The position numbers were made by a program, and so were the translations under genes. Under the pieces are notes generated by a model that was not told the origin of the DNA, made no database searches, and saw only the letters and a program-made list of their open reading frames with translations. A stretch of DNA of 64,000 nt from the human T2T-CHM13v2.0 reference genome, Homo sapiens: NCBI GenBank assembly GCA_009914755.4, contig CP068257.2, positions 20,288,001 to 20,352,000 on the forward strand, given 5' to 3'. Shown piece after piece: positions 1 to 64,000 of the stretch; within the stretch, counting starts at the first letter, position 1; each line of letters starts with the position of its first letter.

Positions 1-13518: not shown

Positions 13519-13878
13519 GTGTCATGGTATGAATGTTTGTTTCCCACCAAATATATATGTTGAAAACTGATTTCCAATGTGATGCTCTTAGGAGATGGGC
13601 TTTTGGGAAGTTAGGTCATTAAGATGGAGCCCTCATGAGTGGGATCAGTGTCCTTATAAAAGAGGCCTCACAGAGAGCTTCCTTGTGCTTCTGTTATTTA
13701 AGAACATGGTGAGAAGACAGCATCTATGAGACAAAAAGTGAGACCTCACCAGACATCAAATCTGTTGCCATCTTGATATTAGACTTCCCAGTCTCCAGAA
13801 TGTGAAAAATAAATTTCTGTTGATTTTAAGCTACTCATTTTATGGTATTTTATTCCAGCAGGCTGAACTGACTAAAGC
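13519..13878 (+). mobile_element. ERVL-MaLR solo LTR (MLT1-like)
   Basis: 'tgtcatggtatgaatgtttgtttcccaccaaatatatatgttgaaaactgatttccaatgtgatgctcttaggagatgggcttttgggaagttaggtcattaagatggagccctcatgagtgggatcagtgtccttataaaagaggcc...cttgatattagacttcccagtctccagaatgtgaaaaataaatttctgttgattttaagctactcattttatggtattttattccagcaggctgaactgactaaagca' matches the MLT1 LTR consensus end to end. Confidence 0.75.
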
Positions 13879-14505
13879 ATTGAATTCTATAAGTCTATAG
13901 GTATACATAAATTAGTGTATTAAGGATGTACAACATATTTTATGTGTCACATTGATAGTAAAATTGAAGGCTTTTTCTGAATAAAGTTTGCTTTAAATTT
14001 GCACTGAGTTCCAGTAAGCTCATACACTACCTATTATATTAGAAATTTGAATTTGTAGCTGAATATTTCCTAAGTTCTTTGATTGAGACTGACACTTGTG
14101 CTTTTACAAAAGATGCAAAAGAATAAAGGATTTATCATATACAAACATCACTGCCTTGTTATTGGCCATCTTTATACGGGACTGAAATAACAAAGCTGGA
14201 TGGAAAAAAATATGAGTCATGATATCATATATGGTTTCTTACACATATTTCAATTCAAGAGGCACAACTAAATTTCAACAAAAACTCCCTGGGTCTTCTG
14301 GGGTAATTCCCATTAATCAAGTAGATTTTAAGAAGCAAGAACCATTTGACTATAGTTTTGATTAGAAAAGTCAGCGTCCTAAGGTTGTAGTCACTAGGAA
14401 TGGGAACATAAGCCTGGACAAAGGCACGAACAGAGCTGCCTTCTTAATGACTTTTCTATTTTGGTTGCTGGGTTTAACTAAATATGAGTTTTTAATGTTT
14501 TCTGG

Positions 14506-14508
<3 letters not shown>

Positions 14509-14548
<40 letters not shown>
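14509..14548. repeat. (TA)n microsatellite, ~20 units
   Basis: Perfect TA run seen directly. Confidence 0.95.
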
Positions 14549-14550
<2 letters not shown>

Positions 14551-14774
14551 CTTTTGATTCTCGATTCTCATTTGCTTCACCTCATATATGATTTTATTCA
14601 ATCACTTTCCTGGCATATCCATTACTTTTCTACTTTTTCAGTCTCTTCCTCTGTGTACTCTCAGCACTTCCTAAAATGCACTTTTTAGTATTTTTCTCTG
14701 TTTTACTCATGCTTCTTTTCTTTCTCACCTTTTGTTCTGAGTTAATTATAATCCCTCAAAGAGATAATTCAACA

Positions 14775-15895
14775 AACTAAAGCCAAAGCTAGCAGAATAA
14801 AATAAATAATATATATGCAAACAGAAGGAAATGAAATTGAGAACAAAAGAACAGTATAAAAGATCAGGATAAAAGATGGTTCTTTGAAAAGATAAACAAA
14901 TTTGACAGACTGCTAGCCAAACTAAGCAAGAAAAAAAGAGCGAAGATCCACATAAACAAAATCAGCAATGAAAAAGGAGACATTACAACTGATACTACAG
15001 AAATATATAGCATCAGCAGAGATCACTATCAACAACCATACACTCAAAAACTAGAAAACCTAGAAGAAAACTGATAAATTCCTGAAAACATTCAACCTCC
15101 CAAGATTGAACCAGGAACAAATAGAAATGCAAGTTAATACCATAAGATATTACCTTATACCAGTCAGAATGTCTAATATTAAATAGGCAAAAAATAACAG
15201 ATGTTGTCAAGGATTTGGAGAAAAGGGAATGCTTTTACACTCTTGATGGGAATTTAAACTAGTATATCCTTTGTAGAAAACAGTATGAAGATTTCTCAAA
15301 TAACTAAAAATAGAATAGATTCAGCAATCTCACTACTGCGTATCTACCTTCCAAAAAATAAATCATTATATTAAAAAACACCTGCACTTTTATGTTTATT
15401 GCAGAACTATTCAGAATAGCAAAAGTATAGAATCAACCTCTGTCTATCAATGGATGATTGGACACAGAAAATGTTTGTACAAGTTCATCGACACTGGATA
15501 AAGAAAATGTGACATATATGCAATGGAATATTATATAGCCATAACAAAAGAATGACACCTTGTCTTTTGCAGCAACATGATTGGAACTGGAGGCCATTAA
15601 CTTAAGTGAAATAACTTAGAAACAGGAAGTCAAACACCACATGTTCTCACTTATAAGTGGAAGCTAAATAATGTGTACAAATATAGAGTGCAAATTAATA
15701 AACATTGGAGACTCAGAAAGGTGGGAGGATAGAAGGCGATAAGGAATGAGAAACTACTTATGCATATAATGTACACTATTTGGGTGATGGTTATCCTAAA
15801 AGCCCAGACTTCACCAGTATGCAATATATCCATTTAATACAACTGTACTTGTATTCCGTATACACATACAAAATTAAAAATATATATATAATACA
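14775..15895 (+). mobile_element. L1 (older L1P-type) fragment, internally deleted, from mid-ORF2 through the 3' UTR
   Basis: 'gatggttctttgaaaagataaacaaatttgacagactgctagccaaactaagcaagaaaaaaagag' corresponds to L1 ORF2 'SWFFEKINKIDRPLARL'. '...gatgaaattgacaaattcctgaaaacattcaacctcccaagattgaaccaggaa' also matches. 3' portion '...gttctcacttataagtggaagctaaataatgtg...ggtgatggttatcctaaaagcccagacttcaccagtatgcaatatatccatttaatacaactgtacttgtattcc...aaattaaaaatatatatata' matches the L1 3' end. Confidence 0.7.
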
Positions 15896-15943
15896 AGTTC
15901 TAAATTCTAACATCTCTGAATATGACCTTATTTTTTAATAGGG

Positions 15944-16066
15944 GGCAGACCTGTAATCCCACTACTTTGAGAGGCCAGAGCAGAAGGATTACTTGAAGCC
16001 AAGAGTTCAACACCAGCCTGGGCAGCAAAGTGAGACCCCATCTCTATTAAAAAAATAAAAAGCAAA
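15944..16066 (+). mobile_element. Free Alu monomer-like element (FLAM/FRAM-type, ~120 bp)
   Basis: 'cctgtaatcccactactttgagaggccagagcagaaggattacttgaagccaagagttcaacaccagcctgggcagcaaagtgagaccccatctctattaaaaaaataaaaag' is a single Alu-arm-like unit with an A-rich tail and no second arm. Confidence 0.6.
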
Positions 16067-19000
16067 TAGGATCTTCACAGATATAATCAAGTTATTCCTT
16101 ATATATACACAGGATTAGAGTGATCCCTAATCTAATGCCTAGTGTCCTTATAAAAAGAGAAAAATTTGCACAGAGAAACTCAAACAGGAGAAGACCATGA
16201 GAGATGGAGGTGGAGATTGTAATGATGTGTCTACAAACCAACAAATACAAAGGGTTGCTGGTGATCACTAGAATCTAGGAAGAGGCAAAGAAGTTTCCTT
16301 TCTTAGAGACTTCAAAGAAAGCTTTGACTTGCCGAGACCTTGATTTCAGACTTTTCGCCTTTTAAGAGTGAGGGGATAAATTTATACTGTTTTAAGCAAG
16401 ATAATTTGTGATATTTTGTCACAGCAGCCCTAGGAACTGATACACCTGCCAAAACAAACATGTTTATAAAGTTTTGACTATTTTTTGCAATTATGTTAAA
16501 TGAACTACACTGTGAAATAGACAAAATTAATATTACTGTACTACTTCTTCTTATTTGACTTTTTATAGAAGAAAATTATATCTACTCTAAGGGACATAGA
16601 CATCCCCAAATATGTTGAGATGAATATTATTCCTATTTGTGAAGTTTGATATTGATAATAAGAACAATGTCAGACATGTATTTGCCAACTGAGTGCAACT
16701 TTTGCTCAATCATATGTATATATGTTTAGAGGCTATTATTCCTTAATATTATCCTCACTCAGTCTTTACCTAATTCATGGTGTAATGCCCAGCTTTTTTT
16801 CCATATGCTTAGCAGGACAATCACTGTTGAGGGACTGATTTTTTCCTCTGCTTTTGCACTACATATCTAAACTGGCTAGTTTTATTTCTGCTACCAGGCT
16901 TGTGGTTACACCTTTTTACATATGACTACATTTTACCTAAAATTAAAATAAATTTTAATAGAGAATGAAAAATTTCTTCCTAATAGTGAGCTTTGTTTAC
17001 TTGCAGATTGTGAAGAGTTTTAGCAAGTTATATTGGGTTTGAATTTTAATCCTTAATACAATTTATCTCCTGCTGTAATAGACACTTTGCTCTGAGGTTA
17101 TTTTTGGGTTCACAAGGGAATACAGACAGAGGACTGGGTCAAGGATAGTAGTGACAGAATTTTATCAGTTATCCTGAACTTGGAGGAAGGTAGACACTAG
17201 GCGTCTCCTAATATAGCAGAATGAAAGTGGCCAGGGAAACTTCTGGATCTTGGGATGGTTTGAGCAAAGATTTTACCCCTATTTGTGAGGAGTGACCTGA
17301 AGTGTTTGCTCAATGAGGTGTGACCATTAGCTCCAATACAGAATGGAAGTCCACTCTCTTCATCTGATTTTGGAGTGAAAAGTTTTTTTCTACTCAAAGA
17401 CCCCAACTTAACTGATCAGGTATATCTGGTTTTAGAGCTAAAATCACCTCAGCATGCTAGTTCACTGTTCTTTTTTATATTTTGAGTAATTCTGAAATTG
17501 TTGTCTTTATATCCTATAAATGAATATGCAAATGTCTAATTTTTACATTTAACTGAACATATTTATAAATCATATTAACAATGCTCCACAATTCATTCAT
17601 TTTAATATTATAATTGACAATCATATTTAACATTAAATATAATGTTAAATTTCTCCATACTTTGGTAATTATCTTGGCAGAAGGAAAAAAACTTAGGCAA
17701 AAATACATTCTTACAACTTTGGATATATCACCATATTCAAATGCTTTGTAGATGGGTTATGTTTAATTCTGAGGAAGATTATTTTGATGAGGAGAAAATG
17801 TCCAAATGAACTTTTCAGGATCCTAAGTTTTCTGTAATTCAATTATTTTAAATCAAGAAAATATTCTGTTTACTGAAGAAAAGTTTAAATAAAAGCAGAT
17901 TAGGTGTTGTGGCATACATTAAAGTAGATAAGATTAAAATATGTTTTTTCCTTTAATAACCAAAACCAATAGTGTCTGTTTCTCATGTTAGTGATCCTTC
18001 ATTCAATGAGAAAGAAGTATGCAGATATTTAAAATATTTAAATGTTTTCTGAATTATAATTTGGGAGAGATGACAAAAAGTTACATCCAGCATTGCATAC
18101 AGTAAATATTCTAAAAATGTTTTAAAAAACGTAGACTTTAAACTCTTTGACAGATAATAGTAAGTCCTAAAATTGGCGAATGTCCTATTCTCCACCTTCT
18201 GCATCACAATTGTGTTAACTTATGGTTCCTTGTTTTCATTTTTGGTTTTGATGTGTTTATGAATAGGAGAATGAATATTCAATATGAAGTTTATAACTTG
18301 AGCAATTATGTTCTCTAGACTCTATTTCTGATTTTTACAGTGTATGTTAAATATTTCAATTACTGAGTCAAATATCCTAAGCTTTCTCAAAGATGTTAAA
18401 ATATAACAACAAAAGCAAACAACAACAAAACTGAGCTATCTTGGATGTCAAAGGCATATGGCATATTTTTTATCAAGGAGGAAGAATATTGTGCTTTTAA
18501 ATTATTATAATACTACACATTGCTAGTGGTGAATTTTGAGCTTTTGCAAATAGGAGAAAATATTTTTATATTTACTAGATTTAGGATATGCTACCCAAAA
18601 ATATAATACTTTGGCATATTGGATATTGTAAGCTGAATAAATTTGAGAAATGGCAAGTGCAGGAAGAATTTTCCTACCTTGCACTGAAGCAGATCATAAG
18701 ATCCTCATGTGAGAAATGTCCTCTTTACACCATGGGAAAGAAGTGACCTTATCTGTGAAGGTGGAAGGACACCAAGAAGAATCTGAATGAACAGGTATTG
18801 TCAAGTTTCCACTAGTTTACTACACTTAGCTCAAATCCTGTTGTCTTCTTATGTTTTCCCATGATTCCACTTTTCATCAAACTTGGTATACAAACACTCA
18901 GTTTGACAGTTCATTTTGGTCTCCATTTCCTCATCAAGGCCCCCATGTCATGTAAAATTTGTATTAAAAAATTTTTTATGATTTTCTATTGATAATATGT

Positions 19001-19144
19001 ATTTTGTTACTGGGGCTTCAGCTGAGAACCTAAAAGGATAGAAAGAAAATATTTTTCCTCCTCTATAATATTTTCCAAATTTTTCTCTAATCAATTTTTC
19101 TTGACTGAAGATTGTAATTTGGTGACAAAAAGAATGGCCTTGGT

Positions 19145-19515
19145 AGTATATACAGCCATGCGTCGCTTAATGATGGGGATGGGTTCTGAGAAATAAGTAG
19201 TTTTGGTGATTTTGTCATTGTGCAAGCATCACAGAATGTACTTACACAACCTAGATAGTGTAGCCTACTACATACCTAGATTATAAGGCATAGCCTATTG
19301 CTCCTGGGCTACAAACCTCAACAAGATGTTATTGTAGTGAATATTGTAGACAATTGTAACATAATGGTAAGTATTTGTGCATCTAAGTGTAGAAAAGGCA
19401 CAATAAAAATACTGCATTACACTGTCATATGCCATCCATTGTTGACCTGAAACATCATCATTACATGGTACGGGATTGTATATATTTCCCAAAATAGTTA
19501 TACTATATGTCATAA
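19145..19515 (+). mobile_element. Interspersed repeat resembling a known human non-autonomous DNA-transposon (MER-type) consensus, family not assigned
   Basis: 'ccatgcgtcgcttaatgatggggatgggttctgagaaataagtagttttggtgattttgtcattgtgcaagcatcacagaatgtacttacacaacctagatagtgtagcctactacatacctagattataaggcatagcctattgctcctgggctacaaacct...aattgtaacataatggtaagtatttgtgcatctaagtgtagaaaaggcacaataaaaatac' closely resembles a frequently encountered human interspersed-repeat consensus. Confidence 0.45.
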
Positions 19516-19786
19516 TAAATTCTGATTATTAGTGTTTTTAAAATGTAAATCTGATAAAAATATTTCCTGAGAACATACAATGTGACAGGCATGGCTCTAC
19601 GTATTTGGGACTTAACACTGAAGAGAAAACAAAGGTCCTGACCTTGAGGAATTCTGGAAGATGAAAGAGTCCATAACTATGCATATAAGTATGTGGCACA
19701 CAGAAGGATGAAGAGAGTGATAGGGAAAGGGGTGGGGAGGTAAAGGAGAAGTTCTTTGGCCCTAGAAAGAATGGTTGGCATGTAGT

Positions 19787-19837
19787 GGGTGGTGGTGGTG
19801 GTGGTGGTGGTGGTTGTGGGGTGTGTGTGTGTGTGTA
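19787..19837. repeat. Compound (GGT)n(GT)n microsatellite
   Basis: 'ggtggtggtggtggtggtggtggtggttgtggggtgtgtgtgtgtgtgtatg'. Produces the poly-proline pseudo-ORF on the minus strand (19538-19867). Confidence 0.9.
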
Positions 19838-21691
19838 TGCATGTTGGGGAGAGATGGTAGAGCTCATTGGGTGGGTAAGATTTGAATCAAGATCTGAATA
19901 AAGTTAGAAATTCAGTTTTTGGAGGCAGAACAGCTGGAACAAAGCTCTTATGTAGAGAAGTTGACTATCATATCTGAGGAATAGCAGGAAGGTCACGGTG
20001 ACCAAAATCGAGCGTGCAAGGGTGGGATTATAACAGATAAAGTCAAAGAGGTAACAGGTGGGCTATTGTAGAGAACTGACGATCATAATGAGGACTTTGG
20101 CTATTTACTGTGATTGAAATAAGGAGCATTTACAAACTTTTGAACCGGTTTACATTCAAAAAATTCTCACTCTAGCTGCTATAATGGAGAATAGAGTTTA
20201 GGAGGACAAGCGTAAATAATGGAAGACATGTTAGGAAACTACTGCAGATATCAAGGTAAAAGAGTACTGTGGCTTGGGGATACGGGCCATCAGAGATAGA
20301 AATGGTCAGAAACTAAGAACTGCGCCAGCATGATTCCCTAATGCAGAAATTTCTTAACTCCATATAGATGCAGCTTTAAAGCATAAAACAGGACGCTAAA
20401 ATAATTAAAGTAACACACTGAAATATTTATTAAGTAACAAATTGCTATTATTTGATTAGTGTCCATATATTTCTATTTAAAATACTAAGTAAAAATTCCT
20501 TTTAAATAAATATAAAAATCTGTATATGTAAAACTAAAATTAAAAAATATGTATATTGATTAACTGAACATTGAAACATAATATAAGCAAAATAATTATT
20601 CTTCATCCATTTCTATATATCGTAATCAGTTTTTAACTATATTTTTTCTATAATGTTATGTCTTCTGTGTTTCTTAAAGCATATTTTTAAAAATTATTGT
20701 GTATTTTTTATTTTATTTTTCTATAATTTCCTGTAATCAGGTTTAAATAATTATTCTTATCTTCTAATAATTTTATCTTCAGTCCTGACATTCTGCATTT
20801 TTATGGTTAATACGTTTAAAATCATTGCATGTAATTGATTCTACTCTCTATAACAAAACAAATTTCACTGAGAAATCATTCTGTAGAGACTTTGAGAGAC
20901 CCGATAAACTAAGAGAAAATGCTGCCAGAGGATATTCCCTGTTCTACTTTTTTCATTTTACAACATTAATATTTCCATCAAAATATTGTTATATAGGCTA
21001 TCTTGCCATTACTGATACTATCATTTTCCAAGAAAGTTTTTCAAGTTAAAGCTTATCAAATAATCTCTATTATTTGAATATATTACAAAAAAAGGTATTA
21101 AAATTATTGTCGATTTTATTTTCTCCCAAACAGTACATAAATTAATCCAGATAAAAAAATAGAAGCTCTAGACAAAGATTCTTGCCACAAATATATTATC
21201 TTTTAGTTTGTTTTTATAGTTCCAGTTTTCTTGTTTGCAATCCCTTTTTATAGTGACTGAATTATTCTAACAGTTTTGAAAGTGGAAATTTTGTGACATT
21301 GCAGTTAGTGAACACTTTGATTAAAGATGTACAACTAATTTAGAAAAATAAAATGAAATTTAAATTAAAGGACTCATTTGCAATAATACTCAAAACCATT
21401 AGTGGGACATTTGGGTTGATTTTAAAGTAATTCTTCAGATTTTCTAATGTCTGCTTTTTAATGAACATCAAAGAAAGAAAGCTATTTGCAATGCTGAAGA
21501 CTATTTTGCATTTAATATCAGCGTTATCAAAATATTGTGGCTCAGTACCACGAATGTCTATTTTTTTTAATTATATGCACTTTGACAAGCACAGCTTTTA
21601 TTTTAATTGGCAAAATATTGATGCGTGCTTGGGCACAATATAAGTTAGGTGTCCATCATCCTCAATTTTAAGTTCAATTTTCTTGCACTGA

Positions 21692-22024
<333 letters not shown>

Positions 22025-22569
22025 CTTGCATTGATTTCTTACTCTAGTATTTGTACTATTAATTCAAGAACTAATAATTTTATCTTCAATCCTGAAATTA
22101 TAAAATTGTTTACAATTTACAATAACATTCAACATGTCAGATGGTTCATCTTTGATAGAATAAATTCTAAACTTGTACTTTCACTCACTTAATTGAATTT
22201 AAAAATATCAATCTATTATTGGAGTTTACTTAATCGATTTCCTATTTGAAGCACTTTATAATGCTGAAGAAGTCTTCATTTTACTGTTTGGAAGTTCTGC
22301 TAAAGAAGCTACCATATTAGGAGGTATTGGTTCATTTCTTCATGCACAAGAGAATATTAGAATTAAATAATGATATAATTAATTTAGAAGATTTGTAATT
22401 TGATCTAAATAAAAATTCTTGCTTCACAAGATGATATGCAAACGTATCTCCATGGCTAGAATTTCTTTCTATTGTCCCTTGTGGGCATAAACTTTTTTAA
22501 AATACCGACTTTAAAGTAGAAACGGGATAGACATCCATTTTTTTTTTCTGCTTTTATGTGGTTAATAGT

Positions 22570-22950
22570 ACCAGTATAGGGCCGGGCTCAGTGGCTCACA
22601 CCCGTAATCCCAGCACTTTAGGAGGCTGAGGTGGGCGGATCACGAGGTCAGGAGATCGAGACCATCCTGGCTAACACGGTGAAACCCTGTCTCTACTAAA
22701 AATACAAAAAATTAGCCAGGCGTGGTGGTGAGCGCCTGTAGTCCCAGCTACTCTGGAGGCTGAGGCAAGAGAATGGCATGAACCCGGGAGATGGGGTCAT
22801 CGAGACCATCCTGGCTAACACAGTGAAACCCATCTCTACTAAAAATACAAAAAATTAGCCAGGCGTGGTGGTGAGCGCCTGTAGTACCAGCTACTCTGGA
22901 GGCTGAGGCAAGAGAATGGCATGAACCCGGGAGATGGGGTCACGCCAGAG
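22570..22950 (+). mobile_element. AluY-like element carrying an internal ~144-bp tandem duplication and truncated at its 3' end (no poly-A)
   Basis: Starts 'ggccgggctcagtggctcacacccgtaatcccagcactttaggaggctgaggtgggcggatcacgaggtcaggagatcgagaccatcctggctaacacggtgaaaccc' (AluY-diagnostic). The segment 'cgagaccatcctggctaacac...gcatgaacccgggagatggggtca' occurs twice in tandem (22657-22800 and 22801-22944, ~97% identical). The element then ends at '...cgccagagcttggacgtg' without the normal right-arm terminus or A-tail. Confidence 0.85.
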
Positions 22951-23975
22951 CTTGGACGTGTTTTGCTATTTGTGAGTGAGAGCTGCTTGTTTTTCCAGTG
23001 AGCATCATGCATGGTATGCTTGAATGAGAAGTGTTAGTTACTTTAAATTTGGAAAACTTTGAAAAAAGAGAGATGCATATCACTACACAGATTTCAGGTA
23101 TAATACATGTTCAATTGATAAGTCTATTCATTGCACATACATCTCGATCACTGATAAAGAAGATCTGGAAGAACTTGTAGTTCAACAAAACCCAGCGTGA
23201 CTAATTTTAACACAACTATTAGGAAGCTGATTTCATTAAAAATGAAAAATCTTACTCAGTAGCTAAATTGGAAAAGACATTGGGAAAACATGGATAAACC
23301 TAGCATGCCCCAGGCAAAACAGTTTGTATGGTCACACTAGGAATAAAAGGAAAAAAAAAGTCAAATTTTACTGTCTATATTTAAAATAAAATTAAAAGAA
23401 AAAAACTGAAGTCAATGGGCTCTAAGAATAAAGCTAGACCATGATTCCATCAAAAAGTCTTTGTTGATTAACTCACTTGAGAGATCAACAATACTGAAAC
23501 CAAGTAGCCTCACATCTGTGAGGCAAAGATAGAGACGAAGATGCTGGATGTCCTCTGGCCAAGAACATTGAGCACTTTGAATCTGTATTTTTAGTGGAGT
23601 TATAAAATAGATTTTCATGATTTCTTACACAATGGGAGGAAAAAACAAAAACAAAAGACCCAGAACAAAGAATCTGATAGGCAGCAGATGTCCTGAGAAA
23701 CATCCACAAGGCAGATGGCAGCAATGTGTCAATAACAAACAGACCTATGGGATAGAAACAGCATGACAAATATCATATGGAAGAATTTACTTAACTATTT
23801 CACATTTTCTTTAAAAAAAGTCATGACTTATGATTACCTAGATAGCATACAGATATAATAACCTGTAGGGGAAGAAGGAAGAGAGAGATAAAGACCATTG
23901 GGAGGAATACAGAAATAAAAATCTATATTGGATGCTGTACTGGTCAGCATACACATGACCAGCTTTAGAATTTGA

Positions 23976-24317
<342 letters not shown>

Positions 24318-26656
24318 AGAGGTGGAATTTCTATATGTTATTCAATGTTATAAAAACTTTTATTGTCAAACATATTTTAAATATATTTTAAGATGTATAT
24401 CCCCTTTCACTTGTTAACAAAATACATTGCCTATAAATATATGGCCCATGCCTCTACAATATAACCTCCTTTCCCCACCTTTCCCACAAAGGTGAAGAAT
24501 CTCAGTATCTTCTGAATTTCATTTTTAAAATGTCCTGTCTTGAAAAGTGAGATTTAGAATGAGGAATCTATTTTCTGACTTACAAGTTCAGAAGGTCATC
24601 CACTAAAATAGTTTGAAAAAAAATCCACCTGCTTGAAAGAATAAGCCATATCAGTTTAAATATTGAAACCTGATTAGATCATGAATAGCCGGGCAATAGA
24701 ACTCAGTGACAAGACAAGGGAGAATGTTTAGAAAATGGATTCACCATTTATCCTTACACATAGCATACATGAAACATTTTATTTGCCTTGAAACAAATAT
24801 ATTTGCCTTTTAAATTGTTTCACCAGTTTTCGTGTAGACACATCAGAAATGTTATAATTATTTAATAATCATAAGTTCCCTTTTTAATTTTAAAACCTTT
24901 TATATATTTCAGTTATAACACCATTGCAATTATTTAATGTTTTAACTTTATCCAAAATGCCAATAACTTCACTGTATAAAACTATGAAAGAGCATGATAT
25001 CCACATTGTAAATGGAACATTGGCATTTTGTATTAAAATGTTACCACACAAGTTGTATAAATACTAAATTGCTCAGGACAAAGACTAAATCCTCACTGTA
25101 TTTTGGCAAGTGGCAATGAACTGATCATTCATCGGGACTTGCTTTCTTCAAATACTAAGATTGACTACTACAGAAAATATGATGGGCTAATTTTCAAGCC
25201 AACTGCCTAAAATGTACAATTTATTGAAAAGAAAACGTGACTTTTTTGCATTTCTTCTTTAGCTATCTTCATTACCTTTATTTTAAAGAAAGCATATTAA
25301 AAGAGCAGGATGATTACATGGTTCTATGCATTGTATAACTTGTTGGAAACCTTAATTTACTGACATAGAATTAAGTTTGTGCTGTATTTACAGATAAAAA
25401 CTACTAGCATAAATTTATATTTTCAATAGCTTTTAAAATTTGGCTATTTGCTTGAATAGTTTATAGGACTGGTCTACATTTTATTATATAATAATAAAAT
25501 ATTTAATAACATTTATCAATAAGTCACATGATATTCTAATAAGATACTCTGAGAAGTAGTGTCAATATTATTTGAAAAATATATTGTATGACAATATTTC
25601 AGCTAAATATAAAATTTTATTTACATAATGATTAATATTAAAAAATAAACAGGTCTCATAACAGGAATTTCTGTCGAATAGGATTTATCTTCCTTTGAAA
25701 GGTCCAAGCATTATTTGGAAGTTTAAACAAAATAGAACTTCATTTTTATAAAGTGGGCAAGGTACCTCGTTTACAGTTTTAAAAAATCAAGATTTTAAAA
25801 TATAGATGAGAACTAACAGTTCTGTGAGCATAAGGACAGTGCTGGATATCAGTTATTATTTTCATTTTATTGTATTAGTATGAACTTGGTTTGGCCTTGA
25901 CTAACGGAGACTTAATAGTGACTTCAATAAAATTAAAGCTTATTTCTGTCATAAGCAGCATCCAGGTGTGGTGTGTCACTTCCATGAATAACAGGGTCTC
26001 TGGCTCCCATTTTCTTTCTGATGTGCCATCCACAGAATGCAGCTTCCACCTCGTGATGCAATATGTTTGTTCTTACTGAAGCTGTAATTTCAGCATTCCA
26101 ACTAACAGGAGGGAGGAAAAGCCTATACCCTCTCTCTTTTTCAGACACTTCATAGAATTTATATTAAGTGATTTATGTGTCTCCCAAACCACAAATAAGT
26201 CCAAGGCCACACAGCTAGCTTTGAGAAAGGCTGGGTAACGTAATTTATTTTGGTACCCAGGTGTGAAACAAAAATCAAAAGTTTTTACAATATTGGAAAT
26301 ATTGGAAACAGAAGTACTTAAAAATCAAGTAATTTTTTAGACAATTTCTAAAGCCTAAAATAATGATACTAATAGAAATGTGTATATAGATATTAAACTC
26401 ATACATTGAATCGACCAAATTTGGTTTAATTTACATTCTTAATATTCTCTGTAATCTTTTTCTTATATGATTTGAATTGAATTAAAAAAATAGTTTTCAC
26501 ATGAATTTAATGTTTAACCAAAGTTTCAGTCTATTTTCCCTTGATTTATATTTGTCTTGAAGTTGTTTATAAAATTAAATCATTAATACTTCAGAATAGG
26601 TCAATCTTTACTCATAAAATGTTTCATCTAGTACAGTGTGGTGATTCAGGAAATAA

Positions 26657-26940
26657 GCTAGGTGCCGTGGCTCATGCCTGTAATCACAGCATTTTGGGAG
26701 GCCAAGATGGGAGAATTGCTTGAGGCAGCATTTCAAGACCAGCCTTGACAATATAGCAAAATCCTGTCTCTACAATTTTTTTTAGAAAAATTAACTAGGT
26801 GAGGTGGCAAGAACCTGTGGTGCCACCTGCTCAGAAGGCTGAGGGAGGAAGATCACCTGAGCCCAGAAGTTTGAGGCTGCAGTGGACTATTATCATGCTA
26901 CTGCACTGCAACCTGGGCAACAGAGTGAGACCCTGTTTCT
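26657..26940 (+). mobile_element. Older Alu SINE (AluJ/S-like), its A-tail split by an L1 insertion
   Basis: 'ggtgccgtggctcatgcctgtaatcacagcattttgggaggccaagatgggagaattgcttgaggcagcatttcaagaccagccttgacaatatagcaaaatcctgtctctac...ctgcactgcaacctgggcaacagagtgagaccctgtttct'. The A-rich tail resumes after the L1 at 27365 ('aaacaaacagacaaa'). Confidence 0.9.
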
Positions 26941-27350
26941 TTCTTTTTTTTTTTTTACATAAGTATCTTTTTTAAAAAAAAATTTATTATTATTATACTT
27001 TAAGTTTTAGGGTACATGTGCACAATGTGCAGGTTTGTTACATATGTATACATGTGCCATGTTGGTGTGCTGCACCCATTAACTCGTCATTTAGTATTAG
27101 GTATATCTCCTAATGCTATCCCTCCCCCATCCCCCCACTCCACAACAGTCCCCTGTGTGTGATGTTCCCCTTCCTGTGTCCATGTGTTCTCATTGTTCAA
27201 ATCCCACCTATGAGTGAGAACATGCAGTGTTTGGTTTTTTGTCCTTGCGATAGTTTGCTGAGAACGGTGGTTTCCAGTTTCATCCATGTCCCTACAAAGG
27301 ACATGAACTCATTCATTTTTTATGGCTGCATAGTATTCCATGGTGTATAT
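26941..27350 (-). mobile_element. Young L1 (L1PA-type) 5'-truncated 3' fragment (~375 bp + tail), inserted into the Alu tail, with perfect 14-bp TSD
   Basis: Reverse complement of the L1 3' end: 'tatactttaagttttagggtacatgtgcacaatgtgcaggtttgttacatatgtatacatgtgccatgttggtgtgctgcacccattaactcgtcatttagtattaggtatatctcctaatgctatccctcccccatccccccac...tatgagtgagaacatgcagtgtttggttttttgtccttgcgatagtttgctgagaa...catgaactcattcattttttatggctgcatagtattccatggtgtatat'. T-rich tail at left. Direct repeats 'gagaccctgtttct' at 26927-26940 and 27351-27364. Confidence 0.92.
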
Positions 27351-28974
27351 GAGACCCTGTTTCTAAACAAACAGACAAACTCGAACTCTAGTTAATGTAA
27401 TTGAATTTCTTAGAATATCACTATGGCAGACAAATCCTAAGGAAGCCCCATTATCCAGCCTTCTGATACTCAAGTTCTTATGTAATCTCCTTCCCTTGAG
27501 TGTTTGTGGAGCCTGCGCGTGGCTTCTAACGAGTAGAAGACAGCAAAGTTAATAGTAGGTATAGGATTATGTGTATGTTATTATTTGATTACCTCACTAA
27601 TTTATAGGCAATTGCAATCCCCTTCTTACACCGAGACTCTCTTTCCCTTGTTGACTTTGAGGAAGCAAAAGGGAATGTTGGGAAGGCCTACAGGGCAAGA
27701 AAATAAGGATGGCTTTTTGGTGCCAGCTAGCAATAAACTGAAGCTCTCAGTTTGACAGTCTACAAGGAACTAAATGCTGCCAATAACCCCACAAGATTAG
27801 AAGCAGATCCTTTTCCAGACAGGCCTCAGATAAGACTCTAGTGTTGGCCAACACTTTGGTTGCAGACTTGTAATAGGAGCTCTTGATTTGGAAAATCCAG
27901 TGACGTTCTACCCTAACTGCTGACCCACAGTACCTGTGTGTTAGTAAGCTGTTAAGTTTGTGGCATCACTGCTTTGCAGCAAGAAATAATTAATTCAAGT
28001 ACCTAACATACATGAAGTGCTGATACAGTGTTAGCTATTATTATTACATGTGGCAAGACAATAAGCTTTGAAATCACAAAAATTTGAATGTAAATATAAA
28101 CTGTCCATTACTACTGTTAAGTTTGTAAAGACACTTTCAGAGTTCAAATTCCTTCATCTGAAAAATAGGGGCAATGATATCTACCCAATACATTCTTTAT
28201 GAGGGATGATAATAATAAAATAAACTTGATAAAATGATAACTAATATTTATTGAGTATATACCATGTAATTTTCCTATATTATCCTATTTAATTTAATAT
28301 TATTAAATGATCTTATGTGCCATAGACATTTACAAATAAGAAACTATAGTACAGAAAAATTAAGTAGCTTCAATCAAGTGGCTGTTGATGAATATAGTCA
28401 GGGTCTAAACATTGGTAGCCAGACTTTAGAATCTGAACCATACAGTGATCCTCTGCCAGATAAAATAATTATTTCAACAGATGTAATTTTGATCACTAAC
28501 TATGTTCTACTTTTTATTTTAGGTTAAGTGATATAACAGAATGAAACAGACATTTAGACGTTAGGTGAGGCAAAACTACCAAAAGGGAATGGGAAATAGC
28601 TGCCAGATAAGTAGCATTAAAACCAATTAGGTATGATATTCCGTAAGCCTAGAGAAATTTTGGTTAACATTTTATATGTTCGTGATAGGAAATCTTAGAT
28701 GAGAACTGGACATTATGCAATTGACCATTGCATAATAAAGGGGTCTTGTTGAGAGCAGATTTGCCCTTGTTGACAGCAGATTTGGTAGGATGGTGTGGGT
28801 AAAAGTCTAATTGAAACCAGTTTAGACAAAGTCAGTGAAGAGGATAGCACAAATAACACTTCAAATGAATTTGCATATAAAAGGAGCAGTCGTTGGAAGG
28901 GAAAAATAGTCATAAGAGCAATATTTTTGTTTGATTTAAAATGGGAGAGATATAAACATGTTTACATACTCAAT

Positions 28975-29890
28975 TAGTCAGTGTTCTCTAGAGAAACAGA
29001 ATAGGGTACATACCTAGATATATAAAAAAGGGATTTATTATGGGAATTGCCTGATGCAATTATGGAGGCTGAGAAGTCTCACAGTCTGCCGTCTCAAGCT
29101 GGAGAAGCAGGAAAGCTGATGGTGTAATTTAGGCTGATTCTGAAGGCTTGAGAACCAGAGGAGCCAACACTGTATCTCTCAGCGCCATAGCAAAAATGTG
29201 TGCTATGGTTGAAGGTTATGTCCCCTCAAATAATCATGTTGAAACTTCATACCTAATGTAACAGCATTAAGAGAAGGGGTCTTCAGGAGGTGGTTAGGCC
29301 ATAGGGGCTCCACCCTTATGAATGAGATTAGCCATGTTGGAAAAGGCTGGAGGGAACTAATTAGGACCATTTCTGCCCTTCTGCTCTCCTACCACATGAG
29401 GGTACAGCAAGAAGGCCTTCTGCAGACACTAAATGCCAGGGCCTTGATCTTGGACCTCCCAGACTCTAGAACCGTAAAGGATATATATTTGTTATTTTTT
29501 ATGAATTATCCATTCTAAGGTATTTGGTTAGAGCTGCAGAAACGGATGATGACAGGCAAAGAATCAAGGGACCCGCTGATGCAATAAATATTGGAGTCTG
29601 AATGACTGAGAACCAGGAGCTCTGATACCCAAAGGCCGGAGAGGATGCATGTCCCATCTCCAGAGAGAGAGCAATTTTCACTTCCTCCACCTTTTTGTTT
29701 TGTCTGGGCCCTCAATGAATTGGGTGATACCTGCCTACATTGGCGAGGGTGGTCTCCTTTACTTGGTCTGCTGATTCAAATGTTAATCTCTTCTGAAAAC
29801 ATCCTCATGGACACACCCAGAAATCATGTTGTATCAGCTATCTGGGTATCCTTCAACCCAGTCAGGTTGATACACAATAACTATCACATA
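28975..29890 (+). mobile_element. Composite/nested ERVL-MaLR LTR-derived repeats (MLT1-like LTR nested in or rearranged with another MaLR-type LTR)
   Basis: 28975- 'agtcagtgttctctagagaaacagaatagggtacatacctagatatataaaaagggatttattatgggaattgcctgatgcaattatggaggctgagaagtctcacagtctgccgtctcaagctggagaagcaggaaagctgatggtgtaatt' (LTR 5' motif). 29195-29480 'tgtgctatggttgaaggttatgtcccctcaaataatcatgttgaaacttcatacctaatgtaacagcattaagagaaggggtcttcaggaggtggttaggccataggggctccacccttatgaatgagattagccatgttgg...ccttgatcttggacctcccagactctagaaccgtaaag' (MLT1 LTR). 29560-29890 holds a middle LTR segment ('...ttcacttcctccacctttttgttttgtctgggccctcaatgaattgggtgatacctgcctacattggcgagggtggtctcctttacttggtctgctgattcaaatgttaatctcttctgaaaacatcctcatggacacacccagaaatcatgtt'). 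Confidence 0.55.
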
Positions 29891-30320
29891 CAGTAAATAA
29901 ATAATCCAGTAGAGAGGAAATAACCTTCAGAAAAGATGTGGGCAAATTGCTATAGAGTACTGTCTTTGAATAGGTGAAAGTAGATGGGTTCTAACGTATG
30001 AGTGAAGAGCTGGCTTTGAGTAGAGAGAAACTTACAGTTCATGGACCATAACATTGGAAAGGGTCAGATTGTATAAGTAGACTATGCTAGGTGCATAGAA
30101 AGGTAGGTTATAGCTTAGAAACTTCTGATGATTTGCAAGTCAAATTAGAAGCATGACTGAAGATGGAGAGAAGGAAGGGGAGATTATAAGAGAGAGTAGG
30201 GGGTATGAAATTATCATTTGGAGAGCAAATTGACTAAGTCATATGATTTCCAGGCAAGATTAAGGAGACACTTCAGATTATTAATCATGAATTCAAAGTG
30301 CCAAAAGTCAGTATGTCTCT

Positions 30321-30647
30321 GTTTTTTGTTTGTTTGTTTGTTTGTTTGTTGTTTGCTTGTTTTTGAGACAGAATCTCGCTCTGTCACCCAGGCTGGAGTG
30401 CACTGGCGCAATCTTGGCTCACTGTGCAAGCTCTGCCTCCTGAGTTCACGCCATTCTCCTGCCTCAGCCTCTCGAGTAGCTGGGACTACAGGCACCCGCC
30501 ACCACGCCCAGCTAATTTTTTGTAGTTTTAGAAGAGACGGGGTTTCACCGTGTTAGCCAGGATGGTCTCGATCTCCTGACCTCGTGATCTGCCCGCCTCG
30601 GCCTCCCAAAGTGATGGGATTACAGGCGTGAGCCACCGCGTTCGGCC
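30321..30647 (-). mobile_element. AluY SINE (minus orientation) with (TTTG)n-rich tail
   Basis: T-rich tail '(ttttttgtttgtttgtttgtttgtttgttgtttgcttgtttt)' then rc-Alu 'gagacagaatctcgctctgtcacccaggctggagtgcactggcgcaatcttggctcactg...gtttcaccgtgttagccaggatggtctcgatctcctgacctcgtgatctgcccgcctcggcctcccaaagtgatgggattacaggcgtgagccaccgcgttcggcc'. Approximate TSD 'tctctgttttt' / 'ttctgtgttttt'. Confidence 0.92.
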
Positions 30648-31440
30648 TTCTGTGTTTTTACTCTAACTGTATACAGCTCTGCAGATGTGGTATGTATTAG
30701 GAGGGGGATTATATTTAATCTTGTCTGGGATTTTTCTAGGTAAGTACAATAAAAGGAAATTGACACCAAGAAGTTGATAGTTTATATAATAATAGTTGAC
30801 CATAGAATTTAAGGTGGAGAAGAAGTTATTGAATATATGGCAAGGATGAAGGACTGTGAAAAGGTGGTGACATCAGTGGAATTTAGGTCCAAAAGATTGT
30901 TAGAGTGTGAGCCTTAGTAAGTAGAACATGGAAAAATAAGAAGTATTGGTCTGTGAGAGGGTTGTACAAAACTGAAGTAATGCAGATGTTGCAATTATTG
31001 CTGATAGCATGTTCTTTGTAGGGTCATTCAAATGGAAGTTTGGGGTACAGTGGGAAAAATACTAAGAGTGCAGTTGCCTCACCTCCTAGGCCAGAGAGTT
31101 GCAAAGGCCACCTGTGTGGCTATTTATATTACGAAGAATTATGTCAAAGTATTTTAGGAATGAGTGAGAGTGAGACAAGAAGTAAAACCCTCGGGAAATG
31201 AGGAAAGACGTGGAAGTCCATAAGTGTTTGTAACACTGAGTAATTGTACGTGCATTAGAAAAATGGTTTCTTAAAGTGTGACTTTCAATGGTTGTTGCTA
31301 GAAATGCAAATTGCCAAGCAAATTTCTTGTTAGAAATGCAAATTTGATCAACAATTCTGGTTAGGGCTCAGCAATCTCTCTTTTAACAAGTCTTCCAGAT
31401 GATTGTGACATATTCTAAAATTGAAAACAACTGAATATAG

Positions 31441-31590
31441 TAATATAATATAATGGCATGAGATCTAAAACTTGGATGGAATATAATGGCATGAGATCTA
31501 AATGCCATTTAGATGGCATTAATATATAATAAATGGCATGAGATCTAAAACTGAAGATTATAATATAAGGGCATGAGATCTAAAACTGGG
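31441..31590. repeat. Imperfect tandem array (minisatellite-like), unit core 'atggcatgagatctaaaac', 4 copies, period ~35-47 bp
   Basis: Core copies at 31453-31471, 31486-31506, 31533-31553 and 31568-31589, separated by AT-rich 'ataatata' spacers. Confidence 0.8.
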
Positions 31591-32547
31591 GATTTTAGGG
31601 ACAATTAGGACGAATGGTCTGGAAGTTACAAGGAAAAGCAAAGTTGAATCCACCCTACTTTTGGGTCTGGTGAACAAAGAGGTGGGACATACCTTCTTTA
31701 TCATGTTTTGGTTATTAGCTTACTAACCACTGACTATATACTAGAAAATATGATAGCTTTACATGGATGATCTAATTTAATCAAATAGCTCTCTTTGGTA
31801 AGTACTATTGCAATCTACATTTTACAAAGGAGGAAACTGACATAAAATTATGTTAAATGACTTGCTCAAGCTCATATAGCTAATACATCTTTATTCCTCC
31901 TCACTTTTATATATTTTATAATCCAATCGAATATTTATTTCAACAATCCTCCACCTCTGGTTTTAGTAACACTCATATATTTTACTACCATTTCAGACCG
32001 ACACTGACTGGTTTGTATGTTCCTCATGAAGTCAGGTGGTCAATGTTAGAACTGCCCTAATTCATCCTGTCTGATACTTCCAAAGACTCATTAGAATAGT
32101 AGATTTGAAAGGGCTCTTCTAACTTGCCTGCTCTAACTTTTCTCTTTTATGTAATGCTCAGAAAGTTAGTACTTGACAGACAAAATGTCAGCAGCAGAGT
32201 TTTATGAAAATCTCTGACCCCCATTAAAACTATTTTTTATTATACACCCCATTTCTTCAGTTGAAGCATATTTAGACTAGACACTCATGCTATGATTTAT
32301 TTCTTCTCGCTCAGACTTGCTGTTAATCAATGGCTAAAAATGTAATTCCCAGAAATGTGCCACCCCCAAATTCCTTCCTACGCACAGGTGCCAGAGTCAT
32401 CCATCCAAAATGTGCAACTGATCATGTTACTTCTCTGATTAAAAGTCCTTTAAAATCTCCTATTGCTTACAGCTGCGTGGTGCTTTTTCTTTTAGTTTTA
32501 ACACAGAGGAAAGTGACAGAGTGCTATGTAATCTCTGAAAATAAACT

Positions 32548-32617
32548 ATCTCTCTCTTTCTCCCTTCTTCCCTCTCCTTTTCTCTTTCCCTCTTTTCTCC
32601 CCCTTCCTTTCTTTCTC
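32548..32617 (+). repeat. 70-nt uninterrupted polypyrimidine (CT-rich) tract on + strand (polypurine on -); H-DNA/triplex-prone low-complexity
   Basis: 'tctctctctttctcccttcttccctctccttttctctttccctcttttctcccccttcctttctttctc' contains only C and T. Further CT-rich sequence flanks it to about 32640. Confidence 0.9.
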
Positions 32618-35412
32618 AGATCTCAGCCAGATTTCACTTTCCAGCCTCTCTTGCAATTAGAGATGGCCAACTGACTGGATTTTAACCATAGAAAGCCAAA
32701 TAATTCAAGGGTGTCACTTCCAGTCCATACTTGTTAAGGAAGCAGATATGTCATTTTACCCACTCTCTCTACTTTTGTTAGCTTGAAATGATCACCTAGA
32801 AGACTCTGGAAACAGTGTTGAAGGCTGTAGTTCTTGAGTGACTCAGTAGAGTAGAGTGCTTTCCCACCCCTGACTCCTGCAGGCACTAATCAGAAACACC
32901 ATTTTTGATATATATGTGAATGAAAAATAAACGTATTATTTGAACACATGGATATTTCAATGTTTACATTTTATAGCCACTGGTGCTACTTTAACTTACA
33001 CTGTGCCCTAATTTTTGACTCCATGATGTTCTATGCACATTACACATTTTGGATTCAAATTACCTGTTTATAAATCTGTTTCAGCCATAAGACTGTGAGA
33101 TCTTGATTAAAGGGATGATGTCTAGATTTGTCTGTAAGTATCCACTGATCAATACAGCATAATTGTGGCACAATATCTAAGGTTGAACCTACATGCTAAC
33201 ATGTTTTGCCTGCTTGTTTCAAATGGATCAGTGAAAACAATCAGACTGCACAGTTTAAAAATGTTTTGACTTGTGAAATGGAAATTACTTATACATCTAT
33301 GAAGAAGATAACGTCTAAAAATTCATATAAAGCTTTTGAAAATATTACTAGAATATAACTGCCTATTTGTGAAGCACCATTGCTTTAAAAGCTATTGGAA
33401 ATTATATGTTTTATTTTGTTGTCTTAAAGGAGGCTTAGGATGATTCGGAAGGTTATACTTATATTTTTAAGACGCAATTATGTTATCCACTTCTCTTGGT
33501 TTCTTTTGGTGGTTAACAGCATATCTATCGAGATGAATTAAACGACGTAGCAATTAGTATACTGTAAGATGTCATTTGCTAAATGGGTGAGCAATCGCGT
33601 GGACAAACATTTTACACTGAAATAATGATTTACTTACAGAAATCAATAGCTATGTCTTTTTTGGCTCTAAGTGGTTTATGGAACATAACCTCAACAAATT
33701 GTAGAAATAGAATCACCACAGTGCATTATGCCTTTCTTTAATAAAAGCAATACACAGCTGGTGAGACTAAGGTTTTGTTGAATGATATTTATATAGAAAT
33801 TTTCAGTATAATAAATTTGAGAATTAAGATGAAATAGAAATGAATCTTTTTATAATTTGTTGATATACTGATGTTTATTAATTGGACATTATCAAAAATC
33901 ATAACTAACAATAGTAAATATCCTTCATGTAACAGATTAAGTGAGACACTTATTGCTATTTAATAGAATCCAGGAACCAGAGGCCAGGTATTTTGATTTT
34001 CATCATAGTGACCCCAATACTAGTAGTTTTCAGTGGATATAACACCGCTGGTAGGGAATAGCTGGCACATGCATACAATTTTTCTAGTTGTCACAAGATT
34101 GGAGAATACTTCTGTCCTTTACTGTGCCAGGGATAAGAAAGATAGAAGGCCTGCCAGACAGGCTTGACTTTCATTCTACTCACGTTCAAATGGTGACTGG
34201 ACATTCAGATAAATGAAACACATGTTTATAATTATCTGTCTTAGAATATATTTAAAACAAATATCAACATAAACTATTTTTTGAAGTTTCAAGTTGTAAA
34301 GAATTTTCCTCAAATTAAAATTCACTTTTAACCGAGGGATGACTCAAAATTTTATCAAGAATATTTTACCATCCTGGAAACTCTTATCCTAAATAGCAAT
34401 ATGCTTCTCTTGGCATTGGAGCCACCTTTCTTATATAATTTCTTCTTTGTATTACAATTATAGCATTATGTTGATTTTTCAAATGTGTGTTAAGTTTCAT
34501 ATATAATTTTAATTCAGGATAGTAGAGGGAGCATGATTAATATTTAAATAAGGGTTTTCTATATTTATGGTAAAATCTATACTCTGAAAATACTATATAA
34601 TGACGTGCTACTAAGCACCTCTTCCCAACTCCACATTTAGTGACATCCCATCATAACTTGAAATTGGATATGGTGGGTGTATTTACACTATGGGATTTGC
34701 AGATGTACAAATCATTGCTCAACCTCTCCCATCTTTCAGTAATCACCAGTACACCACTCTCAGAAACATAGTCCTGTCCATTATAGATAACCAGGATCTA
34801 TAAACCCCGTATATTGTGCTAGTCATTAACTAGCAGTAAATAAAGTTACCTGTAAGTTAAAAGAGGTAATGAGCATAATATCATACAAAACACTCTTATT
34901 ATTAACTATACAAAATGGATTTCTTTTTTATGTTTTCCCCATTCAGACAGATATAGAAGTCCAAAGGTTTCACTTACTTATTGGGTGTATTTTGCAACAA
35001 ATTTTTCCAGGAATCATTAAGACACAACATTGCATAATATTAAACTTCCGTAGAAGAATTACAGATCTTTTCCACCCATATGCTATTGCAAGCAAGTGAT
35101 AATGACATGCATTTTGAAATCATCAAGCTGAAATGATCCTGACCATGCTGTACGGTTTATAATTTTAGATATCTAGGTAATCAATCTTTCATGTGCTAGA
35201 CTAGATCCACGTTTTTTATGAGAAAAAATAAAAGGCTTGTTCTGTCTGAAGGCACTTCTTCATCCAAACCCATACAGCTTTGGGGTTAGTGCTCCTTGGA
35301 CTCAATTCTGAGTGAGATGTTTCCCATCACTCATACATTATGGTCTCACTCAACAGCTAAGAGTACCTTAGCTCCAGGTTATCATTAGAGAATACTATTA
35401 AAAACTGTCTTC

Positions 35413-35767
<355 letters not shown>

Positions 35768-35875
35768 TTAACAGATAAATTTTTGAAGTAGTATACCCTT
35801 TTATCTAAAGAGAACTGGTTTTTCACACCAAAAAACAATTTCCTAAAATAATATGATACAAAACAGTATTACAGT

Positions 35876-36194
35876 TGATACGGTTTAGCTATGTCCCCAC
35901 CCAAGTCTCATATTGAATTGTTGCTTCCATAATCCTCATGTGTAGGGTGAGGGACCCAGTAGGAGGTAATGGAGTCATGGGGCAGGTATTTCCCATGCTG
36001 TTCTTGAAATAGTGGTTTTATAAATGGGAGTTTCCCTGCCCACACGCTCTTGCCTGCCGCCATGCAAAACATGCCTTTGCTCCTCATTTGCCTTCCACCA
36101 AGATTGTGAGTCAATTAAATCTCTTTCCTTTATAAATTACCCAGTCTTAGGTATGTCTTTATTAGCAGTGTGAGCACAGACTAATAAAATAGTA
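35876..36194 (+). mobile_element. ERVL-MaLR solo LTR, THE1/MST-type
   Basis: 'tgatacggtttagctatgtccccacccaagtctcatattgaattgt...ccataatcctcatgtgtagggtgagggacccagtaggaggtaatggagtcatggggcaggtatttcccatgctgttcttg...ttataaatgggagtttccctgcccacacgctcttgcctgccgccatgcaaaacatgcctttgctcctcatttgccttccaccaagattgtgagtcaattaaatctctttcctttataaattacccagtcttaggtatgtctttattagcagtgtgagcacagactaataaaat' matches the THE1 LTR consensus ('tgatatggtttggctgtgtccccacccaaatctcatcttgaattgtagctcccataattcccacgtgttgtgggagggacc...') end to end. Confidence 0.85.
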
Positions 36195-36943
36195 TATTTT
36201 TAAGTCCTCAAAAATCATATTAAAAATAATGTAAAATATATTCCTGATTTGCACACCAACAGTTTTTATGATATTACTCAATATGCTCCTCATTGTAAAC
36301 ATATGAGATATAATGCGGTAATATTATTTGAGATCTTTGTAATGGGTTCATTACTTGCTTTCCTTAAGGTATCTGCACTCCTTTCTTTTTACTGACTATA
36401 AAATGATTGTTTCCATTTCTCTTTGGCTTTTAGAAAGCTAAGATTCAAACTGAAGGTTAACTGAATCAATTATGTAATCTTTATTCTCATAATTATGTCT
36501 TTACCTAATCCTTAACTTCATATACATACATATATATATTTCTTTGCACTGACGTTTTCTTGCTATTCATAACCCTTTTTCCTCCTTTTTTTTCAGTTAC
36601 TGCTCTTGATTTTAGTGTACTAAAAATCACGTGCAACATGACAGCCTACAAATAGGTAAAGTATAGATACAATTATATAAAGCTTTATTTTCATACTCCT
36701 ACATTTTACACCACAATGAAGTAAAACAAAACAAAAAAAATTAAGGAAAATAAAAATTCAGTGATCATTTTAGTACTTATTTTATTTCACCATTGTTAGA
36801 TCTCACTATATCTTGCTGGTTCAGAATATCATAGAGATGGATAAAGAGTGGTAGCATAATTAACAACAGTCTTTATTTTCACCTTGCCAAATGGCTTTGA
36901 ATGAAAAAAAAATGAGTAGATGTACACAAAATAACTACTAACA

Positions 36944-36970
36944 TATATATACATATATATATATATATAT
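36944..36970. repeat. (TA)n/(ATAC)-type microsatellite
   Basis: 'atatatatacatatatatatatatatatg' seen directly. Similar 'atacatacatatatatat' near 36520-36545. Confidence 0.8.
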
Positions 36971-39317
36971 GATTTCATGATTAGAAAATATGGCTCTCTG
37001 AAGTACATTTCATAGGTTAAAAAAGCATGCAAAAATGCTTTTCATTCTCAACTTGCAATATCTAAACAATAAACTTACATGGGGAAAATGTGTTGCCCTT
37101 GACAATTATGCAGGTACATTCTGAATTCATGCTACAAACTTCAAGAAGCGGCTGGTCTTTTCTATTTTTTTTTTTCTATCATCTAAGATATCCTTTGAGA
37201 ATATTCACTTAGGTGTTTTCCAGCCAGACAGTTAATGTCATTGCTGTTATTCCTTTGTTTAGCAGAAGCAAGACTTTATTTATGGCCCTAACTATTGCTA
37301 CTCTAGAGTAGAGCAGTTGTGCTGTGATATATTAGGGCAGTTTGTCATTTCTATATAAAAATATTCCTTTTATATGATAACACTTTGATCAAAATACTGG
37401 GCTTCAGCCACAGTAGGAAAATAAGAAGCAGCAATTAAAGTTGCTCAGGTGAAGAAAGAATCCAGTGTATGCTATATTAATAGTTCATCAGTGTAACACA
37501 ATGTAGTGTAACAAATGCATCTGATAATGTAATTTCTTTTCAAAAGACAGTTTAAAAAGATTGATTCACCAACATTCATCTTACAGTCAAGACTGAAGAA
37601 TTTGATTTGTTGTTGCCTGTTCTCTTTATTCTGATAGTTTGTTGTATCTCTCTTTATAAAAATGTCACATTAATACTATTTCTACCTTAGATAGCTCATC
37701 ATCTCAATTCTATTATTTTCATATGACTAGGGTTATAGAACAGCTGCCACTTGGCTGAGTGTTGTCAGGCTCAGAAAGTGATATTTTCTTTTGGAGGAAC
37801 ACTATTTGTAAATCCACTCAACACTCCCGAAAATCTTTATTTGGTGTTAGTAAATTGTTGCCCTGATGGTGCCATGTTTACAAAGGAAGTTTCTAATTGA
37901 TGTGACGTTTTCTTCAACAAAGATTTAATAACTTTTGCTATATTGGTAAATTGCTTGATTTATTTTACCACTTACATAGTAAAAGCTTTGATTTAGAAAA
38001 TGCCTGTGTGTTATATTGTGGTACAAAGGATAGGGAACCTATTGAGGCTCTCCAGATCTAAAAAATACACAATGTTTAATTTTAAACAAGCTTCCATTAT
38101 TTTCTTGTAACCACAATTTCACTTTGGCAGTTTGATGAGGCCATTGGAAGTCATAATTTATTTATTTCAAAGAATAAAAACTGTTTTAGCCAGAAAATAC
38201 ATTTTTTTCAGTAACAGCTTTAAAATACATTCATTAAAACAACTAATATTAAATTGTGTTGGCATATCATCATGAACAAGGACAAAATAATTAAATATTA
38301 GAAATTTTGCTGAAAAATAAAATGCTATTAATTTCATTCAATCATTACGCATATATTAACCACCTTCTACAAGTCAGATACTATTCTGAGCATTGAGAAA
38401 ACACTCGATATTCAAAATAATATTGGTGTTTCTATAGCTAGCTTGTATTTTGTTGTGTGAGACAAATTAAAAAAGGAAATTGTATATAATGTTTCAGGTG
38501 GTGAAAAGTGTTCTTAATTAAAATAAATGAGATAAGGACCTAAAGAGTGACAATTTTGATGGGTCAGAAAGAAGAAGTTCTAGTTTAAACAATGTAGTAA
38601 GAGAGGATCCTTCTGAAAGAGAAATTTGAGCAGAAAATTGAAGGAGGTTGAGAAATAAAGCACAAATACCAGAGAGCAAAATCTTTCTTGTAAAGACAAT
38701 AGCAAGTGCAAAAACAAAGCAGGAGTGAACTTAGAGGGGCATCAAGATGGTTGAAGCATGGTGGGAAAGTGAGGAGGCTTTAGGACACAGGTTCAACTCC
38801 AAGTGAAATGTGAAGTTGTTGAGGGTACAGTTCTAATTTTTTTTTGAAAATGGCACTAATGTATAAACTATTTCAGACAAAATATATTTCAAGGTGTAAG
38901 CTATATGTCTCAGCTCATTAAATTGCTAATATGACATTTAAAAAGTCATCAAAACACATTAAATTGCCTTGACAAATGGTACTTAGAAGCTTTTTTAATG
39001 TGACATCTGAGTTGAACATAAAGGTCACATCGAACACACTAAAATGCATAAAAACAATGGGCAGTGTTTCTAAAACATCATTATGTTCACACTCATATGT
39101 GGGAGCTAAGCTATGAGGATGCAAAGGCATAAGAATGATACACTGGAATTTGGAGACTCAGGGAAAAGGGTGTGGGGTGGTGAGGAATAAAAGGCTACAC
39201 ATTGGGTATAACATGCTGCTTGGGTGTTGGTTAAACCAAAATTTCCAAAATCACCACTAAAGACCTTATTCATGTAACCAAACACCACCCGTTCCCCAAA
39301 ATCCTACTGAAATGAAA

Positions 39318-41435
39318 AATTAATTAATTAATTAATTAAAATTTCAGCTTTTATTTTAGATACATGGAGTACGTGTTTGTTATTTACCCCCACTTTTTAA
39401 TCGATATATCAAAGTTGTACATATTTATGGGGTGCATGTGATATTTTCATGCATATATAGAATGTTTAATGATCAAATTAGGGTAAATGGGATATCTTTC
39501 ACCTGAAAAATTTATCTTTTCTTTATTTTGGGACCATTACAATTCTTGTCTTCAGCTTTCTTGAAATATACTATATATCATTAGTAAATATAATTTTCTT
39601 ACTGTACTATCAATATTAGAACTTATTGCTTGTATTTAACTGTATTTTTGTACCCATTAACCAACTTCTCTTAATTTCACCCTATCCTCTTCCCCTTCAA
39701 CCCTCTCTGGTGATCGCCATTCCACTCTGCTTCCATGAGGTCCATTTTATTAGCTCCCAAATAGGAGTGAGGACATGCAGTATTGCTGTGCTTATTTAAC
39801 CTAACATAATGACCTTCAGTTTTATCCACAGTGCTGCAATTGACAGGATTTTATTCTTTTTACAGCTGAATAGTATTCTATTTTGTATATTTACTACATT
39901 TTCTTTACACATTTATTTGCTATTGGACACCTCAGTTGATACCAAACCTTGGCTATTGTGAATACAGTTGCATATATCTTTTCTAAAAGCTGTTTTCCTT
40001 TATTCTGGATACATACCCCAAAGTGAGATTGTTTAATCATTGGTAGTTGTATTTTTAGTATTTTTGAGATTCTCCATACTACTGCTTTCCAATGTGGCTA
40101 TGCCAATTTACATTCCCACCAACACGGTACAAGGGTACCTCTTTCTTCACATACATCCTTTCTAGCATTTTTTTTGTCTTTTTGATAATAGTTACCCTAA
40201 CCTGATGAGATAATATTTCATTATGGATTGGATTTCCATTTCCCTGATGGTTAGTGATGTTGATAATTTTTCTTTCACATGATGTTGGTTATTTCCATGT
40301 CTTCTTTTAAGAAGAGTCTTTTCAGATCCTTTACTCATTTTAAAAATTTGATTATTTGGGTTTACTCTTTTTTGGCTATTGAATTGCTTGAGTTTCTTGT
40401 ATATTCTGGTTGTTAATCCCTTGTCAGATGCATAGTATACAAATATTTTCTATTATTCTGTAAATTTTCTCTGCACTGTGTTGTTTCCTTTGCTGTGTAG
40501 AAGCTTTTTAGCATGATGTAATACCATGTGTCTATTTTTTGCTTTTGTTGCCTGTGCTTTTGAGTTCTTGCCCAAGCATCTTTGCTCAGATTGATGTCTT
40601 GCAGCATTTTCCAGTGTTTTCTTCTATTATTTTCATAGTTGCAGGTCTTACATTTAAGTCTTCAATCCATTTTGAGGTGATTTTTGCATATGGTGAAATA
40701 CGGGGATCTAGTTTCTTTCTTCTGTATATGAGTAAAAGATTTCCCAGGATCATTATTTCTATTGTGAATAATGCCGCAATGAATGGTGCATGCATGTGTC
40801 TTCATGGCAGGTAGAACAACATATATTCCTTTGATTGCTGGGTCAATAGTAATTCTGTTTTAAGTTATTTGAGGAATTGCCACACTGCTTTACACGATAC
40901 CTGAACTAATTTACATTCCCTTCAGCAGTATGTAAGCATTCTCTTTTCTCCACAATCTCACCAGCATCTGTTATTTTTTGACTTTTTTGTAATAGCCATT
41001 CTGACTGGTGTGACATGGTATCTCATTGTGGTTTTAATTTGCATTTATCTAATGATTAGTGATGTCGACTATTTTTTTCATATGGTTGTTGGCCACGTGT
41101 ATGTCTTCTTTTGAAAAGTGTCTGGTCTTGTCCTTTGCCCATTTTTTTTTAATGGCATTGTTTTTCACTTGTAAATTTGCTTAAGTTCCTTATAAATTCT
41201 GGATAGTAGACATTTGTCATATGCATAATTTGAAAATATTTTCTCCTATTTTATAAGTTGCCTGTTTGTCATGTTGATAGTTTCTTTTGCTGTGTAAAAG
41301 CTGTTTAGTTTAATTAGGTCCTATTTGTCAATTTTTGTTTTGGTTGTCCTTGCTTTTTGTGTCTTTGTCATAAAATCTTTGGCTGTGCCTATGTCGTGAA
41401 CGGTATTGCCTCGGTTGTCTTCCAGGGTTTTTATA
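39318..41435 (-). mobile_element. Older L1 (L1PB/L1MA-like) 3' portion (ORF2 C-terminal region + 3' UTR), minus orientation
   Basis: (TTAA)n tail at 39318-39342, then rc L1 3' UTR 'ttgtacatatttatggggtgcatgtgatattttcatgcatatatagaatgtttaatgatcaaattagggtaaatgggatatctttcacc...'. rc ORF2 motifs follow: '...cataatgaccttcagttttatccacagtgctgcaattgacaggattttattctttttacagctgaatagtattc...', '...ttgccacactgctttacacgatacctgaactaatttacattcccttcagcagtatgtaagcattc...', '...tgtgacatggtatctcattgtggttttaatttgcatttatctaatgattagtgatgtcgac'. Minus-strand ORFs 40413-40607 and 40586-40795 are ORF2 remnants ('LDPRISPYAKITSKWIEDLNVRPATMKIIEEN'). Confidence 0.85.
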
Positions 41436-42494
41436 GTATAGTATTATATAATACTATCAAATACTCTTGCTTTCTACTTTGGAAATTGTTGAATAAATGG
41501 GTTGAAATTAAAGAGGATTGTAATTTGAGTTTATTTTAATTTACTTTGAAAATATATTTAGAAATATCACGTCTATTATTTTTTAAATATATTCTATTAT
41601 TGTCAACACATTAGCAAATGCATTATTATTATAATCTATATTCCAGAGTAATGCAATAAATAAGGAATAAATTTTATAGTAAATAGGAAAAAGCAAAAGG
41701 AAAAATGTTTCTAAAGGTTTAATAAAAATAAATGCTAGAATTTAAGAAAAATAGCTATGTTTGGAAACTATTGATCCATGCTTTCAGAATTAATTTAGGT
41801 TGCTGATTTATTTTTTAGGTCAACAAACATTTTTTGACCATGTTTTATATATTAGACCCTGAAGATACAATACCACGCATGTGCACTACTTTCAAGAAGT
41901 TTGTAATACAAGGACAAAAATCTATGCATACCATATAGTGATTCATAGAATTGGAGGAATAAGTCAAAGCCTCTAATACTGAGCAGATGTTAAGAAGAGT
42001 AGGTTATTGCTGTATGAGGGCATTATTTTGAACTTCCAGTAATAAATTGGAGTGAAAATTATAGTTTGGCCTGCATATAATATAAGGAGGTGATTTAACT
42101 ATTAGGGAGTTTTATTTATAATTATCCTGATTACCCAGTGAGTTATAAAACATCAGGATTTTTTTCTAAATATATATTTAATCTATTAGATTACGTTGAC
42201 ACATGAATAGTACTTCTCTATGAGTTTAAAAATATGCAAAAAGTTAAACACAGATGTGGATAAGAGTAGAATAAAAGTGGATGATTGGTGGATTATGTCA
42301 TCCCTGAAAATTGAATACTAAGGATCTTTTGTAACTTTAAAAAATATTTTCCCTCTTTAAATAGAAGAATCTTCCATGTGAGCTCAATTCCATAATTTAT
42401 AAATGAGATAATTTGCAAAATTTCAGTACTTTTTAGTGGTAAATGTTTCACATTTGTTCTAAAACATTGTTTCACTTCCATATTAAGTGAGTTA

Positions 42495-42857
<363 letters not shown>

Positions 42858-45062
42858 TCAAGAGATTTTAATCTACTCTTGTTTCCTCATGACTGGGTTT
42901 TCACTGCTGTTTGAGACTGAGCCCACTCCTTCAACTATCCTCTTCATTAACTTTATCTTAGAAGTCTTTCTTTCCTGCTCCCCACTTGAGATTTGAGACA
43001 CACCTACGACATCCAATTTGCTGGGCTCCTTCTCAGCATTAATCCCTTCTGAATGTAGTTATATAATTCAGTTAGTTTTCTTTCATCATGTCTTTGCAAT
43101 CATACTGACAAAGAGTTACTAAAAGTAAAACTAATATTGCCCATTATCTGTCTTGACATCCAATTTCCTTAAAGATATTTCTTTAAGAAAACACCATATT
43201 CTTTTATTCCAAAGGAGGATTTGTATTTGTTTTTGAATATAGCAGTTTGTAAATATTACAAATTAAACTAAAATGTAGATTAACTATCCATTGTAAAAAA
43301 TATTTGAGCTTTATCAGAGCTGATAAAAAGAGGTTAAAATGTTGAAAAAGATCATAAATTCAATGGCATTTTGTTGTGTTTTAGAATAGAAAACTCACTT
43401 AAATTGTTAAAAGAAGACTTGCTAATTTATCTTTTCCCCATTAGGTTCAGTGCATTTTGGTAGATGAAGTTTAGAAAGAGGAAGGGAGCTCAGACTTAAT
43501 AGTTGGAGCCAACTAATATACTGCCATTCTAGTCTTTATGTTAAGATACTAGGGACAGAGTGTTCAATCTGTGTGTTATTATTAGTAGTATTGGCAATGA
43601 GAATATGTAAAGCAATAATTCTCAGCTGTGGGAAGGCAGGCACAGCAGCCTTCAGAGCTACCTCATATATGGTTCTCACATTCCCCTAAATTACCTTAAC
43701 CCATAAATCACTTTTATTCATCACTGTTTCCTGTGATTCACTGGGAAAAGCCTCGAAGAGCATCCTGTTACTGAGGTGAAGACAAAGCCTGGGCTGTCCC
43801 AGGCAGTTCCTCTCTAACTCAAGATGTCACATTTCTTAGGAGGCATAGGAATAAGACCTTGGTACTTTCAGGCAGTTCCACCCCCTCTCAGAATATTGCA
43901 CTCCCAGCACATTCTACAGTTATTCTTAGAAGTATAATCATAAAATCATAAATAATTGGATGGATTCAAGGCCACCTAAAGAATTGTCCTCCAGTAGAGA
44001 GTAGAATAATAGCTTCCAGAAACTGTTAGGGAAGAGGGTATGTAAGGAAAGGGGAGATACTAGTCAGAGGGTACAAAGTATTAGTTAGACTGACAAGAGG
44101 AAAAAGTTCTAGTGATCTACTGTACAGCATGGTAATTATATTTAATAATAATAATATAGTATATACTTTAAAATTACTAAAAAAGTAGGTTTTTTGGGAG
44201 GTGATCAGACCCAACACCAGGTCGTGGGGGTGACGAAGTCTGGCAGAGTCAAAGGAATGAGAAAAAGACAATTTGAGAGAGAAAGTGGGACCAGGGGGCC
44301 ATTGCGAGTGTGGAGGCTGCAAAGGCCCCGAGCTCTGGAAGCCCACGCTATTTATTGGTGATCAAACAAAGAACAGGTGGTGAGGATGTGGGGGTTGAAA
44401 GGAAATGGAGTATCAAGTGAATGAGAAACATATGGCTACTTGAGATAATGGGAGTGCTAGAAGCAAGGAACCAGTAAGTCTAGCCGACATGCAAGCCCTG
44501 CCTCAGCTTCTCTCCCAACACTCAACTTTTCTCCCAACAATTTTAAATGTTTTACCAACAAATAAATAATGATGATGAATATTGTAATTAACCAGATTTA
44601 AGCATTCCACAATATATACATGTGTTATAACATCACATTAAAATATTTACAATTATTATTTGTCAATTAAAAATAAAATTAAAAAAGAAAATATGGTAAT
44701 ATGGTAGAAATGAAATAATAAACCAGACTGACATGATATCTCTCTTTAAGTAACTAATTATTTTCTGTAGAAATATATATACAAAGACTTAATTACATTT
44801 GTGATAAACACAATGAGATTATACAGTACAATAGGGAGGGATTATATTCTTGGGAGTTAGAGAGACTTCTCCAAGAAGGTGATTTATTAGTTGAGATAAG
44901 AAAAACAAGTAGGTATTAGACATAAAGAACAGGAGGTGAGAAAAATTAAGTTAAAAAAAGGAAAGCTGGTTGTTTCGTGGATGAAAGGATGAAAGGAGTT
45001 TAGTATATTTTTAAAACTGAGAGAAAATGGGATAGCTTTATTGTAAAGATCTTGAAGACAGG

Positions 45063-45156
45063 GGTTCACTACAGCTTGAAGAGGTGATCAGAGGAAAATT
45101 CATACAACAGTGGTTCACTACAGCTTTAAGAGGTGATCAGAGGCAAATTCCTACAA
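45063..45156. repeat. Local tandem duplication, 2 x ~45 bp (period 49)
   Basis: 'ggttcactacagcttgaagaggtgatcagaggaaaattcatacaa' (45063-45107) and 'ggttcactacagctttaagaggtgatcagaggcaaattcctacaa' (45112-45156), ~91% identical, separated by 'cagt'. Confidence 0.85.
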
Positions 45157-48100
45157 GACTTTATTCTCAAATCAATTGAATGTCATTATTCTTTTGGGTA
45201 TATACCCAATAATGGGATTGCTGTACCTGGGCAATGAAATATGTACACCAAACTAACATGGCATACAATTACCTATGGAATCAACCTGAACGTGTACCCC
45301 GAAACTAAAATAAAAATTTTTATAAAAGTTGAGTGTCATTAAGGAGTTTTTTTGTTTGTTTTTGTTTTTGTTTTTTAAATCAGGTTTGTGATCTGATCAA
45401 AATCCTATTGAAGACATCTTTGACTGCTGTGGGCATTAGGGAGTGGCAAGAGTGGAAGCAGATAGACTTGCACTACTGCATGGCCCCTTGTAGCAATCAG
45501 CCAGAAATCAGAAGCTCCTCTATGTGTTCATTCATGAAGGGCTTAAATGGAAAGAAGTACAGGTTTACACAATCATTGCTGGAACAAAGAGGAGCAAAGT
45601 CATCACTCATGTTTTCAGTCTGCAACAACAACATGGTTGCTCTCGTGGTTCTCAGAAATTATTGTAAACCTTAAATTTCAGAGCTCCCAAATATCTCAAT
45701 CTAGAGCATCAATATGAATGCTCTTGTCAAGTCTAATATGAAGTCATAGTGAACCCCACTTCTGCAACTGCTTCCAAATGATGATGACCTCTATTTCTCT
45801 TCTTACTTCTAAATCTTCTCTCTCTTCTGACTTCTAAATCTTTTGTGAATGCCTCCCATAAACTGACTTTATCTAGAACTACATAAGAAAGGACTCTGAG
45901 AAATGAAGTTTTCAGCTTTACCCATGAAAGTCAGACGATATCTCAGGGGAGAGGTAGAGGCAATGATGAACTGACAACAGACAATATAAGAAAACCCACC
46001 CATTTATCAGTTGAGGGTTCATACACATCCCTTTTGCCAATTTAAAATTCTCGAGTAACAGCAGTAATAAAATCATTCCTGTCTCTTTTACGGGATGTGA
46101 TCCCTTTTCTATAATAAAATTATGATCATTCTCTCCTTCCAAAAAGGAAATGTATTGCTCTGTATATCGTAATACACATCTTGGAGTGACATTCACTCCT
46201 TTTCTAGTGACGTCTCAAGGCTTTTTTGATACAATGTAACATAAATACTAAATTATGTGATATCTTATTTTGGATTCTCTCTAAAAGCAGAGGTTAAGAC
46301 AAAGATTTGACTGTAAGTAATTTGCTTGGGACATGCTCTAAGGAAATAAGATAAGGCTTCTAGGAAAATGAGACCGAGGAGAAGAAAAACAAAACGTGTG
46401 TCACTGAGCTAGAAGCTACTGTGGAAAATGGGAGTCACTCTCAATGGACACTCTCATTGCCAGTGTAGATTTCATTAAAGTCTTTCTGTCATGGATAAAA
46501 GAATAGCATATTTTCCCACTAACTCCTGTTCTCCAATTATTGAGAATAAATTTCCCTCTCTGAAAGGCAATAACTTCCTTGTATTTCCCAACAGTCCCGT
46601 TTGTGGGCCAGGTGACTTCAGGAAAAAAAAAGTCTTTAAACACAACAGTGAAGAGAATGGGCAGAAACTTGAGGTGAGGTGCTTTAGCCTGCACTGGAAC
46701 TCACTAACACAGCAGAGGGGATTAGAGACCTGGGCAGAGAGTATATTGTTAAGGCACTAAAGATTCTGCCATACACCACATGGACCACTCACAGCCATTC
46801 ATATCTCACACTACATCATTTCTATCACCAGCTTCCTCTTCCAGTCAAGATAGAGTAACAGAGACCATATTTCTGATTCTACTTGAAACGAACCAAGAAA
46901 AAAATGGACAGAATATGAAGCAACAGCAGGCAATGAAGGGCAGTGATCCATGGGAGTGAGATGAGGTGAGACCTATGATTGCTACAGTTTACTGGCTGCA
47001 GAAAATTTCCAGGATATGGGACAGGAAGGAGCAGAACCCAGGCACAATCCTGAACACTCTGTGAACTAAGTAGATCAAGCTGTGAACCTGGGTAAGTCAA
47101 GGCAGCTAACTAGCATTCACAAGGAGGGATACTAGAGAGGAGAGATTTCTACAGAAAACAGACTCCAGAGATCTGTTGAGTCTCACTCAATTATTCAGTT
47201 GAGGGCTTCTTAGCACATGTGTGTAGGGAAACTAGCTGAAATTAGGGAATTCGGTGTTGATATAATGGGGATAATCATCATAAGTCTTTAAGGGTATCAC
47301 TGATCTCTGAATTCTTCTATGGGTGCAGTAATGCTTCTGATTTACTCTTCCATCGGGAGAATGAAATGTCAGGCACTGCTTCACTTATCTCTTCTGGACA
47401 TAACTGTCACAAGTTAGGGTTCCTTGTGAGAGTTTAGCCAATTGCTAAGTAGACTGATACCAGTTACACATCTAAGAATAAGGTAAATAGCCAGAGGGTA
47501 GGACCACTGGCCCATTAAACCCATTGTGAGATATACTAGAACTAGGAATCTGTTTATCACCTGACCTCCTTAAATCCTAAATCAAACAGGTCGGGAGCAA
47601 GGAGTGGTATGATAACATTTTGGAGACCTTGGTATCTGTGTCCATACATCAAAAAAAGTAGGTATTATTCTTTTTCTAATGGACAGTAGTCAGGTAGACG
47701 TCAAGTCACAATTTTCTAGAACACATTAGAGGAATATTTATTGTACAAGAGTTTCTTGAAATAATAATCCTTTGCAAGTGATACATGGTAGGGATCATGA
47801 TTTTTCTATTGAAGCAGCAATAACAGATACTGAGTTTCTTTTGCTTGTGTAAGTTAAACAATAACGTGTCATATCAACATCTATCTTACCCCTCAGAGCA
47901 CTGTAGTGTATTAGTAATCACTACAGATCATTGTGGAGCATGGCACCTTGGTTGCTACCCCGGCATTGTTTCTCTTTGGAATATTACTCTAACTCTTCTC
48001 CGATAGGTAAGTGTAGACACGTGGTTTCTGCCATTGTGGAATCCTGTCATCCTCATTGAAATGTGGGACCAAGACCACAGCAAGTTTTTCTACAGTCACT

Positions 48101-49952
48101 ACTGACCATATGATGCCAATGCCCTCTCCACTGGTGCAATATTTATTGCTTTTGTGTAAGCATGTATTCTGGGCCATACTGAAGAACATTGTCAGATGAT
48201 GAGATTTTCAGTCTGTTATAAAAAATCTATTCTTTTAAGTTTTTTTCCTTAGTTTTCTTACCTTTCACCCAAACTCTGACAAGTCTGAAATTTCTATAAT
48301 TTCATTTACAAAAGGCCAATTTTGTCTCTAGGCATCATTTGACTGTCCTAAAGTATATTAGGATTAGTTCCAGGTGTCATTGTCTGATGTTAAAACTTGA
48401 CTTACAGGAAAGTGATCAAACATCCATAAACTCAATGTTATTCAGGCATATATTTCACCTCCTCCCGGTCCAACAATGTTAAGGTCAACCCTCAAAATCA
48501 TTTCTCTTGTTTCTGCTGGTACATAACTGTCAGATCCTGTAATATTTTCCTGTGAATAAGCTACTTAACCTCACAGCAGGGAACATATTTTTCTATTTGT
48601 GCTTGCTGAGATCTAAACCCAGCTATTTGTCAGAGGACAATGGTTAGTGCAGGTGTGAATACAGAACATGGTGAGTATACTTTGTATAAGATATGCATCA
48701 GGGAAGTGTGTCTAAGGCCCTCCAGGCAAGAGGAGGCTTCTGTCTTTCAGCAATGAGGTCTGTGTTGCTTGTACCAGCACTAAGAGTTTCAGGGAATCTG
48801 TGGATTCAAATGACTCACACGCAGTGATCCAAGTCTGTCCCCCATTCCCTACCAGGCCCTAGTTTCATTTTAGAAGATCTGTCAAATCTCTATTTTTTAA
48901 AAATTTATGATTCTTTATCATTGTGGTTAAATCTGCAGCCTGATTTGTAGTACTCTGCTCTATGGCTGCCAAAGTTGAATGTCTCATTAAACTCTGCCAC
49001 AGAGGCCTTCTGGCTTCCAAGACGTGTCTTGAGTTGCTATTTGGCCCACAGAAACCTTTTTATTTAAGGCTTCCAAGGTACACAGAAGCCAGTCAACCAC
49101 TAAATCTTCGTAATTACTATTGCCTGCATTCTGTTCAAGTGCTGAAAGTACAGCATAACACAATCATTGCTCTTCTACCTGTGCCTCATCCCAGTCCTTC
49201 AAAAATTATAGTATTGGGTTCATTATGCTATGGTAGGTCCTGGGTTAATACCACCCTACTTTCCCTCAGCAATAAGATTTGTTGCCAACTGACAGGTAAA
49301 TATCACATACTGCGGGTCTCTGGGGCCACTCTGCTATAATTGGCTTTGCTTAGTAACTTCTGGAAAACAAAATCTGTCAATTGCTTCTGTAGAATCTTTG
49401 TTCCAACAAGTGACTTCTTGAAATAGAAGTCTAAAGGTTAATTGGTGACAGAAGGGTGTGTGATAGCCTTAAGAGCTCAACATTTTGTTGTCTTTCAAAC
49501 ATATCTCTTTTCCTTTCCTCTTTCTCTCAACTGTTATCAACCTGTTTACCTTCCTTAATTGCATAATCATATAGTCATCTTATTTGCATTATTTTTCCTT
49601 TCACATATGTTTCATAGCTCATTTATACAAAGTGTATATGTTTTTTTCAGAATAAATGCCATATTCTGGAGAAGAAGGTTTATGAACTATTTTCTCACTA
49701 ATATATAGTAAAATTATAGATCATGATACATGTAACAAAGCACAATTACAATAAATAACAACTATGTACATATTTACTCTTTATCCATGAAATTCTTGAT
49801 TCAGACTCATCAGATTCATCATTGAATTGCATGTAAGATAAACATACTTTTATATACTTATATAGTACATGCTTATGTACTTATATTTCAGGTTGTAATG
49901 AATGAAAGTACATTTCTTTTTATATATTTGTATGTGGCTTACTTTTTAATAA

Positions 49953-50333
<381 letters not shown>

Positions 50334-53300
50334 TAAAGACATATTTCTATTTTTAAAAAGTCCACTTTTACTCTACAACAAGAAAGATGTACCATATCAA
50401 GAAATTTTCATTTATCAATAGCAAATACCGTGAATACTTATGAGAAACATTGAATGAGATGATATATAACCTGCTAAAATTCATCACTCACGTGCTTGTG
50501 AATATCACATAAATACGAATCTGTTAAGCTTACTAGTGTGTTGTATTCTACAACTGATAATCTATAAGAAAACAAATTTTTATGATTAAATACATGTATT
50601 ATGTTTTGATATATATTTATGGATATCTAAACTGAAAATAATGTGTAATAGCTTTTCCTAAAATTGTTCTGATATCTAATGCATCTAGATGCATACTGAA
50701 TTAAATTAACAAATAAATCTAACTTAAAGATGAGCTATTACATCAGTCTGTGAAAATCCAAGTCTTTTAAAAAGGAAATTAGACAGTGTCATAGAAACCT
50801 CTTTTCTCAGCTTTGTGTTTCCAGTACATGTTTAATTTAGCACATACTAATTAGACGTGAGATTATAGGTGTTCCATTCTCTTGGAATAACATCAGAGTC
50901 AATCCAGTCCCTAGGATCTGAGTCCTCACAAATACACTGTCTGCAGTCTCCCTTGATCAGAAGAGACCATTCAGCTTGCCCTTGTCTGATCTGGCATTTT
51001 TGTAGGGACACTTTCTCTCATAGACTCTGCTGTATTTGTTAGAAGCATAGTGAGGGAGTGTATGATGTCTCAAAAGTCATCAGATATCATTAGAGGTTCC
51101 AACAAGTTATAATTGACTTTGTGTTTAAAGAAGAGAACAACAGGGTCACCAATAACACATTCTGGGAAGGCAGCCAGGGCACTACCATGGGAGTCATGAT
51201 GCCTAAACGTAAATTGAGTAGGCTGGACTTGCAGTGTATACTGATCAGAAGTGACACAGTGATTAACGTGACAAGGGAGAAAGGAATTTCTAATAAGGTG
51301 AGCAGATGTCTTGGAAAGACCGGAACGTTAGCCTTCAGTTTAATGGTTACAGCATTTATGCTTTCAAATAGACAAGACCCTCTTCTAGAATCAGCCCCTA
51401 ATATATGCCAAGAGCTAGTTTAAGCCCGAGGGTCAATAAGGCGGCTGTGTTCCCTCTGGTCAGCATGAAATTGGGTGGATAGTGAGAGTTAAAGACCATT
51501 ACATATAAAAGTCTTATTGTTTAGTCTAATCTTTTTTAAGTTTTAGGGACTAAATCTTTAAACAGTCTCCCGCAAACAGAGGATGCTTTATTTCATTTAA
51601 ACCTTAAATAGATACAAATTATATTTTAAGAAGGGAATGACTTTTTTTTTGTTTTTTTTTTTTTGCAAAATTCTAACCAAACAGTTTGAGCTCCCTTTTC
51701 TCATTTTTTTTTCCACAGGACTACTCTGGGCAATAGTGCAACAAGTGTTATTTTCATCTTTTCCAAGCAGGCAGAATAGAGTCAGTTGTTGCTACTTGAA
51801 AAAAACAGACAAGTCAATGTTTATACAACCTTACGTTTTTTCCCTTATTTTTGTACTTTTTGAATAGTTGTTTTCCTTCTCTCTATTTCCCCAGTGCTTC
51901 TTTTATCGAATCTCTGTGCTTGGCTCTTTGGCTACTGTTCCACTCTCTCCTGGGCTCTCAGTGACTAAGCTGCTGTATTATTGTCATATAGGATAGGATA
52001 GGCTCTTTGTAATGCATACATTCCTTTTCTTCATTTTAACCAGATGACCACACTGGACAGCTATATTTAAAGCCAAAAAAACCCTCGATTTCAGAATAAT
52101 TGTCATGAATATTTTGCATTGTCATTGAAAAAGATGTATTTACTCAGAAGCTGGTGTCAGAAATTCAAGGAGAGTTTTGCACAGTTCTGCATTAGAGGAA
52201 AGACCTCTTCTTTAACCTGGAGTTACTAAGCTACCCCCAAATGGTAACAAACTCATCTGGAATATTCCTGCCTCAACTTTAAAACATTTTTTTAAATAGA
52301 AAGTCTCAAATATATGCAAAAGTAGAAAAAATTTCCATGAACCCCAGTGTACCTGCCATGCAAGCATCGCTAATCCTCAGGACAAGGTTAATCTTATTTC
52401 CTCTCTGCCACCATCCCCTCCTCCTCCATGGTACTATTTTGAAATTCCTGATATTAAATCAGACTTTCCATAAACATTTTGACAGAATATCTTCTTTCAA
52501 TATCAAGACAACAAATGCTATTTAACCACAGATTACCATCACACTTCCTACTATTTTATGAAATAATTAATTTCAGTTACCTAAAAATACAAAAGAAAGA
52601 CCTCCTCCTAAATTAATAACATGCATGTCATATAAAATAGCCATATTATGCACTTGTTAAATGACTGACTTGTCCATAAAAGGCAGTCACTATCATTTAA
52701 TGCTCAGTTCCTTCCCTGCCTGAACTTTTACATACCTTCTGATGCTCACAGCAGGACACACTATGTAATTCATATCAACATTTGGGGCATCATTCAACGA
52801 AGACAGGAATTTTAACATTATACAGCAAACTATCTCCTATTTTGACTGAACACAGAATCTGTAATTCAAATGACAGGAAAATAAACAGAGTTTACAGCCA
52901 AGTTTACATAAAGTAATTGTAGAAAACTCAAACACACCCTATCAAAAAGTGAAGTCAATGTTACTGTGAATTTTCCCCCCTCTGGAAAACTATAATACCA
53001 TTGTGTTTATTCTACTTATGACAAATTGCTCACATGAATTTTCATTAGAGGGTTCAAATTTGTTTTACTCTCTGGAACATTAGCTTGAAATCAGAATTAA
53101 AAATATACAAAGATTCTTATATGCAAATATAACACTATTATGAAGAAACAAAATAAATGATGTCTTAAAAAATGCTAATAAAACATAATGAAGAAAAAGC
53201 CTATCATAGATACAGTAATGTGACTGAGACATGCCCTGCATTCTCTTGTTTTCTCATATAAAAATCAGAGATTATCAGAAAATGAAAAAGATCCCATTTT

Positions 53301-54915
53301 CTTTGTGAAGGAGTAGAGTCAGTTCTTTCTGGAACAGTATATAATACGACACAAACGCAAACATAATTACAAGATTACATTTTACATTGATTGTTTTAAT
53401 ATTGATCATGTTGAATATATAGTTTCTAGATTATTTTTTAAATATATTAAAATCCTTAAAGGAAAAAAAACTCATAGAATTTCTGCTCATTCAGTTTCTG
53501 ACTACTTATACTGCGGTTTCTGGGGTTTCTAACATTCCCTGAAGGTACTGCATCTGAAGAGTTCACAGGATGCAGAAAAAGCATGAACCATGGCAGAGGA
53601 CCCTGGCGTGAGGAATGCAAAGCACACTCAGGGGGTTAACTCAGCAGCTCTCACAATGGCGGAAGAAGTCGATTAGCAACAAATTCCATGTGTTTTTCCT
53701 CATGTACTCTTAGTGAGGTTAAAGACTCCTTTTTAGTAGTGACATTCTCTATTAAGGAGTGACGAATTGTGTGGGTTTTCATACAAGTCTTTCTTAAACA
53801 AAATAACTTAGCTTTCAGAGAGCACTGTAATTTTCCTTTTGCTTTGTCTCGTTTTGTTTTATTTTCATTAAATGTGTTGGAGCACAAAATGCAGAAGGCT
53901 AATAATAAAAGAAATCTGAGATAAAGGTTCTATATGACAGAGATGTGTAATTTTGAGATTTAATTACAATGTAGTATAAATTGGATCTATCTGCTATAAA
54001 AAAAGGACAGAAAAGAAAACAATAACAACGACAAAGCTATAAAAGAAAGATGATAATACTGAATAATTGAAGAAATTTGGACATAGGCTTTAAATTAGGT
54101 AAGAGTTCTGAAACAGCTTTAACTTTATATGATGATTTTGTTGTGGTTATATAGGATAATTTATTTTCTTCCTTATGGGAACACTCTAAAGACTTTAGGG
54201 TTAAAGTGTAACAATATCCACAACTTACACTGATATGGTAAGTCATAAAATAAAGTACGTATATGCAAAAGAGAGACATATATGTAGCAGACTGATGCAA
54301 ATATTCTTGCAAATTTTCTATAAGTTTGTAGTTCTTAAAATATAGAAAAAATTAAAACTGGCAATAAAAAATTAGTGAATATTAATTAAGATAAATAAAA
54401 TTATTTAATGCCATAAATTCATTCCATTTAATAATACACATGAAAAAGAATGAGGAACATATTACAGTATAAAAAGACACACACATACATACATGCACAT
54501 AAAGGGATAAACCTCACAAAAAATAAAATTGATCAAGAAAAGCTATGCACTAAATAGCACTGACTATATGATTTCAATTGCATACATTTCTAAAATATAC
54601 ACAACTGTTGTGTTAGGACATGTCAATGTACTGGTAACTTTAAGATACAAAAATGTAGAAGTAGACAAACTACCCATCTGTTTATGAAAATTGAAGAATA
54701 TTACTTTAGCATTGAAACTAATTATGTTGTGTGTAAAAGCAAATAATAGAGACTTTAATTAAGAAAAACATCAGGGACTTTGCAGAATGAATAAAATAAG
54801 GAATATATAAAATGATCTTATACAGCGAACTTAGTATTTGTGAGCATATGAGTGAAATATTAGATAATTCTCAAATGAATTGTGGGAAGGCAGGTGCTTA
54901 AATTTGGAGAAGATG

Positions 54916-55305
54916 CTGTATTAGTCCATTCTTACATTGCTGCAAAGAACTACCTGAGACTGGGTAATTTATAAAGAAAAAGGGTTTAATTGATTCACTG
55001 TTCCTCAGGCTGTACAGGTGGCATGGCTGGGGACACCTCAGGAAACTTAACAATCATGATGGGAGATGAAGGGTATCCAAGCAAGCCTTCACATGGTGGC
55101 AGGAGAGAGAGAGCATTGGGGGAAGTGCTACAAACTTTTAAACAAAAACAACCAGATCTAGTGAGAACTCACTATCATGAGGGCAGCAAGGGGAAAATCT
55201 GCCCCCGTGATCCAATAGCTTCCCAACAGGCTCTTTCTCCAACACTGAAGATCATAAGACAACGGGAGACTTGGGTAGGGACACAGAGCCAAATCATATC
55301 AGATG
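54916..55305 (-). mobile_element. ERVL-MaLR solo LTR (MST/THE1-like), minus orientation
   Basis: Reverse complement of MaLR LTR: 'tgtattagtccattcttacattgctgcaaagaactacctgagactgggtaatttataaagaaaaagggtttaattgattcactgttcctcaggctgtacaggtggcatggctggggacacctcaggaaacttaacaatcatgatgggagatgaagg...catggtggcaggagagagagagcattgggggaagtgctacaaacttttaaacaaaaacaaccagatctagtgagaactcactatcatgagggcagcaaggggaaaatctgcccccgtgatccaatagcttcccaacaggctc...gacttgggtagggacacagagccaaatcatatcagat'. Confidence 0.8.
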
Positions 55306-55470
55306 CCTAGAAGAATAAAGAGAAGAAATATAATCCATAGAGCTACACCACTAACATTTGTATCATACTTACACATCTTCTCCCCAGTATTGTTTTCCAA
55401 TATGCTTCAGCCTTCAACTCTTTAAATGTCATAAAATGTTTGCTAGGGAGCCTCTGTTGTCCAACACATG

Positions 55471-55821
55471 CGTATTAGTTCATTTTCACACTGCTGATAA
55501 AGACATACCCAAGACTGGGAGAAAAAGAGGTTCAATTGGACTTAAAGTTCCACTTGGCTGGAGAGGCCTCAGAATCATGGTGGGAGGCAAAAGGTACTTC
55601 TGATATGGTGGCGGCAAGAGAATATGAGGAAGAAGCAAAAGTGGAAACCCCTGATAAACCCATCAGATCTCATGAGACTTACTCACTATCAGGAGAATAG
55701 CACGGGAAAGCCCTTGTGATTCAATTACCTCCCACTGGGTCCCTCTCACAATGCACGGGAATTCTGGGAGATATAACTCAAGTTGAGATTTGGGTGAGGA
55801 CACAGCCAAACCATATCAACA
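55471..55821 (-). mobile_element. ERVL-MaLR solo LTR (THE1-like), minus orientation, ~165 bp downstream of the previous one
   Basis: 'cgtattagttcattttcacactgctgataaagacatacccaagactgggagaaaaagaggttcaattggacttaaagttccacttggctggagaggcctcagaatcatggtgggaggcaaaaggtacttctgatatggtggcggcaagagaa...aacccatcagatctcatgagacttactcactatcaggagaatagcacgggaaagcccttgtgattcaattacctcccactgggtccctctcacaatgcacgggaattctgggagatataactcaagttgagatttgggtgaggacacagccaaaccatatcaac' is the rc of the THE1-type LTR. Confidence 0.8.
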
Positions 55822-57334
55822 TGGTAATTACTTCTTTGTTCTTTAAATGTCTGTCAATGCTCTTTTAAGGAGTAGTTAAAGGGATTAGGTGGGGGAAGAG
55901 AAAAGAATGTTTATGAATGCTTTAACATGATTTATCAATATGAAATGGTAACAAACCGTGCAATTCTGCTAGGCTATTATGACATTTTATTTCAATTTCA
56001 TGCAAGTTAGAAAAAAGTTATATTACCATTATAAAAATGGTGACCACTCATATTCTGAGAAAATTAATTAACTAAACATTAATGCCAAGTTTAAATTGCA
56101 ATGTCTAACTTCTCTATATACATACTTCCATGAGAAGTAGGAGTTTGCAACATTATCAGTACATAAAAGAGTGCTTGTGTTTAATATTACTTGGGACTTC
56201 TCATTGATTAAACACTTCCCTACACACTTGATGAAGAACATAGGGAATCTCTATTACTTAGGTGTCTTTCATTTGTCCTGTTCTAGAAGCTTATTCCTAC
56301 TAGGGAGATTAGCTTTGCATGGTTGGGTTCACTTTCATAGTGGGAACCATAAATCCATCAAAACATATAAAAGAGACTGATGGCCTCCTAATTAAAGCAT
56401 GAATTTATGATAGAGAGACTCTTCTCAGGGCAATTCTTTATGGAGCAACAGAGTAAGCAATGCTTATATGTTAAAATCTATGAAGAGGTTGCAACATTTA
56501 TTTTAAAGGCATAAAATGAAGATATAAGGAACACATATGTAGTTACTATATTAACTCTATAGCAAACTGGTAGTAAGACATGAAATTTAGCACAAAAAGT
56601 GGGCCATTTAAACAACTACTCAGAATGGCTTTGTATTAAAAAGTTGGTGCAAAAGTGATCCAAAATGATAAATGGAGGAGTGTTCTTAGTGATAGAACAC
56701 AGATGTTGACTTAGAGGTGAAGTGTCTTGATCAAAGAAGCTCTATTTTGAATAACAAAATACTTATTTGTTTTAAACAGAGATGAGTTAGGGAATCCATG
56801 GCAATATTTTAACTTCTTGCTTTACCATTAATTTCATCGTATATATTCTCAAAAAGACTCTTTCCTGAAATATAATATAATAATCAACAAAATAATAATA
56901 ATAAATGGAAAGTAAGAAAACTAAGTCTTGTGAAATTATAAGTTAATTGTAACATAATTTAACCAAGATTAAGTACCATGTCATAGATGTGGGGTTAACT
57001 GAAACTGCAGTGTGTGATGTGTTAATACAGCTCTAGAAAAAAAGGGAAAAAATCCACAGATACAGGTTTCTTTAAAAAATTTGATTTATACTCCTTCAAT
57101 TTATTGATAATGCCTATAATCAAACCTCTCTATAGCCCCCTGCCAAAAATAAAAATTTTAAAAAAGAGGAAAAAAGTATAGTTAAAATCAGCATCAAAGA
57201 AAATTATTCAACTTACCATTATTAAATATTTAGAAAAGAATATTCTAGAACCCTAACCATTTCCCAGTTCCAAAGCCACTTTCACATTTTTTTGGCATTT
57301 GTTACTTCAGCAAGCCTACTTCTGAGTACCAATT

Positions 57335-57715
57335 TTTGTCTTAGTCCACTCAGCTTGCTAAAGCAAAATACCATAGACTAGTTGGCTTATAAATAAAAGA
57401 AATTTATTTTTCTCAGTTCTAGAGCCTGGAAAGTCCAAAATTATGGTCTGGCAAATTTTATATCTGATGAGGCCTGTTTCCCAGCTCAAAAAGAACCATC
57501 TTTTACTCAGAAGGTACAAAGGATACAAAGGACACAAGGCTCCCAAAGGAGCTTCCTGGGGCCTCTTATATAAGGGCACTAATCTCATTCACGAGAGCCC
57601 TGCCATCATGACCTAATCAACTCCAGAAGTCACCGCTTCCAAATACCATCACCTCGGGGATCAGATTTCAACATATGAATTTTGGGAGGGGGACATAAAC
57701 ATTCATACTATAGGA
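57335..57715 (-). mobile_element. ERVL-MaLR solo LTR (MLT1-like), minus orientation
   Basis: rc of MLT1 LTR: 'ttgtcttagtccactcagcttgctaaagcaaaataccatagactagttggcttataaataaaagaaatttatttttctcagttctagagcctggaaagtccaaaattatggtctggcaaattttatatctgatgaggcctgtttcccagctcaaaaagaaccatcttttactcag...ctcttatataagggcactaatctcattcacgagagccctgccatcatgacctaatcaactccagaagtcaccgcttccaaataccatcacctcggggatcagatttcaacatatgaattttgggagggggacataaacattcatactatag'. Confidence 0.8.
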
Positions 57716-57970
57716 AGCATTGAAATGCAATTTCCCTAAAATATGGATTTCCTGAAATTATTAGAATGCACAAGAATGTGTACAACTGAAATCATTGTAA
57801 GGGAATTTTTCAGCCTATTTTCAGATATTCTGGTATGTTATTCTTTTATTTACAATGTTCTTTCTATTATACAATATTCCTATTTGTTACTAAAGTACTA
57901 TATAATTTGAAAAAAGTATTCAAACATGCATGCACATTTTAGTGTTCTCTATTTGTAATGTTCTCTATTA

Positions 57971-58270
57971 TTTTTTACTTATTTATTTATTTATCTATTG
58001 ACACAGGGTCTCACTCTGTCACACAGGCTGGAAGTGCAGTGGTGCGATCTCAGCCCACCGCAACCTCTGCCTCCCGGTCTCAAGCGACCCTCCCATCTCA
58101 GCCTCCTGAGTAGTGGGATCATAGGTACACACCACCGTGCTTTGCTATATTTTGTAGAGATGAGGTTTCACCATGTTGCCCAGGCTGGTCTTGAACTCCT
58201 GGACTCAAGCAATCTGGTGCCTTGCCTCCCAAAGTACTGGGATTACAAGTGTGAGCCACCAAATCTAGAC
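57971..58270 (-). mobile_element. Alu SINE (old, AluJ-like), minus orientation
   Basis: T/A-rich tail 'ttttttacttatttatttatttatctatt', then 'gacacagggtctcactctgtcacacaggctggaagtgcagtggtgcgatctcagcccaccgcaacctctgcctcccggtctcaagcgaccctcccatctcagcctcctgagtagtgggatcataggtacacaccaccgtgctttgctatattttgtagagatgaggtttcaccatgttgcccaggctggtcttgaactcctggactcaagcaatctggtgccttgcctcccaaagtactgggattacaagtgtgagccaccaaatctagac'. Confidence 0.9.
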
Positions 58271-60060
58271 TGTTTTCTGTTTATTTTGAAGAAATCTGCA
58301 TTGACTGCCTTTTTAAATGATACATTTTGAATGTTATTGACTAACTCTATAGAAGTTGCTCATATAGTAAGGACTTTAAAGTAAGTATCAAATTATTTGG
58401 CAAAAGAATATAGTAGCATGATTAAAGTGGAAAACAATGTGGTCCCATATAAATTCAAAAAAATAGTAAAAAAGTGAATTTATACAGGAACATAAAACAT
58501 ATTTTCTTATTTTCTGTTTTTCATTATTTTTTGCTATCAGGTAAAAATAAACCAGGTTGCTTATTTTCATTTTTCATTAAGTAAAACATAAGTTAATTAA
58601 CGAATCGCAAAAAACTCAATCAGTGTCAGTGTTGAATAAATATAAGTAACGTGAAATTCAATTGAAAGTAGCCTGATTTCCAGATACCAATTTAAGTTAG
58701 TTATCTATTTATTTATTTTTCTGATGTGTGATAATTTATAGAGTCTTCTGTTAATTAAAGAGCGTAATACCACATATGAAAATTTTTTGTACACTTTATT
58801 GTGCTCTAACCTATAACGACATATTTTTGAAGCTAGTTGCATATTGCATGTCTAAGAAAGGCCATGTAAAGTCCAATGAGAGAGTACTAATTATTTGAGA
58901 GAGATGCATATATTCAAAATGCCTTAAAAATGAAGGTGCATTTGTTAAGTTCAATTCATATTTTTTTAAAGACTCGAAATTGTGTGTATATTAAAGCAGG
59001 CCAATTAAATCCATTAGTGACAAAATCACTGATTACTGTTAGGTCAGAAAAGTAGAGCTTGTTGCAACGTGAAATATTACAGTTATGTTATAGAGCTAGA
59101 TAAGTGAATCCTTAGTATATCTTTTTATTTCTAAAATTGAACTCTTAAATATTCTGTGCTTAATCATACTAACAGTTCTTGTAATAAATCACATTTAGTG
59201 CAATTGGTTCACGTTTGTTTTGAATGTGTTGTTAGTATTACCTAGCATTGAGTGTGTTTGCGTGTCTGTGGTCTGTACGTGTATGTATGTTGGGGAGGAT
59301 TGGACCCCTCTCCAGAGAAGAAAATTATCATAATTCTTGATTGAAAATACATTCTCCTCAGTCTATGCATAATCTGCTTTTTTGTTAGTCATTTTAGTAA
59401 CATAATAAGAACCTATAGAATCACCACCTGCTCCCCCACCCGCCATCACACATAGACAGACACACACAAGCTAAGGCATTGGGGCCTTGGGAATGGAGTG
59501 GAAAGGATGGATATTCCCATTCCGTCCATTTCATTCCTTGCTTCCTCACTTTACTCCATCTTTCATAAAACTATTATCTAAAAGGCAACGCTAATAATTA
59601 TCTTTACTTTGTTTTTTTGAAAATATAATTTATAGCATTAACATATATAGTTAAGTACATTTTTCTTATTGAAATTATTTTAGCTTTCTAAACAATAGAT
59701 GATTTTATACACACGTTATGATGAAATTTAAACATTATTTTGCTATAATTTATTTATCTTAAGTAACATATAATGTAGTATGGCAGGAATATAACACACT
59801 TTAAACATACTACAGTTTAAACATCTACAGTCCTCTTATGAGTATCTGTGTTTTTTTCACTGTTTAGCAATTCTGAACATTTCTCTCTTAAGCGTTCTTA
59901 TAACTGTTTCTTATGAATGAGAACCAATTTCCTTTGGAGATATATTTAAGATTTCTTTAGAGACATGCTGAATCTCTTGTTTTATGTGAATTTCCTATTT
60001 TATAAGTTAGTGCCAATTTGTTTCTATAATCAATGTGTAAAATAGGTGGATACATGATAG

Positions 60061-60145
60061 AAAGATAGATTAGATATAGATAGATAGATAATAGAGAGAC
60101 AGAGAGATAGACAGATAGATGATAGATAGATAAAATAGAGTGACC
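60061..60145. repeat. Imperfect (GATA)n/(GACA)n tetranucleotide microsatellite
   Basis: 'tagatatagatagatagataatagagagacagagagatagacagatagatgatagatagataaaatagag' seen directly. Confidence 0.85.
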
Positions 60146-60515
60146 ATATCATTTATTGCCTAAACTGATATAGTTTTGTGAGTGAAAAGGGCTCTGTTAT
60201 TAAATGTTTTAGCAAAACAACTACAAACTTGAAATTTTCTAAAATCGAACAAAGTAACAACAATCAAAAAACCCACAACAAAACAAACAAACAACAAAAC
60301 TGGGTCTGTGGCTAAGTTGATTTTGGAATTGCCTTTACCACATTTAGTTAATGCACTTGAATATAAACTTTCATAGTATGTAAATGTTTTCTAAATTGGA
60401 GAATGACGATAATTCAAATTTCATTGGAGGAAATTGAGATTAAATTATATAAAAGAACACTAAATCATTTATTCATTTATTCATTCAATATCATTTGATA
60501 GAAATTAAGCACTAG

Positions 60516-60832
<317 letters not shown>

Positions 60833-61920
60833 CATTTTTTAACTCGTTCATTCTTGCAATTATTTTCTTTAAAAGAAGATTCCAAAACAGTGTTTTTAAT
60901 ATACGAAAAATATGAAATATAAATGAAAAATTTTATGCTTATTCATAGCTATTGGTAGATCTCAGGATAATCAAAGGAAGAAAATTTTCAATTCTTTTTA
61001 ATCATTTCTAAATTCGTATTGGGTTAAATTCTTATCTGAATTGAAACGTTAATGTCATTTTTAATAAGGCTGTTCATGTAGTTATCTTTTGTACTTTCTT
61101 CTAGAGATCATAAAGAACTCTTAGCTTTTAATTCTTAGTGTTGGATTTTCAGAACCATGTCCTTGGGGGAAAGACATTTGTATTAATCTACAGCCTCTGT
61201 CACAAGTAATTTAATGGCGATGTCAGTGTACTTCCAGTTATTCTTAGCCAAATAACTACAACAAAAAAAATCACACTATGAACTGTACAGGAAAGGCAAT
61301 AAAATTATTAGTTAGGACTACAAAGAGAAAAATATAGCACTTCATAATTTTTACAAATGTGAGTATATGCTTTTGTATGTAAGGTCTTAAAAGTCTATGG
61401 AAAGAAAAATAGGTAGGCTGCTAGTTGCAAGGCTAGTGTGAATTCCACAATGCTATATTTTCTTCAAATGCCCTTGTTCTATTAACCTGGTTTAGTCCAC
61501 GTCTATCTCTGTCTATCATAGAGACATATCTTTATAACTTTTATAATTGTCAAAATAACAGGCAATATATGAAGTATTTAAATCTAAAAAAGCAAATTGG
61601 TCAAGCTCTGAGTCCAAATCCTACCTTTGCCACTTTCAAACAATGTGAGTTGAGCTAGTCACATGAACTCTCTATGACTCAGTTTCTGTGTATTACTATG
61701 ATATCAAAGGTGATTATAATAATTCCTACCTCACATGGTTTGGGAGTATAGCATAAATTATTTTATGTAAATACACTAGTGTAATAGTAAATTTGGCTAT
61801 ATATGAATAACCGGTAAATAGTATTCATAATGTGTTAAATTTTATTTTAAGCATATTCAATGATTTATTTAATATTCACAGTTGCACAGGCATTTATGAG
61901 GAATAAATAAGGTAAGTAGG

Positions 61921-62222
61921 TCAGGTGCGGTGGCTCATGCCTGTAATCCCAGCACTTTGGGAGGCCAAGGCCAGTAGATCATGAGGTCAGGAGTTCGAGA
62001 CCAGCTTACCAACATGGTGAAAACCCATCTCTACTAAAAATACAAAAATTAGCTGGGCGTAGTGGCGTGTGCCTGCAATCCTAGCTACTCAGGGGGCTGA
62101 GGCAGGAGAATTGCTTGAACCTGGGAGGTGAAAGTTGCAGTGAGCCAAGATGGCGCCACTGTACTCCAGCCTGGGCAACAGAGGGAGACTCTGTCTCAAA
62201 AAAAAAAAAAGAAAGAAAAAAG
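61921..62222 (+). mobile_element. Alu SINE (AluS/Y-like), full length, with perfect 10-bp TSD
   Basis: 'gtcaggtgcggtggctcatgcctgtaatcccagcactttgggaggccaaggccagtagatcatgaggtcaggagttcgagaccagcttaccaacatggtgaaaacccatctctactaaaaatacaaaaattagctgggcgtagtggcgtgtgcctgcaatcctagctactcagggggctgaggcaggagaattgcttgaacctgggaggtgaaagttgcagtgagccaagatggcgccactgtactccagcctgggcaacagagggagactctgtctcaaaaaaaaaaaaagaaagaaaaaagaa'. Direct repeats 'aaggtaagta' at 61910-61919 and 62223-62232. Confidence 0.93.
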
Positions 62223-62543
62223 AAGGTAAGTAACGTTTGTAAGATCACACAACTGGGTAGATCTGAGTTTCAAACAGGGAGTTGGCCTTAAAGGTCAGTA
62301 CTTTTAAACATTGCTCTACACAGAACTATAGTTAAATAAGTTCTGATGCCAGTTTCCACATCTTTCTCATTAAAGTAATAATGGTAATATTAAATAAGTA
62401 ACTTTGTACTCTTTAGCTAAGTTGGTTTATATCATAGCTATGACTTGGCTTGGGGCCCCATTTGCTCTCAACTGTCATCAAGTATTTCCAGTCTCCACAG
62501 TATGGTAATTATTCTTTAGAACTATGGTGATAAGTCTTCCTCA

Positions 62544-63545
62544 GAGCTTCTGCACGGCAAAGGAAGCTATCATCAGAGTGAACAGGCAACCTACAGTATG
62601 GGAGAAAGTTTTTACAATCGATCCATTTCACAAAGGGCTAATATCCAGAATCTACAAAGAACCTAAACAAATTTACAAGGAAAACAACAAACAACCCCAT
62701 CAAAAAGTGGGCAAAGGATATGACCAGACACTTCTCAAAAGAAGACATTTATGCAGCCAACAGACATATGAAAAAATGCTTATCATCACTGGTTGTTAGA
62801 GAAATGCAAATCAAAACCACCATGAGATACCGTCTCATGCCAGTTAGAATGGCAATCATTAAAAAGTCAGGAAACAACAGATACTAGAGAGGATGTGGAG
62901 AAATAGGAACACTTTTACACTGTTGGTGGGACTGTAAACTAGTTCAACCATTGTGGAAGTCAGTGTGGCGATTCCTCAGGAATCTAGAACTAGAAATACC
63001 ATTTGACCCAGCAATCCCATTACCCAAAGGATTATAAAGCATTCCACTATAAAGACACATGCACATGTATGTATATTGTGGCACTATTCACAACAGCAAA
63101 GACTTGGAAACAACCCAAATGTTCATCAATAATAGACTGGATAAAGAAAATATGGCACATATACTGCATGCAATACTATGCAGCCATAAAAAAGGATGAG
63201 TTCATGTCCTTTGCAGGGACATGGATGAAGCTGGAAACCATCATTCTCAGCAAACTATCGCAAGAACAGAAAACCAAACACAGCGTGTTCTCACTCATAA
63301 GTGGAAGTGGAACAATGAGAACACATGGACATAGGGAGGGGAACGTCACACACCAGGGCCTGTTTGGGGGTGGGGTTGTAGGGGAGGAATAACATAAGGA
63401 GAAATACCCAATGTAGGTGACAGGTTGATGGGTGCAGCGAACCATCATGGCACATGTATACCTATGTAACAAATCTGCACGTTCTGCACATGTACCCCAG
63501 AACTTAAAGTATAATAAGTAAATAAATAAATAAAATAAAATAATG
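62544..63545 (+). mobile_element. L1 (L1PA-type) 5'-truncated 3' fragment (~1 kb): ORF2 C-terminal region + 3' UTR
   Basis: 'agagcttctgcacggcaaaggaagctatcatcagagtgaacaggcaacctacagtatgggagaaagtttttacaatc...gggctaatatccagaatctacaaagaacctaaacaaatttacaag...' matches the L1 ORF2 C-terminal region. + strand ORFs 62524-62799 and 63003-63392 translate to L1 ORF2 C-terminal sequence ('NRQPT.WEK.F...[15 protein letters not shown]', 'KTWKQPKC.S.IDWIKK.WHIY.M.YYAAIKKDEFMSFAGTWMKLETIILSKLSQEQKTKH.VFSLI.G'). Ends with L1 3' UTR '...gttgatgggtgcagcgaaccatcatggcacatgtatacctatgtaacaaatctgcacgttctgcacatgtaccccagaacttaaagtataataagtaaataaataaataaaataaaataa'. Confidence 0.92.
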
Positions 63546-63649
63546 TAAACATGTTTTGTAAAGCAGAAATATTTCCTGAAATCTGGTTGCCATTTTTATA
63601 GTGTTATGCAAATTCCTGTTTACTTTTTAATTTGTTTTACATTTTTTAC

Positions 63650-64000
63650 ACATTAAAAAATTATTGATACATAATAATTGTACATTTTCATGGGGTTCAT
63701 GTGATGTTTTGATATGTGCAATGTGTGATGACTAAATTAGGGTATTTTGTACATCCATCCCATCAAAAATTTATTTCTTTGTGTTGGAAACATTTGAAAT
63801 CTTCTAGCTATTTTGAAATATACAATTCATTTTTGTTCTCTATAGTCACTCTGCTGTGTTACTAAACACAGAACATGTTCCTTCTAGCTAACTATATGTT
63901 TGTACTCATTAACCAAACTGTTTTCATCCCTCTCAACCAAACTTCCCAGCCTCTAGTAACTATCATTCTACTCTATATACCTCCATGAGATCAACTTTTT
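63650..64000 (-). mobile_element. Older L1 (L1PB/L1MA-like) 3' end, minus orientation, continuing beyond the window edge
   Basis: 'ttattgatacataataattgtacattttcatggggttcatgtgatgttttgatatgtgcaatgtgtgatgactaaattagggtattttgtacatccatcccatcaaaaatttatttctttgtgttggaaacatttgaaatcttctagctattttgaaatatacaattcatttttgttctctatagtcactctgctgtgttactaaacacagaacatgttccttctagctaactatatgtttgtactcattaaccaa...ctccatgagatcaactttt' is the same rc-L1 3' end seen at 39345-39760. Confidence 0.85.

What the first reader, a model, noticed from the sequence alone, without database searches (positions are those of the whole stretch)
22570..22950. AluY-type element with an internal 144-bp tandem duplication and a non-canonical truncated 3' end
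Alus are ~300 bp, but this one spans about 380 bp. A block beginning 'cgagaccatcctggctaacac' and ending 'gggagatggggtca' is present twice head-to-tail (22657-22800 and 22801-22944), with about 5 differences between copies. The element ends abruptly ('ggggtcacgccagagcttggacgtg') with no right-arm terminus or poly-A. The sequence at the duplication boundary ('gggagatggggtca') also departs from the Alu consensus ('gggaggcggagcttgcagtgagc'). This suggests that a deletion and a duplication share a breakpoint. A 144-bp tandem unit inside a SINE is a plausible VNTR seed and could vary in copy number between individuals.
Basis: seen in the sequence. Interest (0 to 1): 0.5.

Follow-up and report, generated by a model that had tools for sequence, protein, structure and literature searches.

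The report
Truncated Alu with old internal duplication
This is an ordinary primate Alu repeat that lost its tail and later had 144 bases copied head-to-tail inside it, a kind of change already catalogued thousands of times in the human genome and with no sign of function here.

Summary
A Y-lineage Alu starts at 22580. It matches the consensus from position 1 to 211, then runs into non-Alu sequence with no right-arm end, no poly-A and no target-site duplication. Inside it, a 144-bp unit (22655-22798) is repeated as a 143-bp unit (22799-22941). The two copies differ by 3 substitutions and one 1-bp indel (97% identity).

Both copies share six private substitutions and the same 8 non-Alu bases (ATGGGGTC). 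They are therefore copies of each other, not two separate insertions. This also shows the 3' truncation came first. The duplication then copied a segment spanning the Alu/non-Alu junction, ending 8 bp beyond it, so the two events do not share a breakpoint. Only 1 bp of microhomology flanks the unit.

Copy divergence puts the duplication at roughly a quarter of the element's age, which means millions of years old rather than recent.

The locus meets every criterion of the published class of Alu-derived tandem repeats (2,663 in hg19, mean 2.3 units). Copy-number variation and the ortholog state could not be tested, because no primate DNA was reachable with these tools.

Verdict: ordinary and low interest.

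The parts
22564..22579 (+). 5' flank (AATAGTACCAGTATAG, preceded by TT), where the upstream target-site duplication copy would lie. It has no partner downstream.
   Evidence: Exact and fuzzy searches found no second copy in the window. The same kind of search found 11-17 bp duplications abutting 5 of the 11 other Alus in the window.
22580..22654 (+). Unduplicated 5' part of the Alu left monomer, consensus positions 1-75, with an intact 5' end
   Evidence: Alignment to the consensus and to 11 other Alus in the window. Rfam Metazoa_SRP sub-threshold hit at 22581-22695.
22655..22798 (+). Copy 1 of the duplicated unit (144 bp). It contains Alu consensus 76-211 (end of the left monomer, the A-rich linker, most of the right monomer) plus 8 non-Alu bases.
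22799..22941 (+). Copy 2 of the duplicated unit (143 bp). It differs from copy 1 by G>A at unit position 24, a 1-bp indel plus a substitution at positions 34-35, and C>A at position 89.
   Evidence: The six private substitutions shared with copy 1 are seen.
22791..22798 (+). ATGGGGTC: the 8 non-Alu bases after consensus position 211, first occurrence (the truncation junction carried inside copy 1)
   Evidence: The 20-mer GAACCCGGGAGATGGGGTCA occurs exactly twice in the window, with 0 expected by chance.
22934..22941 (+). ATGGGGTC, second occurrence. Here it continues into the unique 3' flank (ACGCCAGAGC...).
22942..23016 (+). 3' flank: unique sequence that is not demonstrably Alu. The first T4 run (22961-22964) would end any Pol III transcript.
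   Evidence: Best local alignment to any Alu consensus on either strand gives P=0.38 against random window segments. There is no other copy in the window. The Pol III termination point is an inference, not a test.

Best explanation
This is a neutral, inert relic made in three steps.

1. A Y-lineage Alu inserted on the + strand with an intact 5' end at 22580. This step is inferred to be classical L1-mediated retrotransposition.

2. The element lost everything after consensus position 211: about 70 bp of the right arm, the poly-A tail, the downstream target-site duplication and an unknown amount of flank. The most likely cause is a post-insertion deletion repaired by end joining, which created the junction GGGAG|ATGGGGTCACGCC.

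3. Later, a 144-bp segment spanning that junction was duplicated in tandem. The segment runs from Alu position 76 to 8 bp beyond the junction. Only 1 bp (A) of microhomology lies at the breakpoints. That fits end joining or an unequal sister-chromatid or replication-restart event, not slippage between flanking direct repeats.

Since then the two copies have accumulated 3 substitutions and 1 indel, two of these changes at former CpG sites.

Without a poly-A tail the element cannot retrotranspose. Nothing indicates any function.
For: Shown:
- The repeat has period 143/144, 2.0 copies and 97% identity.
- The Alu matches the consensus over positions 1-211 at 93.4% (14 mismatches). Identity then ends, in both copies, at the same base and with the same 8 non-Alu bases.
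- Six substitutions relative to the consensus are shared by both copies (GCCAGG, GGTGAGCG counted as two, CTCTGG, GGCAAG, GGCATG). At least three of these occur in none of the 11 other Alus in the window.
- There is no poly-A, no orphan Alu tail and no target-site duplication, while the same kind of search finds duplications for neighbouring Alus.
- Rfam independently sees three 7SL-derived monomer-like segments (left, right, right) and two Alu-derived mir-1268-like segments 143 nt apart. All are below their gathering scores.

Inferred:
- Order of events. The junction lies inside both copies, so it existed before the copying.
- Age. Six changes predate the duplication, against 1 (copy 1) and 3 (copy 2) after it. 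That places the duplication at about a quarter of the element's age.
- Class membership. The locus meets all criteria of the catalogued Alu-derived tandem repeats. Like 94% of TE-derived tandem repeats, it lacks flanking direct repeats (PMC3389668).
Against: - No ortholog or second assembly of the locus could be obtained. The deletion is therefore inferred from the absence of tail, poly-A and target-site duplication, not seen directly.
The 11 other Alus in the window confirm the relevant columns.
- The 3' flank carries two short words colinear with the missing Alu tail (GAGCTTG and CAGTGAGC, 41 nt apart). A post hoc test gave P about 0.002-0.005, so the 3' end may be patchier than one clean deletion.
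- The age estimate rests on a handful of substitutions, and gene conversion between the copies would make it too young.
Confidence: 0.8

Rival explanations
1. The truncated end is original. The Alu fragment entered as a non-classical, endonuclease-independent insertion during double-strand-break repair, already lacking its tail. The tandem duplication followed later as in the main explanation.
For: The element is 3'-truncated, has no poly-A and has no target-site duplication. These are the listed hallmarks of such insertions, which often carry a few to tens of non-Alu filler bases at the 3' end (PMC5402677).
Against: The 5' end is complete to consensus position 1, whereas the fragments described are truncated at both ends. 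A TT|AATA site compatible with L1 endonuclease lies 16 bp upstream of the Alu head, though in 34% GC DNA that is weak evidence. Post-insertion deletions are the commoner cause of partial old Alus: 77% of polymorphic AluS cases in PMC5402677.
Confidence: 0.2
2. The two-copy state is one allele of a copy-number-variable minisatellite, with 1, 2 or 3+ copies in the population.
For: Two adjacent 143-bp units at 97% identity can in principle misalign. Alu-derived tandem repeats are reported to expand stepwise over time (PMC3389668).
Against: The copies have diverged by 2.8%, and their longest identical tracts are only 55 and 53 bp. From general knowledge, that is short for efficient homologous exchange. 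The duplication is therefore old, and the two-copy state has probably been stable. Most catalogued Alu-derived repeats stay at about 2 units (mean 2.3). No population data could be reached.
Confidence: 0.12
3. Truncation and duplication arose together in one complex replication-based event with serial template switching.
For: The Alu truncation point and the duplication's 3' breakpoint lie only 8 bp apart. A 6-bp GGAGAT word occurs at 22651-22656 and 22787-22792. There are weak Alu-like words in the 3' flank and a 10/12 inverted repeat at the junction.
Against: - The junction plus its 8 non-Alu bases is present in both copies. A single event copying from an intact template would have had to make the same jump twice.
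- The GGAGAT words are 136 bp apart, out of register with the 144-bp period.
- The inverted repeat is not significant (P=0.04-0.06).
- The flank shows no significant Alu similarity under a fair test (P=0.38).
Confidence: 0.05
4. The duplication is an assembly artefact, either a false duplication of one unit or a haplotype mis-join.
For: Nothing positive. It cannot be excluded without reads.
Against: The copies differ at 4 positions in 143 bp. That is about 2.8%, far above the allelic difference expected between haplotypes of one individual (general knowledge), whereas a mis-overlap of the same reads would give identical copies. Two of the differences are CpG decays, as expected of real, aged paralogous copies.
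Confidence: 0.02
5. These are two independent, adjacent Alu insertions, the second being 5'-truncated.
For: 5'-truncated Alus are common, and the second block begins inside the left monomer.
Against: Both blocks share six private substitutions. Both end at the same consensus base and are followed by the same 8 non-Alu bases. Neither has a poly-A tail or a target-site duplication.
Confidence: 0.01

Closest known systems
Alu-derived tandem repeats / minisatellites (Ahmed & Liang 2012, PMC3389668; Jurka & Gentles 2006 as cited there)
   Same: Part of an Alu is repeated head-to-tail in place, at about two units and with high identity between them. The units resemble each other more than they resemble any other Alu. 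No flanking direct repeats are present, as in 94% of TE-derived tandem repeats.
   Different: The unit is not purely Alu. It carries 8 bases of flanking DNA because the Alu had already been truncated. The direct-repeat slippage origin described by Jurka and Gentles does not apply, because only 1 bp of microhomology is present.
Partially deleted old Alu elements (AluS deletion polymorphisms, Kryatova et al. 2017, PMC5402677)
   Same: An Alu has lost part of its body, so that tail, poly-A and one target-site duplication are missing.
   Different: Whether the deletion is fixed or polymorphic is unknown here, and the deleted allele was later duplicated internally.
Non-classical (endonuclease-independent) Alu insertions
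   Same: 3' truncation, no poly-A, no target-site duplication, and possible short filler sequence.
   Different: The 5' end is complete. The pre-insertion site could not be examined, so the defining target-site deletion is untested.
SVA elements and other composite repeats with an internal VNTR
   Same: A retroelement-derived sequence containing an internal tandem repeat.
   Different: There is no hexamer repeat, no SINE-R part, no antisense Alu-like region and only two units. This is a single-locus accident and not a property of a mobile family. The junction 20-mer occurs nowhere else in the window, and the only matches in the scanned collections are chance hits in non-Alu sequence: the two metagenome hits were read and are not Alu, and the third is in a Hahella sp. 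genome.

Membership tests
Alu SINE (Y lineage) | Dimeric 7SL-derived body: left monomer, A-rich linker (A5TACA6), right monomer | tested here: met
   93.4% identity to the consensus over positions 1-211. The element aligns column by column with 11 other Alus in the window. Rfam Metazoa_SRP sub-threshold hits fall on each monomer.
Alu SINE (Y lineage) | Complete 3' end of the right arm followed by a poly-A tail | tested here: not met
   Identity stops at consensus position 211. There is no A-run, and every Alu tail found in the window belongs to another element.
Alu SINE (Y lineage) | Flanking target-site duplication | tested here: not met
   No partner for the 5' flank exists. The positive control found duplications of 11-17 bp abutting five other Alus.
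Alu SINE (Y lineage) | AluY diagnostic bases | tested here: inconclusive
   The right arm shows Y states (GTAGTCC; AATGGCrTG; GGyGrGCG). The two left-arm sites read CCTGGCTAACAC instead of CCCGGCTAAAAC. No Dfam or RepeatMasker was available.
TE-derived tandem repeat (criteria of PMC3389668) | Unit >20 bp, at least 2 units, at least 95% identity between units, GC at least 40%, overlapping a TE by at least one period | tested here: met
   Unit 143/144 bp, 2.0 copies, 97% identity, GC 53%, lying inside an Alu. The criteria are quoted.
Direct-repeat-mediated minisatellite origin (Haber & Louis; Jurka & Gentles) | Short direct repeats of 5-20 bp flanking the repeat unit, in register with the period | tested here: not met
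   Only 1 bp (A) is shared at the breakpoints. The 6-bp GGAGAT words are 136 bp apart, not 144.
VNTR (variable-number tandem repeat) | Copy number differs between individuals | not testable with these tools
   No human or primate assemblies were reachable. Scans of the metagenome, bacterial-genome and viral collections gave only chance matches in non-Alu sequence or nothing. ORF look-ups and one protein search found no orthologous locus.
Non-classical Alu insertion | 3' truncation, no poly-A, no target-site duplication | tested here: met
   The same features also follow from a simple later deletion.
Non-classical Alu insertion | No L1 endonuclease site at the insertion point, and a deletion of target DNA relative to the empty site | not testable with these tools
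   This needs the pre-insertion (empty) site from an outgroup. A TT|AATA motif 16 bp upstream is compatible with classical insertion but is uninformative in AT-rich DNA.

The most novel reading that the evidence does not exclude
The locus could be a copy-number-variable, Alu-derived 143-bp minisatellite with 1-, 2- and 3-copy alleles segregating. Separately or in addition, its 3' end could be a patchwork left by templated, error-prone break repair. That would make truncation and duplication two footprints of a recurrently fragile site close to an inverted Alu 556 bp upstream.
Probability: 0.1. Interest if true: 0.25.

Novelty: already known. Interest (0 to 1): 0.08.

Why it matters
It matters very little. 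It is one more example of a catalogued class: 2,663 Alu-derived tandem repeats in the human reference, typically of two units. Its modest value is as a clean worked case. Because the duplicated unit carries 8 bases of non-Alu sequence, the order of events (truncation, then duplication) can be read from the sequence alone. The near-absence of microhomology places it among the majority of such repeats whose initiating mechanism is still unexplained. If it proved copy-number variable, it would be a minor structural-variant marker.

Tried and rejected
1. Finding the same locus elsewhere.
- The junction 20-mer GAACCCGGGAGATGGGGTCA was scanned in three collections. In metagenome contigs it gave 2 hits; both were read and are chance matches in non-Alu DNA. 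In bacterial and archaeal genomes it gave 1 hit, in a Hahella genome. In viral contigs it gave 0.
- A 25-mer from the 3' flank gave 0 hits in viral contigs.
- Exact look-ups of four window ORFs found nothing. Two of these ORFs span the junctions.
- One protein homology search with the 57-aa junction ORF returned only two hits, each covering just over half of the query at 73-80% identity, and no ortholog.

2. Is the 3' flank a diverged continuation of the Alu?
- Ordinary local alignment to the Alu tail was not significant (64-95 of 500 shuffles reached the observed score).
- The best alignment to any Alu consensus on either strand gave P=0.38.
- A long-gap colinear chain gave P=0.005 and shared 7-mers gave P=0.002. 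That test was designed after seeing the pattern, so it is recorded as unexplained and not adopted.

3. Is the flank an antisense Alu? Only 5 of 500 shuffles reached the observed score in a heavily gapped alignment. The signal was not reproduced under the stricter null, so this was rejected.

4. Fold-back (snap-back) signature at the junction. The inverted repeat TGGCATGAACCC / GGGGTCACGCCA matches at 10/12, with P=0.04-0.06 against random window positions. This is not significant.

5. Was the junction sequence templated from nearby DNA? No k-mer of 13 or more is shared with the rest of the window, and shorter matches are near chance numbers.

6. Does the duplication start at the left-arm position homologous to the right-arm truncation point? 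A left/right monomer alignment maps position 75|76 to 233|234, not 211|212. The idea was dropped.

7. My early label 'AluSc rather than AluY' was withdrawn after checking the published subfamily comparison.

8. The Rfam gathering-threshold scan of the whole window gave no hits.

9. Jurka & Gentles 2006 is not held in the library.

Full report
**What is in the sequence**

Reading 22300-23300 shows a sequence starting GGCCGGGCTCAGTGGCTCAC at 22580. Tandem Repeats Finder reports a single strong array at 22655-22942: period 143, 2.0 copies, 97% matches, score 548. It is the highest-scoring tandem repeat in the whole 64-kb window. The repeat finder gives the same two blocks, with start-to-start spacing of 144 and then 143.

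A global alignment of 22655-22798 (144 bp) against 22799-22941 (143 bp) shows 3 substitutions and one 1-bp indel.
- The element starts at 22580, not 22570.
- The second unit is 143 bp, not 144.
- There are four differences, not about five.

**It is an Alu, and which kind**

blastn with Alu consensus sequences finds about a dozen Alus in the window. The target matches consensus positions 1-211 at 93.4%.

A MAFFT alignment of the target with 11 other Alus from the same window confirms each relevant column without relying on my memory. Rfam gives independent, sub-threshold support. Three Metazoa_SRP-like segments lie at 22581-22695, 22715-22838 and 22858-22956, corresponding to left, right and right monomers. 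Two mir-1268-like hits lie 143 nt apart at 22713-22764 and 22856-22907, on the segment I take to be the start of the right monomer (from general knowledge). All are below their gathering scores.

On subfamily:
- The right arm carries Y-lineage states (GTAGTCC, AATGGCrTG, GGyGrGCG).
- The two left-arm sites read CCTGGCTAACAC, as in three other young Alus of the window.
- I first labelled the element AluSc. After reading the published AluS/AluY comparison I withdrew that label (PMC5402677 and its supplement).
The exact subfamily needs Dfam or RepeatMasker.

**The 3' end**

In both copies, identity with the consensus and with all in-window Alus stops after GAACCCGGGAG (position 211). The next bases are ATGGGGTC instead of GCGGAGCT. 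After the second copy the sequence runs on as ACGCCAGAGCTTGGACGTG....

There is no A-run. Every Alu-tail match in the window belongs to another complete Alu. The 5' flank AATAGTACCAGTATAG has no second copy. As a positive control, the same kind of search found 11-17 bp target-site duplications abutting five of the other Alus. These include the neighbours at 21738-22023 and 24030-24317. The tail, the poly-A and the downstream target-site duplication are therefore truly absent.

**Order of events**

Both copies share six substitutions relative to the consensus: GCCAGG, GGTGAGCG (two changes), CTCTGG, GGCAAG and GGCATG. At least three of these occur in no other Alu of the window. Both copies also share the identical 8 non-Alu bases. 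The 20-mer spanning the junction occurs exactly twice in the window, against 0 expected by chance.

Two independent insertions cannot explain this. It also means the Alu/non-Alu junction existed before the copying.

The duplicated segment is Alu 76-211 plus ATGGGGTC. A single complex event is unlikely, because copying from an intact template would have required the same jump twice.

**Mechanism of the duplication**

The reconstructed pre-duplication sequence reads ...CAGGAG[ATCGAG...GGGGTC]ACGCC.... Only one base (A) is shared at the breakpoints. A 6-bp GGAGAT word occurs at 22651-22656 and 22787-22792, but the two are 136 bp apart and out of register with the 144-bp period.

The direct-repeat slippage model cited for Alu minisatellites therefore does not apply. 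The locus belongs with the 94% of TE-derived tandem repeats that lack flanking repeats or an incomplete terminal unit (PMC3389668). I infer end joining, or an unequal sister-chromatid or replication-restart event. This step is inferred, not shown.

**Age**

Within the duplicated segment, six changes predate the duplication. One change (copy 1) and three changes (copy 2, counting the indel) postdate it. Two of the post-duplication changes are at former CpG sites.

This places the duplication at about a quarter of the element's age. For a Y-lineage Alu (general knowledge), that means several million years, with a wide error. Gene conversion between the copies would make this an underestimate.

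The longest identical tracts between the copies are 55 and 53 bp. From general knowledge, that is short for efficient homologous exchange. The 2.8% divergence also argues strongly against an assembly artefact or a haplotype mis-join.

**Origin of the truncation**

The leading reading is a post-insertion deletion. The rival is a non-classical, endonuclease-independent insertion, whose hallmarks are met: 3' truncation, no poly-A, no target-site duplication, short filler (PMC5402677). Against the rival, the 5' end is complete, and deletions are the commoner fate of old Alus in that study (77% of polymorphic AluS). Only an orthologous empty or filled site can decide between them.

**Leads about the 3' flank that did not hold**

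- Ordinary alignment to the Alu tail is not significant.
- The best alignment to any Alu on either strand gives P=0.38.
- An apparent antisense-Alu match (5/500 shuffles) was not reproduced under that stricter null.
- A 10/12 inverted repeat across the junction gives P=0.04-0.06.
- No nearby template for the junction bases was found.
- One oddity remains. GAGCTTG and CAGTGAGC are adjacent in the missing Alu tail, and they occur colinearly in the flank 41 nt apart. The test gave P=0.002-0.005, but it was framed after seeing the pattern. I record it as unexplained.
- An idea that the duplication begins at the left-arm homologue of the truncation point failed an explicit monomer alignment.

**Search for the same locus elsewhere**

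- Pattern scans of the metagenome, bacterial-genome and viral collections returned only chance hits in non-Alu sequence or nothing.
- Exact look-ups of four ORFs found nothing.
- One protein homology search found no ortholog.

Copy-number polymorphism and the ancestral state therefore remain untested.

**Comparison with what is known**

Ahmed & Liang (PMC3389668) catalogued 7,276 TE-derived tandem repeats in hg19. Of these, 2,663 derive from Alu, with a mean of 2.3 units for AluS and AluY. Their criteria were a unit over 20 bp, GC of at least 40%, at least 2 units and at least 95% identity. This locus meets all of them: 143 bp, 53% GC, 2.0 copies, 97%.

It is an ordinary member of a known class. 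The only slightly unusual detail is that the unit straddles a pre-existing Alu truncation junction. There is no evidence of function. Lacking a poly-A tail, the element is dead as a retrotransposon (general knowledge).

**Verdict**

The feature is of a known kind and of low interest.

Noticed in passing
window 21681-22041: An AluSx-type element lies on the minus strand (21738-22023), in inverted orientation 556 bp upstream of the target. It has a clear 17-bp target-site duplication (TCTTGCAyTGATTTCTT at 21681-21697 and 22025-22041). Its A-tail has turned into a (TTTTG)n microsatellite at 21709-21745.
   Followed up: partly
window 22713-22764 and 22856-22907: Two sub-threshold Rfam mir-1268 hits (64 and 60 bits; gathering score 83) lie 143 nt apart, one in each copy of the duplicated unit. 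From general knowledge I take these to be Alu right-monomer sequence rather than miRNA genes.
   Followed up: yes
window 22948-23003: The words GAGCTTG and CAGTGAGC are adjacent in the missing Alu tail. They occur colinearly in the 3' flank, separated by 41 nt. A post hoc test gave P of about 0.002-0.005, while all fair tests of Alu similarity in the flank are non-significant.
   Followed up: partly
window 10806-11108: This AluSx-type element has a middle A-rich linker expanded to a run of more than 20 A, compared with 5-6 in the other Alus of the window.
   Followed up: no
window 45058-45156: A second two-unit tandem duplication: 49-bp unit, 2.0 copies, 92% identity. It lies outside any Alu detected here.
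   Followed up: no
window 8400-8452 and 60059-60140: An (AT)26 microsatellite, and a GATA-rich imperfect tandem repeat with a period of 31 to 42.
   Followed up: no
window 63003-63392: A 129-aa ORF whose translation (…DWIKKIWHIY…AAIKKDEFMSFAGTWMKLETIILSKLSQEQKTKH…) looks, from memory, like the C-terminal end of LINE-1 ORF2. A Pfam scan returned no family.
   Followed up: partly
window 22990-23003: A pyrimidine tract followed by AG (TTGTTTTTCCAG|TGAGC) lies just downstream of the truncated Alu and looks like a splice acceptor. No coding evidence was found, and no gene could be identified in the window.
   Followed up: no
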